Assembly (NCBI GenBank): GCA_038210415.1
Contig: JBBQWS010000001.1
Location: forward strand, 11,200-75,199
DNA: 64,000 nucleotides
Source: Actinomycetes bacterium
GTDB lineage: Bacteria; Actinomycetota; Actinomycetes; Prado026
Reading direction: 5' to 3'
Shown here: piece after piece, positions 1-64,000 of the stretch
Layout: every line of letters starts with the position of its first letter
Position numbering within the stretch: the stretch's first letter is position 1
Translations under genes and position numbers: made by a program
The notes under the pieces: generated by a model
What the model was told of the DNA's origin: nothing
Databases searched by the model: none
The model's input: the letters and a program-made list of their open reading frames with translations, nothing else

Positions 1-227
1 ATCTCGCACATGCCCTGGGCATCGACGCCGTCGCCGAGGGGGTCGAGACCGAGGAGGTCTGGGACCTCCTCGAGGACCTCGGCTGCGACAGCGCCCAGGG
101 CTGGTACGTCAGCCGGCCGATGGCGGCCGACCGGGCCACAGAGTGGTTGCTCCGGCACCCGAGCCGGTCGCGGTCGCTGCGGGTGCTCCGCGGGGGGGTC
201 CCGGAGGTGTCGGCCGGTCCGGCCTGA
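1..227 (+). CDS. 3' end of an EAL-domain (c-di-GMP phosphodiesterase type) protein; the 5' part lies outside the window
   Basis: Frame 3 reads [49 protein letters not shown]. This is colinear with the EAL C-terminus of the next gene ([41 protein letters not shown]). TGA at 225-227. Track ORF 10..792 is a different, non-coding frame. Confidence 0.75.
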   Translation, partial: LAHALGIDAVAEGVETEEVWDLLEDLGCDSAQGWYVSRPMAADRATEWLLRHPSRSRSLRVLRGGVPEVSAGPA

Positions 228-302
228 CCCCGACGCATCGGTCAAGGTCAGGGTCCGGTCGGCCGACAAAGGCCAAGGGGGACTGTCGCTGAGGGAGGTT
301 TT

Positions 303-2366
303 GTGGGGGGCACGACCGATCGTCCGTCACTCGCGCGCTTCTCGCTGTTCAGCGCCACCTGGCACCTGTGCGTCTGGCTCGGCTGGGTTCTGGTGGCGTA
401 CTCCGTGGTCCGAGTCGCGCCGTCGGTCGCCCGGATGCCACTGGCGTTCTGGATCATCGCCGCGCTGGCCCTGGTCGGGGAGCTGCGCCCGGTGCGTACC
501 TCCGGGTTCTTCGACCCGCAGGGCACCGTCACCTCGACCGGCTACGTCTTCGCGATCCTGTACGTGTGGGGGTTGTGGCCCGCCGTCGTCCTGCACGCCG
601 CCGCCACCACGTTGTCCGAGCTGCAGAAGCACAAACCGCCTTGGAAGCTGTTCTTCAACGTGGGGCAGTACGCGCTGTCGATCGGCAGTGCCGCCCTGGT
701 GCTGCACGCGGTCGGGCTGGGGGGCGGGCTCGCCGAAGCCGGTCGCGGTCTGCGCGGCTCCGACCTGCCCTGGGTGGTGGCCACCTGGGTGATCTGGTTC
801 CTCGTCAACAATGCGCTCGTGTCTGGCCTGGCGCAGGAGAGCGGCCGCACCTTCTGGACGGAGTTCGCCGACGACATCTGGTTCTACGTCGTGACGACCG
901 CAGCGGTGCTCGCATTGTCGCCGCTGATCGTGCTCGCCGCGTCTGCCAGCGGCTGGTACATCCCGCTCCTGCTGATCCCGATGTTTGCGGTGCACAAGGC
1001 GGCGAAGCTCTCGCTGGTCGAGCAGCACCAGGCGCTGCACGACTCGTTGACCGGGCTGCCCAACCGCAAGTACCTGCACCGGATTCTGGACCATGCGATC
1101 AACTCCCCGGGACAAGAACCGTTCGCCCTGGCGATCCTCGACCTCGACCGGTTCAAGGAGGTCAACGACACCCTGGGCCACGCCGTCGGCGACCGCCTGC
1201 TCGAGCTCGTCGCCAAGCGGATCCGCGGGGCCCTGCGCCCGGGCGACACCGTGGCCCGGCTCGGCGGCGACGAGTTCGCCCTGCACCTCGCTGGCGTCGA
1301 CGGGCAGCAGCACGCGGCCCAGGTCGCCGAACGGATCCGGTCGGCGTTGACCGAGCCGTTCCACCTCGAGGACGTCGTCCTGGAGCTGGAGGCGAGCATC
1401 GGTGTCTCGTACTTCCCCGACCACGGCTCGGACGTCCACGTGCTGATGCAGCGGGCCGACGTCGCCATGTACCTCGCCAAGGGCACCCAGACCGACATCG
1501 AGGTCTACGACCTGGCTCGCGACCACAACTCGACCGACCGGCTCGGTCTGCTGGCGGCCCTGCGCCGTGCGATCGAGGCGGGCGAGCTCGAGCTGCACTA
1601 CCAGCCGAAGGTGGCCCTGGCGGACCGGTCCGTCGTGGGCGTCGAGGCCCTGGTGCGGTGGAACCATCCGGTCCGCGGGTTCATCCCCCCGGACGAGTTC
1701 ATCCCGCTCGCCGAGACGTCCGGCCTGATGCACCAGCTCACCGAGTTCGTCGTCTCGACCGCGCTGGACCAGGCGGCCGCCTGGCGTCGCGACGGCATGC
1801 CGGTCGCGGTGGCGGTCAACGTGTCGGCGCGCGACCTGCACGGTCCCGAGCTGGTCCGGGCCGTACGCCGCTCCCTGGTCCGTACCGGCGTGCCCGCCGA
1901 CCTGCTCAAGCTCGAGCTCACCGAGCGCACGCTGATGGCTCAGCACTCGCGGGTGAGCGAAACCATCGACGGCCTCGAGAAGCTCGGTATCGCCCTCAGC
2001 CTCGACGACTTCGGCACCGGTTACTCGTCGATGTTCATGCTCAAGCGGCTGCCCGTCAGCGAGCTGAAGGTCGACCGGTCGTTCGTCAGCCGCCTCAGCG
2101 AGGGCGGTGAGGACGTGTCGATCGTCCGGACGATCATCGACCTCGCGCACGCGCTCGGCCTGAAGGCCGTCGGCGAGGGCGTCGAGACCGAGGAGATGTG
2201 GGAGGCGCTTGCCGAGCTGGGCTGCGACAGCGCGCAGGGCTGGCTGATCGCCCGCCCGATGCCGGCCGAGCCCGCGACGGCGTGGCTGCGGGAGCGGCTG
2301 CTGGCCTTCCCGGCCGAGGCGAGCGGCACCGGCCGGATCCGGCTGCTGGCCGCGGACACCGCGTAG
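303..2366 (+). CDS. Membrane-anchored GGDEF/EAL protein (diguanylate cyclase/phosphodiesterase)
   Basis: 687-aa ORF. The N-terminal ~230 aa are hydrophobic (multi-TM). GGDEF domain with [12 protein letters not shown] domain with [15 protein letters not shown] and EGVETEE. GTG start at 303, preceded by GGGAGG at 293-298. Confidence 0.9.
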
Positions 2367-2434
2367 CGACCGACGCCTAGGATGGGCCTCGCGTCCGTCC
2401 ACCGTCCCCGCCTTCGACAGGAGCGGTTCCTGCC

Positions 2435-2734
2435 ATGCCGTCGATCACCCCCGCCGAGGTGGCCCACCTCGCCCGGCTGGCCCGGCTCGACCTCCCGCCG
2501 GACCACCTAGCGCGCCTCGCCGGCGAGCTCGACGTGATCCTGGCGTCGGTGGCCAAGGTCGGCGAGGTCGCGACGGCGGACATCCCGCCGACGTCGCACC
2601 CGCTGCCGCTGACCAACGTGTTCCGCGCCGACGTCGTCCACGCCTGTCTCACGCCGGACGAGGCGCTCGCCGCTGCTCCGAGCGTCGAGGCCGGCCGGTT
2701 CCGGGTGCCGCGCATCCTGGACGAGGAAGCATGA
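2435..2734 (+). CDS. gatC: Asp/Glu-tRNA(Asn/Gln) amidotransferase subunit C
   Basis: 99 aa, [20 protein letters not shown]...; typical GatC. 4-nt ATGA overlap with gatA. Confidence 0.92.
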
Positions 2735-4224
2735 CCGGGCTGACCCGCCGCACCGCCGCCGACCTCGCTGCGGTCGTCGCGTCAGGCGAGGCGTCCGCGG
2801 TCGAAGTCACCCGGGCGCACCTCGACCGGATCGCCGCGGTCGACGCCGGCGTGCACGCGTTCCTGCACGTGGACGCCGACGGCGCGCTCGCGGCTGCAGC
2901 CGCGGTCGACGCCTCGCGGGCGGCCGGCGTGCCGCTCGGGCCGCTGGCGGGCGTCCCGCTCGCCCTCAAGGACGTCCTGACGATGCGGGGGATCCCGACG
3001 ACGTGCGGCTCCCGGATCCTGCAGGGCTGGCGGCCCCCGTACGACGCGACGGTGACCAGCCGGCTCAAGGCGGCCGGGGTGGTCATCCTCGGCAAGACCA
3101 ACATGGACGAGTTCGCGATGGGGTCGTCGACCGAGCACTCGGCGTACGGCCCGACCCACAACCCCTGGGACCTCGACCGGATCCCCGGCGGCTCCGGCGG
3201 CGGCTCCGCGGCGGCGATCGCCGCGTTCGAGGCCCCGCTGGCGATCGGCACCGACACCGGCGGCTCGATCCGGCAGCCGGCAGCGGTCACCGGCACGGTC
3301 GGCGTCAAGCCGACCTACGGCGGGGTCTCGAGGTACGGCCTCGTGGCCCTCGCGTCGTCGCTCGACCAGGCCGGGCCGTGCGCGCGCACCGTTCTCGACG
3401 CAGCACTGCTGCACGCGGTCATCGCCGGGCATGACCCGCTCGACTCGACGTCCATCGATGCCCCGGTGCCCGCCGTCGTGGAGGCGGCGCTGACCGCCGA
3501 CGTCCGGGGCATGCGCGTCGGCGTGGTGCGCGAGCTGACCGGTGAGGGCTACCAGGCCGGTGTCCAGCAACGGTTCGACGAGGCGGTGGCGCTGCTCGCC
3601 GGGCTCGGTGCGGACGTCGTCGAGGTGTCGTGCCCGCACTTCCCGTACGCCCTGGCCGCGTACTACCTGATCCTTCCGAGCGAGGCGTCGTCCAATCTCG
3701 CGAAGTTCGACGGCATGCGGTTCGGGCTGCGCGCCGGCGACGACGGCAGCCACTCCGTCGAGGAGGTCATGGGGCTGACCCGCGCCGAGGGCTTCGGCGA
3801 CGAGGTGATCCGCCGGATCATGCTCGGCACGTACGCCCTCTCGGCGGGCTACTACGACGCCTACTACGGCTCGGCCCAGAAGGTCCGCACGCTGATCACG
3901 CGCGACTTCGCCGCGGCTTTCGAGCAGGTCGACGTCCTGGTGTCGCCGACGGCACCGACGACTGCGTTCAAGCTGGGTGAGAAGCTCGACGACCCGCTCG
4001 CGATGTACCTCAACGACATCGCGACCATCCCGGCCAACCTGGCCGGCACCCCCGGGATGTCGTTGCCCGTGGGGCTCGCACCGCAGGACGGCCTCCCGGT
4101 CGGGCTGCAGATCATGGCGCCGGTGATGGCCGACGACCGGCTCTACCGGGTCGGTGCCGCTCTCGAAGCCGCACTGCTGTCGCGCTGGGGCGCGCCGATC
4201 CTCGAAGGGGCACCGGTCCTGTGA
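2731..4224 (+). CDS. gatA: Asp/Glu-tRNA(Asn/Gln) amidotransferase subunit A
   Basis: 497 aa with the amidase signature [13 protein letters not shown]...[13 protein letters not shown]. Positioned between gatC and gatB. Confidence 0.95.
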
Positions 4225-5795
4225 GCACCGACCTTCCCGTGGTCACCGACATCCCGGTGGGCGACGCCGCTTCGACCCGCGCCGTCGAGGCGCTGATGCC
4301 GTACGACGAGGTGGTTCGTACCTTTGACCCCGTCCTCGGCCTGGAGGTCCACGTCGAGCTCGGCACCGCCACCAAGATGTTCTGCGGCTGCCCGACCGAG
4401 TTCGGTGCCGAGCCGAACACCCAGGTCTGCCCGACCTGCCTGGGACTGCCCGGCTCGCTCCCGGTCGTCAACGCGGTCGCCGTCGAGTCGGCCATCCGGA
4501 TCGGCCTCGCCCTCAACTGCGACATCGCCGAGTGGTGCCGGTTCGCGCGAAAGAACTACTTCTATCCGGACATGCCGAAGAACTACCAGGTGTCGCAGTA
4601 CGACGAGCCGATCGCCACCAACGGGTACCTCGACATCGAGGTGCCCACCCCAGACGGCCCGCGATCGTTCCGGATCGAGATCGAGCGTGCCCATATGGAG
4701 GAGGACACCGGCAAGACCTCCCACCTGGGCAGCGACACCGGACGCATCCTCGGCGCCGACTACTCCCTGGTCGACTACAACCGGGCGGGCATCCCGCTGA
4801 TCGAGGTGGTCACCAAGCCGATCGCTGGCATCGGTGAGCTCGCACCCGACGTCGCGAAGGCGTACGTCGGCGAGCTGCGCGCGCTGATGCAGGCCCTCGG
4901 CGTCTCCGACGCGCACATGCACCAAGGCTCGCTGCGCTGCGACGTGAACCTCTCGCTGCGGTCGTCCCCCGATGCCCCTCTCGGCACCCGGTCCGAGACC
5001 AAGAACGTCAACTCGCTGCGCTCGGTCGAGCGGGCCACCCGGTTCGAGATGCAGCGGCACGCCGCGCGGCTCGCTGCGGGGCTGTCGATCGTCCAGGAGA
5101 CCCGGCACTGGAGCGAGGCGCTGGGCAGCTCGAGCTCGGGTCGCAGCAAGGAGCAGGCTGAGGACTACCGCTACTTCCCCGAGCCCGACCTCGTGCCAGT
5201 CGCACCCTCCCGGGAGTGGGTGGCCGAACTCGCCGAGACGCTGCCCGAGCTGCCCTCGGCCCACCGTCGGCGCCTGCAGGCCGACTGGGGTCTGACCGAC
5301 CTCGAGCTGAGCGCTGCGGTGAACGCCGGCGCGTTGGGGCCGATCGAGGCGACGGTGGCTGACGGCGCCGACGCGGCAGCGGCCCGCAAGTGGTGGCTCG
5401 GCGAGCTGTCGCGGCTGGCGAACGAGCGGGGCGTCGATGTCGGCGACCTGCCGATCTTCCCGCGCGACGTCGCCCGGGTCATCGCGCTGGTCGACTCCGG
5501 CGCGCTGACCGACAAGCTGGCCCGACAGGTCGTCGAGGGGGTCCTCGCGGGTGCGGGCTCGCCCGACGAGGTCGTCGCCGCCCGCGGGTTCAAGGTCGTG
5601 AGCGACGACGGGCCGTTGCTGGCCGCCATCGATGCGGCTATCGCCGCGAACCCCGACGTGACGGCGAAGATCCTCGACGGCAAGGTGGCCGCGGCCGGAG
5701 CGATCATCGGTGCCGTGATGAAGGCCACCGGTGGCCAGGCCGACGCGGCCAAGGTCCGCGAGCTGCTCCTCAACAGGCTCGGCCTCACCCCCTAA
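4221..5795 (+). CDS. gatB: Asp/Glu-tRNA(Asn/Gln) amidotransferase subunit B
   Basis: 524 aa with [23 protein letters not shown] and a C-terminal GatB/YqeY region. GTGA overlap with gatA. Confidence 0.95.
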
Positions 5796-5856
5796 ACCCT
5801 TCCCTCCGGAACCCCTCGCCCCCCACCCGGACCCCCTCACCCGGACCCCCCCACCC

Positions 5857-5997
5857 CGCCACAAGGGTCCCCGGATGCCACTAGGCCGCAGTAGTGGACC
5901 ACCCATCGGCCCACCGTCGGCTCGAGTGGGTCGAGTAGCACCGAGCGATGAGTGCCGCGCGACTGCGGCCTAGTGGCATCAGGGGACCCTTGTGGCG
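5857..5997. repeat. Palindromic intergenic element, copy 1 (35-nt inverted arms, 71-nt spacer) between convergent gatB and ppc
   Basis: Left arm 5857-5891 is cgccacaagggtccc-cggat-gccactag-gccgcag. Right arm 5963-5997 is its reverse complement with 1 mismatch (34/35). A C-rich tract lies upstream (5797-5856) and a G-rich tract downstream (5998-6018). A second copy is at 27602-27720. Confidence 0.85.
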
Positions 5998-6018
5998 CAA
6001 CGGGGGGGAAGGGGTGGG

Positions 6019-8748
6019 TCAGCCGGTGTTGCGGAGGCCGGCGGCGATTCCGTTGACGGTGAGCAGCAGGGCCCGTTGCAGGTCCTCGTCCGGGTCGCCT
6101 TCGACCCGGAAACGTCGCAGCAGCGAACGCTGCAGGTCGTGTAACGGAGCGAGGTAGGCCTCGCGGACCTCCAGCGTCCGGCGCAGCCTCGGGTTGCCTC
6201 CGACGAGCTTCACCTCGCCGGTGAGCCGCAGGATCTCTCGAAGGGTGCGGTCGTTCTCGGCTTCGATGAGGGCGAACGGCTCACGAAGCGCCGGGGCCAC
6301 GAGCGACTCGACGTACCCCCGGGCGATCCGCAGATCGGTCTTCTGCAGGGTCATCTCGACGTTGGAGATGAACGTCCGGAAGAAGTGCCAGTCGCGGTAC
6401 ATCTCGGTGAGGGTGTCGTCGAGCCCCGCCGCGCGCGCCGCCGCCAGCCCGGCCCCGACGCCGTACCAGCCCGGGACGATCTGCCGTGACTGGGTCCAGC
6501 CGAACACCCACGGGATGGCTCGCAGACCCTCGATCCCGCCCCCGCTGTCCGGACGCCGGGACGGCCGGGACCCCAGCTGCAGGGCGCCGAGCTGGTCGGT
6601 GGGCGTCGACTGCAGGAAGTACTCGGGCAGGCTGGGGTGGTCGACCAGCTCGCGGTACGCCGTGAAGGCCGCCCCGGACAGCACGTCCATCGCCCCGGCG
6701 AAGACATCGAGAACGGCGTCGGCCTGCCGCGGCCGGGTGTGCAGCAGGGTCGCCTCGAGGGCGGCGCCGAGGGTGAGCTCGAGGTGCTCGCGGGCGAGGG
6801 CGGGCAGCGAGTACTTGTCCGAGATGACCTCACCCTGCTCCGTCACCTTGACGGCGCCGTCGAGCGTTCCCCAGGGCAGGGCCAGCAGCGCGTCGCGGGT
6901 GGGACCCCCGCCGCGCCCTACGCTGCCGCCCCGGCCGTGGAAGAAGACCAGCCGGACGCCGTGCCGGGCGGCGACCGTCCGGAGCCGCCCCTGGGCGCGG
7001 TGGATCTCCCACTGGGCCGTCGCGATGCCCGCCGCCTTGTTGGAGTCGCTGTAGCCGAGCATCACCTCCTGCTCGTCCCCGCGCAGCACCACGAGCTCGC
7101 GGTAGGCCGGCTGGCTGAGGAGGTCGTCGAGCACCTGGTCGGCCGCCCGCAGCTCCTCGACGGTCTCCAGCAGCGGTACGAACCCCAGCCGCGCTCGTCC
7201 CCCCGCGAGGTCGACCAGGCCGGCCTCCCGGGCGAGCACGACAGCGGCGAGCACGTCGTCGGCGCCCCGGGTCATCGACACGATGTACGTCTGGACACAG
7301 CTGGCCCCGTAGGTGTCCTGGGCATCGCGAATCGCCTCGAAGACCGCGTAGGTCGCCCGCTCGGTGCCGGTGAGCGGGGTGGGGTCTCCGGCGAGCGGAC
7401 GACGCGAGGCGAGCTCTCGGCCCAACAGGGCCAGCCGGTGCTCGCGCGGGAGGTCGAGGTAGCGCCACCCCTGCTCGCCGAGCCGGTCCACGAGCGCGCC
7501 TACGGCAGCGTGGTGCGCGTCGGCGTGCTCGCGGACGTCCATGGCGGCCAGGCCGAGTCCGAAGGCCGACAGGGTGCGCATCGCGCGCTCGACCGAGCCG
7601 TGGGCGATGTACGAGCCGCGGTTGGCGAGGAGGGAGTCGCGCAGCAGGGCCAAGTCGTCGAGCAGACCGTCGACGTCGGCGTAGTCGCGGCCGGGCTGCA
7701 CGGGCCGACCGGTGGCGATCCGGGCCCGGGTGCCGAGCAGCTTGCGCTGGATGCAGGTGGCCTTGAGCCGGTACGGCTCGTCGGCGTTCAGCCGCAGGTA
7801 ACGCGCATCGACCTCAGGGAGGGCGGCCAGGTCGGCGGCCAGCGAGTCGCGGAGCGCGGCGCTGACCGGGGCCAGCCGGGTCGACGACGAGAGCTCCTGG
7901 CGGAGCTGGTCGACGGCGTCCAGGGCCACCCGGATGGCGTGCTCGTGCTGAAGCTCGAGCACCTCGAGCGACACGGCTGCGGTGACGCCAGGGTTGCCGT
8001 CCCGGTCACCGCCGATCCAGGTGCCGAAGGCGAGCGGCCGGGCGGTCGGCGGCAGAGGGGCGCCCAGCGACCCAAGGTGGTCGGCGAGCTCGTCCAGCAC
8101 CTCGGGCACCGCGTCGCGGGCGAGCTGCTCGAGGTAGTAGATGGCGTTGCGGGCCTCGTCGAGGACGTCCGGCCGGGCCACTCGGAGGTCGTCGCTCTGC
8201 CACAACGACTCGATGACCTCGGCGAGACGGCGGTCGGTGCGGGCGCCGGGCTCTTCGTCGAGCAGCTCGGCGATCCGGCCGAGCTTGGCGAGGGTCGTCC
8301 GCCGGGCCGCCTCGGTGGGGTGGGCGGTGAAGACCGGACGGACAGCGAGCCGGCTGACCGCTGCCCGGATCTCGTCAGGGGCGACGTCGGCCGCCCGCAC
8401 CGCGTCGGCGGCCCGCGCCAGCCAGCTGCCCTGCTCGCGGCGGACGACCGCGAGCTCTCGGCCCCGGTGCACCTGCTCGCTCACGTTGGCCAGGTGGAAG
8501 TAGGTCGCGAAGGCTCGGGCCAGGCGGCTCGCCGTGGGCAGGTCGACCGCGCTGAGCAGTCGCTCCGCAGCGGCGGGGTCCTCGCGGCTGAGCAGCCGCA
8601 CGGACTCGACGAGAGCCAGCAGCTCGGGGCCTTCCTGGCGCACGAGGGTGTCGCCGAGGATCGAGCCGAGGTGTCGGATGTCGGCGCGCAGCCGTGCATC
8701 GTCGGCAGCGGAGTCGCCGAGGGAGTCGTGCACGGCTTCGGTGGTCAC
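6019..8748 (-). CDS. ppc: Phosphoenolpyruvate carboxylase
   Basis: C-terminus ...[10 protein letters not shown] is the PEPC hallmark; also TAHPTE and GYSDSNK motifs. I place the start at the GTG whose complement is 8746-8748 (VTTEAVHD...), with GGAAG upstream. The track ORF extends to 9345, but that extension overlaps the next gene. Confidence 0.9.
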
Positions 8749-8804
8749 GGGAGTCGCTTCCGGTCGGGAACGGGAGGCGGACCACGCTGTCCGGCCCGTC
8801 CAGT

Positions 8805-9770
8805 CTAGTAGCGGTCGCCCACGGCCGGGGGGAGCGCGTCGAGCGCCGCGAGGTCGGTCGCCGAGAGCGCGAGGGTCGCTGCCGCCACGTTCTCGTCGAC
8901 GCGCTCCGGTCGCCTCGTCCCGGGAATCGGGACGACGCACGGGTTCTGGGCCAGCAGCCACGCCAACGCCACCTGCGCAGCTGTCGCGCCGAGCCGATCG
9001 GCTACGGCCCGGACGCCGTCGACGATGCGGGCGTTGGTTGCCATGGCGGCCGGTGTGAACCTCGGGTTCCCGGACCGGAAGTCGCCCTTGCCGGGCGGCG
9101 GGCCCGTGAGTGCGCCGGTGAGGAAGCCGCGCCCGAGCGGTGCGAACGGCAGGAAGCCTGCGCCGTTGGCCGCGCACCAGGGCAGCACGTCGTCGAGGGC
9201 GCCGCGGGTCCACAACGAGAGCTCGGACTGCACGGTGGCGACCGGGTGGATGGCGTGCGCGCGCCTGAGCTCGTCGACGGACACCTCCGAGAGCCCGAGG
9301 TAGCGGGCCTTTCCGGCGGCGACCACCTCGGCCAGCGCGGCCCACGTCTCCTCGAGGGGGACCGCGGGGTCGACCCGGTGCAGCTGGTAGAGGTCGACGT
9401 GGTCGACGCCGAGCCGGCGTAGCGACGCATCGATGCCGGCTCGCACGTGCTCCGGGCGTGCGTCCCGCCCCACCGCGTAGTCGGGCCCCATCACGAGGCC
9501 GACCTTGGTGGCCAGGACGGCTTCGTCGCGGCGTCCCGCGAGCGCCCGGCCGACGAGCTCTTCATTCGTCCACGGGCCGTAAGCGTCAGCCGTGTCGAGC
9601 AGGGTGACGCCGAGGTCGAGTGCGCGGTGCACCGTCGCGATCGACCGGGCCTCGTCGCGATCCGCCGGGTCGTACGCGTGCGTCATGCCCATGCAGCCGA
9701 GCCCGACCGCACCGACGACGAGCGGCACCGAGCCGGCGGTGGACAGGACCCGGGTGGGCAGCGAGGACAT
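8805..9770 (-). CDS. Aldo/keto reductase family oxidoreductase
   Basis: 321 aa with [28 protein letters not shown] and IPGT near the C-terminus, which is the typical AKR pattern. Confidence 0.85.
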
Positions 9771-9827
9771 GGGAGCACGCTATTCGAGGGGGTTCCGTTC
9801 CGCGCTGGCTGGGGTGAGACTGTCCCG

Positions 9828-10922
9828 GTGACCGAGACCCTTGTCCTCGTGGGGACCAAGAAAGGCCTGTTCCTGCTCCGCCGTGAGCCCGGGTCGGACG
9901 GTTGGTCAGTGGGCGACCAGCTGCTCGGGATGCAGGCGATCTACGGGGTGGCCGTCGATACCCGGGGCGACCGACCGCGGCTGTTCGCCTCGACCCACAG
10001 CGAGCACTGGGGTCCGGCGGTGGCCTGGTCGGACGACCTGGGCCGCACCTGGAGCGAGGTGCGTGAGGCGCCGGTCGCCTTCCCGGCCGACGTCGGCGCC
10101 TCGGTCGAGCGGGTGTGGCAGATCCAGCCCGGCCCGGCGAACCAACCGGGGGTGGTGTGGGCCGGCACCGAGCCGGCCGCTCTGTTCCGCTCGACCGACG
10201 GCGGCGAGTCGTACGAGCTGGTCCGGTCGCTGTGGGACCACCCGCACCGGGCGCAGTGGATGCCCGGCTTCGGCGGCCAGGCGCTGCACACGGTCATCCC
10301 GCACCCGACCGATCCGCAGCGTGTCCTGGTCGCGATCTCGGCCGGAGGGGCGTACGCCTCCGACGACGGCGGGGCCAGCTGGACGGCGAGCAACACCGGG
10401 CTCGAGGCGGAGTTCATGCCGCCGGAGCAGCGCTACCCGGAGTTCGGCCAGTGCGTCCACAAGATCGACCGCAGCCCGCTGGACCCCGAGCAGCTTTTCC
10501 TGCAGAACCACGGCGGCGTCTACTGCAGCGTCGACGGCGGGCAGTCCTGGTCGACGATCGATGCCGGGCTGCCGGCGGCCTTCGGGTTCTCGGTGGTCGC
10601 CCACCCGCACCGGCCCGGCACCGCGTACGTCTTCCCCCTCGACAGCTCGGGCCACCGCAACACCCCGAACGCCGAGTGCGCGGTCTATCGCACGAGTGAC
10701 TCCGGGTCGTCGTGGCAGGCGCTCCGACAGGGGCTGCCGGACGGGTTTTATTCGATCGTGCTGCGCGACGCGTTCGCCAGCGACGGAGGCGATCCGCTCG
10801 GGCTCTACTTGGGCACCCGGTCCGGCGAGGTCTTCGGCAGCGCCGACGAGGGTGACTCGTGGGCCCAGCTGGCCGCCCACCTGCCGGACGTGCTGTCGGT
10901 CCGGGCGGCGGTGCTGCGCTGA
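9828..10922 (+). CDS. BNR/Asp-box repeat beta-propeller protein (sialidase-superfamily-like, function unknown)
   Basis: Six Asp-box motifs (SxDxGxxW): [48 protein letters not shown]. Start set at GTG 9828 ([15 protein letters not shown]). The upstream part of the ORF overlaps the AKR gene. Confidence 0.7.
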
Positions 10923-10941
10923 CGGCCTCTACGCTAGGCCC

Positions 10942-12624
10942 ATGAGCGACACGCCGAACCTCAAGCCCCGCAGTGTCGACGTCACCGAGGGGTACGAGCG
11001 GGCGCCGGCCCGGGCCATGCTCCGCGCGGTCGGCATGGGGGACGACGACTGGGCCAAGCCGCAGATCGGGGTCGCCTCGTCCTGGAACGAAATCACCCCC
11101 TGCAACCTCTCGCTGGCCCGGCTCGCGAAGGCCGCCAAGGACGGTGTCCGGCAGGGGGGTGGCTTCCCGCTGGAGTACGGCACGATCTCGGTGTCTGACG
11201 GCATCTCGATGGGGCACGAGGGCATGCGGGTCTCGCTGGTCAGCCGTGAGGTCATCGCCGACTCGGTCGAGTGCGTCGTCCACGCCGAGCGGTTTGACGG
11301 GTCGGTGCTGCTGGCCGGTTGCGACAAGTCCTTGCCCGGCATGCTGATGGCAGCGGCCCGCCTCGACCTCGCCGCGGTGTTCCTGTACGCCGGGTCGATC
11401 CTGCCCGGCCGCATCGGGGACCGGCAGATCACCATCCAGGACGCCTTCGAGGGTGTCGGCGCCTGCGCGATCGGCAAGATCACCCGGGCCGACCTCGACG
11501 AGATCGAGCGCAACGCGTGCCCCGGCGAGGGTGCCTGCGGCGGGATGTTCACCGCCAACACCATGGCCTCCGCGGCGGAGGCGCTGGGCATGTCGCTGCC
11601 CGGCTCGGCCTCACCGCCCGCGCCCGACCGGCGGCGCGACGATGCGGCGGTCCGCTCCGGCGAGGCTGTCGTCAACCTGATCCGGCTCGGCATCACCGCT
11701 CGCCAGATCCTGACCAAGCAGGCGTTCGAGAACGCGATCGCCGTCGTCATGGCGCTCGGCGGTTCGACCAACGCGGTGCTGCACCTGATGGCCATCGCGC
11801 ACGAGGCCCGGGTCGACCTGACGCTCGACGACTTCAACCGGATCGGTGACGCGACGCCGCACCTCGCCGACGTGAAGCCGTTCGGCCGGTACGTGATGAA
11901 CGACATCGACCGGATCGGTGGGGTGCCGGTGGTGATGAAGGCGCTGCTCGACGCCGGTCTGCTGCATGGCGACGCGCTGACCGTCACGGGCCGCACGATG
12001 GCCGAGAACCTCGCTGACATCGCGCCGACTGACCCCGACGGCAAGATCATCCACGCCACCGCGACGCCGATCCACCGCACCGGAGGGCTGCTGATCCTGC
12101 GCGGTTCACTCGCCCCGGATGGTGCGGTCATCAAGTCGGCCAGCGTCGAGGAGCCGATGTTCGAGGGCGTCGCCAAGGTGTTCGACGACGAGCGCGACGC
12201 GATGGACGCCGTGACCGAGGGCCGGATCGTCGCCGGCGACGTCGTGGTGATCCGGTACGAAGGACCGCAGGGCGGGCCCGGGATGCGCGAGATGCTCGCG
12301 GTGACGGCGGCGATCAAGGGCGCGGGTCTCGGCAAGGACGTCCTGCTGCTCACCGACGGCAGGTTCTCCGGCGCGACGGCCGGGTTCTGCATCGGGCACG
12401 TGGCCCCTGAGGCACCGCACGGCGGTCCTATCGCCTTCGTCGCCGACGGCGACCGGATCCGGCTCGACATGGTGGCGCGCACGCTCGACCTCCTCGTCGA
12501 ACCGGCCGAGCTCGAGCGGCGCCGCCACGGCTGGAAGCCGAACGAGCCCCGCTACACGACCGGGGTGCTGGGCAAGTACGCCAGGTTGGTGGGGTCCGCC
12601 GCGCAGGGAGCGGTGTGCGACTGA
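10942..12624 (+). CDS. ilvD: Dihydroxy-acid dehydratase
   Basis: [31 protein letters not shown]..., [26 protein letters not shown] 10942 is in frame with track ORF 9841..12624. Confidence 0.93.
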
Positions 12625-12692
12625 TGTCCCACATGGCGAGACTCGCGTCTCGCGTACTTGACGCAAGAGGGCCTGGGTGCGAACGTTCCGTT

Positions 12693-12734
12693 ATGCGTAT
12701 CGTCCTCGTAGTACTCGTGGAGCGCGCCGGCTGA
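12693..12734 (+). CDS. ilvB leader peptide (13 codons, [13 protein letters not shown])
   Basis: The mini-ORF ATG CGT ATC GTC CTC GTA GTA CTC GTG GAG CGC GCC GGC TGA has 7 consecutive Ile/Val/Leu codons. It lies 95 nt upstream of ilvB and is followed by two hairpins and a T-tract. Confidence 0.75.
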
Positions 12735-12750
12735 CCGCAGCCAGCGCGCC

Positions 12751-12784
12751 GCCCCTCTGAGCCCACACGGGCCGAGGGGCTTTT
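12751..12784 (+). terminator. Attenuator/terminator hairpin of the ilvB leader
   Basis: gcccctc (12751-57) pairs with gaggggc (12774-80). An inner gccc/gggc stem extends it. TTTT follows at 12781-84. An upstream alternative hairpin (12722-33 with 12738-49, 11/12 bp) covers the leader stop codon. Confidence 0.7.
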
Positions 12785-12828
12785 CTATATCCGCACGTCC
12801 GACGCCTGAACGAACGAGGAAGACCTCG

Positions 12829-14568
12829 ATGAGCGAGCAGATCACCGGAGCCCAAAGCCTGGTCCAGTCGCTGGAACGCGCTGGCGTCGAGGTCATGTTC
12901 GGAATCCCCGGCGGCGCGATCCTGCCGGCGTACGACCCGCTCTTCGACTCGAGCATCAGGCACATCCTGGTCAGGCACGAACAGGGCGCCGGGCACGCCG
13001 CCGAGGGCTACGCAGCGGCGACCGGGCGCGTCGGGGTCTGCATGGCTACCTCCGGCCCGGGTGCGACCAACTTGGTCACGCCGATCGCCAACGCCTACAT
13101 GGACTCCGTCCCGCTCGTCGCGGTGACCGGCCAGGTGCCCAGCGCCGCGATCGGCACGGACGCCTTCCAGGAGGCCGACATCCGCGGCATCACGATGCCG
13201 ATCACCAAGCACAACTTCCTCGTGACCGACCCCGCCGAGATCCCGCGGCGCATCGCCGAGGCGTTCCACATCGCGAGCACCGGTCGTCCGGGTCCGGTGC
13301 TCGTCGACATCGCCAAGGATGCCCTGCAGGCGTGGACGACCTTCGCGTGGCCCGACTCGATCGACCTGCCTGGGTATCGCCCGGTGACGCGCCCGCACAG
13401 CAAGCAGGTGCGCGAGGCGGCCCGGTTGATCCTGGAGTCCAGGCGGCCGGTGCTCTATGTCGGCGGTGGTGTGATCCGGGCCAGGGCCAGCGCCGAGCTG
13501 CGGATGCTCGCCGAGCTCACCGGGATCCCCGTCGTCACCACCCTGATGGCGCGCGGGGCCTTCCCTGACTCGCACCCCCAGCACCTCGGCATGCCGGGGA
13601 TGCACGGCACCGTCGCAGCGGTGGGCGCGCTGCAGCAGAGCGACCTGCTGATCACCCTCGGGGCCCGGTTCGACGACCGGGTGACCGGCAAGCTGTCGTC
13701 GTTCGCGCCGGACGCCAAGGTCATCCATGCGGACATCGACCCCGCCGAGATCTCGAAGTACCGCACCGCCGACGTGCCGATCGTGGGGGACTGCCGCGAG
13801 GTCATCGCCGACCTGATCGTGGCCCTGCAGGGCCACGCCCACCAGGCCGTGGAGATCGACCTGGGCGCGTGGTGGGCCACCCTCGACCGGCTGCGCGAGG
13901 TCTATCCGCTCGGCTACGACACCCCGGCCGACGGCGAGCTCGCCCCGCAGTACGTCATCGAACGGCTGGGCGCGATCGCCGGACCGGATGCCATCTACAC
14001 CGCCGGCGTCGGCCAGCACCAGATGTGGGCGGCGCAGTTCGTGAAGTACGAGAAGCCGGACAGCTGGATCAACTCCGGCGGCCTGGGCACCATGGGGTTC
14101 GCGGTGCCGGCGGCCATGGGGGCCAAGGTCGGTCGGCCGGACGCCACCGTCTGGGCGATCGACGGTGACGGCTGCTTCCAGATGACCAACCAGGAGCTCG
14201 CCACCTGCGCTCTCAACGACATCCCGATCAAGGTCGCAGTCATCAACAACGGCAGCCTCGGCATGGTCCGGCAGTGGCAGACCCTGTTCTACGAGTCGCG
14301 CTACTCCAACACCACGTTGCACTCCAAGCGGATTCCCGACTTCGCGAAGCTCGCCGAGGCCTACGGCTGCGCCGGCCTGCGCTGCGAGAGCGCAGGCGAC
14401 GTCGACGCCACCATCGAGGAGGCGATGGAGATCAACGACCGACCCGTCGTGGTCGACTTCGCCGTACACCAGGACGCCATGGTCTGGCCGATGGTCGCCG
14501 CAGGGACGAGCAATGACGACATCATGGTCGCGCGCAACCTCGCGCCGGTCTGGGATCGAGAGGAATAG
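12829..14568 (+). CDS. ilvB: Acetolactate synthase large subunit
   Basis: 579 aa ThDP enzyme with [11 protein letters not shown] and [16 protein letters not shown]. Followed by ilvN and ilvC. Confidence 0.95.
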
Positions 14569-14570
14569 GC

Positions 14571-16186
<1,616 letters not shown>

Positions 16187-16210
16187 CCGACCTGCACCTA
16201 GCTGGGCTGC

Positions 16211-19200
16211 TCAGCCGGCGTTGATGACCCGGATCCGGTGGTTGTTCCGGTCGGCGATCCACAGGTTGCCGGCCGCGTCGAGCGCCGTGGCAGCGGGTCG
16301 CTGCCAGGTGGAGAACGTCGCCGGTCCGCCGTCGCCGAGATAGCCGAACTGTCCGGTGCCGGCGAGTGTGGAGATCAGACCGTCGGAGACGAGCCGGACG
16401 CGGTCGTTGTTGACCTCGCTGATCAGCAGGTCGCCGTTGGGCAGGAACTCCAGGTAGTTCGGCTTGTGCAGGCCGGCCTGGTTGGCTGGTCCGCCGTCGC
16501 CGTTGGCCGTCGCGATGCCGATGCCAGCGAAGGTGTTGATGGTGCCGTCGGACGTCACGACCCGGACCCGCTCGTTGTCGTAGTCGGCGATGTACAGGTT
16601 GCCGGCGGCGTCGAGCGCCACGCTGTACGGGTTGAACAACCGGGCCGACGTCGCGGCGATGGCGTCACCGTTGTACCCGCTGGTTCCGTTGCCCGCGACG
16701 GTACTGATGATCCCCGCCGGGCTGACCTTGCGGATCCGCTGGTTGGCCCGGTCGGCGATGTAGAGCGAGCCGTCCGGTGCGGGGAACACGTCGTACGGCG
16801 TCTTGAGCCGCGCCGCGGTGGCCGGGCCCCCGTCACCGGAGAACCCGGCGACGCCGCTGCCGACGACCGTCGTGATGACGCCGCTGGTGCTGATCTTGCG
16901 GATCTTGTTGTTGCCCGAGTCGGCGACGAACAGGTTGCCGGCGGCGTCGAACGCGATCCGGGCCGGGGCGTTCAGCCGCGCCGCCGTGGCAGGTCCGCCG
17001 TCGCCGGTCGAGCCCGCGACGCCGGTTCCGGCGACGGTCGTGACCACTCCGGTTGAGCTCATCTTGCGGATCGAGTGCAGGTTGGTATCGGTGAAGTACA
17101 CCTCGCCGGCCGCGCTGATCGCCAGGCCCCAGTTCTGGTTCATACCGATGGCCGTGCCCTGCTGGCCGTCGCCGGAGTACGTCGACGAGCCGCTGCCGAC
17201 CGCGGTCCACAGCATGTTCTTTCCGCAGCCGGACGAGGTGTACGCCGCTGCCCGGTCGAACAAGGTGTACTGCTGGGCGGTGAAGCTGGTCGAGAGTGCA
17301 CCGGAGAAGTAGACCCGGCAGTCGGGCGCCGTGCTGCCGTCGGCCATCACGGCACCCGGCTGGTATGCGAACTCGGTCGACTGGCCGGGTGCGGTCTCCT
17401 GGATGGAGGCGGCGTTTGCCCCGGGCGTGGCCCAGTAGGCGGTCTTGGCGTTGCCGTTGACCGTGACCGTGCCGCTCAGGTCCGCAGCGAGCGGGTGCAC
17501 CGGCTTCGCGATCGTCGCCGTCGTCACCGGGCCGAGGTTCTGACCGGCGACCGTCGACATGCCGAGCTCGTCGAGCACGCGGTTGCGCAGGACGAGCATG
17601 GGGGTGTCGACCGCCTTGAGCTGGCCCACCTTGGCTTCGACGACCGACCCGCCCACGATCACCAGGGCCTGGTTCGCCAGGGTCGCGGGGGTGATCGAGT
17701 TGTCGTCGATCGTGGTGATGTTGTAGCTCTTCGCCAGCCGAGTCCGCAGGCTGGTCTCGGACGCGGTCAGCAGCGTGGTGTCGTGCACGACCATGAGTGC
17801 CGGCACGCCGCTCGGCGGCGGCAGGATCGTGATGCTCGCCGAGCCGTTGGACGTGACGTTGCCGATGGCGGTGGACGCCTGGGAGCTGAACGAGAACGAG
17901 GGCTTGGACCCGACGTCGCCGCTGACCGGCAGGGTCAGGTGGCAGTAGACCAGCTTGTTCGGCTGGATCGTCACGGGCAGCCCGCACTGCGACGACAGGT
18001 CGCCGTACTGCGGGCTGGTCAGGGTGTTGACTGTGATCGGGTTGCGGATGTCGATGTTGAGGAACGATGCGCCGTACTGCACGTTGCCGGTCGGGTAGGT
18101 GACCGTCCACGGACCGGACGCGAGCCGGAGCCGGTAGGTCGGTGCGCTGGTGAGCACCTGGACGTCGGACGTGTCGGAGGCGGTGATGATCCCGACTCCG
18201 TTGTTCGCCGTCGCCGTGGCGGTCGATGTGACGTCCGCGAGAGCTGCTCCGTTGACCTGGTCGGTGACCGAGCAGGTGTACGAGGAGCTGGCCGCGATGG
18301 TCTGCGGCACGCTACAGGTGCCTTGGCCGTTCAGGTCTCCGAGGCGCTGGTCGGACAACGTGTTCAGCGTCACGCTGCGGTCGGAGTAGGTGTTCATCAC
18401 CCGCACCGAGAAGGTGACCGGCTGTCCGGGCGAGAGCACCCAGGGGGTCGCGGTCTGCTTGCGGATCTCGATGCCCGGCGCGGGAGCCGGGAAGAACCCG
18501 AACCGGCCGTGCGCGACGCCGCCCATGGTGTCACCGTCGCTGCCGACGTAGATGCCAGACGGCAACGACTTGATCACCTTGACGCCGAGGAACCCCCCGG
18601 CGTTGGGCTCCCAGTTGAGGCTGCTGCCCGTGGCGGGGTCGAGCACCGCGAGCTGGAAGTGCTTCTGGGTCGCCGTCTCGGTCTCGATGTAGCGGAAGTG
18701 ACCACCGATGTAGACGCCGGTGCCGGTGGCCGCGACGGCCTCGATCGTGTCACCGATCTTTGTGCTCCAGTTGGGCTTCACGTCCGGGCCGGTGCCGTTC
18801 ATCGGGAAGGAGTTCGCCGTGTCACAGGCGGGGTAGTAGATGTGGCCGGAGCTCACGACGTACGCCGTCGTCCCGTCCGGGGAGATGTCGACGTCACGCA
18901 TCCAGCCCTTGCGACCGCGGGCGCACGGCTGGTTGTAGACCTCGGTGCGCCACGAGGTCACGGCGGCGGGGTGTTGCGAGATGTCGATCTGGGCGATCAG
19001 CGGGCGGTCTGCGCCGCCGATCGTCGCGAAGTTGCCGATCACCATGAGCTTGGTCTGGTCGGGTGACAGCGCGAGCGCCCGGCCGCCGCCCTCGGACGCG
19101 TCGTTGGTCGGGTCGGTGAGCGGGAGGTTGAAGTCGTTCATCGTCGCGCCGGTGCTGGGGTCGACCGCGGCGAGCTTCTTCATCGGTGCGCCGTTGATGT

Positions 19201-20809
19201 TGTCGAAGTTGCCGGTGACGTAGACGGCGCTCGAGGTGACCTCGAGGTCCTTGACGTACGAGTCGGGGGACGGGTCGAAGGTCGGGTCGACGGTGCCGTC
19301 GGCGATCGACAGCTTGGCCAGGTTGCGCCGGCTGACTGCGCCGATGGTGGTGTAGGCGCCGCCGACGTAGACGGACGTGCCGTCGACGCTGCCGCGGACG
19401 GCGTAGATCGTGTCGCCGTCCGGTGCGGGGTTCCAGGCCAGGTCGAGCGCGCCGGTGGCGAGGTCGTACGCCAGCAGGTGGTTGCGGGTGACCAGGCCGT
19501 AGTCGGAGAAGTCGCCGCCGACGAACAACGAGCTGCCGACGTGGGCAAGTGCGAGCGCACCGCTCGTGCCACCGACCGGCGTGCGGGCCAGCGACTTCGG
19601 CGTGGCCTGGTAGGGGATCAGCGCGGCGACTGCGCTCGTCGCGACGGTGACCTTGGCGATGACCTTGGGCGCCGTGCGCTCGGGGAGCAACGAGAAGCTG
19701 CCGGCGATGTCGATGACGCCGGTGCTGTCCAGGGCGATCGAGGCGACGGTGCCGGAGATCGTCGGCAGGGTCAGCGCACCGACCGCGCCGGTGCCGGTGT
19801 TGACCGCAGCCAGGTTGACCCGCGCCAACGCCCCGACCGTGCTGAACGGGCCGGCGACGTACATCGTGCTCGCCGACGGGTCGACGACCAGCGTGTTGAT
19901 GTGACCGTTGACGGCGAGCGACAGCGGGTCGAGGGCCCCGGTGGTGCCGTCGACCTTGGCGAGCCGGGTACGGGTGATGCCGCCAAGCTTGGTGAAGTCG
20001 CCGCCGATCCACAGGCTCGTGCCGTCGACCGCCAACGCGCTGACGGGCTGGTTGGCCGACCCCGGCAGGAAGTTGGTGCTACGCAGACCGCTCGCGGTCA
20101 CGATCGCGCCGATGCGGGCCTGGGCGTTCGAGCCGGCCAACGACGTGAAGGCCCCGCCGACGTAGAGGGTCGCGCCGTCGGTCGAGAGCGCGATGGTCTG
20201 GACGGCTCCGCCGGTGGCCTGCGCGTCCCAGAGGATGGCGCCCGTCGTGCGGTCGAGCTTGGCTGCGCCGACGGCTGGTGCCCCGCCGACGGTCGTGAAG
20301 CCACCACCGACGTAGACCGCACCTGCGTCGACGGCGAGCGACCGGACGACCCCGTTGGTGTTCGGTGCCCAGGCGGTGACCGCCCCGGCGGCGTCGACGG
20401 CGGCGAGGTTGGAGCGGGCCTGGCTGCCTACGCTGGTGAAGCTGCCGCCGATGATCCAGCCGCCGCTGCCGTCGGGGACGACCGCGTTGACGCTGCCGAC
20501 GACGTCGGGGAACCCGGTGCCGAACTGGCCCGACCCGAGGCCGACCACGCCGGCCGCGCCGCGCTGGCCGGGGCCGACCTTGGTGAAGTCGCCACCGACG
20601 ACGATCTTCGAGCCGATCTGGCCGACCGCCAGCGTGTGACCGTCGACGATCGAGATCGTCTGGTCGCTGGGTCGCGGGCTCACACGGCCGATCTGCGGCG
20701 CGCCGTCGGCGTGCGCGACCACTGGTACGCCCACGGCCAGGGAGCCGAGGACGGCGGTCGTGGCCACAGCGACGGTGAGCTTGGATCGGCGGATCGAACG
20801 GCGGATCAT
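16211..20809 (-). CDS. Large secreted multi-domain protein: signal peptide, long beta-propeller repeat region, two Ig-like domains, an alpha/beta domain, and a six-bladed NHL-repeat propeller
   Basis: 1532 aa. N-terminus MIRRSIRRSKLTVAVATTAVLGSLAVGVPVVAHADG. About 14 units of GGxFTxxGGxxRxxLAxxDxxTGA (DUF5122/delta-60-like). The C-terminal region (approx 16214-17221) has 6 NHL units such as AAGNLFVADSGNNKIRKIS and AAGNLYIADYDNERVRVV. Confidence 0.85.
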   Translation of the reverse strand: MIRRSIRRSKLTVAVATTAVLGSLAVGVPVVAHADGAPQIGRVSPRPSDQTISIVDGHTLAVGQIGSKIVVGGDFTKVGPGQRGAAGVVGLGSGQFGTGFPDVVGSVNAVVPDGSGGWIIGGSFTSVGSQARSNLAAVDAAGAVTAWAPNTNGVVRSLAVDAGAVYVGGGFTTVGGAPAVGAAKLDRTTGAILWDAQATGGAVQTIALSTDGATLYVGGAFTSLAGSNAQARIGAIVTASGLRSTNFLPGSANQPVSALAVDGTSLWIGGDFTKLGGITRTRLAKVDGTTGALDPLSLAVNGHINTLVVDPSASTMYVAGPFSTVGALARVNLAAVNTGTGAVGALTLPTISGTVASIALDSTGVIDIAGSFSLLPERTAPKVIAKVTVATSAVAALIPYQATPKSLARTPVGGTSGALALAHVGSSLFVGGDFSDYGLVTRNHLLAYDLATGALDLAWNPAPDGDTIYAVRGSVDGTSVYVGGAYTTIGAVSRRNLAKLSIADGTVDPTFDPSPDSYVKDLEVTSSAVYVTGNFDNINGAPMKKLAAVDPSTGATMNDFNLPLTDPTNDASEGGGRALALSPDQTKLMVIGNFATIGGADRPLIAQIDISQHPAAVTSWRTEVYNQPCARGRKGWMRDVDISPDGTTAYVVSSGHIYYPACDTANSFPMNGTGPDVKPNWSTKIGDTIEAVAATGTGVYIGGHFRYIETETATQKHFQLAVLDPATGSSLNWEPNAGGFLGVKVIKSLPSGIYVGSDGDTMGGVAHGRFGFFPAPAPGIEIRKQTATPWVLSPGQPVTFSVRVMNTYSDRSVTLNTLSDQRLGDLNGQGTCSVPQTIAASSSYTCSVTDQVNGAALADVTSTATATANNGVGIITASDTSDVQVLTSAPTYRLRLASGPWTVTYPTGNVQYGASFLNIDIRNPITVNTLTSPQYGDLSSQCGLPVTIQPNKLVYCHLTLPVSGDVGSKPSFSFSSQASTAIGNVTSNGSASITILPPPSGVPALMVVHDTTLLTASETSLRTRLAKSYNITTIDDNSITPATLANQALVIVGGSVVEAKVGQLKAVDTPMLVLRNRVLDELGMSTVAGQNLGPVTTATIAKPVHPLAADLSGTVTVNGNAKTAYWATPGANAASIQETAPGQSTEFAYQPGAVMADGSTAPDCRVYFSGALSTSFTAQQYTLFDRAAAYTSSGCGKNMLWTAVGSGSSTYSGDGQQGTAIGMNQNWGLAISAAGEVYFTDTNLHSIRKMSSTGVVTTVAGTGVAGSTGDGGPATAARLNAPARIAFDAAGNLFVADSGNNKIRKISTSGVITTVVGSGVAGFSGDGGPATAARLKTPYDVFPAPDGSLYIADRANQRIRKVSPAGIISTVAGNGTSGYNGDAIAATSARLFNPYSVALDAAGNLYIADYDNERVRVVTSDGTINTFAGIGIATANGDGGPANQAGLHKPNYLEFLPNGDLLISEVNNDRVRLVSDGLISTLAGTGQFGYLGDGGPATFSTWQRPAATALDAAGNLWIADRNNHRIRVINAG

Positions 20810-21094
20810 CTACGGGTTCCCCTCGCAAAGACTGCGTGTCGCCTTGGGCTCGGCGGGCGGTCGTCCACGCCCCCCACGGGCAACACCGGTGTCCTGCAGA
20901 GAGTACGAGCCGAGGGTGACAGCCGCCCAGCCCCGGGCGGCGGGTCTGACCCTGTGACGAGGAATTACAACCGATCGGATGACCCGGCCGGTTTCACCAT
21001 GTGGACCAATGTGAATCCGTTCACAAGCCCTCGTACGATGGAGTCTCACCGGCCATAGCCCGTCGCAGGCCCCAACCGAAGGCGCTGACCGAAC

Positions 21095-22684
21095 GTGACC
21101 AAGCCCGTCGTCCTGATTGCCGAAGAGCTCTCCCCGGCCACCGTCGAGGCGCTTGGCCCCGACTTCGAGATCCGGCACTGTGACGGGGCCGACCGGTCCG
21201 TGCTGCTGCCGGCGCTGGCCGACGTCGACGCCGTGCTGATCCGCAGCGCCACGCAGATCGATTCCGAGGCCCTGGCCGCCGCGCCGCGGCTCAAGGTCGT
21301 CGCCCGGGCCGGAGTCGGCCTCGACAACGTCGACGTCCCCGCGGCGACCCAGGCCGGCGTCATGGTCGTCAACGCGCCCCAGTCCAACATCGTGTCCGCC
21401 GCCGAGCTGGCCGTCGGGCTGCTCATCGCCAGCGCCCGCCACATCGCGCCCGCGAGCGCGGCGCTGCGAGGCGGGGCCTGGAAGCGGTCGAAGTACAGCG
21501 GGGTCGAGCTGCAGGACAAGGTTCTCGGAGTGGTCGGCCTCGGCCGTATCGGCGCGCTCGTCGCCCAGCGACTGTCCGCCTTCGGCATGCGGCTCGTCGC
21601 GTACGACCCCTACGTCCAGCCGGCCCGGGCGGCGCAGATCGGCGTCAAGCTGATGAGCCTCGACGAGCTGCTCGCCGTCTCCGACTTCATCACCGTCCAC
21701 CTGCCCAAGACGCCCGAGACGATCGGCCTGATCGGCGACGATGCCTTGCACAAGGTGAAGCCGACCGTGCGGATCATCAACGCGGCTCGCGGGGGCATCG
21801 TCGACGAGGCGGCGCTCGTGCGCGCGCTCGAGGAGGGCCGGGTGGCCGGCGCCGGCCTCGACGTCTACGCGAAAGAGCCCTGCACCGACAGCCCGCTCTT
21901 CGCGTTCGAGCAGGTCGTCGCGGTTCCGCACCTGGGTGCCAGCACCGCCGAGGCCCAGGAGAAGGCCGGTATCTCGGTGGCGAAGTCGGTGCGCCTGGCA
22001 CTGGCCGGCGAGCTCGTCCCCGACGCGGTCAACGTGCAGGGCGGCGTGATCGCGGAGGACGTCAAGCCGGGCCTGCCGCTGACCGAGCGGCTGGGGCGGA
22101 TCTTCACCGCGCTGGCCGGGGGAGTTGCCGCCCGGATCGACGTCGAGGTCCGCGGCGAGATCGCCGCGCTCGACGTCTCCATCCTCGAGCTGGCCGCGCT
22201 CAAGGGCGTCTTCGCCGACGTCGTCGAGGAGTCCGTGACCTACGTGAACGCCCCGCTGCTCGCCAAGGAGCGCGGTGTCGAAGTCGCGTTGAGCACCGAC
22301 CTCGACAGCCCCGACCACCGCAACCTGATCACGGTACGAGGCACCCTCACCGACGGCAGCTCGGTGTCGGTCTCGGGCACCTTGGTCGGCCCGAAGCGGA
22401 TCGAGAAGCTCGTCGAGGTCGACGGGTTCGACATCGACCTGGTGCCGAGCGACCACCTGGTGTTCTTCCGCTACCACGACAAACCCGGCGTCGTCGGATC
22501 GGTCGGCCACCTGTTGGGCACCGCGGGGATCAACATCGGCGGTATGCAGGTGAGCCGTGACGAGCGCGGCGGGCACGCCTTGATGGCCTTGACCGTCGAC
22601 ACCGCGGTCTCGCCCGACATCCTCGCCGGCATCGTCGCCGCGATCGACGCGCACTCCGGCCGCACCGTCGACCTCGACGGCTGA
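21095..22684 (+). CDS. serA: D-3-phosphoglycerate dehydrogenase
   Basis: 529 aa. 2-hydroxyacid dehydrogenase core ([15 protein letters not shown]) plus a C-terminal ACT region. GTG start. Confidence 0.92.
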
Positions 22685-22721
22685 CTCGACGGCCGACTCG
22701 ACGGCCGCCGTGAGGCCGCTC

Positions 22722-22754
22722 ACCCGTCCGTCTCAGAGCGCGAGACGGACGGGT
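22722..22754 (+). terminator. Perfect 13-bp stem-loop after serA and upstream of leuB (terminator or operator)
   Basis: acccgtccgtctc (22722-34) / agagcgc loop / gagacggacgggt (22742-54). No T-tract follows. GCGAGACGC follows at 22761-69. Confidence 0.5.
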
Positions 22755-22787
22755 CAGAAGGCGAGACGCGGTCGTACCCTCGCAGGT

Positions 22788-23840
22788 ATGACCCGCACTC
22801 TTCGACTCGCAGTAGTGGCCGGCGACGGCATCGGCCCTGAGGTCGTCGCCGAAGGGCTCAAGGTGCTTCGGGCCGTGGCGCCGGGCGCCGGTTTCGGGTT
22901 GGCGACGACCGAGTTCGACCTGGGCGCGCGGCGCTACCTCGCCACGGGTGACACGCTGCCGGACGCCGACCTGGCCGCCCTGCGGACCCACGACGCGATC
23001 CTGCTCGGCGCCATCGGCGACCCCAGCGTGCCCAGCGGGGTCCTGGAACGCGGCCTGCTGCTCCGGCTGCGGTTCGAGCTCGACCACCACGTGAACCTGA
23101 GACCGGTCCGGCTGCTTCCCGGAGCGCCGACCCCGCTCGCCGGGGTGACGCCGGAGCAGATCGACATCGTCGTCGTACGCGAGGGGACCGAAGGCCCGTA
23201 CGCCGGCTCCGGCGGCTTCCTGCGTCGCGGCACGCCGCACGAGGTCGCCACCGAGGAGAGCCTCAACACCCGCTACGGCGTGGAGCGCGTCGTGCGTGAC
23301 GCGTTCGCCCGGGCCGCGTCGCGACCGCGCCGCCACATCACCTTGGTGCACAAGAACAACGTGCTGACCCACGCCGGCGACCTCTGGACCCGCACCTTCG
23401 ACGAGGTGGCGACGGAGTTCCCCGGGGTCACCACCGCCTACCTGCACGTCGACGCGGCCACGATGTTCTTCGTGAACGACCCGCAGCGGTTCGACGTCGT
23501 GGTCACCGACAACCTGTTCGGCGACATCATCACCGACCTCGGGGCGGCGATCGCCGGTGGCATCGGGCTCGCCGCCAGCGGCAACCTCGACGTGAGCGGT
23601 GCCAACCCGAGCATGTTCGAGCCGGTGCACGGCTCGGCCCCCGACATCGCCGGCACCGGCCAGGCCGACCCGACGGCCACCGTGCTGTCCGTGGCGATGC
23701 TGCTGGCCCACCTGGGCTACAGCGGGGCGGCGGCGCGGATCGACTCCGCGGTCGCTGCTGACATCCTGGCCCGGGTCGAGGCGCCGCAGCGGACGACCAG
23801 TGCCATCGGGGACGCACTCGCGGCGCTCGCCTCGGGCTGA
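22788..23840 (+). CDS. leuB: 3-isopropylmalate dehydrogenase
   Basis: [19 protein letters not shown] and [28 protein letters not shown] 22788 is in frame with track ORF 22710..23840. Confidence 0.93.
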
Positions 23841-23880
23841 CCACTCGCGGCTCGCACTTCGGCCTGGCTAGTCTGGAGGA

Positions 23881-24990
23881 ATGACCATGCCCGACCTGAT
23901 CGCGCTGAAGCCCACCGGTTCGCCGCTCGCGGACGCGGACCGTTTGGCGCAGGTGGCGAACCCCGGCTTCGGCCGCTTCTTCACCGATCACATGGTCAGC
24001 ATCGGGTGGGATGCAGGCCGCGGCTGGCACGACGCCGAGCTGGTGCCGTACGCCCCGGTGTCGCTCGACCCGGCCACCATGGTGCTGCACTACGGCCAGT
24101 CGATCTTCGAGGGGCTCAAGGCGTACGTCCAGCCCGACGGTTCGATCGCCACGTTCCGACCGACCGAGAACGCGCGCCGGTTCCAGCGGTCGGCGCGCCG
24201 CATGGCCATGCCCGAGCTGCCCGAGGAGCTGTTCCTCGCCTCGATCGAGGCCTTGGTCTCGCAGGACCGCGCCTGGGTGCCTGGCGAGCCGGAGCACAGC
24301 CTCTACCTGCGGCCGTTCATGTTCTCGACCGAGGTCGGGCTCGGCGTCCGACCGGCGGCCTCGTACCTCTACCTGCTGATCGCCGGGCCGGCCGGCGCGT
24401 ACTTCCCCCGAGGCCTCAAGCCGGTCACCGTGTGGCTGTCGACCGAGTACACCCGGGCGGCGCCGGGCGGTACGGGCGCGGCCAAGTTTGCCGGAAACTA
24501 CGCGGCCTCGCTGATCGCGCAGGCGCAGGCCGCCGAGCAGGGCTGCGACCAGGTGGTGTGGCTCGACGCCGTCGAGCACCGCTGGGTGGAGGAGATGGGC
24601 GGTATGAACCTCTGCTTCGTCTACGGCTCGGGCGACTCCGCCCGCATCGTCACCCCCGAGCTCACCGGCACGCTGCTGCCCGGCGTCACCCGTGACTCGC
24701 TGCTCACCCTGGCCGCTGACCTCGGCTACGGCGCCGAGGAGGGGCGGATCTCCACCGACGCCTGGCGTGAGGGCAATGCCTCGGGCGAGATCACCGAGGT
24801 GTTCGCCTGCGGCACGGCTGCCGTGATCACGCCGGTCGGTGCCGTGAAGTCTGCGGAGCGCTCCTGGACGGTCGGCGACGGCGGTACGGGGCCTGTCACG
24901 GCTCGGCTGCGGGCGGCCCTGCTCGACATCCAGACCGGACACGGAGCCGACCCACACGGTTGGCGACATCGTTTGGTCGCCGGGCGGTAG
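23881..24990 (+). CDS. ilvE: Branched-chain amino acid aminotransferase
   Basis: 369 aa of the actinobacterial long-form BCAT pattern (FTDHM, EGLKAY, GTGAAKxxGNY, GGMN). Confidence 0.9.
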
Positions 24991-25086
24991 CGCTTCGCGG
25001 CGTGATGGGTCTCACGTCTCGAACGGCGAATTCGGTTGGCTTGTCCCCGCGGAGGGATGAGACGATCGGGGCTCACCGTACGAGAC

Positions 25087-25120
25087 AGATCCGCGCCCTT
25101 GGGTGCGGGTCTTCTTCGTG
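25087..25120 (+). terminator. Intrinsic terminator candidate after ilvE
   Basis: agatccgcgccc (25087-98) pairs with gggtgcgggtct (25101-12) allowing G-U pairs. Followed by the T-rich run tcttcgtgt. Confidence 0.55.
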
Positions 25121-25151
25121 TGGCCCACCTGATCCAGAAGAGGTACCTCGC

Positions 25152-25799
25152 GTGTCCGCGCGTCTGTTCGGCCTGTCCACCATCGACCTGCTCGGTCTGC
25201 TGAGCGTGATCCTCGCTGCCTGGTTCGCCCTGCCGCAGCTGCTCCGGCTGCGGAGCACCGGTAGCGCGGCGGGTGTCAGCGTCGACTCGCTGGCCAACAG
25301 CCTGATCAGTCTCGTCGGCTGGACCGCGTACGGCATCGGACACACCAAGCCCTGGGTCATCGTCGCGTCCGCGGTGGGCATCCCGGCGACCGCGGCGACC
25401 CTCGTCCTCGCGATGCGGCTGGGGAACCGCATGTCGCTGACGGCCCCGGGCAGCTGGGCGACCTTGCTGGTGCTGACGGCGATCGTCGACCAGGTGTTCG
25501 GGCTTGCGCTGATCGACGTCGTGCTCGGCTGCTCGATCCTGTGGTTCGTCGCGCCGGCGGCGACCACGGCATGGCGTTCCCCGGACGTTTCCGGCCTGTC
25601 CCCGCAGACGTGGGTCGTGCTCGCGCTCGAGGCGTCGGTGTTCGGTGTCTACGGCCTCGGCGCGCACGTCTTCGCCGACCAGGTCTACGCGGTCACCTCG
25701 ATCTCGGGTGCCGCCCTCGTGCTCTCCCGGATCTACGTGTTCCCGCCGCGCGCGTCCGTCGTGCCCGGCGTGGACCACGACGCGCTGCCGGCGCGCTAG
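25152..25799 (+). CDS. 7-TM membrane protein with two PQ-loop-like repeats (3+1+3 arrangement)
   Basis: About 215 aa from GTG 25152. Repeat 1 is AWFALPQLLRLRSTGSAAGVSVDSL. Repeat 2 is LWFVAPAATTAWRSPDVSGLSPQTW. By eye there are seven hydrophobic segments. Confidence 0.6.
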   Translation: MSARLFGLSTIDLLGLLSVILAAWFALPQLLRLRSTGSAAGVSVDSLANSLISLVGWTAYGIGHTKPWVIVASAVGIPATAATLVLAMRLGNRMSLTAPGSWATLLVLTAIVDQVFGLALIDVVLGCSILWFVAPAATTAWRSPDVSGLSPQTWVVLALEASVFGVYGLGAHVFADQVYAVTSISGAALVLSRIYVFPPRASVVPGVDHDALPAR

Positions 25800-25949
25800 G
25801 CTGCTGTCGTGCACAGCACCGCGATCATTACCTAGCGCGCGTCGGGGCTCGTCCCCCGGCGCGCAGGCCTCCCATGTCCGTCGTGGGGGGCCTTCGTCTT
25901 TCCCAGCCCGTACCAGTAGCCCCCGCTCGGCCCAGAAGGAGCCCTTGAC

Positions 25950-27542
25950 ATGACTGCCGTGGACGACGCCTTCCACGTGTACGACACCACCTTGCGCGAC
26001 GGTGCCCAGCAGGAGGGTCTTTCGTTGTCGGTGGCGGACAAGCTGACGATCGCACGGCACCTCGACGCGATGGGGGTCGGCTTCATCGAGGGCGGCTGGC
26101 CGGGGGCGAACCCCAAGGACACCGAGTTCTTCGCCCGGGCACGTACCGAGCTCGAGCTCACCCACGCCCAGCTCACGGCGTTCGGGTCGACCCGACGGGC
26201 CGGCGCGCTGGCCGCGGACGACCCCGGAGTCGCTGCGCTGCGCGAGTCGGGTGCTCCGGTCGTCACGTTGGTGGCCAAGGCGCACGCCCGGCACGTCGAG
26301 CTGGCGCTGCGTACGACCCTTGCCGAGAACCTCGCCATGGTGAGCGACACGGTGGCCCATCTTCGGTCCGAGGGGCAGCGGGTGTTCCTCGACGCCGAGC
26401 ACTTCTTCGACGGGTACGCCGCCGACCCGGCCTACGCGCTCGAGGTCGTTCGGGTGGCAGCCGAGGCCGGTGCCGACGTCGTCGCGCTGTGCGACACCAA
26501 CGGAGGCATGTTGCCTGGCGAGCTCGCCGACGTCGTCGCCGAGGTGCTCGGGCTGTCCGGCACCCGGCTGGGGATCCACTGCCACGACGACACCGCCTGC
26601 GCGGTGGCCAACACCCTCGCCGCGGTCGATGCCGGCGTCACGCACGTGCAGGGCACCGCCAACGGGTACGGCGAGCGTTCCGGCAACGCGAACCTGTTCA
26701 GCGTCGTCGCCAACCTGCAGCTGAAGAAGGGCCGTCCGGTCGTCCCGGACTACTCGCTCCGCGACATGACCCGGATCGCGCACGCGGTGTCCGAGGTCAC
26801 CAACGTGTCGCCTAACCAGCACCAGCCGTACGTCGGGCTGTCGGCGTTCGCGCACAAGGCGGGCCTGCACGCGAGCGCGGTCAAGGTCGACCCGAACCTC
26901 TATCAGCACATCGACCCGTCGGCCGTGGGCAACGACATGCGGATGCTGGTATCCGACATGGCGGGGCGGGCCTCGATCGAGCTGAAGGGCCGCGAGCTCG
27001 GTTACGAACTCGCCGGAGACCGCGAGGGGCTGGGCCGGGTCGTCGACCGGGTCAAGCAGCTGGAGGCGCAAGGGTTCACCTTCGAGGCCGCGGACGCGTC
27101 GTTCGAGCTGCTGCTCCGCGACGAGGTCCTGGGTGGCCGGCGAAGGCACTTCACTGTCGAGTCTTGGCGCACGATCGTCGAGCAGGATGCAGAGGGGGCT
27201 GTCCGCAGCGAGGCGACGGTCAAGATCCACGCAGGGGGCGAGCGGATCGTGGCGACGGGCGAGGGCAACGGTCCGGTCAACGCACTGGACCAGGCGCTAC
27301 GGCTGGCGCTCGCGCGGACCTTCCCCGAGCTCGAGCGGCTCGAGCTGGTCGACTACAAGGTGCGCATCCTCGAAGGCAGCCAAGGGACCGGCGCAGTGAC
27401 GCGCGTGCTGATCGAGACGTCGGACGGCACGACCGAGTGGGACACCGTCGGCGTGCACGAGAATGTCATCGCGGCTTCGTGGATGGCGATCGAGGATGCG
27501 GTGGCGTACGGCCTGATCCGGGCCGGCCGCGACGCCGACTAA
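25950..27542 (+). CDS. cimA: Citramalate synthase / 2-isopropylmalate-synthase-family enzyme
   Basis: 530 aa with HVYDTTLRDGAQQEG, HCHDDTACAVANTLAAV and a C-terminal LeuA-dimer-like regulatory domain. Confidence 0.85.
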   Translation: MTAVDDAFHVYDTTLRDGAQQEGLSLSVADKLTIARHLDAMGVGFIEGGWPGANPKDTEFFARARTELELTHAQLTAFGSTRRAGALAADDPGVAALRESGAPVVTLVAKAHARHVELALRTTLAENLAMVSDTVAHLRSEGQRVFLDAEHFFDGYAADPAYALEVVRVAAEAGADVVALCDTNGGMLPGELADVVAEVLGLSGTRLGIHCHDDTACAVANTLAAVDAGVTHVQGTANGYGERSGNANLFSVVANLQLKKGRPVVPDYSLRDMTRIAHAVSEVTNVSPNQHQPYVGLSAFAHKAGLHASAVKVDPNLYQHIDPSAVGNDMRMLVSDMAGRASIELKGRELGYELAGDREGLGRVVDRVKQLEAQGFTFEAADASFELLLRDEVLGGRRRHFTVESWRTIVEQDAEGAVRSEATVKIHAGGERIVATGEGNGPVNALDQALRLALARTFPELERLELVDYKVRILEGSQGTGAVTRVLIETSDGTTEWDTVGVHENVIAASWMAIEDAVAYGLIRAGRDAD

Positions 27543-27601
27543 CCCCACGCCACCACTTCCACCCACCCCCTCACCCACCCCCTCACCCACCCACCCCCTT
27601 C

Positions 27602-27720
27602 CGCCACAAGGGTCCCTTCTCGCCACTAGACCGCGGTTTCTCGCCCCTCACGCAGCAGGGGCAGCTCGCGTGAGGGGCGCACGAGCTCGACCTAGTGGCG
27701 AGAGGGGACCCTTGTCGGCG
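27602..27720. repeat. Palindromic intergenic element, copy 2 (nested double hairpin) between convergent cimA and the next minus-strand gene
   Basis: Left arm 27602-27629 is cgccacaagggtccc-ttctc-gccactag. Right arm 27692-27720 is ctagtggc-gagag-gggacccttgtcggcg. A perfect inner 12-bp stem pairs 27642-53 with 27668-79. C-rich (27545-27601) and G-rich (27721-27745) flanks are also partly complementary. Confidence 0.85.
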
Positions 27721-28618
27721 GAAGGGGTGGGGTGAGGGGACCGGCGGAAGCGGGGGCGGCGCAGGCGGCGAGGAGGGCGGTACGGATCGGAGCGGCCCGT
27801 TCGGCGAAGGCCCGCTGCGCCGCGGCGTACTCGGCCCGGCCCTCGGCGGTCTCGACCAGCACCGGGCGGTAGCCGAGCGCCGAGAGGTCGTACGGGCTGG
27901 CCCGCATGTCGAGCGAGCGGACGTCGCGCGCCAGCAGGAACGCGTCGGCGACGAGCTCGGACGGCACGAGCGGGAGCAGCTGGTACGCCCACTTGTACAG
28001 GTCCATCGTGGCGTGCAGACAGCCCGGCTGCTCGAGGTCGGGCTGGCTGGCTCGGGTCGGTTGCAGCGCGTTCAGCGGACGGGCCGCGGGAGCGAAGAAC
28101 CGGAACGCGTCGAAGTGGCTGCACCGCACGCCGAGCTCGTCGACGACGGCTGCCGTCTGCTCGGGGCTCAGTCGCAACGGCCACGCCTCGTGCCGTACGT
28201 CGCCTTGGGCGAGCCCGTAGACCATTGCCCACTCGTGCATGCCGAAGCAGCCGAGCTGGGCGGTCCTAACGCTGGTGTTGCGCAGCAAGGTGGTGATGGC
28301 CGGGAACCGCGCGCCCAGCTTCGAGACGACCGCAGCCTCGTCCACCAGGGCCCCGCCGTCGTCCTGGTAGCCGAACCAGCCCAGCCGGCTCGCCGCGCCC
28401 GGCCCCAGGAGCCGGACACCGGCCCCGGGGTGCCACCGCAGCAGGTGGCTCGGGCGCAGCTGGTAGTAGTCGAACAGGAAGTCCTCGACCGGGTGCCGCT
28501 GCCCGCGGGACCTTCGGGCGAGGACCGGATCGACGTACGGTCGGAGTCGCGCGACGTGCGCGTCGCTGCGAGCCTGCCAATCCCGCTCGTCCAGGGTCGT
28601 GCGGACGATGGACGGCAT
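27692..28618 (-). CDS. Conserved hypothetical protein (family often auto-annotated as 3-methyladenine DNA glycosylase-like)
   Basis: 308 aa from the ATG whose complement is 28616-18 (MPSIVRTTLDERDW...HPVEDFLFDYYQLRPSHLLRWHPGAG). High third-position GC. The last ~25 codons and the stop codon lie inside the right arm of repeat copy 2. Confidence 0.6.
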   Translation of the reverse strand: MPSIVRTTLDERDWQARSDAHVARLRPYVDPVLARRSRGQRHPVEDFLFDYYQLRPSHLLRWHPGAGVRLLGPGAASRLGWFGYQDDGGALVDEAAVVSKLGARFPAITTLLRNTSVRTAQLGCFGMHEWAMVYGLAQGDVRHEAWPLRLSPEQTAAVVDELGVRCSHFDAFRFFAPAARPLNALQPTRASQPDLEQPGCLHATMDLYKWAYQLLPLVPSELVADAFLLARDVRSLDMRASPYDLSALGYRPVLVETAEGRAEYAAAQRAFAERAAPIRTALLAACAAPASAGPLTPPLPPTRVPSRH

Positions 28619-28643
28619 GGGGCAAAGGGTAACGTTGGCCCTC

Positions 28644-29426
28644 GTGCGCATCGCGAGGTTCACCGCAGCCGGCCAGACCCCCAGGTATGGCGTCCTCGAG
28701 GGCGACCCCGAGGAGCCCGACGCCACGATCACCGCGCTCGCCGGGTTCCCGCTCCCGCCGTTCGAGCTGACGAGCATCCGGATCCCACTCGCCGAGGTCC
28801 GGCTGCTGCAGCCGGTCGTACCGAGCAAGATCGTGGCCTTCGGGAAGAACTACGCCGACCATGCCGCTGAGATGGGTGGGCCGGCCCCCGACGATCCGGT
28901 GCTGTTCCTCAAGCCGTCCACGTCGGCGATCGGCCCGGACGACGAGATCAAGCTTCCGCGGCTCAGCCGCGAGGTGCACCACGAGGCCGAGCTGGCCGTC
29001 GTCATCGGCGCCGTCGTGCGCTCGGTCCCGGTCGAACGCGCTCTCGAGACGGTGCTCGGCTACACCTGCGCCAACGACGTGACCGCGCGCGACCTGCAGC
29101 GAGCTGACGGGCAGTGGGCCCGAGCCAAGGGCTTCGACACGTTCTGCCCGCTGGGTCCGTGGCTCGAGACCGACCTCGACCCCACCGACGTGCTGGTCCA
29201 GTGCCGGGTCAACGGCGACCTGCGGCAGAGCGCGAGCACCGCCGTCCTGCTGCACTCGGTCGCCGAGCTGATCGCGTTCGCGAGCGCGGCGATGACGCTT
29301 CTGCCCGGCGACGTGATCCTCACCGGTACCCCCGCGGGTGTCGGCCCGCTCGCTGCGGGCGACGAGGTCGACGTGACCATCGGCGGCATCGGCACGTTGA
29401 GCAACAGGGTGGTCAACCGTGACTAG
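28644..29426 (+). CDS. Fumarylacetoacetate hydrolase (FAH) family protein
   Basis: [20 protein letters not shown]..., [24 protein letters not shown]. Same position upstream of gltX as M. tuberculosis Rv2993c. Alternative in-frame starts at 28599, 28608 and 28617. Confidence 0.8.
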
Positions 29427-30900
29427 CGCAACCTCGGGCTCGGGCGTACGGGTCCGGTTCTGCCCGTCACCGACCGGCAACCCGCACGTCGGCATGATCC
29501 GCACTGCCCTGTTCAACTGGGCATACGCGCGGCACACCGGCGGTACGTTCGTCTTCCGGATCGAGGACACCGACTCCGCGCGCGACACCGAGGAGAGCTA
29601 CGAGCAGCTCCTCGAGGCGCTGCGCTGGCTCGGCCTCGACTGGGACGAGGGTCCCGAGGTCGGAGGTGCGTACGGTCCGTATCGCCAGTCGGAGCGGATG
29701 GACGTGTACGCCGACGTGGCGCGCCGGCTGATTGGAGCGGGGCTCGCGTACGAGTCTTTCTCGACTCCGGAAGAGGTCTCGGCGCGCCGGGTCGCAGCCG
29801 GACAGGACCCCAAGCTCGGCTACGACAACGCCGACCGCCTGCTGACCGATGAGCAGAAGGCCGAGCTGCGGGGCGCTGGCCGGGTTCCGGTGCTGCGGCT
29901 GCGGATGCCGGAGCGCGAGTGGGCCTGGGACGACCTCGTGCGCGGCCCGATGGCGTTCGGCCACGAGCACGTGCCCGATTTCGTCATCGTGCGTGGCAAC
30001 GGCGAACCCCTCTACACCCTGGTGAACCCGGTCGACGACGCCCTGATGCGGATCACCCACGTGCTTCGCGGCGAGGACCTGCTCTCGTCGACGCCGCGGC
30101 AGATCGCGATGTACGACGCGCTCATCGCGATCGGGGTGGCCGATGAGACTCCGCGCTTCGGGCACCTGCCGTACGTCATGGGGGAGGGCAGCAAGAAGCT
30201 CTCCAAGCGGGACCCGCAGTCGTCGCTGAACCTCTACCGCGAGCGCGGGTTCGTCCCCGAGGGGCTGCTCAACTACTTGGCGCTGCTGGGCTGGTCGATG
30301 GGCGACGACGTCGAGATCTTCTCGTTGGCGGAGCTGGCCGAGCACTTCGACCTGGACCGCGTGAGCACCAACCCTGCGAGGTTCGACCTCAAGAAGTGCG
30401 AAGCGATCAACGCGGTGCACGTGCGCGCCCTCGATCCGGCCGACCTGGCCGGGCGGATCCTGCCGATGCTCCAGCAGGCCGGACTGGTCGGAGCACAGCC
30501 GTCGGCTGACCAGCTGCGGATGGTCCTGGCAGCCACCCCCCTGGTGCAGGAACGGATGACCGTGCTCGAGGAGGCGGTCGGGATGCTCGCCTTCCTGGTC
30601 GTCGCGCCGGCCGACTTCGTGCTCGACGAGACCGCGGTCGCCTCGCTCGGCGCGGACGCTGCCCAGACTGTCGCCGCCGCGCACGCAGCGCTGGTCCCGG
30701 TCGACCAGTGGACGACGCCGGCCATCGAGACCGCGCTCCGGGAAGCGTTGGTCGACGGACTCGGTCTCAAACCTAAGCTGGCGTTCACCCCGGTGCGCGT
30801 CGCCGTGACCGGGCGCAAGGTCTCGCCTCCGTTGTTCGAGTCGATGGAGCTCCTGGGTCGCGACGAGTCGCTGGCCCGGCTGGCCCGATTCCCGCGTTGA
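29419..30900 (+). CDS. gltX: Glutamyl-tRNA synthetase
   Basis: 493 aa with [13 protein letters not shown] (HIGH-type) and KLSKR (KMSKS-type). Confidence 0.95.
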
Positions 30901-31616
30901 CGGCTCACCGGGTGCGCGCGGTGCTGTTCGACGTCGACGACACCCTCGTCGACCATCAGTCGGCGCAACGAGCCGGCATCGAGGCGCAGATGGCCCGGCT
31001 CGGGCTGCCCGTCGACGAGCAGGTGCACCGGCGTTGGAAGTTGCTCGTCGACACGACGTTCGCCCGCTACCTCGCGGGGGAGCTCAGCTTCGTCGACCAG
31101 CGTCGCGAACGAGCCCGGGCGATGACCGGCAAGGCGCTGTCCGACGGCGATGCCGACGCCTGGGTGGCCGGCACGGTCCGCGGTTTCGAGGCGGCGCTTC
31201 GCGCGTTCGACGACGTCGCACCCGCACTCGACCGGCTGACGGACTCCGGTCTGCGGCTGGCGGCGTTCTCCAACGTCAACGGAGACTTCACCCGGCGCAA
31301 GCTGGGGTTGGTCGGCCTGCTCGACCGGTTCGAGGTCGTCCTCGGCAACGACGACGTAGGTGCGGCCAAGCCGAGCCCCGAACCGTTCCATGCGATGTGC
31401 TCGGCGCTGGAGGTGGCGGCAGGCGAGGCGGTGCACGTGGGCGACCGCTGGCTGCCCGACGTGGTGGGCGCGCGAGCCGCTGGGCTGAGTGCTGTGTGGC
31501 TGGCGCGGCCCGGTCTCGACCCGGCGGGAAGGGTGCCCGATCCGGCGCACCCGGCCGACCCGGCCGTTCCGGTGATCGTCTCCCTGACCGACCTCCCAGC
31601 ACTCCTCGGCTGCTGA
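30897..31616 (+). CDS. HAD-superfamily hydrolase
   Basis: Motif I is [14 protein letters not shown] late GDRWxPDV motif is also present. TTG start overlaps the gltX stop; an alternative GTG is at 30912. Confidence 0.75.
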
Positions 31617-31717
31617 TCGTGAGCCAGGCTCAAGATCAACATGGATATGCGGTGCGGGGTGCCCATCGGGTACCCTTCCGAAGGCCCTGGGCGACACTTC
31701 GTGCCCGCGGTGTCCCA

Positions 31718-31789
31718 TGGGGTATGGGGTAATTGGCAGCCCGACGGATTCTGGTTCCGTTAGTCTTGGTTCGAGTCCAGGTACCCCAG
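31718..31789 (+). tRNA. tRNA-Gln (anticodon CTG)
   Basis: Cloverleaf folded by hand. Acceptor tggggta/tacccca. Anticodon arm acgga-ttCTGgt-tccgt. T-arm cttgg-ttcgagt-ccagg. Confidence 0.9.
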
Positions 31790-31835
31790 CGCTCCACCGC
31801 AGTGCTCCACCTGCGTGCTCCACTGAAACACGCAC

Positions 31836-31908
31836 GGCCCCGTTGTGTAGCGGCCTAGCACGGCGCCCTCTCACGGCGTTAGCGCGGGTTCGAATCCCGT
31901 CGGGGCTA
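31836..31908 (+). tRNA. tRNA-Glu (anticodon CTC)
   Basis: Acceptor ggccccg/cggggct. Anticodon arm gcgcc-ctCTCac-ggcgt. T-arm gcggg-ttcgaat-cccgt. The gltX followed by tRNA-Gln and tRNA-Glu matches other actinobacteria. Confidence 0.9.
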
Positions 31909-31915
31909 CGACAGG

Positions 31916-31944
31916 AAGGCCCAGGTCACCTCGACCTGGGCCTT
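31916..31944. terminator. Bidirectional terminator hairpin between the tRNAs and the IclR-type gene
   Basis: aaggcccaggtc (31916-27) / acctc loop / gacctgggcctt (31933-44): a 12-bp perfect stem. Confidence 0.7.
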
Positions 31945-31969
31945 CGTCGTGCTCCCGTTCGGGCGGGTC

Positions 31970-32686
31970 CTAGCCGGCTCGGCGCAGCGCCTCCGTCAGC
32001 CGGTTGCCGGCGGCCACCACCGCGGCCGCGTGCAGCCGGCCGGGGGTCCGAGACAGTCGTTCCAGCGGCCCCGAGACCGAGACGCCCGCGACGACGCGGC
32101 TCGACGGTCCGCGGACGGGAGCCGACACCGAGCCGACGCCGGGCTCGCGCTCACCGACGCTCTGGGCCCAGCCGCGGCGCCGGACACCCGCCAGCATGGT
32201 GGCGGTGAAGCGCGCTCCGACGAGGCCGCGGTGCAGCCGGTCAGGCTCCTCCCAGGCGAGCAGCACCTGGGCCGCGGACCCGGCCTGCATCGACAGGACG
32301 CTGCCGATCGGCACGCTGTCGCGAAGGCCGGAGAGCCGTTCGACGGCGGCCACGCAGATGCGTTCGTCGCCCTGCCGGCGGTAGAGCTGCGTGCTCTCGC
32401 CGGTCGTCTCGTGCAGCCAGTTCAACACCGGCCCGGCTGCCGCGATGAGCCGGTCCTCGCCAGCGGCGGCCGCGAGCTCGCCGAGCCGTGGCCCGAGGAC
32501 GAAGCGGCCCTGCAGGTCGCGGGAGACGAGCCGGTGGTACTCGAGTGCGACGGCGAGCCGGTGAGCGGTCGGTCGGGCCAGGCCGGTGGCCTGGACGAGC
32601 CCGGCCAGGGTCTGCGGCCCGGGCTCGAGTGCCGAAAGGACGAGCGCGGCCTTGTCCAGGACGCCGACTCCGCTAGTGTTGTCCAT
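31970..32686 (-). CDS. IclR-family transcriptional regulator, divergent from leuCD (LtbR-like position)
   Basis: 238 aa with an N-terminal wHTH ([39 protein letters not shown]) and an IclR effector domain. Same position as Rv2989 and C. glutamicum LtbR relative to leuC. Confidence 0.85.
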
Positions 32687-32698
32687 GTACCGATATTA

Positions 32699-32719
32699 GC
32701 GTCTCGGCATGCGAGACGC
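32699..32719. promoter_or_regulatory. Perfect 8-5-8 palindrome in the regulator/leuC divergent intergenic region (candidate operator)
   Basis: GCGTCTCG-gcatg-CGAGACGC. It lies 13 nt from the regulator start codon and 34 nt upstream of the leuC ATG. Confidence 0.5.
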
Positions 32720-32752
32720 CAGTACCTGACCGCCGAAGCCCGGAGGGCACCC

Positions 32753-34159
32753 ATGGCACGCACTCTTGCCGAGAAGGTCTGGGACGCACACATCGTCCGC
32801 AGGGCCGAGGGCGAACCCGATCTGCTCTACATCGATCTGCACCTGCTGCACGAGGTCACCAGTCCCCAGGCCTTCGACGGCCTACGCGAAGCGGGTCGCG
32901 GGGTTCGCCGCACCGACCTCACCCTCGCGACCGAGGACCACAACATCCCGACGACCGATCTCGACAAGCCGATCGCCGACCCCGTGAGCCGCGAGCAGGT
33001 GGACACCTTGCGTCGTAACTGCGCAGAGTTCGGCGTCCGGCTCTTCTCGATGGGCGACGTCGAGCAGGGGATCGTGCACGTGGTCGGTCCGCAGCTCGGT
33101 CTGACCCAGCCCGGGATGACCGTGGTCTGCGGCGACTCGCACACCAGCACTCACGGCGCGTTCGGCGCACTTGCCTTCGGCATCGGGACCAGCGAGGTCG
33201 AGCACGTCCTCGCGACCCAGACCCTGCCGCTCAACCCGTTCCAGACGATGGCCGTCACGGTCGACGGCACCCTCCCGGCCGGCGTCACGGCCAAGGATCT
33301 GGTGCTCGCCGTGATCGCGCAGATCGGTACCGGCGGCGGTCAGGGCTTCGTCCTTGAGTACCGCGGGGAGGCGATCCGGGCCCTTTCGATGGAAGCCCGG
33401 ATGACGGTCTGCAACATGTCGATCGAGGCCGGTGCGCGGGCGGGCATGATCGCCCCCGACCAGACGACCTTCGACTACCTCGAAGGTCGTCCGCACGCCC
33501 CGACCGGTGCCGACTGGGACGACGCGGTGGCGTGGTGGCGCACCCTCGCCAGCGACCCCGACGCCGTCTTCGACGCACAGGTCGTCATCGACGCCTCCTC
33601 GCTGACGCCGTTCGTCACGTGGGGAACCAATCCGGCCCAGGGCGCACCACTTTCCGCGACAGTCCCGGACCCCGCGTCGTACCCGGACCCGTCCGACCGG
33701 GTCGCAGCCGAGCGGGCGTTGGAGTACATGGGCCTGACCGCGGGAACCCCTTTGCGCGAAGTTCCCGTCGACACCGTCTTCGTCGGATCCTGCACCAACG
33801 GCCGGATCGAGGACCTGCGCGCCGTCGCGGAGGTCGTCCGCGGCCGGCACGTCGCCGAGGGTGTCCGGATGCTGGTGGTCCCCGGCTCGGTCCGGGTACG
33901 GCTCGCGGCCGAGGCCGAGGGTCTGGACCAGGTGTTCCTGGCAGCTGGCGCCGAGTGGCGGGGGGCCGGCTGCTCGATGTGCCTGGGCATGAACCCCGAC
34001 CAGCTCACCCCCGGGGAGCGCAGCGCCTCGACGTCGAACCGCAACTTCGAGGGTCGGCAGGGCAAGGGTGGACGTACGCACCTGGTCTCGCCACAGGTCG
34101 CCGCGGCGACCGCCGTCCGCGGCACCCTCTCGTCCCCTGCCGATCTGGAGGTCTTGTGA
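32753..34159 (+). CDS. leuC: 3-isopropylmalate dehydratase large subunit
   Basis: [15 protein letters not shown]..., [42 protein letters not shown]. Confidence 0.95.
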
Positions 34160-34746
34160 TGCAGCCGTTCACCACGCACACCGGGACGCTGCTGCCCCTG
34201 CGCCGCAGCAACGTCGACACCGACCAGATCATCCCCGCGGTCTACCTGAAACGGGTCACCCGGACCGGCTTCGAGGACGGTCTCTTCGCCGCGTGGCGAC
34301 AGGACCCCGACTTCGTCCTCAACCGCCCGGAGCACGCTGGAGCGACGATCCTGGTCGCAGGGCACGACTTCGGCACCGGGTCGTCGCGCGAGCACGCCGT
34401 CTGGGCGTTGCAGAACTACGGCATTCGTGTCGTGGTCTCGCCGAGGTTCGCCGACATCTTCCGGGGTAACTCGCTCAAGGGCGGGCTGCTCACGGTCGAG
34501 CTCGACGCCGACGTCGTCGAGCGGCTGTGGGACGCGGCCGGGGCCGACCCGGCGACCGAGGTGACTGTGGATCTGGGCGCCCGCGAGGTGCGCTGGGACC
34601 AGGAGGTCGTGTCGTTCCAACTCGACGAGTACGCCCGTTGGCGGATGCTGGAGGGGTTGGACGACATCGGTCTGACCCTGCGGCACGAAGCCGACGTCGC
34701 AGCGTTCGAACTCGCGCGGCCCGGTTTCCTCCCGGTCACACGGTAG
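34159..34746 (+). CDS. leuD: 3-isopropylmalate dehydratase small subunit
   Basis: [31 protein letters not shown] and [17 protein letters not shown]. The ATG overlaps the leuC TGA. Confidence 0.95.
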
Positions 34747-34964
34747 CCACGAGCCTGAGAAGTCGTTGTGCAGCAACGGCTTTGCGTCCCAGCCGGCCCG
34801 GGTGCATGCCCGTTGCCGTGCGCGTCCCGACGGGACGCCCGGACGCAAACCCGTTGCGACACAAGGAAGATTGACCCTCCCGGTGTTTGTGCACGGGGCG
34901 CAGAGCGAATACCGTCATCTCAGGTCGAGCGTGGGCTCGGCACCGGACTTCGCGAGGAGATGTA

Positions 34965-35516
34965 GTGAACAAGAGCGAGCTAATTGACGCTCTGGCCGAC
35001 CGGCTTGGCGTCGGCAAGAGAGAAGCCCAGGTTGCGGTCGAGGAGATCCTGGACACCATCACCCGGGCGATCGTCGCCGGCGAGAAGGTGGCCATCACCG
35101 GATTCGGCATTTTCGAGAAGGTTGAGCGCGGCGCTCGCGTCGCTCGCAACCCGCGCACTGGTGCCACCGTCAGGGTGAAGAAGACCCACGTTCCTAAGTT
35201 CCGTCCGGGCGCCGAGTTGAAGGCGTTCGTCAGTGGCGCCAAGAAGCTCGCCAAGGCTCCGACCAAGGCTGCTCCGGCCAAGGCTGCGGTCAAGAAGGCC
35301 GCTCCGGCCAAGGCTGCGGTCAAGAAGGCTGCTCCGGCCAAGGCTGCGGTCAAGAAGGCTGCTCCGGCCAAGGCTGCGGTCAAGAAGGCCGCTCCGGCCA
35401 AGGCTGCGGTCAAGAAGGCCGCTCCGGCCAAGGCTGCGGTCAAGAAGGCCGCTCCGGCCAAGAAGGCCCCGGCTAAGAAGGCCCCGGCTAAGAAGGCCCC
35501 GGCCAAGAGGGCATAA
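34965..35516 (+). CDS. hupB: HU/histone-like DNA-binding protein with a Lys/Ala/Pro-rich repeat tail
   Basis: [15 protein letters not shown]...[22 protein letters not shown] is the HU fold. It is followed by ([10 protein letters not shown])x6 and (KKAPA)x3. GTG 34965 lies after GAGGAG. Confidence 0.92.
35271..35505 (+). repeat. Coding tandem repeats in the hupB tail: 6 x 30 bp, then 3 x 15 bp
   Basis: The 30-bp units at 35271-35450 differ only at their last base (c/t). The 15-bp units aagaaggccccggct lie at 35460-35504. Confidence 0.95.
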
Positions 35517-35529
35517 CCCTCAGCTCATT

Positions 35530-35568
35530 CGACGGCCCGACCCCCGATCACTGGGGGCCGGGCCGTCG
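35530..35568. terminator. Bidirectional terminator hairpin between hupB and the convergent small gene
   Basis: cgacggcccgaccccc / gatcact loop / gggggccgggccgtcg: a 16-bp stem with 1 mismatch. Confidence 0.7.
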
Positions 35569-35588
35569 GCTGTGCGGGGGTCGCACGG

Positions 35589-35804
35589 TCAGGAGGTCGA
35601 GCGACCGGGCAAGGTCGACAGGGTCAAGAACGTGACTCGCTCGCCGGCGGCGTCGACCTCGATGGTGACGCGCTGACCGAAGCGGGCGAGGCGCAGGCCC
35701 CCGGAGTCGAAGGCGGCCGCGTCGTAGGGGAGCTCGATGCCCTGGTCGAGCAGGACTGTGCCGCTGCGGGTCTGGGCGTCGAACGTGCGCACGGTCGCCT
35801 GCAT
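35589..35804 (-). CDS. Small conserved hypothetical protein (71 aa), apparently co-transcribed with cofC
   Basis: Very high third-position GC along its whole length. The start lies 3 nt after the cofC stop. I recognise no motif. Confidence 0.6.
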   Translation of the reverse strand: MQATVRTFDAQTRSGTVLLDQGIELPYDAAAFDSGGLRLARFGQRVTIEVDAAGERVTFLTLSTLPGRSTS

Positions 35805-35807
35805 GCC

Positions 35808-36470
35808 CTAGAGGCTAGCCCGGTCGTGGTCGAGGTCGGCCAGCGCTAGCCGTGTGCGCTCGCCAAGGCCCAGCCGGGCCGCGTCGTAGAGGTCGACCTC
35901 GGTGTCGACGTCGCGGCGCAGGCTGGCCAGTCCGGGACCGGTGAGCTCGGCGACCCCGGCCGCCCGGTGCGCGGCGCGAGATCGATGGCCGAAACGCGGG
36001 ACGAACAGGTCGCGACTGAGCGCGGTCAGCAGCGTGGTGCCGATGCCCTCGGCGTCGCTGACGAACGCCGAAGGGTGGTCGCGGGCGGCCTCGAGCGCTG
36101 ACGCCAGCTCAAGAGTTCGCAGCGCCGGCAGGTCCGACGACAGAGCCGCCACCGGGCTGTCCTTGAAGCGCGCGATGGCCTCGTCGGCCCCGTGACCGAG
36201 CGCCGGGTTGAGCCCGCTCGCCGGATCGTCTCGAACCACGGTGGCGCCCATCGAGCGTGCGACGGTTGCGACGGCTTCGGCGTCGGTGACCACGAGAACA
36301 CCGGCGACAACCGGGCAGGCCAGGGCCGCGGCCACGGTGTCGGCGGCGAACGCGGAAGCGAGCCGTTCTCGGTGCTCGCCTGCGTACCGGGAGAGCCGGG
36401 TCTTGGCGAGCTCGAGGCGTTTGACCGGAACCACGACCACCCAGCGTGGCTCGGTCGGCGTGGCAGTCAT
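35808..36470 (-). CDS. cofC: 2-phospho-L-lactate / phosphoenolpyruvate guanylyltransferase (F420 biosynthesis)
   Basis: 220 aa. WVVVVPVKRLELAKTRL is the CofC/FbiD N-terminal signature. Its position near gpsA matches Rv2983. Confidence 0.8.
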   Translation of the reverse strand: MTATPTEPRWVVVVPVKRLELAKTRLSRYAGEHRERLASAFAADTVAAALACPVVAGVLVVTDAEAVATVARSMGATVVRDDPASGLNPALGHGADEAIARFKDSPVAALSSDLPALRTLELASALEAARDHPSAFVSDAEGIGTTLLTALSRDLFVPRFGHRSRAAHRAAGVAELTGPGLASLRRDVDTEVDLYDAARLGLGERTRLALADLDHDRASL

Positions 36471-36495
36471 AGTGCCGAGATCCTGTCACGAGACG

Positions 36496-37278
36496 ATGAG
36501 CCGGATGACCCGTCCCCGTCTGGGCTTCTGGTACCGGTTCACGATCGCGATCGTGAAGCCGGTGATGACCGTGCTCAGCAGTCGCGACTGGCCACCCGGT
36601 CACCCGCTGCCCGACGGCGGGATCGTCGTGGTGCCGAACCACATGTCGCACGTCGACCCCTTCGTCGTGGGCCACTACCTCTACAACCAGCGGCGACCCC
36701 CGCGGTTCTTGGCGAAGTCGTCCTTGTTCTCGACCTTCTTCGTCGGGATGGTCCTGCGCCACGCCGGCCAGATCCCGGTGTACCGCGAGACCCGGGACGC
36801 CGCGGAAGCGCTGCGGGACGCGATCACGGCGGTCCGACGGGGTGAGTGCGTCGTCGTGTACCCCGAGGGCACCCTGACCCGCGACCCCGACCTGTGGCCG
36901 ATGGTCGGCAAGACCGGTGCGGCCCGGATCGCGTTCGCGAGCGGTTGCCCGGTGGTTCCCGTTGCGATGTGGGGGCCGCAGGACCTGCTGCCGCCGTACA
37001 GCCGGCGTCCTCGGCTGTGGCCCCGAGCAACGATGCACCTGCGGGTCGGAGCGCCGGTCGAGTTGACCGACCTGGTCCCACCGGGTTCGGACCCCACGGC
37101 TGTCTCAGGCGAGACGCTGCGTCGGGCGACCGAACGGATCATGGACGCGATCACCGAGCTGCTCGCGGACCTGCGCGGCGCACCGGTGCCGGCGGTGCGG
37201 TTCGACCCGCGAGCGGTCGGACCGGGTCGGCCGCGGCGTACGCTCGGGAACGATCAGGAAGAGGAAGGGGCGCGATGA
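36496..37278 (+). CDS. plsC: 1-acyl-sn-glycerol-3-phosphate acyltransferase
   Basis: Acyltransferase motifs [12 protein letters not shown] (NHxxxxD) and [13 protein letters not shown] 36496. Confidence 0.85.
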
Positions 37279-38282
37279 CCAAGGCGGCCGTGCTGGGCAG
37301 CGGATCATGGGGCACGGCCTTCGCGGCGGTCCTCGCCGACGCAGGCACCGACGTGGTGCTCTGGGGCAAGGACCCGGTGCTGGCGGACACGATCTCCAAG
37401 ACCCGGCAGAACCCTTCGTACCACCCCGGGATCGAGCTGCCCGAATCGTTGCAGGCGACGTCGGACATCGGGCAGGCGTTGGTCGGCGCCGACTTCGTGG
37501 TCCTTGCGATCCCGTCGCAGGTGCTGCGCGAGAACCTCGAGCGCTGGACGCCGATGCTCGACGCGGACTCCGTTCTGGTCAGCCTGATCAAGGGGATCGA
37601 GGTGGGCACCCGCAAGCGGATGAGCGAGGTCGTCCTCGAAGTCACGGGCCTGTCGCCCGACCGAGCGGCAGTGGTCTCCGGACCCAACCTCGCCGGCGAG
37701 ATCATGCTGCGCCAGCCCGCCGCGACGGTGGTCGCCTGCACTGACGAGGAGACTGCGGGCCGGCTCCAGCAGGCCTGCCTGACGTCCTACTTCCGTCCCT
37801 ATACCAACACCGACGTGGTGGGGGTCGAGCTCGGCGGCGCGGCCAAGAACGTCATCGCCCTGGCCAACGGGATCGCTGCAGGCATGGGCTACGGCGAGAA
37901 CACCCAGGCCTCGTTGATCACCCGCGGTCTGGCCGAGATCACCCGGCTCGGGCTCGCTCTCGGAGCCGACCCGCAGACGTTCGCCGGACTGGCCGGCCTC
38001 GGTGACCTCGTGGCCACCTGTACGTCGCCACTGTCCCGCAACCGCACCTTCGGCGAGAACCTCGGAAAGGGGCTCTCGATGGCGGAGGCGAGCGCGGCCA
38101 TGAAGCAGACCTGTGAGGGTGTGAAGTCGTGCCGGGCAATCCTCGCCCTCTCGCAGGAGCTCGAGGTCGACATGCCCATCACCGAGGTGGTGGTCGGTGC
38201 GGTGCACGAAGGGCTGTCCCCGCGCGAGGTCGTGCAGGCACTGATGGGTCGGGACGCGAAGTCGGAGCGGCTCAGCGGCTGA
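37275..38282 (+). CDS. gpsA: NAD(P)H-dependent glycerol-3-phosphate dehydrogenase
   Basis: [24 protein letters not shown]..., [18 protein letters not shown] overlap with plsC. Confidence 0.93.
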
Positions 38283-39354
38283 GCAGAGCCCGCTCGAGGT
38301 CGGCCCACAGGTCGTCGACGTCTTCGATCCCGACCGAGAGCCGCAGCAGGCTTTCGCTCACGGTGTCGGCCTCGGCCGGCCAGCGCCGGCGGCGCTCCAG
38401 GCTCGACTCGACCCCGCCCAGGCTCGTCGCGTTGATCCACAGCCGTACGGCGACGGCGACAGCGTCGGCAGCGGCGGCACCACCGCGCAACTCGATCGAG
38501 AGCATCGCGCCGAACCCGGGGTAGCGGACCAGCGACACGGCCGGGTGCGCCGCGAGCCGGGCGGCGAGGTCGCGGGCGTTGGTCTGCGCGCGCTCGACCC
38601 GCAGCGCGAGGGTGCGCAGCCCTCTGAGCGCGAGGAACGTCTCCATCGGCCCGGGTACCGCCCCGTGCAGCCGGCGATGGTCGTCGAGCCGCTGCTGCAG
38701 CCGGGGGTCGGCGGTCACGGTCACCCCGAGCACGACGTCCGAGTGACCGCCGAGGAACTTCGTGGCGCTGTGCACGACGAGGTCCGCCCCGAGCTCGAGC
38801 GGCCGCTGCAAGATCGGCGTTGCGAACGTGTTGTCGACGACGAGGAGCGCCCCGGCTCTACGCGCGGACGACGCCGCCGCGGCGATGTCGGCGACGTCGA
38901 GCAGTGGGTTCGTGGGGGACTCCACCCACAACAGGTCGGCACCGACCGCAGCCGTGGCCAGCTGGGCGGCATCGGCCACCTCGACCGCGCGCACCGTCGC
39001 GCGGCCCTGGTCGACCCGCTCCTGCAGCAGCGCCCGCGTGCCGGTGTAGGCGTTGTCGGGCGCGACGACCACTGCGCCCTCCGGCAGCAACGACAGCACC
39101 GCCGACACCGCAGCCAGCCCGGAGGCGTACGCGAGGGCAGTGCCGCCCTCGAGCGACCCGACTGCCTCCTCGAACGCGCTCCACCCGGGGTTGCCGTAGC
39201 GTCCGTACTCGACCTCGCCGCCGGCGTGGTAGGTCGAGGCGAACGTGACCGGGACGTTGAACGGCGCGTCGGCGTCGCGGTCGGGGCGCCCGGCAACGAC
39301 GGCCCGGGTCGCGGTGGCCAGCCGGGGGTTCGTGGGGCCGAGCGGGTTCGTCAT
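38272..39354 (-). CDS. PLP-dependent trans-sulfuration family enzyme (cystathionine gamma-synthase / gamma-lyase / beta-lyase type)
   Basis: 360 aa. The PLP-lysine motif is [21 protein letters not shown] and DNTFATP are also present. 11-nt convergent overlap with gpsA. Confidence 0.85.
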
Positions 39355-39388
39355 GGGGCCAGTATCGCGGGCCGGTAGGGTCGCTGCG

Positions 39389-40516
39389 ATGACTCAGCCA
39401 CGTGAAGCCGCGCGCAAGCCGAGGGTCGCCGTGGTGTTCGGCGGACGCAGCAGCGAGCATGGGATCTCCTGTGTCAGTGCGGGCAGTGTGCTCGCCGCGA
39501 TCGACCGCGACCGCTACGACGTGGTGCCGATCGGCATCTCCCCGGACGGCCGCTGGGTGCTGGCCGCGGACGATCCCGAGCGGCTCGCGATCGCCGGCGG
39601 AGTGCTTCCTGCGGTCGACGGGTCCGGCGTCGCGGTCGTGCTGGCCGGCGACCCCACGGCGGGCGGGCTGACGGTGCTCGACCCGGGCCGGGTGCCCGAG
39701 ACGTTCGGCGAGGTCGACGTCGTCTTCCCGCTGCTGCACGGTCCGTACGGCGAGGACGGCACCATCCAGGGCCTGCTCGAGCTGGCGGGCGTGCCGTACG
39801 TCGGCTCGGGCGTGCTCTCGTCCGCGGTGTCGATGGACAAGGGTGCGATGAAGGCCATGCTGCGCGCCGCGGGGCTGCCGGTAGGACCGTACGTCGTGAT
39901 CACCGACCGCGAGTGGCTGGCCGACCCGGGCGCCGCAGTCGCCGGGGTCCGAGCCGCGCTGACGCTGCCCGTCTTCGTCAAGCCGGCCCGGGCCGGTTCG
40001 AGCGTCGGCATCAGCAAGGTCAAGCAGTGGTCGGAGCTCGGTGACGCCATCGACGAGGCCCGGCGGCACGACCCGAAGGTCGTTGTCGAGCAGGCTATCG
40101 ACGGTCGCGAGATCGAGTGCGGGGTGCTCGAGAGCGCCGACGGGCGGACCGTCGAGACGAGTGTCTGCGCCGAGATCCGGGTCGGTGCGGCCCACGAGTT
40201 CTACGACTTCCGGGCGAAGTACCTCGATGACGCCACCGAGCTCGACGTGCCGGCCGACCTGACACCCGACGAGTCCGGCCGCGTGCGCTCCCTTGCTGCT
40301 GCGGCCTTCCGCGCGCTGGACTGCGAGGGCTTCGCGCGGGCCGACTTCTTCCTGCTCCCGGACGGCACCGTCGTCGTGAACGAGGTCAACACCATCCCCG
40401 GCTTCACCCCCGTGTCGATGTTCCCGCGCATGTGGGCGGCGACCGGGCTCGACTACCCGACGCTCGTCGACCGGCTCATCGCGTCGGCCCTGCGCAAGCG
40501 GCCCGGGCTGCGCTGA
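39389..40516 (+). CDS. ddl: D-alanine--D-alanine ligase
   Basis: VAVVFGGRSSEHGISCVSA, HGPYGEDGTIQGLLE, ATP-grasp region, and VNEVNTIPGFT. Confidence 0.93.
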   Translation: MTQPREAARKPRVAVVFGGRSSEHGISCVSAGSVLAAIDRDRYDVVPIGISPDGRWVLAADDPERLAIAGGVLPAVDGSGVAVVLAGDPTAGGLTVLDPGRVPETFGEVDVVFPLLHGPYGEDGTIQGLLELAGVPYVGSGVLSSAVSMDKGAMKAMLRAAGLPVGPYVVITDREWLADPGAAVAGVRAALTLPVFVKPARAGSSVGISKVKQWSELGDAIDEARRHDPKVVVEQAIDGREIECGVLESADGRTVETSVCAEIRVGAAHEFYDFRAKYLDDATELDVPADLTPDESGRVRSLAAAAFRALDCEGFARADFFLLPDGTVVVNEVNTIPGFTPVSMFPRMWAATGLDYPTLVDRLIASALRKRPGLR

Positions 40517-41014
40517 TCACGGAGCGCCACCGGGCCGGACCGGGTCGGCGTTCGAGACGGCCGGAGCCAGGTCGACCAGCGTCGCTGAACCTTGCTGCTG
40601 GGTGCCGGGCACGGTCACCTCGACGTACGCCTGCCTGCCCGTGGCGGTGAACCGCCACCCGCCTGGCACCTGCTCGGGAAACCAGGAGACGCCGTTCGCC
40701 CGGAACAGCTCGGCGGTCAACGTCAGAGCCGACGGACGCGCGACGCCACAGCGGAGCACGACGGCCGGGTCGCCCCACGCTGCCGTCAGAGTCGACGCGG
40801 GGGTGGTGTCGCGTCGCGGCCGCCCGCCAAGCGGGTCCGGCAGGAGGGTCTGCACGTCTCGGCACACCACCGTCTGCGCCGGCCCCGCAGCGGGAGGCTC
40901 GACCCGGACGGCGGTGGACCGGAAGAGCACGTACGCGACCACGCCGAGGAGGAGCGCGCCCGCGCCGAAGACCAGGAGAAGCTGACGCCCGGTCAGCGGT
41001 GGACGCCTGGTCAG
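40517..41014 (-). CDS. Membrane-anchored conserved actinobacterial protein (DUF3515-like); start uncertain
   Basis: One TM segment (LLLVFGAGALLLGVVAYVLF) followed by a ~130-aa domain. No ATG, GTG or TTG lies upstream of the TM segment in this frame. The only plausible start is a CTG overlapping the upstream stop (CTGA). Confidence 0.5.
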   Translation of the reverse strand: MTRRPPLTGRQLLLVFGAGALLLGVVAYVLFRSTAVRVEPPAAGPAQTVVCRDVQTLLPDPLGGRPRRDTTPASTLTAAWGDPAVVLRCGVARPSALTLTAELFRANGVSWFPEQVPGGWRFTATGRQAYVEVTVPGTQQQGSATLVDLAPAVSNADPVRPGGAP

Positions 41015-41247
41015 AGGTGGACGACCGGGCAGGTCAGCGTGCGGGTGATGCCGGGGACCGCCTGGACCTTGGCGACGACGAGCTTGCCGAGCTCGTCGAC
41101 GCTGCCCGCTTCGGCGCGCACGATCACGTCGTACGGGCCGGTCACGTCCTCGGCCATGGTGACGCCGGTGATGTCCGCGATCGAGGCTGCGACGTGCGCG
41201 GCCTTGCCGACCTCGGTCTGGATCAGGATGTATGCCTGGACCGTCAC
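41011..41247 (-). CDS. Small Lrp/AsnC ligand-binding-domain protein (78 aa)
   Basis: VTVQAYILIQTEVGKAAHVAASIADITGVTMAEDVTGPYDVIVRAEA... is a stand-alone RAM/ACT-like domain. GTG start with GGGAGG 6 nt upstream. Confidence 0.75.
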   Translation of the reverse strand: MTVQAYILIQTEVGKAAHVAASIADITGVTMAEDVTGPYDVIVRAEAGSVDELGKLVVAKVQAVPGITRTLTCPVVHL

Positions 41248-41333
41248 GCTGGGCCTCCCTAACCTGTGGACGAGCCAGGAGGCTACCGCAGCCCGAGCCG
41301 CTGGCGACCGGCGCGGGTCTGTCAGGTGGCACG

Positions 41334-42332
41334 ATGGCTCGGGTGAGCGACCACGAGCATCCGCTGAGCCAGACACCCACGGACGGCACGGTGGGCGCGC
41401 TCGGGGAGTTCGAGCTCATCGCGGCGGTGACGGCGCGCTTTCCGGGCGGCCCCGAGGTGATCCTCGGCCCCGGCGACGACGCGGCGGTGGTGGCGGCCCC
41501 GGACGGCCGGGTCGTCGCGACGACGGACCTACTCGTCGAAGGCGTGCACTTCCGCCGGGACTGGTCCGAGGCCGCTGACGTGGGCCACAAGGCTGCCGCC
41601 CAGAACCTCGCCGACATCGCCGCCATGGGCGCGCGCGCCACCGCGCTGCTGATCGGGCTGGCGGCCCCCGCCGACCTGCCCACGGCCTGGGCGCTGGCGT
41701 TCGCCGACGGACTGGCCGCCGAGGCGAGCCGGGCCGGGGCGGCCGTCGTGGGCGGCGACGTCGTGGCCAGCGGCCGGCTCGTCGTCGCGGTCACGGCCCT
41801 CGGATCGCTCGACGGCCGCGAGCCCGTGACCCGCTCGGGCGCGCGGGTCGGCGACGTGGTGGCCGTACGAGGGCGGCTCGGCTGGTCCGCAGGCGGTCTC
41901 GCAGTGCTCAGCCGTGGCTTCCGGTCGCCGCGCGTGCTGGTCGAGGCGCACCGTCGACCGATGCCCGACTACGCGGCCGGGCCGGCTGCGGCCGGGGCCG
42001 GCGCCACCGCCATGGTCGACACCAGCGACGGCCTGCTGGCCGACCTGTTGCACGTCGCCGAGGCGTCCGGTGTGGGGATCGAGCTCGATGTGGCGGCTCT
42101 CGACGTCCCCGCGGTGCTCCGCGACGCGGCGGCCGCGCTCGGCAAGGACCCGATCGACTGGGTACTGACCGGCGGCGAAGACCACGCGCTCGCCGCGACC
42201 TACCCGGCCGCCACCGGGGCTCCCTCCGGCTGGGTGGTGCTCGGCTTCGTCGTCGAAGGGTCAGGGGTGGTCGTGGCGGGCGTCGACGGGACGTACGAGG
42301 GACCCGGCGGCTGGCGGCACTACCGTGCCTAG
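41334..42332 (+). CDS. thiL: Thiamine-monophosphate kinase
   Basis: LGEFELIAAVTARF, GPGDDAAVV and DLLVEGVHF (AIR-synthase-like fold). Confidence 0.88.
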   Translation: MARVSDHEHPLSQTPTDGTVGALGEFELIAAVTARFPGGPEVILGPGDDAAVVAAPDGRVVATTDLLVEGVHFRRDWSEAADVGHKAAAQNLADIAAMGARATALLIGLAAPADLPTAWALAFADGLAAEASRAGAAVVGGDVVASGRLVVAVTALGSLDGREPVTRSGARVGDVVAVRGRLGWSAGGLAVLSRGFRSPRVLVEAHRRPMPDYAAGPAAAGAGATAMVDTSDGLLADLLHVAEASGVGIELDVAALDVPAVLRDAAAALGKDPIDWVLTGGEDHALAATYPAATGAPSGWVVLGFVVEGSGVVVAGVDGTYEGPGGWRHYRA

Positions 42333-42352
42333 GTTCGGCCGGGCAGCACGAA

Positions 42353-42375
42353 GGCCGGCCCCGAGGGGACCGGCC
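42353..42375. terminator. Bidirectional hairpin between thiL and rpmB
   Basis: ggccggcccc / ga / ggggaccggcc: a GC-rich stem with one bulge. Confidence 0.5.
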
Positions 42376-42392
42376 CTCGTGAGGGTGCGGGA

Positions 42393-42578
42393 CTAGCGGG
42401 TGACCTTGCCCGCCTTGATGCAGGAGGTGCACACGTTCAGGCGCTTCGGAGTCTTGCCCACCATGGCCTTGACGCGCTGGATGTTCGGGTTCCAGCGACG
42501 CGAGGTGCGGCGGTGCGAGTGAGAAATGCTGTTGCCGAAGCCCGGCCCCTTGCCGCAGACGTCGCAGTTGGCAGCCAC
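42393..42578 (-). CDS. rpmB: 50S ribosomal protein L28 (Cys-containing form)
   Basis: (M)[35 protein letters not shown]...[10 protein letters not shown]. The second GTG (complement 42576-78) lies 8 nt after GGGAG. The track start at 42587 is probably too long. Confidence 0.93.
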
Positions 42579-42724
42579 GGTCGACACTCCCAGAATCGGT
42601 TGGACGATTGGGTGGGGCGCGCAGATCGGCGGCCCACGGTCGCCCGGGATGGCCCGGACAACCTCGTGAGGGTACCCGACCTGCGGGTCCCGACGCCAAC
42701 CGCCCCCTCGCGTACCGTACGGCT

Positions 42725-44326
42725 ATGTTCGACGCCCCAGCGGTCCGGCAGTGGGCCAGCGACGCCCTCGACGCCCTGGCCCGGGCCCGCGAGGAGATCG
42801 ACGCGCTGAACGTGTTCCCGGTGCCCGACGGCGACACGGGCACCAACTTGTACCTCACGCTCGAGGCGGCCTTGGAGGAGCTCGACCGGGGTCCGCTCGA
42901 CGAGGACCTCGCGCGCACCGTGCGCGCGCTGGCCCATGGCGCCCTGCTCGGCGCGCGCGGTAACTCCGGTGTGATCCTCAGCCAATTCGTGCGCGGTGGG
43001 GCGGAGGCGCTGGCCGCGGTCCCCGCAGCTGGCTCGGCGGACATGCGAGCGGACCTGCTCTGCCGCGCGTTGCGGTCGGCTGCGGATGCCGGCTACGCGG
43101 CCGTGTCGCAGCCGGTCGAGGGCACGATGCTCACGGTCCTGCGGATGGCAGCCGAAGCCGCCGAGGGCGCCGAGCGGACCGACGACCCACTGGTCGACGT
43201 CGTACGTCTCGCCCGCGCTGCTGCCTCCGGCGCACACGACGCACTGGCCCGGACCCCCGAGATGCTCGAGCCCTTGCGTCGGGCGGGCGTGGTCGACGCG
43301 GGCGGCCGAGGGGTTACCGTGCTGCTCGACACGCTCGTGCGCTCGGTCACCGGAGAGCACCCCGTCAACGAGCCTCAGCGGCTGGCCGTGCCCAAGCCGG
43401 TGCTCGACGACCAGGTGGCCACCGCGGCCGGACCCCCTTTCGAGGTGATGTACCTGCTCGAGGCCGACGCGGTCGACGTCCTCAAGACCGAGCTGGCCCC
43501 GCTCGGTGACTCATTGCTCGTGGTCGGTGGCGACGGGCTCTGGAACGTGCACGTCCACGTGGCCGACGTCGGGGCTGCCGTCGAGGCAGGCATCCGGGCC
43601 GGTCGCCCGTACCGGATCAAGGTGACGCACTTCGGCGAGCAGGTGGCCCGGCAGCAGGCCGGTCGCGACGGCTCCGTCAGGGGAGTCGTCGCCCTGGCCC
43701 CGAGCCGCGGCCTGGCCGACCTCGTCGAGTCCTGCGGGGCTTCGGTGGTGATCGGCCTGCGTCCCTCCACGCGCGAGATCCTCGAGGCGATCCAGTCGGT
43801 GCACGCCCAGGAGGTCGTCGTACTGCCCAACGACCGCGACACGATCCCGGTCGTCAACGCTGCGGCGGAGTATGCGCGTTCGGCCGGCCTGCGGGTCGCG
43901 GTCGTGCCCTCGCGCGCCTCCGTCCAGGTGCTCGCCGCACTGGCGGTGCACGACCCGGGGCGCCGCTACGAGGACGACGTGGTGGCCATGACGGCCGCGG
44001 CACGCGCGACGCGCAGCGGGGCTGTGACCCGCGCGGTCCGTCAGGCCCTGACCTCCGCGGGCGTGTGCGAGGTCGGCGACGTGCTCGGCGTGCTCGACGA
44101 GGACGTCGTGCTGATCGGCACCGACATCACCGGGACGGCCCGCGAGCTGCTCGAGCGGATGCTCACCGCCGGCGGCGAGCTGGTGACCCTGGTCACCGGC
44201 ACGGGCGCGCCGGGCGGGCTGGTCACTGTGCTGGAGGAGTACGTCCGCCGGGCCCACCCCGAGGTCGAGATCAGCTGTTACGACGGCGGCCAGGACGACT
44301 ACCCGCTCCTCGTCGGCGTGGAGTAG
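42725..44326 (+). CDS. DAK2-domain protein (YloV-like) upstream of recG
   Basis: NVFPVPDGDTGTNLYLTLEAA and ARGNSGVILSQ (Dak2 phosphatase-type domain), with a long C-terminal DegV-like extension. Confidence 0.85.
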   Translation: MFDAPAVRQWASDALDALARAREEIDALNVFPVPDGDTGTNLYLTLEAALEELDRGPLDEDLARTVRALAHGALLGARGNSGVILSQFVRGGAEALAAVPAAGSADMRADLLCRALRSAADAGYAAVSQPVEGTMLTVLRMAAEAAEGAERTDDPLVDVVRLARAAASGAHDALARTPEMLEPLRRAGVVDAGGRGVTVLLDTLVRSVTGEHPVNEPQRLAVPKPVLDDQVATAAGPPFEVMYLLEADAVDVLKTELAPLGDSLLVVGGDGLWNVHVHVADVGAAVEAGIRAGRPYRIKVTHFGEQVARQQAGRDGSVRGVVALAPSRGLADLVESCGASVVIGLRPSTREILEAIQSVHAQEVVVLPNDRDTIPVVNAAAEYARSAGLRVAVVPSRASVQVLAALAVHDPGRRYEDDVVAMTAAARATRSGAVTRAVRQALTSAGVCEVGDVLGVLDEDVVLIGTDITGTARELLERMLTAGGELVTLVTGTGAPGGLVTVLEEYVRRAHPEVEISCYDGGQDDYPLLVGVE

Positions 44327-44336
44327 GGGGCGGTTC

Positions 44337-46538
44337 GTGGAGCTGCACGACTCCGTCCGCAGCGTGGTGGGCGACCGTACAGCCAAGGTCCTGCGCACCG
44401 GGCTCGGGATCGAGACGGTCGAGGACCTGCTGCGCCACTACCCGCGCCGGTACGCCGAGAGGGGTCAGCTCACCGATCTCGACGAGCTCGAGATCGACGA
44501 GCACGTGACGGTGATGGCCGAGATCGCGAAGGTGAGCAGCCGTCCGATGAAGGGACGGCGCGGCACCATCCTCGAGGTCGAGGTCACCGACGGCCGGCGC
44601 CGGCTGACCCTGACCTTCTTCAACCAGGCGTGGCGCGAGCGCGAGCTCGTCGTCGGCCGGGTCGGGCTGTTCTCGGGCAAGGTCAGCCTGTTCAACCGCA
44701 CCCGCCAGCTCGCGCACCCCGACTACGTCCTCGTCAGCGCGACCGAGGGCGACCTGGCCGACAGCCCGGAGGCCGCGGCAGAGGCGGCCGAAGCCTTCGC
44801 GGCGGGGCTGATTCCGGTCTACCCGGCCACCGGGGCACTTCCGTCGTGGAAGGTTGCCAAGTGCATCCAAGCGGTGCTCGACCCGCTCGACGCCATCGCC
44901 GAACCGCTGCCCGAGGACCTGCTCGAACGGCGCGGACTCGTGGGCCTCGACCAGGCGTTCCGGCTGATCCACCAGCCGAACTCCCGGCCGGACGTGGCCG
45001 TCGCCCGGGCCCGGCTGCTCTTCGAGGAGGCGTACCTCCTGCAGGTCGAGCTGGCCAGGCGGCGAGCAGCGGCGTCCGCCCTCGAGGCGGTGCCACGCGT
45101 AGCCGTGCCCGGCGGCGTGCTGGAGGCGTTCGACGCGCGGATGCCGTTCACGTTGACCGCCGGACAGATCGAGGTGGGGGACACGGTCACCCAGGACCTC
45201 GCCCGACGGCACCCGATGCACCGGCTCCTGCAGGGCGAGGTCGGCAGCGGCAAGACGATGGTGGCGTTGCGGGCGATGCTCACCGTCGTCGACTCCGGCG
45301 GCCAGGCGGCGCTACTCGCGCCGACAGAAGTCCTTGCGCAGCAACATCATCGCTCGATCACCGCGATGCTCGGGCCGCTCGCCGAACGTGGTCTTCTCGG
45401 TGGGGCCGACGTGGGCACCCGGGTCGCTCTGCTGACCGGATCGCAAGGGACGTCGGCCCGCAAGCAGGCCATGCTCGAGGCGGTCAGCGGTGACGCAGGC
45501 ATCGTCGTGGGGACGCACGCGTTGCTCGAGGAGCGGGTGGCGTTCTTCGACCTGGGGCTGGTGGTCGTCGACGAGCAGCACCGGTTCGGCGTCGAGCAGC
45601 GGGCCGCCCTCACGGCCAAGGGAGCCACGCCGCCGCACGTCCTGGTGATGACCGCGACCCCGATCCCACGCACCGTGGCCATGACGGTGTTCGGTGACCT
45701 CGAGGTCTCGACGCTGACCGAGCTGCCGGTCGGTCGGTCGCCGATCACCACCTTCGTGGTGCCGTCGGGTGACAAGCCGCACTTCCTCGAGCGGGCCTGG
45801 CAACGGGTTCGCGAGGAGGTCGGGGCCGGCCACCAGGCATTCGTGGTGTGCCCGCGGATCGGAGCCGCGGAGTCGGACGAGATGGAGGTTCCTGTCGACG
45901 ACGCCGCCGACGACGAGGCCCGCCGGCCGCCGCTCGCGGTGCTCGACGTCGCACCGGAGCTCGTCGCGGGCCCGCTTGCAGGGCTGCGGGTGGAGGTGCT
46001 GCACGGCCGAATGGTCCCCGAGGCGAAGGACGACGTGATGCGCCGGTTCTCCACCGGTGAGGTCGACGTTCTTGTCGCCACCACCGTCGTAGAGGTGGGC
46101 GTCGACGTGCCCAACGCCACGGTCATGGTGGTGCTCGACGCCGACCGGTTCGGCGTCTCACAGCTGCACCAGCTGCGGGGGCGGATCGGGCGGGGGAGCG
46201 CCGTGGGGCTCTGCCTGCTAGTCACCGAGCTCTCCGAGGGCGTGCCCGCCCGTGGTCGCCTCGACGCCGTGGCGGCGACCACCGACGGGTTCGAGCTGTC
46301 CCGGATCGACCTGGAGTCGCGCCGCGAGGGCGACGTGCTGGGTGCGTCCCAGTCAGGGCGTCGCTCGTCGCTGCGGCTGCTGAGCGTCCTGCGCGACGAG
46401 GACGTCATCGTGGCCGCGCGCGAGGATGCCGGCGCACTGGTCGCCGAGGACCCGACGCTCGAGCATCACCCTGCGCTCCGGGCCGCTCTCGACGCTGAGC
46501 TCGACCCCGACCGAGCCGACTACCTGGAGAAGGCGTGA
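44337..46538 (+). CDS. recG: ATP-dependent DNA helicase RecG
   Basis: 733 aa with [16 protein letters not shown], helicase C motifs and [12 protein letters not shown]. Confidence 0.95.
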
Positions 46539-47119
46539 CCCGGATCATCGCGGGCGTGGCTCGCGGTCGTCGGCTGACCGTGCCATCTGGCACCGGGACC
46601 AGGCCAACCTCGGACCGGGCCCGCGAGGCGCTCTTCTCCGCCCTCGCCGCGCTCCGCGGACCGCTGGCTCGCACCAGGGTGCTCGACCTGTACGCCGGGT
46701 CCGGGGCGCTCGGCCTCGAGGCGCTGTCGCGCGGCGCCGTCCATGCGCTGCTCGTGGAGTCCGACCGCGCCGCGCTGGTGGCGATCCGGGCCAACGTCGC
46801 CGCCCTCGGCCTGCCCGGCGCCGAGGTCAGGAGCGCTCCGGTCGAACGGCTCGCGTCGTCAGCGGCGCCCCAGGTGCCGTACGACCTCGTGCTCGTCGAC
46901 CCGCCGTACGCCCTGCCGGCCGCGGACGTCGCGGACGTGCTCGAGCATCTGCTGGCGGGGGGCTGGCTGGCCGAGGCGGCCGTCGTCGTGGTCGAGCGGG
47001 GCACCCGCCAAGCACCCTGGGGCTGGCCGCCCGGGTTCGCCGCCGACCGCGAGCGGGCCTACGGCGAGGCCACCCTTTGGTACGGTCACGCCGCCAGCGC
47101 TGCGCGATGCGAGGAGTGA
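46535..47119 (+). CDS. rsmD: 16S rRNA (guanine966-N2)-methyltransferase
   Basis: [32 protein letters not shown] and VDPPYAL. Confidence 0.9.
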
Positions 47120-47121
47120 AC

Positions 47122-47610
47122 GTGCGCAAAGTCGTCTGTCCGGGATCATTCGACCCGGTGACCAACGGTCACCTCGACATCATCGGTCGCGCTGCCGCCC
47201 TGTTCGACGAGGTGACGGTCGCGGTGCTGATCAACAAGAACAAGGCCAGCCTGTTCACGGTCGACGAGCGGATCGACATGCTCGTCCAGGTGACGGCCCA
47301 GTGGCCCAACGTGCGCATCGACAGCTTCTACGGTCTGCTGGTCGACTTCTGCCGCGATCGGGGCATCCCGGCCATCGTCAAGGGCATGCGCGCGGTCAGC
47401 GACTTCGACTACGAGCTCCAGATGGCCCAGATGAACCACCGGCTCGCCGGGGTCGAGACTTTGTTCGTGCCGACCTCGGCGACCTACAGTTACCTGTCGT
47501 CCAGCCTCGTCAAGGAGGTGGCGACGCACGGAGGCGACGTCTCCAGCCTGGTTCCCGACCTCGTCGTGGCCCGGCTGCGCGATCGCCTCAGGAGTGGCGA
47601 CGGTTCGTAG
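47122..47610 (+). CDS. coaD: Pantetheine-phosphate adenylyltransferase
   Basis: [28 protein letters not shown] lies 5 nt after GAGGAG. Confidence 0.93.
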
Positions 47611-47659
47611 TCCGGACCGCTCGACGCCCTCATCGCTACTGCGGAGGAGAACCAAGCCG

Positions 47660-48169
47660 GTGGACGTCCACGAGAAGCTCGACGAGATCACCACCCTGGT
47701 CGAGACGGCACGAGCGATGCCGATGTCGGCGTCCTGCGTGATCAACCGCAGCGAGCTCCTCACGCTCGTCGACGAGCTTCGCGAGCTGCTGCCGGAGGAG
47801 CTCGACCTGGCGGAGCAGCTGATCGCCGGCCGCGACCGGCTGGTCGCCGCGGGCCACGACGAGGCGGAGCGGGTCGTCGCTGCCGCCCACGAGGAGCGCA
47901 TGCGGCTGGTCGCCGAGACCGCCGTGTTCGCACAGGCACAGCTCGAGGCGAGCCGGCTGCGCGCCGAGGCCGAGGATGACTCCGAGGCGATGCGCCAGCA
48001 GGTCGACACGTACGTCGACAGCAAGCTGGCCACCTTCGAGATCACGCTCAACAAGACGCTGGCGGCCGTTCACCGCGGCCGCGAGAAGCTGCGCGGTCGG
48101 GGCGAGCTGGAGAGTCTGGGCACCCTGGGCACCGACACCGGCGAGATCCCGGTCTACCGGGGCGACTAG
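47660..48169 (+). CDS. Conserved coiled-coil protein of unknown function
   Basis: 169 aa, helical and rich in heptads (EELDLAEQLIAGRDRLV...). GTG lies 10 nt after GGAGGAG. Confidence 0.65.
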   Translation: MDVHEKLDEITTLVETARAMPMSASCVINRSELLTLVDELRELLPEELDLAEQLIAGRDRLVAAGHDEAERVVAAAHEERMRLVAETAVFAQAQLEASRLRAEAEDDSEAMRQQVDTYVDSKLATFEITLNKTLAAVHRGREKLRGRGELESLGTLGTDTGEIPVYRGD

Positions 48170-48312
48170 ACCACCTGGTCGCCGGCCCGCTCGGTTTGGG
48201 GGGTGGGTGACCGCTGGGCTACCCTGACCCCACCGGTCTCGTCCGAGACCGTCGTTCGTCGCGCCTTGCGGAGGTTCTGCTGTCCAGGCTCGACCCGCGT
48301 CAACCGCTCGTC

Positions 48313-48846
48313 GTGGATCTCCGCGAGCTCGGTCGACGTGCGGGGTCGATGCTGAAGGTGGACCGCACCGTTCCGGCTCCGGCGGACCTCGGTCTGGATG
48401 TCATCGGCGTTCCTGAAGGGTCCGACCTCCGGCTGCGCCTGCGGCTGGAGTCGGTGGTCGAGGGTGTGCTCGTGTCGGGATCGGCGCGACTGCACTTCGT
48501 CGGCGAGTGTGTGCGGTGTCTGGACGACCTCGCTTTCGAGCACGAGGTCACCTTCCAGGAGCTGTACTACTACCCGGATCAGAGCGTCGACGACGACGAG
48601 GCCTTGCGGGTCCAGGACGATCTGATCGACCTCGATCCGGTGTTGCGCGACGCGGTGGTCCCCGGACTTCCGTTCCAGCCGTTGTGCCGGGATGACTGCC
48701 CGGGTCTGTGCTCCGAGTGTGGGGCGCGGCTCGCGGACGAACCCGGCCACCAGCACGACCCTGTCGACCCACGATGGGCCGCGCTGGCTGAGTTCCCTGC
48801 AGCACTTGCAAGTTCAGCACCCGACGACGTCAAGGAAGAGAGCTAG
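48313..48846 (+). CDS. YceD/DUF177 family protein
   Basis: Typical DUF177 layout with CVRCLD...CPGLCSECG. Lies immediately upstream of rpmF, as in many bacteria. Confidence 0.85.
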   Translation: MDLRELGRRAGSMLKVDRTVPAPADLGLDVIGVPEGSDLRLRLRLESVVEGVLVSGSARLHFVGECVRCLDDLAFEHEVTFQELYYYPDQSVDDDEALRVQDDLIDLDPVLRDAVVPGLPFQPLCRDDCPGLCSECGARLADEPGHQHDPVDPRWAALAEFPAALASSAPDDVKEES

Positions 48847-48848
48847 CC

Positions 48849-49022
48849 GTGGCCGTTCCGAAGAGGAAGACCTCGCGCAGCAACACCCGGCACCGCCGGT
48901 CGCAGTGGAAGACAAGCGCGCCTGCGCTGTCGACCTGTGATCGTTGCCGGCAGCCGAAGCTGCAGCACACCGCCTGCCCGACCTGTGGCACGTACAACAA
49001 GCGCCAGGTCCTGGCAGTCTGA
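48849..49022 (+). CDS. rpmF: 50S ribosomal protein L32
   Basis: 57 aa, so absent from the track. [60 protein letters not shown] 48849, TGA 49020-22. Confidence 0.92.
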
Positions 49023-49048
49023 GCTCGCGGCGCGGGGGGCTGAAGGCA

Positions 49049-49759
49049 GTGTCGTCGGAACCCAGCGCGGGGTCTTCGGCGTCGTATGACGCGCTGGAGG
49101 ACCGGATCGGCTGCACGGTCGAGCACGGGCTCCTGGAGCGTGCGCTTACCCACCGCTCGTACGCCTACGAAGCGGGCGGTCTGCCGACGAACGAGCGGCT
49201 GGAGTTCCTCGGCGACTCCGTTCTCGGACTGGTGGTGACGGACACCCTGTACCAGGCCCACCCGGACCTGCCTGAGGGTCAGCTCGCGAAGCTCCGCTCG
49301 GCGGTGGTCAACGCCCGGGCGCTCGCCGAGGTGGCTCGAGAGCTCGGCCTCGGCAGCTACGTGCGGCTGGGCCGGGGCGAGGAGACCACGGGTGGTCGCG
49401 ACAAGAGCTCGATCCTGGCCGACACCGTCGAGGCGGTGATCGGCGCGGTCTACGTGGACCGCGGACTGGCCGAGGCCGACCGGCTGATCCACCGCCTGTT
49501 CGACCCGTTGATCGCGGCGTCGTCCCGGCTCGGCGCCGGACTCGACTGGAAGACCTCGTTGCAGGAGCTGACGGCCGCGACCGGGCTCGGCGTCCCTGAG
49601 TACGTCGTCAGCGAGGACGGTCCGGACCACGCCAAGACCTTCGCAGCGGTGGCCAGGGTCGCCGGTGTCGACCGGGGCGCAGGGGCCGGCCGCAGCAAGA
49701 AGGAAGCCGAGCAGGAAGCGGCGTCCGCGGCCTGGCAGGCCCTGCGTTCCGAGATCTGA
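49049..49759 (+). CDS. rnc: Ribonuclease III
   Basis: [18 protein letters not shown] signature plus a C-terminal dsRBD (GPDHAKTF...[12 protein letters not shown]). The start at GTG 49049 is uncertain. Confidence 0.9.
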
Positions 49760-49765
49760 GCTGCC

Positions 49766-50911
49766 GTGCCTGAGCTGCCGGAAGTAGAGGTCGTCCGTCG
49801 CGGCCTGCAGCTCTGGGTGGTGGGTCGACGGATCGAGGCGGCGCACGTCTACCACCCGAGGGCGGTCCGGCGGCACCTGGCCGGGGCCGACGACTTCGTC
49901 GCGCGGTTGGCTGGGGCCACCCCGATGTCGGCCGAGCGCCGCGGCAAGTACCTCTGGCTGCCCCTCGACTCCGGGGACGCGCTGGTCGCCCACCTGGGCA
50001 TGAGCGGGCAGCTGCTCGTGCAGCCGACCGTGGCGGCGCACGAGACGCACCTGCGGGTCCGGGTCGTCTTCGGTGACGGTGGCCCGGAGCTGCGGTTCGT
50101 CGACCAGCGCACGTTCGGCGCCCTGGCGGTCGAGCCCACCGACGCCGCCGGCGTCCCGCTGCCCGTCGCCCACATCGCCCTCGACCCGCTCGACCCCGCA
50201 TTCGACGACACGGCGTTCGCGCTGGCCCTGCGCAGCCGACGCAGCGGAGTCAAGCGCGCGCTGCTCGACCAGACGCTCGTCTCCGGGATCGGCAACATCT
50301 ACGCCGACGAGGCGCTCTGGCGGGCCAGGATCCACTACGACCGGCCGGGCGACACGCTGACGGCGGCCGCCGCGGGCCGGCTGCTCGCTGCGGCCCGTAC
50401 GGTCATGACCGAGGCGCTCGCGCTGGGCGGCACCTCGTTCGACGCGTTGTACGTCAACGTCAACGGCGAGAGCGGGTACTTCGACCGTTCGCTGGACGCC
50501 TACGGGCAGCAGGGCGAACCCTGCGGCCGCTGCGGGACGCCGATCGTGCGCGAGCCCTTCATGAACCGCTCGTCGTTCCGATGCCCCCGCTGTCAGCCCC
50601 GGCCGCGTCGGCGTTCGGAGGCTGCCAGTCCGGCCGATCCGGACGTACGGATCACGTGCTGGGTCCGCGGCCGGGTGCAGGGGGTGGGCTTCCGCTGGTG
50701 GACCCGCGCGCGGGCCCTCGAGCTGGGGCTCACCGGCTGGGCGGCCAACCTGACCGACGGCCGGGTCGAGGTCGTCGCGCAGGGGCCGCGGTCGCAATGT
50801 GAGTGCCTGCTCGGGCTGCTGCGGGACGGTCGACCGCCGGGAGTCGTCACCGGCACGAGTGAGCAGTGGGGCTCGGCCCGACCTGGCCTTGAGGGTTTCG
50901 CCGAGCGTTGA
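49766..50911 (+). CDS. mutM: Formamidopyrimidine-DNA glycosylase continuing without a stop into an acylphosphatase domain
   Basis: [14 protein letters not shown] and the zinc finger CGRCG...CPRCQ end at about 50596. An ~89-aa AcyP domain follows in the same frame ([37 protein letters not shown]). The linker contains no in-frame stop or start codon. Confidence 0.8.
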
Positions 50912-51078
50912 CCAGGCGCGATTGTCACCCGTTCGCCACCTTGACCCGTTCGTGACCTGGTGCGACCCTGGAGTCGAAAGCGCGATTCACTCGTCCCACT
51001 GCGCAAGGACCGCGCGGGGACCGAACGCCGCAGGACCGACCCACTGGTGCCCCGCACCGCGAACCTGAAGGACCCTCA

Positions 51079-51285
51079 ATGGCGAAGGCCCTCTTCGGCC
51101 ACCTCGGCGGCCCTGACCCCATCGTCGCCGCAGAGCTCAGCCGACTCCGGCGTCGGGTCGCGGATCTCGAGGCGGAGGTCGAGCGGCTGCACGCCGCCTC
51201 CGGCGTCCTGACAGCCCTCGAGCACGACGACCTGGTGATCGTCACCGACAGCGACATGGCGGAGTTGTCTCCCGCGCTGACCTGA
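51079..51285 (+). CDS. Small hypothetical coiled-coil protein (68 aa) upstream of smc
   Basis: ATG start and good third-position GC. Helical segment ELSRLRRRVADLEAEVERL. I recognise no family. Confidence 0.5.
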   Translation: MAKALFGHLGGPDPIVAAELSRLRRRVADLEAEVERLHAASGVLTALEHDDLVIVTDSDMAELSPALT

Positions 51286-51333
51286 CCGGTCAGCCTGACT
51301 CGGCGGGTCTGCGGCCGGGGGTAGCCTTGCGCC

Positions 51334-54300
51334 GTGCACCTCAAGAGCCTCACCTTGCGTGGGTTCAAGTCGTTCGCGTCCTCGACGACGCTGCGCTTCG
51401 AGCCCGGCATCACCTGCGTCGTGGGACCCAACGGTTCGGGGAAGTCGAACGTCGTCGACGCCTTGGCCTGGGTGATGGGCGAGCAGGGGGCCAAGAGCCT
51501 GCGCGGCGGCAAGATGGAGGACGTCATCTTCGCGGGCACGGCCGGCCGGCCACCGCTGGGCCGGGCCGAGGTCGTGCTGAGCATCGACAACACCGACGGT
51601 GCGCTGCCGGTCGAGTTCGCCGAGGTCACGATCTCGCGGATCATGTTCCGCAACGGCGGTTCGGAGTACGCCATCAACGGCGACCCGTGCCGGCTGCTCG
51701 ACGTCCAGGAGCTGCTCTCGGACTCCGGCATCGGGCGCGAGATGCACGTCATCGTGGGCCAGGGCCAGCTCGACCAGGTGCTCTCCGCCACGCCTGAGGA
51801 CCGTAGGGGCTTCATCGAGGAGGCGGCCGGCGTCCTCAAGCACCGCAAGCGCAAGGAGAAGGCGCTCCGCAAGCTCGAGGCCATGCAGGCCAACCTGACC
51901 CGGATCACCGACCTGACGGGTGAGCTTCGGCGCCAGCTGAAGCCGCTCGGCAAGCAGGCGGAGGTCGCCCGCCGGGCGCAGGTGGTGCAGGCCGATCTGC
52001 GGGACGCCCGGTTGCGGCTGCTCGCCGACGACCTGGTGACCATGCGCTCCACGCTGCAGCAGGAGGTCGCCGACGAGACCGCGCTGCGCGAGCGCCGGGC
52101 CCGGGTCGAGGCGGCCTCCGTCGGCGCACGGCAGCGGGAGGCCGAGCTCGAGGCCGACGTCGCCGAACACTCGCCGCGGCTGGCCGCAGCGCAGGAGGTC
52201 TGGTACCGCCTGGCCGGGGTGCGCGAGCGGCTCCGTGCCACTCAGGGGCTGGCCGGCCAACGGCTCCGGATCCTCGCCACCGAGCCGGACGACGACCGCA
52301 CCGGAAGCGATCCGGACGATCTCGACGCCGCAGCCGCATCGGCCCGGGCCGAGGAGCAGTCCCTCATCGCCCAGGTCGAGGCCGACTCGGTCCGGCTTGC
52401 GGCGGCGGTGAGCGCGCGGACCAGGGCGGAAGCCGCCCTCGTGGCCGAGGAGCGCCGAGTCACCTCCGCCGAGCGGGCCGCAGCGGACCGGCGCGAAGGC
52501 CTCGCGCGACTCAGCGGCCAGGTGGCTGCCGCGCGTTCGCGGCTGGAGACCCGTACCGCCGAGATCGACCGGCTGTCGACGACGCTGGCCGAGGCGAGGA
52601 GCCGGGCGGGCAACGCACAGCGCGACTTCACCGCGCTCGAGTCGCAGGTCGCCGGCCTCGACGAGGGCGAGGTCGACCTCGACTCCGAGCACGCGGCTGC
52701 GGCAGCCGCTTTCGACGATGCCGAGCAGTCGGTCACCCGGTTGCGTGAGGCCGAGCGTGAGGCCGAGCGCGAGCGCGCAGGACTGATCGCCCGCAAGGAA
52801 GCCCTCGAGATGGGGCTGGCCCGCAAGGACGGGGCCGGGGCAGTGCTCGCGGCGGGCGACCGGCTGTCGGGTGTGCTCGGCACGGTCGCCGCGCTTCTCA
52901 CCATCCGGCCCGGCTACGAGGCTGCGGTGGCGGCCGCGCTCGGCTCGGCCGCCGACGCCGTCGCGGTCGACGGCCTCGACTCCGCGGTCGGTGCGCTGCG
53001 CTTGCTCAAGGCCGACGATGCTGGCCGTGCACCGCTCGTGGTGGCGGGCGGACCCGCCACCACGGCCACGGCGAGCCTCGCCGCTTCGATCACCCTGCCG
53101 GCGCAGGCGGTGCCGGCCGCCGACCTGGTCGACGCCCCTTCGGGCCTGCGGCCGGGGCTGGCCCGACTGCTCGGGCGCACCGTCGTGGTCGACGGCGTCG
53201 ATGACGCTCGCGCACTGGTCGCGAGGCACCCCGACCTCGTGGCCGTGACCCGGCAGGGCGACGTGCTCGGGGTCGACTTCGCTCATGGCGGCTCGGCCTC
53301 GCTCCCGTCGTTGCTCGAGGTGCAAGCGGCCGTCGACGACGCGGGCGCTCGGCTCGAGGCGGCCGCGGCTCAGGCCGAACGGCTCCGCACGGATCTCGTG
53401 CGGGTGACCGCGCAGCGCCAGCGCGCCTCGGAGCGGGTCGAGGCCGCCCTGGTCCGACTGCACGAGTCGGACGCCCGGATGGCCGCCGTGGCGGAGCAGC
53501 TCGGACAGCTCGGGGCTGCGGCTCGCGCAGCCGTCGGGGAGGCCGAGCGCACCGCGGCAGCGCTGACCGTGGCCGAGGCGGCCCGGGCGGACGACGAGAA
53601 CAGCCTGACCGAGCTCGACACGCGCCTGCGGGCGGCCGTGGCCTCCCCGGTTGACGACGAGCCCACGGTCGACGACCGAGACGCCCTGGCGGTCGCTGCC
53701 TCGAACGCCCGGCAGAGCGAGGTCGAGGTCCGGCTGTCCGTCCGCACCGGCGAGGAGCGGGCCCGTGCCCTCGGCGGCCGAGCCGAGTCGCTCGAGCGCG
53801 CCGCCAGCGACGAGCGGTCCGCTCGCGAGCGGGCAGCGGCCAGGCGTGAACGGCGGATCCGCGAGCTCGCCGTAGCCGGGGCCGTCGCCAGGGGCGCCGA
53901 GCACGCTCTCCTGCGGATCGAAGGTTCGCTCATCGCCGCGGCCGGCGAGCGTTCCGCGGCGGAGCTGGCTCGCACCGAGGTCGACGCCGAGCTGCTGTCG
54001 GTACGGGCCCAGGCCCGCGAGCTGGCCGGCGAGCTGGACCAGCTGACCAGCTCGGTGCATCGCGACGAGGTCGCCCGGGCCGAGCAACGGCTGCGGATCG
54101 AGGCCCTGGAGACCAAGGTTCTCGACGACTACGGCGTCGAGGGTGACGTACTAGTCGATGAGTACGGTCCGGACCAGCTCGTGCCTGCGTCGATCCCGGT
54201 CCCCGGGGCCGAGGAGGCTGCGGCCGAGGAGCCGGTGCCGTACGTACGAGCCGAGCAGGACAAGCGGGCCCGCGCCGCCGACCGCGACCTCGCGCTGCTG

Positions 54301-54906
54301 GGCCGGGTCAACCCGCTGGCGCTGGAGGAGTTCGCTGCGCTCGAGGAACGGCACCAGTTCCTCACCGAGCAGCTCGAGGACCTCAAGAAGACGCGTCGCG
54401 ACCTGCTCGACATCATCAAGGACGTCGACGAGCGCGTGGAGCAGGTCTTCACGGCCGCCTACCACGACACCGCCCGCGAGTTCGAAGGCGTCTTCGCGCG
54501 GCTGTTCCCCGGCGGTGAGGGACGGCTGGTGCTCACCGACCCGTCGGACATGCTCAACACGGGCATCGAGGTCGAGGCGCGCCCACCGGGCAAGAAGGTC
54601 AAGCGCCTGTCACTGCTCTCGGGCGGGGAGCGGTCACTCGTCGCAGTGGCCCTGCTGGTGGCGATCTTCAAGGCCCGGCCGAGCCCGTTCTACGTGATGG
54701 ACGAGGTCGAGGCGGCGCTCGACGACACCAACCTGGGCCGGTTGCTGGGCCTTCTGGAAGAGCTGCGCGAGTCGTCCCAGCTCATCGTCATCACGCACCA
54801 GAAACGCACCATGGAGATCGCCGACGCCCTCTACGGCGTCTCCATGCGCGGCGACGGCGTCACTACGGTCATCAGCCAGCGGCTGCGCGAGGAGCAGCCC
54901 GCCTGA
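51334..54906 (+). CDS. smc: Chromosome segregation protein SMC
   Basis: 1190 aa with FKSF...GPNGSGKSN (Walker A), long coiled coils, a hinge, LSGGE and a Walker B near the C-terminus. Confidence 0.96.
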   Translation: MHLKSLTLRGFKSFASSTTLRFEPGITCVVGPNGSGKSNVVDALAWVMGEQGAKSLRGGKMEDVIFAGTAGRPPLGRAEVVLSIDNTDGALPVEFAEVTISRIMFRNGGSEYAINGDPCRLLDVQELLSDSGIGREMHVIVGQGQLDQVLSATPEDRRGFIEEAAGVLKHRKRKEKALRKLEAMQANLTRITDLTGELRRQLKPLGKQAEVARRAQVVQADLRDARLRLLADDLVTMRSTLQQEVADETALRERRARVEAASVGARQREAELEADVAEHSPRLAAAQEVWYRLAGVRERLRATQGLAGQRLRILATEPDDDRTGSDPDDLDAAAASARAEEQSLIAQVEADSVRLAAAVSARTRAEAALVAEERRVTSAERAAADRREGLARLSGQVAAARSRLETRTAEIDRLSTTLAEARSRAGNAQRDFTALESQVAGLDEGEVDLDSEHAAAAAAFDDAEQSVTRLREAEREAERERAGLIARKEALEMGLARKDGAGAVLAAGDRLSGVLGTVAALLTIRPGYEAAVAAALGSAADAVAVDGLDSAVGALRLLKADDAGRAPLVVAGGPATTATASLAASITLPAQAVPAADLVDAPSGLRPGLARLLGRTVVVDGVDDARALVARHPDLVAVTRQGDVLGVDFAHGGSASLPSLLEVQAAVDDAGARLEAAAAQAERLRTDLVRVTAQRQRASERVEAALVRLHESDARMAAVAEQLGQLGAAARAAVGEAERTAAALTVAEAARADDENSLTELDTRLRAAVASPVDDEPTVDDRDALAVAASNARQSEVEVRLSVRTGEERARALGGRAESLERAASDERSARERAAARRERRIRELAVAGAVARGAEHALLRIEGSLIAAAGERSAAELARTEVDAELLSVRAQARELAGELDQLTSSVHRDEVARAEQRLRIEALETKVLDDYGVEGDVLVDEYGPDQLVPASIPVPGAEEAAAEEPVPYVRAEQDKRARAADRDLALLGRVNPLALEEFAALEERHQFLTEQLEDLKKTRRDLLDIIKDVDERVEQVFTAAYHDTAREFEGVFARLFPGGEGRLVLTDPSDMLNTGIEVEARPPGKKVKRLSLLSGGERSLVAVALLVAIFKARPSPFYVMDEVEAALDDTNLGRLLGLLEELRESSQLIVITHQKRTMEIADALYGVSMRGDGVTTVISQRLREEQPA

Positions 54907-55011
54907 CCTGCGGTGACAAGGTTCGACCCGGTCGCGGCTAACGCCCGGATAACCACCTTTCGCACGGTCTGCGCGGGCTGCACAGTGGAGTTCTCACCTA
55001 CAGGAGGACCC

Positions 55012-55491
55012 ATGAGGCGTTCCCGCCGAATCGCACTATCGACCGCAGTGACCACCGGCGTGCTCGGTGTCGCAGGGGTGGCCGTGGCGGTCGTCCCGTC
55101 AGCCGTCCTGGCCGCGTCGCCGTCGTCGACCACTCCGTCGACGAGCACCGACGAGTCGGCCGCGCAGGAGGATGCGCTCCGGGTGGCCCTCGGCCAGCTC
55201 GACGGTCGCACGCTCTCGCTCGAGAAGGACCTGACCGCGGCGCAGCGCCAGCTGGCCGCCGCTCGGGCGGCCGCTGCGGCCGCCGAAGCAGCAGCCCAAG
55301 CCGGCGGCAACTCGCAGCGTCCTGCCTCGAAGCCGCAGCAGGCCCGCAGCCAGGCCCGCAAGGTCATCTACGTCCACGCGCCGGCGCCCAAGGTAACCAA
55401 GGTGACCAAGCCGCCGACGCACACCACCACGGGCGCCAGCGGGGCGAGCGGCGGCGACGACAGCGGCGAGGGCGGCGGCACCGATGACTGA
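55012..55491 (+). CDS. Small exported protein A (159 aa) with a Tat-like signal, a coiled coil and the C-terminal PPTHTTTGASGA motif
   Basis: AGGAGG at 55002-07. N-terminus MRRSRRIALSTAVTTGVLGVAGVAVAVVPSAVLAAS. The tail KPPTHTTTGASGASGG contains the [ST]GA[ST] core. Confidence 0.7.
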   Translation: MRRSRRIALSTAVTTGVLGVAGVAVAVVPSAVLAASPSSTTPSTSTDESAAQEDALRVALGQLDGRTLSLEKDLTAAQRQLAAARAAAAAAEAAAQAGGNSQRPASKPQQARSQARKVIYVHAPAPKVTKVTKPPTHTTTGASGASGGDDSGEGGGTDD

Positions 55492-55966
55492 GCTTCGCGG
55501 GCGTACCGCCCGGTGGTCCGCGGCAGCGCTGGCGGCCCCGGTGGTGGCGTCGCTGTTCGCCGGCACCACCGCCTGGGCCGTCCACCACGACCCGCTGCAC
55601 CCGGACGGCGCGGCATCGGCGACTGCGGCCACCCCGGCCAAGCTCGTCGCGCCGTCGGCGGACCCCACGCTGGTTGCGCTTCGCGCCGCACTCCTGGCCA
55701 ACGCCAAGAAGGTCGACGCGCTGAGCAAGCAGGTCGCAGGCGTGCGGGCCCAGGCCGCAGCCATGGCGAAGGGCACTTCGTCGGCCCGGCGCAGCACCTA
55801 CAGCGGTTCCGGTAGCTCATACCGTTCGTCCGGCTCCTCGAACTCGTCCAGCTCGAGCCGGTCGAGCGGCGGCGGGAACCAGTCGCCGATCGTGGTGACC
55901 ATCCCGGCTCCGGCCGCTCCGCCGCCCACCCACACCACGACAGGTGCGTCCGGGGCCGTCCGGTGA
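55484..55966 (+). CDS. Small exported protein B (160 aa), paralogue of A, ending in PPTHTTTGASGAVR
   Basis: N-terminal hydrophobic segment with AWA. Same central helix and Ser-rich linker layout as A. The tail motif is identical to A. 8-nt overlap with A and GTGA overlap with apbE. Confidence 0.7.
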   Translation: MTELRGRTARWSAAALAAPVVASLFAGTTAWAVHHDPLHPDGAASATAATPAKLVAPSADPTLVALRAALLANAKKVDALSKQVAGVRAQAAAMAKGTSSARRSTYSGSGSSYRSSGSSNSSSSSRSSGGGNQSPIVVTIPAPAAPPPTHTTTGASGAVR

Positions 55967-56991
55967 CCGGGATCCCGACGACCGGCGCCGCGTCGTCGAC
56001 GCCGGTCGTCGGGATCCTTCGCACGGTCACGCCGGATGTCGTCGCCAGCTTTCGGGCGATGGCCTCCGAGATCAACGTGCGGGTCGTCCGCCCGCGGCCC
56101 GGCGCTGCGGAGGCGGTCTGCCTCGCGGAGGACGTCTTCCACCGGGTCGAGAGGGCCTGCACGAGGTTCGACCCCGGCTCGCCGCTCATGCGGGCCAACG
56201 CGGCGCCGGGGCAGTGGCACCAGGTGCCTTCGGAGCTGTACGAGACCCTGATCGAGGCTGCCGCCGCCCATGCGATCACCGCCGGAGTGTTCGACCCACG
56301 GGTCCTTCGGGTCCTGGAGTCGTTCGGCTACGACCGTTCGCTGCCGTTCGGCGACGAGCCGGTCGAGTTGTCAGGGGCTTTGGCGCCGGGCCGGCACCGT
56401 CGCTCTGCCGCGGGTGGGCGAGCGGGTTGGGATCCGCACTTCGACGAGCCCTCTCGGTCGGTCTGGCTCGGCCCCGAGCCGGTCGACCTGGGGGGGATCG
56501 GCAAGGGGATCGCCGTCCGTTGGGCCACCGAGGCCCTGACCGGCGCGGGGGAGTCGACGCTGGTCGAGGCCGGTGGAGACTGCGCGGCCGTGGGCTCCGG
56601 ACCCGACGGCGACGGTTGGAAAGTCGGCGTGCAGGACCCCCGTGAGGGGGACGACCCCCTCGCGGTGCTCTCGCTCACCGACCGGGCCTGCGCGACGTCC
56701 TCGATCCGCCTTCGCCGTTGGCGGGCCGGCGGGCGCCAGGTGCACCACCTGATCGACCCGCGCACCGGTGAACCCGGCGGCGAGGGCCTGGCTGCGGTCA
56801 CCGTGGTGCACGACGACCCGGCCCTCGCCGAGGTCTGGAGCAAGTCGTTGTTCCTCGCCGGGCTGGACGGCATCGCCGACCGCGCGGCCGAACGCGGACT
56901 CGCCGCCCTGTGGGTGGCGCCCGACGGTTCGCTCGACCTGAGCGACTCGATGCGATCGATGGTCATCTGGAGGTACGACGGTGTCAGCTAA
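55963..56991 (+). CDS. apbE: FAD:protein FMN transferase (ApbE family)
   Basis: 342 aa. FRAMASEINVRV, FDPGSPLMRAN, AGVFDPRV, DLGGIGKGIAV and HHLIDPRTG follow the ApbE pattern. I see no obvious signal peptide or lipobox. Confidence 0.8.
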   Translation: MTGIPTTGAASSTPVVGILRTVTPDVVASFRAMASEINVRVVRPRPGAAEAVCLAEDVFHRVERACTRFDPGSPLMRANAAPGQWHQVPSELYETLIEAAAAHAITAGVFDPRVLRVLESFGYDRSLPFGDEPVELSGALAPGRHRRSAAGGRAGWDPHFDEPSRSVWLGPEPVDLGGIGKGIAVRWATEALTGAGESTLVEAGGDCAAVGSGPDGDGWKVGVQDPREGDDPLAVLSLTDRACATSSIRLRRWRAGGRQVHHLIDPRTGEPGGEGLAAVTVVHDDPALAEVWSKSLFLAGLDGIADRAAERGLAALWVAPDGSLDLSDSMRSMVIWRYDGVS

Positions 56992-57736
56992 CCGGGTCTC
57001 GACCCACCGAGAGTCGACGCATCGGGCGGCGGCGATCCCGGTCGACGACCGCCGCACCGTCGTCGAGCGGTTGGTCGCGATCGGCCGGGGCGTACTGCTC
57101 ACCCTGGGCGTCGCAGTCAGCACTGCGGTCACCGCGTGGATGATCGGCCGGGGCGTGCTGGCCGTGGCCGGTAACAAGCAGGCACCCTGGATCCTCGGTC
57201 GGGCCGCCGGCGTGACGTCCTACCTGCTCCTGGTCGGCCTCGTCGGGTTCGGACTGGTGCTCTCGCACCCGTGGCGAAGCCGGGTCACCTGGCCCAGCAC
57301 CGCCACCCGGATCCGGATCCACGTGAGCCTGGCGGTCTTCACCCTCGCGTTCCTGGTCCTGCACATCGTCGTGCTGGCCACCGACTCGTACGCGGGCGTG
57401 GGCCTGCGCGGTGCGTTGCTGCCGATGGGCGCTTCGTACCGTCCGGTCCCGGTCACGCTCGGGGTCATCGGCGCGTACGCGGGCCTGCTCGCGGGCGTCA
57501 CCGCCGCGATGGCTGGCCGCGTCACCGCGCGCATCTGGTGGCCGATCCACAAGGTGGCGGCGGTGTCGTTGGTGCTGGTGTGGGTGCACGGTCTGCTCGC
57601 CGGAAGTGACAGCCCTGCGCTGCTCGCGCTGTACGTCGCGACGGGGCTGGCCGTCGCTGCCTTGGCCGTGAGCAGGTACGCAGCGAGGACGCCGGCCGAC
57701 CGGGTCGCCGAGCTCACCGAAGGAGTCGACCGATGA
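56981..57736 (+). CDS. Ferric-reductase-like (FRD/MsrQ-like) 6-TM membrane protein, putative bis-haem b
   Basis: Six hydrophobic helices. Intramembrane His pairs at IHVSLAVFTLAFLVLH and IHKVAAVSLVLVWVH. Confidence 0.75.
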   Translation: MSANRVSTHRESTHRAAAIPVDDRRTVVERLVAIGRGVLLTLGVAVSTAVTAWMIGRGVLAVAGNKQAPWILGRAAGVTSYLLLVGLVGFGLVLSHPWRSRVTWPSTATRIRIHVSLAVFTLAFLVLHIVVLATDSYAGVGLRGALLPMGASYRPVPVTLGVIGAYAGLLAGVTAAMAGRVTARIWWPIHKVAAVSLVLVWVHGLLAGSDSPALLALYVATGLAVAALAVSRYAARTPADRVAELTEGVDR

Positions 57737-59073
57737 CCGGGGTGCCCTACCTCGTTCGGGCGACGACCCCGCCGACGGCACCAGCCGTCGGCGGACTCGA
57801 CGGGCGGCTGCTCGGCAGCCCGGTCACCTTCGACCTGCGGACGCGCGAGCACCCCGTGGGCGGCGTGCGGCACGACCTGGCCGACCACCTGGCGGCATTC
57901 GGGTCGCGCCCGTCCGCCGTCGGTCACCACGGCGACGAGCTGCTCGAGATCTTGCAGGACCTCGCGCTGACCGGTCGCGGCGGCGGGCACTTCCCGGTGG
58001 CGACGAAGTGGCGGGCCGCGCTGGGCGCAGGGGGCGGTGGCACGGTCGTGGCGAACGGCGCCGAGGGCGAACCGGCGAGCGCGAAGGACGCCACGTTGCT
58101 GCAGCTCCGGCCGCACCTGGTGCTCGACGGGCTGGCGCTGGCCGCCGAGACGATCGGTGCGGACGACGCGGTCGTCTGGCTGCACGAGGGCGATGTCGCG
58201 ACCCACCGTTCAGTCGCGCTGGCGCTGGTGGAGCGGCGCGCCGCGGGCGCGAGCGGCACACCCGTCCGCATCGCGACCGGCCCGGACCGGTACCTCTCCG
58301 GCGAGGCCAGCGCGGTCGTACGCGCCCTCGGCGGTGGCCCGGCTCTGCCCTACCTCGAACGCCGCCCTGCCGCGATCGAGGGCATCGGCGGGCTCCCCAC
58401 CGTCGTGCACAACGCCGAGACCATGGCGCGGGTCGCTCTGGCCGCCCGCACCGGGTCGGACGACGGCGACGCCGTCACCGGTGGGACGCTGCTCACCGTC
58501 GTGGGGCCGGACCGTCGGGTCGTGCTCGAGGCCGACCGTGACCAGACGATCGGCGCGATCATCAGCGAGGTGCTCGGTGGGTCCGAGCGCGTGCGACCAC
58601 CGGCGGCCGTCCTGGTCGGGGGTTTCGGCGGCAGCTGGTTGCCCTGGTCGACGCTCGCACCGCTCGCACCAACCGAACCCGCCTTGCGGGGCGTCGGCGC
58701 ATCGCTCGGAGCCGGGCTGCTGATCCCGTTGGCTTCCGGCGGCTGCGGTCTGTCCGAGACCGCCGCTGTGCTGCGTTACCTGGCTGCGTCGTCGGCCCGG
58801 CAGTGCGGGCCGTGCCTGTTCGGCCTGCCCGCCATGGACGAGCTCGTCACCTCGATCGCCGAGGGGTCGGCGAAGCGCTCCGACGTGCGCCAGCTGGAGC
58901 GGTTCATGGCCCAGATCGATCGTCGCGGCGCGTGCCACCACCCGGACGGTGCGCTGCGCATGGTCCGATCGGCGTTCGCCGTGTTCGCGGACGACCTGCA
59001 GCGACACCTGAAGGACGGCCCGTGCCCGGGGGCGCTGCACCAGCCGTCCATCCCAGTCCCGGAGGTGCACTGA
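57733..59073 (+). CDS. NuoF-like NAD(P)H-oxidising flavo/iron-sulfur protein
   Basis: GRGGGHFPVATKW, ANGAEGEPASAKD, YLSGEASAV and PTVVHNAET (51-kDa subunit fold), an SLBB-like segment, and a C-terminal Fe-S region QCGPC...GACHHPDG...GPCPG. Confidence 0.8.
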   Translation: MTGVPYLVRATTPPTAPAVGGLDGRLLGSPVTFDLRTREHPVGGVRHDLADHLAAFGSRPSAVGHHGDELLEILQDLALTGRGGGHFPVATKWRAALGAGGGGTVVANGAEGEPASAKDATLLQLRPHLVLDGLALAAETIGADDAVVWLHEGDVATHRSVALALVERRAAGASGTPVRIATGPDRYLSGEASAVVRALGGGPALPYLERRPAAIEGIGGLPTVVHNAETMARVALAARTGSDDGDAVTGGTLLTVVGPDRRVVLEADRDQTIGAIISEVLGGSERVRPPAAVLVGGFGGSWLPWSTLAPLAPTEPALRGVGASLGAGLLIPLASGGCGLSETAAVLRYLAASSARQCGPCLFGLPAMDELVTSIAEGSAKRSDVRQLERFMAQIDRRGACHHPDGALRMVRSAFAVFADDLQRHLKDGPCPGALHQPSIPVPEVH

Positions 59074-59074
59074 G

Positions 59075-59329
59075 ATGATCCGCGTTCCGCTGGGACCGGC
59101 CGCCCGTACGACGACCGCCCCTGCACCGGCTGCAGCGCCGCCGAGGCTACGGGTGGACCCTGTCCGGTGTGACGGCATCGGGATCTGCGCCCACCTCGCG
59201 CCGCAGATCGTAACCGTCGACTCCTGGGGCTACCCGATCATCGCTTCCGCGCCGCTGGACCGCCGGTCCCGGCGGCGGGCGGAGTCTGCCGTGTCGGCCT
59301 GCCCGCGCAAGGCGCTCTTCATCGCCTAG
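59075..59329 (+). CDS. Small single-cluster ferredoxin
   Basis: 84 aa with VDPVRCDGIGICAHLAPQIV...SACPRKAL (CxxxGxC...CP pattern). The start lies 1 nt after the upstream stop. Confidence 0.75.
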   Translation: MIRVPLGPAARTTTAPAPAAAPPRLRVDPVRCDGIGICAHLAPQIVTVDSWGYPIIASAPLDRRSRRRAESAVSACPRKALFIA

Positions 59330-59353
59330 CGCGGGCAGTCGCCTCGCGCTCGA

Positions 59354-60580
59354 CTACCCGACGAGGGCCGGTCGCATCGTCGTGCCGACCTCGGCGAGGT
59401 GCCGGCGGATCGCCAGCGCCGCCGCAGCGCCCTCGCCCGCAGCCGAGGCGGCCTGCTTCGTCGAGCCGGAGCGGACGTCGCCGGCCGCGAACAGGCCCTT
59501 CTGTGAGGTCTGCAGCCCGACGTCGGTGACCACGAACCCTGCGAGGTCCACGTCGACGAGGTGAGAGACCAGCTCTGCGTTCGGCGTCAGGCCGATGAAA
59601 ACGAAGACGCCATCCGGGTGGAGCTCGGTGCGTTCGCCGGTCACGGTGTTCTGGACGGTGACTCCGGAGAGCTTTCCCTCGCCGGAGAACTCGACCGGCG
59701 CCGAATGTGTCAGCACTGACATCTGCGGGTGCGCCTCGATCTTGTCGACCACGACCTTCGACGCGGAGAGCGCGGCGTCGCGGGTCACGAGGGTGACAGT
59801 GCGAGCGAACTTGGTGAGGAAGATGCCCTCCTCGCCGGCGGAGTTGCCGCCGCCGACGACGAGGACGTCGCGGTCGCGGTAGAACGCGCCGTCGCACGTC
59901 GCGCAGAAGTGGATGCCGGCACCGATGAAGTCGGCCTCGCCGGGGACGTCGAGCCGGCGATACGTCGAACCGGTCGCCACCAGGACGGCGGCAGCCCGGT
60001 AGACCTCTCCGTCACCGGTGGCGACGTCCCAGGCGTCGCCTTCGGGTTCGATGCCGGTGACCTGCTGGGCCGAGAGGATCTCGACTCCGAACCGCTCCGC
60101 CTGGGCGCGTAGGCGGGCCGCGAATTCATCGCCGGTGACGCCTTCGGGGAAACCGGGAAAGTTGTCGAGCCGCTCGGTGACCGCAGCCTGGCCGCCGACC
60201 CCGCCGCGTTCGATCACCAGGGTGTCGATCCCCTCGCGCGCGGCGTACAGCGCAGCAGTCAGACCGGTGGGCCCGGACCCGACGACGATCAGGTCGTAGT
60301 AGTGCTGCCGCGCAATCGTCTGTAGCCCGAGCTGGGCTGCGAGCTCGGCGTTGGAGGGCTCCACGAGGACGTCGCCGCCGGGGAAGACGATGGTGGGGAT
60401 GATCGTCTTGCCGTCGTTGTGCGCCTCGACCACGGCGCGGCCTTCTTCGTCACCGTCGACGTCGACGAAGCGGTACTTCACTCGTTGTTCCGCGAAGAAC
60501 TGCTTGGCCCGCTTGCAGTCGCCGCACCAAACGGTGCCGTACATGACGATCTCGGCCGACGTTTCGTGGTCCTGGGGCAC
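59354..60580 (-). CDS. Glutaredoxin/NrdH-like domain fused to a thioredoxin-reductase-type flavoprotein
   Basis: N-terminus: VMYGTVWCGDCKRAKQFF. Then YDLIVVGSGPTGLTAALYAARE, the redox centre HFCATCDG and GGGNSAGEEG. The HRRxxxR NADPH motif is degenerate (VTLVTRDAALSAS). Confidence 0.8.
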   Translation of the reverse strand: MPQDHETSAEIVMYGTVWCGDCKRAKQFFAEQRVKYRFVDVDGDEEGRAVVEAHNDGKTIIPTIVFPGGDVLVEPSNAELAAQLGLQTIARQHYYDLIVVGSGPTGLTAALYAAREGIDTLVIERGGVGGQAAVTERLDNFPGFPEGVTGDEFAARLRAQAERFGVEILSAQQVTGIEPEGDAWDVATGDGEVYRAAAVLVATGSTYRRLDVPGEADFIGAGIHFCATCDGAFYRDRDVLVVGGGNSAGEEGIFLTKFARTVTLVTRDAALSASKVVVDKIEAHPQMSVLTHSAPVEFSGEGKLSGVTVQNTVTGERTELHPDGVFVFIGLTPNAELVSHLVDVDLAGFVVTDVGLQTSQKGLFAAGDVRSGSTKQAASAAGEGAAAALAIRRHLAEVGTTMRPALVG

Positions 60581-60701
60581 GTTGTTCTCCTTAGCTATCG
60601 GTCGGCCCCCGGAAGGCCGTCGCTGGGGGAACCCGCGACTCGCCGCTCGGCTTCCCGTTCGCAGATGACGGCGATCTTACGGGTGATGGGAGACTGGCTC
60701 C

Positions 60702-61868
60702 GTGGATCACGCACTTGTCGCCGTCCTTGCCGTCCTGCTCGTGCTTGTCGTGGGCGCCGGAGGGCTGTTCCTGGCGCGCCGCGGGCGAGCTGGCGGTACC
60801 GCCGTCGCCGAGCGCCCGAAGCCGGGCATCGACTACGCGCCGGGGGTGGGTGACGACGCGGAGGTGCCGCGGGACACCCCGACCCGCCTGGTCGAGCAGC
60901 TCGACCTGCCCGCGGGACCCGCGACTGCGGTGCTGGACATACCCGCCCCGTCAGCCGGTCGGCTTGGCCGGCTGCGTGGTCGCCTTGCCCGCTCGCAGTC
61001 GACCCTGGGCTTGGGGCTGCTCGCCATCTTGTCGCGCGACAAGCTCGACGACCAGACCTGGCTGGAGGTGGAGGAGACGCTGCTCGTCTCCGATCTCGGC
61101 GTCGCACCGACGCAGGCATTGGTCGACCGGCTGCGGACCCGGGCTCGCGCGGATCACACCGGCGACGCGGCGGCCGTGCGCGCGATGCTGCGTGAGGAGC
61201 TGCTCGCGCTGGTCGGACCCGATCTCGACCGGTCTTTGTCGACCGAGCGAACCGCCGACGGGCGGCCCGCCGTCGTCCTCGTGGTCGGGGTCAACGGCAC
61301 CGGGAAGACGACAACGACCGGCAAGCTCGCCCGGGTGCTGGTCGCGGACGACCGCGACGTCCTGCTCGGGGCGGCGGACACGTTCCGGGCCGCGGCCGCC
61401 GAGCAGCTGACCACGTGGGGCGACCGGGTGGGCGTGCCGACTGTTCGCGGAGCCGAGGGTGCGGACCCCGCCAGTGTCGCCTTCCAGGCGGTGCAGGCGG
61501 GGATCGACGCCGAGGTCGACGTGGTGCTGATCGACACGGCCGGTCGGCTGCACACCAAGACCGGACTCATGGACGAGCTCGGCAAGGTCAAGCGCGTCAT
61601 CGAGAAGCTTGCCCCGGTCTCCGAGGTGCTGCTCGTGCTCGATGCCACCACCGGGCAGAACGGGCTGCAGCAGGCCCGGGTCTTTGCCGAGGTCGTCGAC
61701 GTCACCGGCATCGTGCTGACCAAGCTGGACGGTACGGCGAAGGGTGGCATCGTCGTCGCGGTGCAGCGCGAGCTCGGTGTGCCCGTCAAGCTGATCGGCC
61801 TCGGAGAGGGCGCTGACGACCTCGCGCCGTTCGAGCCCGAAGCTTTCGTCGACGCGCTGCTCGGCTGA
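60702..61868 (+). CDS. ftsY: Signal recognition particle receptor FtsY
   Basis: N-terminal TM segment, then an NG domain with GVNGTGKTTTTGKLA, DTAGRL and TKLDGTAKGG. Confidence 0.95.
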   Translation: MDHALVAVLAVLLVLVVGAGGLFLARRGRAGGTAVAERPKPGIDYAPGVGDDAEVPRDTPTRLVEQLDLPAGPATAVLDIPAPSAGRLGRLRGRLARSQSTLGLGLLAILSRDKLDDQTWLEVEETLLVSDLGVAPTQALVDRLRTRARADHTGDAAAVRAMLREELLALVGPDLDRSLSTERTADGRPAVVLVVGVNGTGKTTTTGKLARVLVADDRDVLLGAADTFRAAAAEQLTTWGDRVGVPTVRGAEGADPASVAFQAVQAGIDAEVDVVLIDTAGRLHTKTGLMDELGKVKRVIEKLAPVSEVLLVLDATTGQNGLQQARVFAEVVDVTGIVLTKLDGTAKGGIVVAVQRELGVPVKLIGLGEGADDLAPFEPEAFVDALLG

Positions 61869-61980
61869 TCCGACCTCGCGGTCAACCGATTTGGCCGTTC
61901 CGCTTGCCCGCCGCGTGTCGTTGGGTGTCAACTGCCTCATCGGACGGAGCTTCCACTGCTTCCTGCCTTGGAGCGCAAAA

Positions 61981-62724
61981 ATGCGCGCTGATCCTCGTCA
62001 CCGACGTCGAGTGGTCCGATCGCGCCGTTCGCGGTTGCTGATCGTGGTGTGCGCACCACTGGTCGCCTTGGTTCCGTTGTCCGCGTCGGCGGCGTTGCAC
62101 CGTGCGTCCCCGGCCGCGTCCCGACCTGCGCCATCGTTGTCGGTCGCCCATCCGCACGGCTTGGCCGCCACGCCACGGCTGATGTGGTCGCGGTCGTTCA
62201 CACCGGCGGCGACCCTGCTGATCAAGGGGCGCTCCGCCGGGTTCGTCGCCCTCCCGTACAGCTATCGCACCCTGGCCGGGCAGGAAGCAATCGCGACTGC
62301 GACGTTCCGCACCAACTGGGTGAACGTCAGGGCATTGTGGGATGGCCCGAACATCTCCCAGCAGGGCGTGTCGATCCACCCCCCGCAGTTCAAGCTTCAG
62401 ATCGCGCACGGCGCGACACCGTCGTCGCATCGCGGTGACTGCCACATCGCTGGTGCGACCGGCCACGTCCTCGCGTACGGTCCGCCGATCAACGTGGCCG
62501 ACGGCAGGTGGCACACCATCACATGCATCAAGTACCCGGACACCGCTTCCGGGACGAGGGTGCTGGTGATCGTCGACGGGGTGGCGGGGTCGCCGAAGAC
62601 GAGCCGGACGCCGATCGGGGACATCTGTCCCACCGGCGCGGTGCGCCTTGGCGGGCGTTCAGCGTCGACGAGCACCGACTCTCTCGACGGATGGATCAGC
62701 GCGCTGCGCTTCTCGCTTCGGTAG
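61981..62724 (+). CDS. Secreted LamG/concanavalin-A-like domain protein (tentative)
   Basis: Arg-rich N-terminus plus a hydrophobic signal (RRSRLLIVVCAPLVALVPLSASAA). DGRWHTITCIK...VIVDG...DGWISALRF resembles Laminin_G_3. Confidence 0.5.
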   Translation: MRADPRHRRRVVRSRRSRLLIVVCAPLVALVPLSASAALHRASPAASRPAPSLSVAHPHGLAATPRLMWSRSFTPAATLLIKGRSAGFVALPYSYRTLAGQEAIATATFRTNWVNVRALWDGPNISQQGVSIHPPQFKLQIAHGATPSSHRGDCHIAGATGHVLAYGPPINVADGRWHTITCIKYPDTASGTRVLVIVDGVAGSPKTSRTPIGDICPTGAVRLGGRSASTSTDSLDGWISALRFSLR

Positions 62725-62819
62725 CCCTTGCGGTCTCTCGTCTGCGCGGCGGGCGCCAGACAGGTAGGCACTCGGCGCGCTGCGATTGGTGGCGCAGGCG
62801 CCCTCTTCGCGGCAGAAGC

Positions 62820-63029
62820 GTGCGGTTAAGCGTCCCTGCTGAGGACCTCAGCCTGCTCGACGAGCAGGCTGCGCGCCTTGGCATCTCCCGCACCGAGTAC
62901 CCGCGCCGCCACCTGCATCGTGAGGCCTGCCGAACAGCCGGGTCCGTCACGGCGGGTGACCTGCGTTCAGTTGCTGAGCTCTTGCCAGACCCCGGCGACG
63001 ACAAGATCATGCCTGACGCCACGTCATGA
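62820..63029 (+). CDS. vapB: Ribbon-helix-helix antitoxin (VapB/CopG-like)
   Basis: [27 protein letters not shown] is a typical RHH N-terminus. ATGA overlap with the downstream PIN gene. The start at GTG 62820 is uncertain. Confidence 0.65.
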
Positions 63030-63434
63030 TCACGTCCTGGCTGATCGACAAGTCCGCGCTCGTTCGATTGGGTTCGAGCCCCGATGCTGACGCGTGGGCC
63101 GACCGGATCGAGCGCGGACTCGTGCCGATCAGCACGGTGACCCTGCTTGAGGCGGGTTTCTCCGCGCGGTCCGCCGTCGAGCTAGCTCGGGCACGCGTCA
63201 CCGCCGTTGGCGGCGATGCCGGTCGAGTACCTCACCCCCGCGGTTGAGGACCGTGCCGTGGAGGTGCAACGACTCTTGGCCGAGCGCGGGCATCTTCGCG
63301 CCCCGTCGATCCCCGATCGCCTGATCGCCGCCACAGCCGAACTGAATCAACGCGCCGTTCTCCACCTCGACAAGGACTTCGACCTCATCGGAGAACTTGC
63401 GGGGCAGCCCATGGAACGCCTCCTTGTCGAATGA
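63026..63434 (+). pseudogene. vapC: PIN-domain toxin VapC, split by a frameshift near 63186-63206
   Basis: ORF 63026..63247 carries the N-terminal half ([12 protein letters not shown]...TLLEAG). ORF 63207..63434, in another frame, carries the C-terminal half ([14 protein letters not shown]...LHLDKDFD). Together they give ~135 aa with all four PIN acidic residues. Confidence 0.7.
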
Positions 63435-63594
63435 CCAGCCGGCTTCCGTGGCAGCAGCGGGGGTGCGTGGCTTAGGCGAACGAGTCGTTGAGACCAAGGT
63501 CGCCGGAGCCCTTGCCGCCTGGCGTGCGCCCCTAGTCCAAGGATGCGGCAATGCTTAGAGTGGACGAGCCGCGGTCGACATCTGTGAGGTGTAC

Positions 63595-64000
63595 GTGAAG
63601 CGCCTTCTGTTGGCAGTGCTCGCGTTCGGCACGATGCTGCTTGGCCCTGCCATTCCGGCTCAGGCGGCCCTGCCGACCGGCTGTACCGTCAACGCGGGCA
63701 AGATCCTGGCCAGCACATCCACGGCCAACCGGGCTGTTGACATCCGATACCCCGGGATCACCTGTACCGCGGTCCACTACGTGATCGCCACCCACACATC
63801 GCTGTACTCGTTGACCGGGACCACCTGGGTCACCGTCGCGAGCGTGGCCTATTCCCAGGCAGTCTTCTCGGTGTCTTCCATGAGTGGGGCGTCGTTCCAC
63901 GTCTCCTGCCCGCACAAGACGCGGGTCCAAGCGAGGATCTCCTACGGGGTTCGCGACAGCAGTACAGGGATGTGGTGGAGCGTGCGTTACTTGACCCCGA
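63595..64000 (+). CDS. Secreted hypothetical protein, 3'-truncated by the window edge
   Basis: GTG lies 6 nt after GAGG. Signal peptide VKRLLLAVLAFGTMLLGPAIPAQAA. The frame stays open to the window end with GC-rich third positions and several Cys. It is absent from the track because no stop falls inside the window. Confidence 0.6.
   Translation, partial: MKRLLLAVLAFGTMLLGPAIPAQAALPTGCTVNAGKILASTSTANRAVDIRYPGITCTAVHYVIATHTSLYSLTGTTWVTVASVAYSQAVFSVSSMSGASFHVSCPHKTRVQARISYGVRDSSTGMWWSVRYLTP

Follow-up and report, generated by a model that had tools for sequence, protein, structure and literature searches.

A conserved six-gene operon of Actinomycetes as a candidate MsrQ-like, flavinylation-associated electron-export module

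Six genes on the + strand occupy positions 55012-59329 of the window, the 64,000-nt stretch of Actinomycetes DNA analysed here. They encode a 159-aa small protein (gene A, 55012..55491, called from its ORF, Shine-Dalgarno sequence, GC3 and family alignment A3), a 160-aa small protein (gene B, 55484..55966, supported by a family profile and an AF2 model), an ApbE-family FAD:protein FMN transferase (55963..56991), a ferric-reductase-domain (FRD)-like membrane protein resembling MsrQ and NOX (56981..57736), a NuoF-like flavo-iron-sulfur protein (57733..59073) and an 84-aa single-cluster ferredoxin (59075..59329). Reading of the DNA and of the ORF list bore out the operon-like packing of co-directional genes described in an earlier note, with all its boundaries and junctions: A and B overlap by 8 nt, B and the ApbE gene by a GTGA, the ApbE and FRD-like genes by 11 nt, and the FRD-like and NuoF-like genes by an ATGA, with a 1-nt gap ahead of the ferredoxin gene. 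An AGGAGG Shine-Dalgarno sequence lies 6 nt 5′ of the ATG of gene A, and GC3 is 0.85-0.90 for all six genes in these frames (0.86 for gene A). For the B, ApbE, FRD, NuoF-like and ferredoxin genes, a public protein collection has entries identical to the products, meaning that an independent gene caller picked identical starts for them. Overlapping junctions and uniform GC3 thus mark the six genes as one real operon. The peptide motifs that the note had quoted (IHVSLAVFTLAFLVLH, IHKVAAVSLVLVWVH, GRGGGHFPVATKW, ANGAEGEPASAKD, PTVVHNAET and SRRIAL) all occur in the translations, and four of its six family assignments hold, whereas that of the membrane protein had to be rescued via its homologues and the invariant His pairs.

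The gene order is kept, amid unrelated neighbourhoods, in ~80 species-level Actinomycetes genomes. In the sample of 80 loci, drawn from 161 matching species genomes, ApbE is adjacent in 72 of 74 loci, the small proteins A/B in 64 of 65, the NuoF-like protein in 74 of 74 and the ferredoxin in 70 of 70, and the A and B genes always lie directly upstream of ApbE in the loci compared. Because the identical order recurs in so many genomes, the arrangement is far beyond chance, and the expectation that the cluster is conserved as a unit proved correct. None of the conserved neighbours inspected names a terminal acceptor.

The window FRD-like protein gave no match to PF01794 at E<=1 and reached no Pfam threshold, and neither Foldseek of its model nor PDB profile searches returned a match. 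The FRD assignment therefore fails for the window protein itself, but stands for its family: many of its 872 homologues carry PF01794, which was matched by 13 of 24 close ones examined (best 3.8e-7), and four His residues are invariant in 24 sequences. These predicted haem ligands are His114 and His128 in helix 3 (codons 57320-22 and 57362-64) and His190 and His203 in helix 5 (codons 57548-50 and 57587-89), with pair spacings of x13 and x12 that we take to match those of His101/115 and His209/222 in human NOX2. The AF2 model (pLDDT 73) has six long helices, and the protein probably binds haem. On the cytoplasmic side, the NuoF-like protein passed its HMM check (PF01512, 6e-27; PF10589, 6e-17), although it scores far under the NuoF equivalog cut-offs. 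It is soluble and comprises an FMN/NAD(H) domain and a C-terminal Fe-S region, and in the PDB it best matches 51-kDa-type subunits, HoxF and HydB (E 1e-36 to 1e-28). Its conserved cysteines are C337, C358, C361, C401 and C431, its version of the canonical C-x2-C-x2-C cluster motif lacks the first Cys, and it would use NAD(P)H. The ferredoxin matches Fer4_15 (E=2e-9) and has three conserved cysteines (C-x5-C ... C-P) across 59 sequences; neither it nor the NuoF-like protein has a hydrophobic N-terminus.

The transferase likewise passed its HMM check (PF02424, E=7.7e-49), and its best relatives among solved structures are TM1553 and FAD:protein FMN transferases. Its motifs DLGGIGKG, ATSS, VHHxxDP and EVWSK are conserved in the family, the active-site motifs being under selection throughout it, and Glu occupies the conserved Asp285 position. 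We found no signal peptide, lipobox or hydrophobic N-terminus in this ApbE. As the earlier note had cautioned, it lacks a visible signal peptide, and this is true family-wide, several homologues leaving no room for one.

A and B, only distantly related to each other, are built alike: an N-in signal/anchor is followed by a single helix, then by a disordered linker and, at the C-terminus, by a tag, to which A adds an acidic tail. Searches of both against Pfam and NCBIfam matched no family, and a Pfam domain was found in 0 of 21 B homologues, in line with the proposed absence of FMN_bind. Both are predicted to be mostly disordered: in the AF2 model of B the only confident part is helix 61-97, and its linker is Ser/Gly-rich. 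The B profile matches 186 clusters at 50% identity, nearly all of 130-190 aa. In A, a hydrophobic signal/anchor (residues ~7-34, after MRRSRR; 55030..55113) has a best 19-aa Kyte-Doolittle (KD) window of 2.35; KD is at least 1.6 in 43 of 50 N-terminal segments of the family, and all 50 show a charge of +4 at the N-flank and of 0 at the C-flank. In B, residues 11-32 (RWSAAALAAPVVASLFAGTTAWA, 55514..55579), followed by a conserved H-x-P, form a candidate signal peptide or single-pass anchor, its conservation unusually high for a signal peptide, with a KD of 1.61 (family median 1.49) and N-flank charge exceeding C-flank charge in 69 of 70 homologues. Small-x-small sites follow the hydrophobic segments in both families. 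By these calls, made on hydropathy and charge only, both proteins are predicted to be exported N-in/C-out, which would leave ApbE on the other side of the membrane from its presumed substrates. The acidic tail of A (GGDDSGEGGGTDD, 55450..55488) belongs to a family with a mean net charge of -7 over the last 25 aa and a DD ending in 41 of 50 members, some homologues having tails rich in His/Asp/Glu.

At the C-terminus, A and B carry the consensus [H/Q/N]-T-[T/S]-T-G-A-S, which at sequence level matches the ApbE flavinylation motif except that His, Gln or Asn replaces the canonical Asp. A terminal 7-residue D-x-x-[ST]-G-A-[ST] suffices for ApbE, and changing its Asp to Ala has only a minor effect (PMC12052999). 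The A tag, H137-T-T-T-G-A-S-G-A-S146 (55420..55449), contains two overlapping [ST]GA[ST] motifs with S143 and S146 as predicted FMN acceptors; the B tag, H150-T-T-T-G-A-S156 (55931..55951), stands four residues ahead of the stop codon, with S156 as predicted acceptor. The motif lies within the last 45 aa in 38 of 49 A homologues (3.8% in shuffles), and of the 69 B homologues taken from genomes, 50 have TGAS within the last 12 aa (0.7% in shuffles). Among independent B database representatives, TGAS is found in that same terminal stretch in 95 of 136, and a further 24 show TGGS. The window A and B tags are encoded by different synonymous codons. This conserved tail motif makes A and B plausible ApbE substrates, considerably strengthening the earlier proposal, with flavinylation itself suggested by the motif.

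With a probability of roughly 55%, we read the operon as an MsrQ-like (ferric-reductase-domain), flavinylation-associated transmembrane electron-export module; the direction in which electrons run, the place of tagging and the terminal acceptor are inferences, set out below. In the cytoplasm, NAD(P)H would be oxidised at the FMN of the NuoF-like protein, whose Fe-S cluster would pass single electrons to the small ferredoxin. The latter would dock from the cytoplasmic side on the six-helix membrane protein, whose two predicted b-type haems, with His114/His190 and His128/His203 as ligand pairs, would relay the electrons through the membrane. The extracytoplasmic acceptors would be A and B, each tethered by its N-terminal signal/anchor and, in place of a flavin-binding domain, bearing FMN phosphoester-linked to the last Ser of its tag by the operon's own ApbE. 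Their flavin tips would reduce an external acceptor, which, judging from the Asp/Glu/His-rich tail of A, may be a bound metal ion, for instance Fe(III). As ApbE has no export signal, the tags would most likely be modified in the cytoplasm before Sec export, the extreme C-terminus being the last part to leave, although our literature search turned up no case in which a tail already flavinylated is exported by Sec.

This compartment paradox would vanish if all flavin chemistry were cytoplasmic, with the tagged A/B tails kept inside and acting between the NuoF-like/ferredoxin pair and the inner haem, the N-terminal segment serving as a peripheral or complex-binding helix, and the outer haem handing electrons straight to an external substrate in the manner of NOX or fungal Fre enzymes. 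The family-wide signal-less ApbE and the unusually conserved, only moderately hydrophobic B segment fit such a scheme, as do known cytosolic ApbE enzymes with cytosolic substrates (PMC12052999). We nevertheless regard it as unlikely, given the strong hydrophobicity of the A segment, the positive N-flank and neutral C-flank of N-in/C-out type in both families with small-x-small sites thereafter, and the redundancy of a cytoplasmic carrier with the ferredoxin. The earlier note had instead raised, as speculation, flavinylation of A in the cytoplasm before export through its Tat-like SRRIAL motif; A would then leave folded via Tat, possibly with partners in tow. Window A indeed starts MRRSRRIAL, with RRTRRIA in several close relatives. 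The twin arginine is, however, not conserved: R3 and R6 alone are conserved in the A family, of which just 18 of 50 members have R at position 5, RR is present in 21 of 50 A and 25 of 70 B N-termini, and a loose Tat pattern fits no more than 12 of 50 A and 2 of 70 B. Since both proteins are predicted to be mostly disordered, there would also be no fold for Tat to protect, and we consider this route very improbable.

The TGAS tail might, on the other hand, not be a flavinylation site at all: A and B could have a different role as envelope or linker proteins, with ApbE modifying a substrate encoded elsewhere or working, like Treponema Ftp, as an FAD pyrophosphatase. High-GC proteomes are rich in T, G, A and S, the tags lack the motif Asp, the ApbE family has Glu at the Asp285 position, and in Cellulomonadaceae-type loci the tag Gly is replaced by Lys or Gln, or the motif is missing from A, with ApbE intact. 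Against this, the motif keeps a constant C-terminal position in two separate families (70-90%, against <4% by chance) that are always encoded directly upstream of ApbE, and it occurs in none of the other four operon proteins, which makes this explanation distinctly improbable. Electrons could also flow inwards, from an external reductant to ferredoxin and NAD(P)+, the components being reversible in principle. Electron transfer from FMN or b-haem to NAD+ is uphill without coupling, and the conserved unit contains no coupling subunit; we give this direction very little credence indeed.

The electron-export reading has several precedents in part. E. coli MsrQ (YedZ) and the soluble flavin reductase Fre form a two-component NOX-like system, likewise combining an FRD-type haem protein, a separate soluble cytosolic reductase and an extracytosolic partner as recipient. 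In the operon, by contrast, the donor is a NuoF-like Fe-S flavoprotein with a ferredoxin, and a flavin-tagged tail replaces the molybdoenzyme MsrP, for which the operon unit has no gene; the E. coli system is cited as Juillan-Binard 2017 in PMC8238504. Meheust, Light et al. (2021, eLife; PMC8238504) reported 31 MsrQ-like flavinylation clusters that include a NuoF-like protein (PF10589), for which NAD(P)H was proposed as donor. The NuoF-like donor, which the earlier note had placed outside any characterised system, is thus uncharacterised but already reported. These actinobacterial clusters also have ApbE beside a PF01794-type two-haem membrane protein and a proposed path from a cytosolic NAD(P)H-linked donor to extracytosolic flavinylated acceptors. 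They differ in typically having an FMN_bind substrate rather than domain-less tagged tails, and in that their membrane protein usually bears a fused FNR-like PF00175 domain (PMC8238504). The operon has a separate ferredoxin, and its membrane protein sits at the edge of PF01794 detection. Because its ApbE lacks a signal peptide, the operon would not pass that study's operational filter.

That a short terminal D-x-x-[ST]-G-A-[ST]-type peptide can serve ApbE without a dedicated FMN_bind fold is illustrated by the engineered synthetic 'flavin-tag' (Tong, Fraaije et al. 2021, reviewed in PMC12052999) and by ApbE-associated FMN_red proteins, which carry the motif on unstructured C-terminal extensions (PMC11334425). 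The FMN_red tail folds back on an existing flavin-binding domain, whereas A and B lack any globular domain, and in their tags His, Gln or Asn stands in for the Asp. Listeria extracellular electron transfer (FmnB/PplA/Ndh2/EetAB) and NQR/RNF likewise use extracytosolic carriers flavinylated by an ApbE-type enzyme that is clustered with them in the genome; there, however, ApbE/FmnB is exported and FAD supplied outside, the substrates have FMN_bind or NqrB/RnfD folds, and the membrane is crossed by quinone/EetAB or an Nqr/Rnf core instead of an FRD dihaem protein. Klebsiella pneumoniae has a signal-less ApbE that works in the cytoplasm on a soluble fumarate reductase, itself cytoplasmic and equipped with an FMN_bind domain (PMC12052999), whereas the operon's candidate substrates carry predicted export signals. 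The operon is thus a variant of a system type previously known but uncharacterised, in which the domain-less tagged proteins A and B and the signal-less ApbE appear to be new.

The six genes at 55012-59329 on the forward strand constitute a real and strongly conserved operon. Re-reading of the open reading frames returned exactly the boundaries that an earlier note had proposed from the sequence. Two small, predicted exported proteins, A (55012-55491, with an AGGAGG Shine-Dalgarno sequence 6 nt 5′ of its ATG) and B (55484-55966, overlapping A by 8 nt), are followed by ApbE (55963-56991, sharing GTGA with the end of B), a membrane protein resembling the ferric reductase domain (FRD) family (56981-57736, overlapping the ApbE gene by 11 nt), a NuoF-like protein (57733-59073, ATGA overlap with the membrane-protein gene) and a ferredoxin (59075-59329, after a 1-nt gap). 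GC3 amounts to 0.85-0.90 across all six reading frames, and products identical to those of five of the six genes are already recorded in a public protein collection, which means that an independent gene caller picked the same starts.

Using an alignment of the membrane protein as the query against one genome per species, we matched 161 genomes and kept 80 loci, all of them from Actinomycetes. The carriers are metagenome-assembled genomes (MAGs) of Nanopelagicales, Kineosporiaceae, Sporichthyaceae, Pseudonocardiales and Mycobacteriales, as well as Cellulomonadaceae, among which are the isolates Pengzhenrongella phosphoraccumulans M0-14 and Actinotalea sp. M2MS4P-6. The order A-B-ApbE-FRD-NuoF-ferredoxin is retained wherever the contig is long enough. 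Relative to the membrane-protein gene, ApbE is adjacent upstream in 72 of 74 loci and a small tag protein lies upstream in 64 of 65, with the NuoF-like gene downstream in 74 of 74 and the ferredoxin gene in 70 of 70; the neighbourhood comparison proposed in the earlier note thus finds the six genes conserved together. The genes around the operon vary from genome to genome; they include those for histidine kinase/response regulator pairs (about 21 loci), for an S8 protease (15 loci) and for an ECF sigma factor (11 loci), and no universal seventh gene that would name the acceptor was found among the loci. The fixed gene order, the differing surroundings and the lack of a universal seventh gene together argue that the six genes act as one selected unit. 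In other genomes the six genes adjoin those for a protein O-mannosyltransferase plus a sugar ABC transporter, for a NiFe hydrogenase or for CopC/CopD; such unrelated neighbourhoods suggest that the operon moves as a block.

In the window, the operon is located between smc (51334-54906) and ftsY (60702-61868), together with a convergent gene on the reverse strand (59354-60580), and base composition revealed no island signature. This convergent gene, whose stop codon lies 25 nt past that of the ferredoxin gene, encodes a 408-aa protein in which a glutaredoxin/mycoredoxin-like domain (PF00462; TIGR02200, 65 bits) is fused to a thioredoxin-reductase-like flavoenzyme (TIGR01292, 327.6 bits, slightly below the 343.45-bit cut-off), and it is not kept beside the operon in the other loci. 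No FMN riboswitch or other Rfam element was detected in 54500-59700, and scans for promoters and terminators gave no hits, an outcome that carries no information at 73% GC.

Upstream of A, at 54937-54954 on the forward strand and 58-75 nt 5′ of the start codon, the window carries the direct repeat GCTAAC-N5-GATAAC with 11-bp spacing. It is present at a constant distance 5′ of A in 13 of 49 loci, against a background of 0.003 per 200 nt; besides the window, these are L003-L005, L007, L009, L010, L014, L019, L026, L039, L044 and L061 (L-numbers denote homologous loci in other genomes). A second clade (L018, L020, L038, L047, L049, L064, L066 and others) has two to three TTGGAC repeats instead, 11 and 21 nt apart. 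In their 11-bp phasing, these direct repeats resemble OmpR/PhoB-type response-regulator sites. An OmpR-family regulator and its kinase adjoin the operon in about 21 loci. An IdeR-type iron box was not found 5′ of A, the best match having five mismatches, in one locus.

Neither A nor B matches any Pfam or NCBIfam family, and none of 21 database homologues of B bears a Pfam domain. The earlier observation that both proteins are devoid of FMN_bind was borne out, with no FMN_bind match in any of the six proteins, and the C-terminal tag of A and B lies outside every known flavinylated domain (FMN_bind, NqrB/RnfD, DUF2271, DUF3570, Flavodoxin_4 and FMN_red). Searching with a profile of B gave 186 clusters (50% identity), almost every one of which is 130-190 aa long and matched end to end. 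A and B have a common architecture, consisting of a positively charged N-terminus, a hydrophobic segment, a single helix some 35 residues long, a Ser/Gly/Pro/Ala linker that is low in complexity and differs in length between homologues, and a Pro-rich stretch ahead of the tag; in the AF2 model of B, helix 61-97 is the sole confident part and the tail is disordered. Since hhalign joins the two proteins over the helix (probability 94.9%, E=4e-8), they are probably paralogues, as had been guessed, albeit distant ones. The N-terminal segment of B is unusually conserved and is followed by H-x-P, which suggests that B is not freely secreted but works as an integral partner of the membrane protein.

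The tag itself, of the general form [H/Q/N]-T-[T/S]-T-G-A-S, is a candidate site of FMN attachment. Its consensus is P-[P/A]-x-[Q/H/N]-T-[T/S]-T-G-A-S-G in B, with 0-5 residues left before the stop, and P-x-x-H-T-[T/S]-T-G-A-S-G-S in A, where an acidic tail follows. The window versions comprise T140-G-A-S143 and S143-G-A-S146 in A and T153-G-A-S156 in B, and the two tags (PPTHTTTGASGA) use different synonymous codons, pointing to selection on the peptide. A TGAS-type core occurs within the final 12 residues of 50 of 69 distinct genome-derived B sequences (0.7% in shuffles), and the tag core is found within the final 45 residues of 38 of 49 A sequences (3.8% in shuffles); among 136 independent B representatives, 95 have TGAS at the very end and 24 more have TGGS. 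The sequence [S/T]GA[S/T] is the core of the motif flavinylated by ApbE (PMC11334425; PMC12052999). No flavinylation motif is present in ApbE, the membrane protein, the NuoF-like protein or the ferredoxin, and no second target was found among these four. The Asp of the motif, three residues before the first Ser/Thr, is absent, its position being occupied by Q, H or N in B and by H in A. Given that replacing this Asp with Ala has only a minor effect and that ApbE needs no more than a seven-residue motif at the end of a protein (PMC12052999), the tags of A and B are credible substrates.

Beyond the tag, the tail of A is acidic (mean net charge −7 over the final 25 residues), with a terminal DD in 41 of 50 sequences. 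Its richness in Asp, Glu and His suggests metal binding and hence metal reduction, perhaps of Fe(III), an idea that would agree with the proposal that some MsrQ-like systems are iron reductases (PMC8238504).

The tag varies in several lineages. At L001 (5077-5595), L027, L061 and L072, A is without TGAS and has a tail of 60-70 residues that are nearly all Asp, Glu or His (for example, DDHGDDHDDEDRDDDSDDEDD...), which looks metal-binding; at the same four loci, B ends exactly in TGAS. In the Cellulomonadaceae-type loci L062, L065, L074, L075, L077, L080 and L082, B ends in TT[K/Q][A/G/S/P]S, not TTGAS, and the upstream small protein keeps the acidic tail only. The active-site motifs of ApbE are intact in these loci where the tag Gly is replaced by Lys or Gln, and either their ApbE takes a tag without the Gly or the system operates in another way in this clade. 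L052 (P. phosphoraccumulans M0-14) retains TGAS, its B ending in TGASK, and B of L082 (Actinotalea sp. M2MS4P-6) has the deviant tag TKGSG.

Enzymes of the ApbE family catalyse the Mg-dependent transfer of FMN from FAD to Ser or Thr. The assignment of the operon enzyme to this family is secure: its match to PF02424 scores 167 bits (E=7.7e-49; cut-off 25.6 bits) and spans positions 2-265 of the 266 in the profile, and its solved relatives in the PDB are TM1553 and several FAD:protein FMN transferases. In Vibrio cholerae ApbE, the catalytic residues are Ser241, His257 and Asp285 (PMC12052999). The family-conserved motifs of the operon enzyme are DLGGIGKG, ATSS, VHHxxDP and EVWSK, of which ATSS and VHHxxDP are conserved in 56 members; the Asp position of TM1553 (tADALST) is Glu here, within EVWSK. 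Judging by this family-wide conservation, the operon ApbE is under selection.

An N-terminal lipoprotein signal is typical of the ApbE family, though not obligatory. We found none in the operon enzyme, where neither a Cys nor a hydrophobic stretch precedes the domain and the best 19-aa window reaches a Kyte-Doolittle hydropathy (KD) of 1.10. The lack of a signal, raised as a caveat in the earlier note, is real, as the room upstream is short: the in-frame codons that separate the ApbE domain from the preceding stop number only 18 in L043 and L084, 29 in L070 and 40 in L040. Public B-ApbE fusion calls of 462-582 aa would, if real, place ApbE outside. We rejected the fusions (L004/L006 5500-7011; L078 4443-5831; the database proteins P0150, 582 aa, and P0237) as frameshift or read-through artefacts; the calls originate from long-read MAGs, their junctions are Arg-rich and out of frame, and in the L004 assembly the NuoF-like gene is broken as well.

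The main rival to an exported tag is that the tails of A and B remain inside the cell. The N-terminal segment of A is membrane-grade (KD 2.35 in the window and at least 1.6 in 43 of 50 family members), and that of B is weaker (median KD 1.49). In both proteins the N-flank of the segment has a net charge of +3 to +4, compared with 0 on the C-flank, and this bias combined with the hydrophobic segment predicts an N-in/C-out orientation with the tags outside. ApbE, the NuoF-like protein and the ferredoxin have no hydrophobic N-terminus and look soluble. Export through Tat, suggested for A in the earlier note, would require a signal with an S/T-R-R-x-F-L-K-like motif, in which the twin arginine hardly ever varies. 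As a family trait of A and B this route was rejected: RR occurs in a minority of N-termini (21 of 50 for A, 25 of 70 for B), a loosely defined Tat pattern matches 12 of the 50 A and 2 of the 70 B sequences, and of the N-terminal arginines of A only R3 and R6 are conserved. We prefer a route in which ApbE would tag the C-terminal end of A and B in the cytoplasm, with post-translational Sec export to follow. This end translocates last, and SecYEG tolerates sizeable side-chain adducts.

The remaining three proteins would carry electrons to the tags. That the membrane protein is ferric-reductase-like holds for its family and less directly for the window protein, which itself has no PF01794 match (the NOX/MsrQ/Fre domain) even at E≤1. 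The domain is matched by 13 of 24 aligned family members (best 3.8e-7), and many of the 872 homologues have precomputed PF01794 matches. Its AF2 model (pLDDT 73) contains six long helices, in line with the six transmembrane helices of the FRD superfamily, at 23-61, 68-94, 107-134, 156-178, 186-207 and 212-235, with H114/H128 on helix 3 and H190/H203 on helix 5, spaced by 13 and 12 intervening residues; all four His are invariant in 24 sequences. The same 13/12 spacing is that of His101/115 and His209/222 of NOX2. A protein of this kind would bind two b-type haems. A Foldseek search of the model against the PDB gave no match at E≤0.001, and phmmer and profile searches against PDB sequences returned nothing relevant, so membership in the FRD family rests on the homologues and the His pattern. 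The assignments of the NuoF-like protein and the ferredoxin were both upheld. The former matches PF01512 (94.8 bits, 6e-27) and PF10589 (61.7 bits, 6e-17), and so has both the FMN/NADH domain and the N3 Fe-S region, scores 134 bits against the NuoF equivalog TIGR01959 (cut-off 558.65), falls far under the cut-offs of other NuoF models too, and has 51-kDa-type NADH dehydrogenase subunits, HoxF and HydB as its best solved relatives. It departs from the canonical N3 pattern C-x2-C-x2-C...C, the first Cys of which aligns to Ala, and its family conserves C337, C358, C361, C401 and C431 instead; its gene neighbours are the FRD-like and ferredoxin genes in 74 of 74 loci, not nuoE/nuoG or the rest of nuo. 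The ferredoxin matches Fer4_15 (E=2e-9) and has three conserved Cys in the arrangement C-x5-C...C-P.

Flavinylation of A and B, haem binding, the direction of electron flow and the acceptor are all inferred. The NuoF-like protein would use its FMN to oxidise NAD(P)H and would pass electrons to its own Fe-S cluster and on to the single-cluster ferredoxin. From there, electrons may travel to an inner haem (H114/H190), an outer haem (H128/H203) and the FMN on the tags of A and B, and finally reduce an external acceptor, for which a metal, perhaps Fe(III), is the candidate. Our boldest reading, to which we give roughly one chance in four, is that A and B are natural flavin-tag proteins lacking any domain: a signal-less ApbE would add FMN to their disordered C-terminal tails in the cytoplasm, Sec would thread the tails out, and the membrane-tethered flavins, mounted on flexible tails, would shuttle electrons from the outer haem of the FRD-like protein to a metal on the acidic, His-rich tail of A.

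The nearest described class is that of the MsrQ-like flavinylation clusters of Actinobacteria. Meheust et al. listed 31 such clusters that include a NuoF-like (PF10589) protein, for which they inferred NAD(P)H as the donor (PMC8238504), so the earlier claim that a NuoF-like donor falls outside any known system was overstated; beyond that study, we found no paper in the library searched that names a NuoF-like protein together with ApbE. Their clusters are defined by a PF01794 gene no more than five genes away from one for ApbE, FMN_bind, DUF3570 or DUF2271, subject to a filter demanding a signal peptide in a target gene (PMC8238504). In our operon family, ApbE is adjacent to the membrane-protein gene, with PF01794 matched by the 13 of 24 homologues and not by the window protein (E≤1); the operon would fail the signal-peptide filter because its sole target gene, ApbE, is signal-less. 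An FMN_bind-domain substrate gene is described as typical of MsrQ-like clusters (PMC8238504), whereas the putative substrates here are tagged, domain-less tails. Further differences are the signal-less ApbE, the separate ferredoxin that always accompanies the operon and a membrane protein at the limit of PF01794 detection. Related precedents include the synthetic flavin-tag, FMN_red proteins whose unstructured C-terminal extensions bear the motif (PMC11334425) and the cytosolic ApbE of Klebsiella (PMC12052999). We found no description of A/B-like proteins in the literature searched.

ApbE-mediated flavinylation is the main known way in which bacteria put flavins outside the cytoplasm. To our knowledge, all accepted natural substrates carry the motif within a folded domain, and export is the rule for the enzyme. 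This operon family offers a conserved natural case in which a bare terminal tag on a disordered protein is the apparent substrate and the transferase would stay inside; its chief interest lies in a putative pair of flavin-tagged, disordered exported proteins with a cytoplasmic ApbE, not in the NuoF-like donor. If true, this would widen the definition of an ApbE substrate and call for motif-only searches, as domain-based surveys would have missed the A/B family. It would also represent a new kind of flavoprotein without a flavin-binding fold and a new route to extracytosolic flavoproteins, in which cytoplasmic tagging removes the need for FAD export, and it would raise the testable question of whether a flavinylated tail can cross the membrane. 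The cultured carriers P. phosphoraccumulans M0-14 and Actinotalea sp. M2MS4P-6 open the question to experiment. For the organisms themselves, the operon would then provide a compact route for electrons from NAD(P)H to the cell exterior in Actinomycetes that are widespread in fresh water and soil, among them Nanopelagicales, Kineosporiaceae and Cellulomonadaceae, and would be relevant to Gram-positive iron reduction and extracellular electron transfer.

Follow-up and report, generated by a model that had tools for sequence, protein, structure and literature searches.

The window, that is, the whole 64,000-nucleotide stretch of DNA analysed here, contains a translationally coupled module of six genes on the forward (+) strand. 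In order, they encode two small proteins (here referred to as A and B), an ApbE homologue, a di-haem ferric-reductase/MsrQ-like membrane protein, a NuoF-like protein and a ferredoxin. The SMC gene ahead of the module ends at 54906, leaving 105 nt before A, and within this gap a Shine-Dalgarno-like AGGAGG (55002–55007) can be read from the sequence ahead of the ATG of A. Gene A (55012–55491, ATG at 55012, 159 aa, GC3 0.86) is supported by its open reading frame and by homologues with an invariant PxTHTTTGASG, and gene B (55484–55966, ATG at 55484, 160 aa) by its open reading frame, an AlphaFold model and a profile search. The first 8 nt of B are shared with the end of A, and the GTG start of the next gene (55963–56991) overlaps the stop codon of B as GTGA. 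This next gene had been called apbE in an earlier reading made from the sequence alone (the sequence-only reading), and its product indeed matches Pfam PF02424 with an E-value of 7.7e-49. The membrane protein gene (56981–57736), the gene of the NuoF-like NADH-binding FMN/4Fe-4S protein (57733–59073; PF01512, E 6e-27; PF10589, E 6e-17) and that of a small single-cluster ferredoxin (59075–59329; PF13459 Fer4_15, E 2e-9) complete the module. A scan of 54700–59700 for promoters and terminators returned zero sites, which is uninformative for a high-GC actinobacterium.

Protein A begins with an Arg-rich N-terminus and a hydrophobic signal/anchor segment. A heptad (coiled-coil-like) helix and a low-complexity linker lead to the motif PPTHTTTGASGA, behind which lies an acidic tail rich in G/D with DD at its end. 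Protein B has an unusually conserved hydrophobic segment at its N-terminus, closing with AWA, a helix at residues 61–100, a Ser/Gly-rich linker and the same motif. The Arg-rich N-termini, the hydrophobic segments and the AxA site predict a location outside the membrane, and both proteins look exported as far as such sequence features can tell. Neither has a Pfam match better than E 0.01 or a relevant one, nor any NCBIfam match, and neither matched significantly the known flavinylated domains FMN_bind (PF04205), NqrB/RnfD, DUF2271, DUF3570, Flavodoxin_4 and FMN_red. In the AlphaFold model of B there is a signal/anchor helix and no globular domain, and only helix 61–100 is confident. The suggestion that the shared peptide sits outside any FMN_bind fold is borne out, with no Pfam or NCBIfam family for A or B and no secondary structure in the modelled tail of B. 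The pattern of a sortase-type C-terminal sorting signal (LPXTG and similar, that is, motif, hydrophobic helix and basic tail) is absent in both A and B types.

The motif occupies 55411–55446 in A and 55922–55957 in B, with predicted acceptors, from sequence and position statistics, at Ser143 (AGC, 55438–55440) and Ser156 (TCC, 55949–55951), respectively. It had been reported as an identical 12-residue peptide at codons 134–145 of A and 147–158 of B, and coordinates and translation agree with this. The codons are ccg ccg acg cac acc acc acg ggc gcc agc ggg gcg in A and ccg ccc acc cac acc acg aca ggt gcg tcc ggg gcc in B. On re-reading, eight of the twelve differ (codons 2, 3, 6, 7, 8, 9, 10 and 12), each synonymously, and the serine codon is AGC in one and TCC in the other, as claimed. 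The description of the peptide as a tail fits B, in which it lies two residues from the end, but not A, in which 14 acidic residues (SGGDDSGEGGGTDD, 55447–55488) follow it. The same division is seen in relatives: 0–6 residues follow the motif in the B type and an acidic G/D tail follows it in the A type, where the tail is often rich in His/Asp/Glu and has DD or a similar pair as its last residues in every case. T-G-A-S in both proteins matches the [S/T]-G-A-[S/T] core of the ApbE flavinylation motif, and the acceptor position holds a hydroxyl residue. The full pattern D-x-x-[S/T]-G-A-[S/T] is not satisfied, for the Asp at −6 is missing; it had been described as replaced by His/Thr, and the replacement is real, but the residue at −6 is His in both A and B.

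Outside the motif the two proteins are divergent, as had been stated. They are about 30% identical in a multiple alignment, and pairwise BLASTP finds TGASGA only. Their family profiles are homologous over helix and tail (hhalign probability 96.4%, E 1.2e-9), in a comparison that used a B-only alignment without the A sequence. A scan of all six frames of the 64-kb window found the extended motif [HQN]xx[ST]GA[ST]G in A and B only. The bare [ST]GA[ST] occurs in the last 30 residues of 25 of 4276 background ORFs, versus 32 of 436 in the 1.8-kb upstream zone. The shared motif is more frequent than chance would give and is not a local oddity.

Moreover, the motif is conserved in orthologues, as the sequence-only reading needed it to be. 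The profile search with B gave 235 representative clusters, and 142 of 161 proteins of the B family carry a C-terminal [H/Q/N/D]-x-x-T-G-A-S. Among these 142 motifs the acceptor is Ser in 138 and Thr in 4, Thr occupies −3 in 137, and position −6 is H in 53, Q in 45, N in 16 and D in 13; the acceptor Ser is the very last residue in 49. The tails derived from the loci are similar: Ser is present in 54 of 54, Thr at −3 in 51, Ala at −1 in 48 and Gly at −2 in 44. Since this Ser is kept throughout while both serine codon families are in use (TCN in 39 tails, AGY in 15), the acceptor Ser is under selection. In the A family P-x-T-H-T-T-T-G-A-S-G is invariant (8/8), and seven independent homologues of A have both the invariant PxTHTTTGASG and the terminal DD. 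Variation is tolerated at −2 (K, Q, E, R) and −1 (G), and one paralogue has lost the motif in some genomes, namely the A-types of loci L052 and L031 and the B-type of L053, which ends in SSGS.

The linkage of the motif to apbE was found in both directions: tail genes lie directly upstream of apbE in the ApbE-seeded loci, and the reverse, B-seeded search agrees. In 48 ApbE-seeded loci a strict motif near an ORF end was found directly upstream of apbE only. B homologues obtained by protein search alone have ApbE as the next gene or, in one case, the 5' fragment of a gene at a contig end. The module recurs in about 35 fetched loci, mostly of Actinomycetota, with A-type genes upstream of B in many of them and the position of the ferredoxin conserved; Cellulomonas and Actinotalea are among its carriers. 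The loci of Chloroflexia and Bacillota yielded no more of it than the tail protein(s), ApbE and the ferric-reductase-like gene. Loss of the motif in orthologues, lack of a link to apbE and lack of Ser/Thr at the predicted acceptor position would each have refuted the earlier interpretation of the tails as flavinylation tags, and none of these outcomes, which are those open to testing in silico, was met. That interpretation is supported, without covalent FMN having been shown.

The match of the ApbE homologue to PF02424 spans residues 34–316, i.e. the full-length domain, and solved ApbE/Ftp structures match it with E-values down to 1e-25. The clade is marked by the signature HHLIDPxTG...AEVWSK, in which HHLIDPRTG, with the His proposed to be catalytic, is kept in every locus. 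Neither a signal peptide nor a lipobox was found in this ApbE; the N-terminal extension, which is 1–28 residues long, has no hydrophobic stretch. A signal peptide is impossible in most loci, in many of them for lack of room behind in-frame stops, and the observed enzyme is leaderless in all loci where the start is constrained. The sequence-only reading did not see this puzzle of a leaderless ApbE beside exported-looking A and B. As the enzyme has no leader and A and B are predicted to lie outside, enzyme and mature substrate would be in different compartments unless modification precedes export. Tat export was considered as an answer and rejected: a twin Arg is present in the A of the window (MRRSRRIAL), while its relatives of A type have QR, SR, AR or GR and B has none. 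Cytosolic ApbEs do exist (review PMC12052999).

The membrane protein of the window scored below the reporting level against PF01794, whereas about half of its close homologues (60–84% identity) carry a precomputed PF01794 annotation, 'weak' or 'faint' in some. It has a two-haem pattern, H114-x13-H128 and H190-x12-H203, of which all four His are invariant. The AlphaFold model (mean pLDDT 76) contains six long membrane-length helices plus short ones. A fold search with this model placed the NOX5 transmembrane domain first but weakly (E 0.3, TM-score 0.36–0.46), and a sequence search of solved structures returned nothing relevant. The assignment rests on the homologues' PF01794 annotation and the histidine pattern, not on the fold search, and on that footing the MsrQ-like criterion, a putative PF01794-type membrane protein beside apbE, is met. 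The six helices and the H-x13-H/H-x12-H pattern on helices 3 and 5, which we take to be the bis-haem pattern of NOX and FRE, resemble NOX/FRE/STEAP proteins, as do a cytoplasmic nicotinamide-nucleotide donor and an outside acceptor. Unlike those proteins, this one has no fused FAD/NADPH dehydrogenase domain; its input is a separate NuoF-like protein and ferredoxin, and its output a putative tethered flavin. The NuoF-like protein reaches E 3.6e-39 with TIGR01959, below the equivalog cut-off, and is predicted to be the cytoplasmic electron-input module.

The combination of ApbE, an MsrQ-like protein and a NuoF-like protein has been described as a flavinylation-associated type with 31 clusters (Meheust et al. 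2021, eLife, PMC8238504). These clusters join ApbE to a di-haem membrane protein of PF01794 type and to a NuoF-like NADH module (PF10589), come mainly from Actinobacteria and are proposed to export NAD(P)H electrons to an extracytosolic flavin, all of which is similar to the present module. There are two differences. First, those clusters 'typically include' an FMN_bind (PF04205) substrate, which is typical and not obligatory; no FMN_bind domain was found in the module of the window or in the annotated neighbourhoods, and two unannotated small motif proteins are present here. Second, the survey kept only ApbE and FMN_bind genes with a signal peptide, and the ApbE of the window has none. Its substrate catalogue was built from Pfam domains, and the substrates of orphan apbE genes remain unidentified (PMC8238504).

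We propose that the motif regions of A and B are natural acceptors for ApbE, similar to the engineered Flavin-tag, and constitute a new substrate class; with biochemical proof lacking, we give this reading a probability of about 0.62. A and B would be paralogous small envelope proteins, each with a signal/anchor helix, a coiled-coil-type helix, a flexible linker and a C-terminal [H/Q/N/D]-T-T-T-G-A-S-(G), and the ApbE encoded downstream would attach FMN, taken from FAD, by a phosphoester bond to Ser143 of A and Ser156 of B. The tails would thus stand in for the folded FMN_bind domain usual in MsrQ-like systems. In the electron path that we envisage, the NuoF-like protein (FMN, 4Fe-4S) would oxidise NADH and pass electrons to the ferredoxin, from which they would cross the membrane by way of both haems, inner and outer, of the ferric-reductase-like protein to the FMN tethered on the tails of B and A outside the membrane. 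There an external acceptor would be reduced, possibly a metal ion bound by the acidic, His-rich tail of A. Covalent FMN, topology, order of electron transfer, acceptor and timing of modification are inferred in this scheme, beside the observed conservation, synteny, domains, foldless tail and leaderless ApbE.

Flavinylation on a short or unstructured terminus has precedents. The engineered Flavin-tag is a short terminal peptide with the acceptor as its last residue; ApbE needs nothing more, and the tag performs best at a protein terminus (Tong et al. 2021; PMC12052999; PMC9400968). It is synthetic, derived from NqrC (GVDGLSGATLTS or a seven-residue minimum) and has Asp and Thr, whereas the tails of A/B type are natural and have His/Gln/Asn/Asp and Ser. 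A terminal tag of seven residues is enough for ApbE, which also takes Ser and is little affected when the Asp is changed to Ala (review PMC12052999). In an FMN reductase of Lactococcus flavinylation takes place on an unstructured C-terminal extension (PMC11334425). The logic of an orphan apbE and a motif in its neighbour, which we followed, also led to DUF2271 and DUF3570, afterwards confirmed experimentally as substrates (PMC8238504), and to Flavodoxin_4 and FMN_red (PMC11334425). Those four have a folded domain that binds or surrounds the flavin, whereas A and B, beyond the signal/anchor helix, have a single helix and a disordered linker, so that a flavin would find no pocket in cis. ApbE flavinylation is a widespread bacterial route for electrons beyond the cytoplasm. 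If our proposal is true, ApbE has a class of substrates that lack a fold to bind the flavin, and the biotechnological Flavin-tag has a natural counterpart; two unannotated genes gain a role, and a membrane system that moves NADH electrons out of the cell gains a new kind of carrier.

Several points count against the tails being flavin tags, among them the lack of biochemical evidence, the leaderless ApbE, the variation tolerated at −2 and −1, the loss of the motif from one paralogue in some genomes, and the Glu and Lys that mark this ApbE clade in the segment discussed below. In addition, the residue at −6 is usually His, Gln or Asn and not Asp; the acceptor is almost always Ser, though the ApbEs studied prefer Thr (review PMC12052999); and a flavin on a bare tail would have no protective pocket in cis.

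Because the ApbE clade is leaderless, A and B would most likely receive their flavin in the cytoplasm, either ahead of export through Sec or while it is under way, when the tail has not yet folded; Sec would presumably let bulky side-chain adducts pass. Taken further, this suggests a distinct build of extracytosolic flavin carrier, in which a cytoplasmic ApbE tags an unfolded tail, Sec threads the tail out, and a foldless 'swinging arm' shuttles between the outer haem and acceptors; neither FAD nor enzyme would have to be exported. On its long flexible linker the FMN could reach acceptors in or beyond the Gram-positive wall, and the metal ion at the His/Asp-rich end of A may be one of these. 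We regard this extension as unlikely, though not implausible. It raises the question of cytoplasmic flavinylation followed by Sec export with the cofactor attached.

A different account of the tails is that they are unmodified docking peptides, by which A and B would be kept at the ferric-reductase-like protein or in the wall, or that they are the site of a different modification in the envelope, for instance Pmt-dependent O-mannosylation of the Thr run, the substrate of ApbE being encoded elsewhere in the genome. The Thr-rich, Pro-rich context does resemble actinobacterial O-glycosylation regions, and a PMT gene adjoins the module in one locus, but this is the only one of the contexts examined in which Pmt is adjacent. 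The invariant positions, moreover, are T-G-A-S and not the Thr run, with the single Ser the most conserved. For docking, the very conserved outer loop of the membrane protein, D135–P155, could be the surface, and a leaderless ApbE is mismatched to an exported substrate. Against this, the apbE link extends across phyla with overlapping stop and start codons, and the module holds no other candidate substrate: no conserved motif-like site was found in ApbE, the ferric-reductase-like protein, NuoF or ferredoxin, and two candidates for a hidden site, the AGASG of NuoF and the MGAS of the membrane protein's outer loop, were rejected, not being conserved as motif-like sites. We consider this account improbable.

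Somewhat more doubtful still is that the ApbE homologue recognises the tail but adds a non-FMN moiety (e.g. AMP or nucleotide-derived) to Ser, or merely binds or chaperones it. Where two solved ApbEs (T. maritima, P. stutzeri) have A-D-x-L-S-T, the protein of the window and the whole clade have A-E-V-W-S-K. Asp and Thr in this segment are presumably metal ligands; with Glu and Lys in their place the chemistry could differ. To our knowledge, no non-flavin transferase activity exists in the ApbE family. The NCBIfam ApbE equivalog score is only 47.5 bits versus a cut-off of 498 bits, and the motif departs from the canonical one at −6 with Ser as acceptor. The full-length Pfam match and the conserved HHLIDPxTG with its proposed catalytic His speak instead for the usual activity, a module with NuoF, ferredoxin and a di-haem protein requires a redox cofactor outside, and the review PMC12052999 and the Ftp paper give only FMN transfer and FAD hydrolysis for the family.

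Finally, hardly any credence can be given to recent duplication, gene conversion or chance without special function as the origin of the 12-residue identity: the genes are tandem, the sequence is low-complexity and high-GC, and a short [ST]GA[ST] arises by chance in about 0.6% of ORF ends, but the eight differing codons rule out recent conversion, both motif-bearing paralogue types occur together in Actinomycetota and in a Bacillota locus, and the motif is kept in those 142 of 161 members despite their divergence. The module is present in MAGs of both freshwater and soil Actinomycetota, and its membrane subunit has more than 870 homologues.

We consider A and B, the tandem small proteins encoded directly upstream of apbE, most likely to be ApbE acceptors, since their motif and its linkage to apbE are of the kind found for DUF2271 and DUF3570 and since the ways in which they deviate have precedents. 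The interpretation of their shared tail as a flavinylation tag, first offered in the sequence-only reading, was supported by every in-silico test proposed with it and remains biochemically unproven. DUF2271 and DUF3570 were found from an orphan apbE with a neighbouring [S/T]GA[S/T] and no FMN_bind protein, and were later confirmed as ApbE substrates; further substrates of orphan apbE genes are still unidentified, according to the authors (PMC8238504). The evidence for A and B is the same, namely this core beside apbE without an FMN_bind partner. That paper also lists 31 MsrQ-like clusters with a NuoF-like protein and calls FMN_bind the typical substrate of MsrQ-like clusters (PMC8238504), whereas the present module has none. 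Moreover, ApbE needs only a seven-residue terminal tag (review PMC12052999; tag sequence PMC9400968), flavinylation of a Lactococcus FMN reductase occurs on an unstructured C-terminal extension (PMC11334425) and cytosolic ApbEs exist (review PMC12052999), so that the short tag, the unstructured site and the cytosolic enzyme inferred here are all precedented. In the flavin tag, replacing Asp by Ala matters little, the yield drops by about half with Ala for Gly or Val for Ala, and ApbE takes Ser as acceptor less readily than Thr (review PMC12052999). A and B would thus represent a new, fold-less candidate class of substrate for a known modification, in a type of module noted before and not dissected.

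The six genes of the module lie on the forward strand, 105 nt beyond an SMC gene, and the stop of each overlaps or abuts the start of the next. A (55012-55491, 159 aa) opens with an ATG at 55012 preceded by AGGAGG, and B (55484-55966, 160 aa) with an ATG at 55484; neither matched a family in the Pfam or NCBIfam libraries. Directly downstream, as had been read from the DNA, is apbE (55963-56991; PF02424, E 7.7e-49), followed by the membrane protein (56981-57736, 251 aa), the NuoF-like protein (57733-59073; PF01512 and PF10589) and a small ferredoxin (59075-59329; PF13459). The convergent gene past the ferredoxin (59354-60580, minus strand) resembles, by eye, a fusion of a glutaredoxin-like part (WCGDC) and a thioredoxin-reductase-like flavoprotein, and is not kept beside the module in other loci.

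The peptide PPTHTTTGASGA is encoded at 55411-55446 (A codons 134-145) and again at 55922-55957 (B codons 147-158). The sequence-only reading had given both stretches exactly: 8 of the 12 codons differ, all synonymously, including Ser AGC versus TCC. Its claim of divergence elsewhere also held, with about 30% identity outside the tail in a multiple alignment and TGASGA as the sole match in pairwise BLASTP. The third-position GC of both frames (0.86-0.87) is high, like that of neighbouring genes. The word "tail" fits B only, because in A 14 acidic residues come after the motif.

A genome search with the ApbE protein as query gave 48 loci, and about 35 of them, belonging to Nanopelagicales, Propionibacteriales, Kineosporiaceae, Frankiaceae, Cellulomonas/Actinotalea and Acidimicrobiia, have the order ApbE, membrane protein, NuoF-like protein, ferredoxin. 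Chloroflexia and one Bacillota MAG have another order, and only tail protein(s), ApbE and membrane protein were found in them. Just upstream of apbE, B-type ORFs end in [H/Q/N]-T-T-T-G-A-S-G plus 0-4 residues, and A-type ORFs in H-T-T-T-G-A-S-G plus an acidic, often His-rich Gly/Asp/Glu tail with a terminal DD. Among 54 non-redundant tails from the loci, the predicted acceptor (position 0) is Ser in all 54 (TCN 39, AGY 15); position -1 is Ala in 48 and Gly in 6, position -2 Gly in 44, Lys in 8 and Gln in 2, and position -3 Thr in 51 and Ser in 3. Position -6, Asp in the canonical motif, is His in 22, Gln in 18 and Asn in 7. The linkage to apbE was confirmed in reverse: B homologues collected by protein similarity alone lie immediately upstream of ApbE, with an A-type gene ahead of them, except on one contig that ends there with only a 5' gene fragment after B.

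When 1.84 billion representative proteins were searched with a B-family profile, 235 clusters of the family were recovered, 99 with E<=1e-10. The terminal motif is present in 142 of 161 B-family sequences, the others being mostly truncated or false matches, so conservation in orthologues, too, was borne out. Its carriers have the acceptor Ser in 138 cases, Thr at -3 in 137 and the canonical Asp at -6 in merely 13, and 49 of them end with the Ser itself. These counts are somewhat biased because the profile contains the tail, a bias limited by the scores (50-175 bits), which come mostly from the N-terminal segment and helix. In the A family, P-x-T-H-T-T-T-G-A-S-G and the terminal DD are invariant (8/8). 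Compared by hhalign with A left out of the B alignment, the two family profiles prove homologous along both helix and tail (probability 96.4%, E 1.2e-9).

As for chance, the extended motif occurs in the whole window in A and B only, and in the fetched loci ORFs carry the strict motif near their end only upstream of apbE. Even the bare four-residue pattern is enriched about 12-fold there (32/436 ORFs versus 25/4276 background ORFs). None of the other module proteins checked (ApbE, membrane protein, NuoF-like protein, ferredoxin) has a conserved motif-like site. A 1532-aa ORF (16211-20809, minus strand) contains a canonical D-P-S-T-G-A-T at residue ~550; its length would suit a glutamate-synthase-like large subunit, and the match is probably a chance one in a cytoplasmic enzyme.

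Several variants were also observed. The core reads T-K-A-S in Actinotalea, Cellulomonas and Propionibacteriales, and elsewhere T-G-G-S ending the protein, T-R-G-S, T-Q-A-S or T-E-A-S (loci L021, L022, L015, L029, L024, L026, L028, L036, L031, L005, L010, L011 and L012); since Thr at -3 and Ser stay fixed, co-evolution with the cognate ApbE is suggested. Distant Acidimicrobiia and Microthrix-type loci encode upstream of apbE a Pro-rich protein with a different conserved tail, C-[T/S]-G-S-[T/K]-C-[G/P], whose two cysteines bracket the site, or T-G-[A/P]-S-H-P (L040 4153-4908, L043 4288-4968, L039 3856-4968, L046 4069-4908). In Alicyclobacillus tolerans (L044 4490-4924), the gene before a leaderless apbE has N-T-G-A-S-G-S-Y in a linker and then, by eye, a PepSY-type domain, and its product may be a relative of the tail proteins that bears a domain. 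The B gene of locus L020 (4251-4974) is apparently frameshifted, with the motif in a 68-aa C-terminal fragment and the N-terminal part in the apbE frame, probably through assembly or long-read error.

Both N-termini read as an Arg-rich stretch, about 20 hydrophobic residues and then acidic residues; by the positive-inside rule this would put the N-terminus inside and the remainder outside, which is our own reading of the sequences without a dedicated predictor. The hydrophobic segment of B, with A-W-A at its end, is unusually conserved (W11, P19, F25, T29, W31, then D36-P37), which suggests that it does more than serve as a leader that is cut off. In the AlphaFold model of B a single helix is confident (residues 61-100, pLDDT 81-89), and there is no secondary structure beyond residue 100; conserved Leu/Ala of A at 56, 60, 70, 74, 77, 81 and 84 have 3-4 heptad spacing. 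The linkers of both vary widely from species to species, in length as well as in composition.

In no locus does the module ApbE carry a signal peptide or a lipobox (window 55963-56050; L001-L048 at ~4950-5100). In the window its domain begins at residue 34, and the 28 residues ahead of it are not hydrophobic; in many loci an in-frame stop leaves only 1-20 extra residues. With so little room for a leader, this ApbE clade appears to be cytoplasmic and to be paired with substrates that look exported. The simplest reconciliation, an inference, is that FMN would be attached in the cytoplasm to the unfolded tail, either prior to Sec export or in its course. We count the translational coupling of B and apbE toward this; proteins as small as A and B are largely exported after translation, and Bonardi is said to have found in 2011 that Sec tolerates sizeable side-chain adducts. 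Since twin arginines lack conservation, Tat is an unlikely export route for pre-modified A and B. If true, cytoplasmic loading would explain a minimal tag on a disordered tail in place of a folded FMN_bind domain, and would remove the need to export FAD. This clade, in Actinomycetota, Chloroflexia and more distant members, reads A-E-V-W-S-K (window 56743-56860, ApbE residues ~261-300) in place of the A-D-x-L-S-T of the solved T. maritima and P. stutzeri ApbEs (Asp to Glu, Thr to Lys), so a different chemistry is not excluded; the Asp is, as far as mapped, a metal ligand in E. coli Ftp.

The window membrane protein itself has no Pfam match, and many of its more than 870 homologues are annotated PF01794 (Ferric_reduct), the operational definition of "MsrQ-like". 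Its invariant His pairs in the homologue alignment, H114/H128 and H190/H203, have the spacing of two-haem NOX/FRE proteins. The AlphaFold model (mean pLDDT 76) has six long membrane-length helices and short ones, and its best structural match, weak only, is the NOX5 membrane domain. As ApbE acceptors, A and B would carry flavin outside the cytosol for an NADH-driven electron-export chain that leads from the NuoF-like protein by way of the ferredoxin and the two haems to tethered FMN. A predicted outer loop (residues 135-155, window 57383-57445), DSYAGVGxRGALLPMGA[S/T]YRP, is almost invariant in close homologues and may be where the flavin tails dock; residues 147-154 are poorly modelled (pLDDT < 50), and MGA[S/T] is not conserved as a flavinylation-like motif over all loci.

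Across contexts the six genes of the module stay the same and its neighbours vary, including two-component systems (three times), CopC/CopD/CtaG, a CsoR-type repressor with rhodaneses, a P-type ATPase with a hemerythrin domain, and Pmt; copper-handling genes (CopC/CopD, CsoR-like repressor) adjoin it in two loci. The wider ferric-reductase-domain (FRD) superfamily has ferric and cupric reductase activity. Together with these neighbours and the His/Asp/Glu-rich end of A, this makes a role in metal reduction plausible, on weak evidence. The A-type end looks like a metal-binding tail beside the putative flavin. Cleavage of B after A-W-A, if real, would give a mature X-X-His N-terminus (residues 32-38, A-V-H-H-D-P, window 55577-55597), an ATCUN-like Cu(II)/Ni(II) site; His is at this position in 75 of 134 family members with a recognisable site, followed almost invariably by D-P. 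The acidic, often His-rich A-type tails, e.g. EHEDHDEDDKGEDHDEDGDDD, always end in DD (window 55447-55488; L003, L007, L008, L013, L032, L049, L050; L052 7077-7595), and that of L052 has expanded to about 70 Asp/His/Glu-rich residues with the TGAS motif lost.
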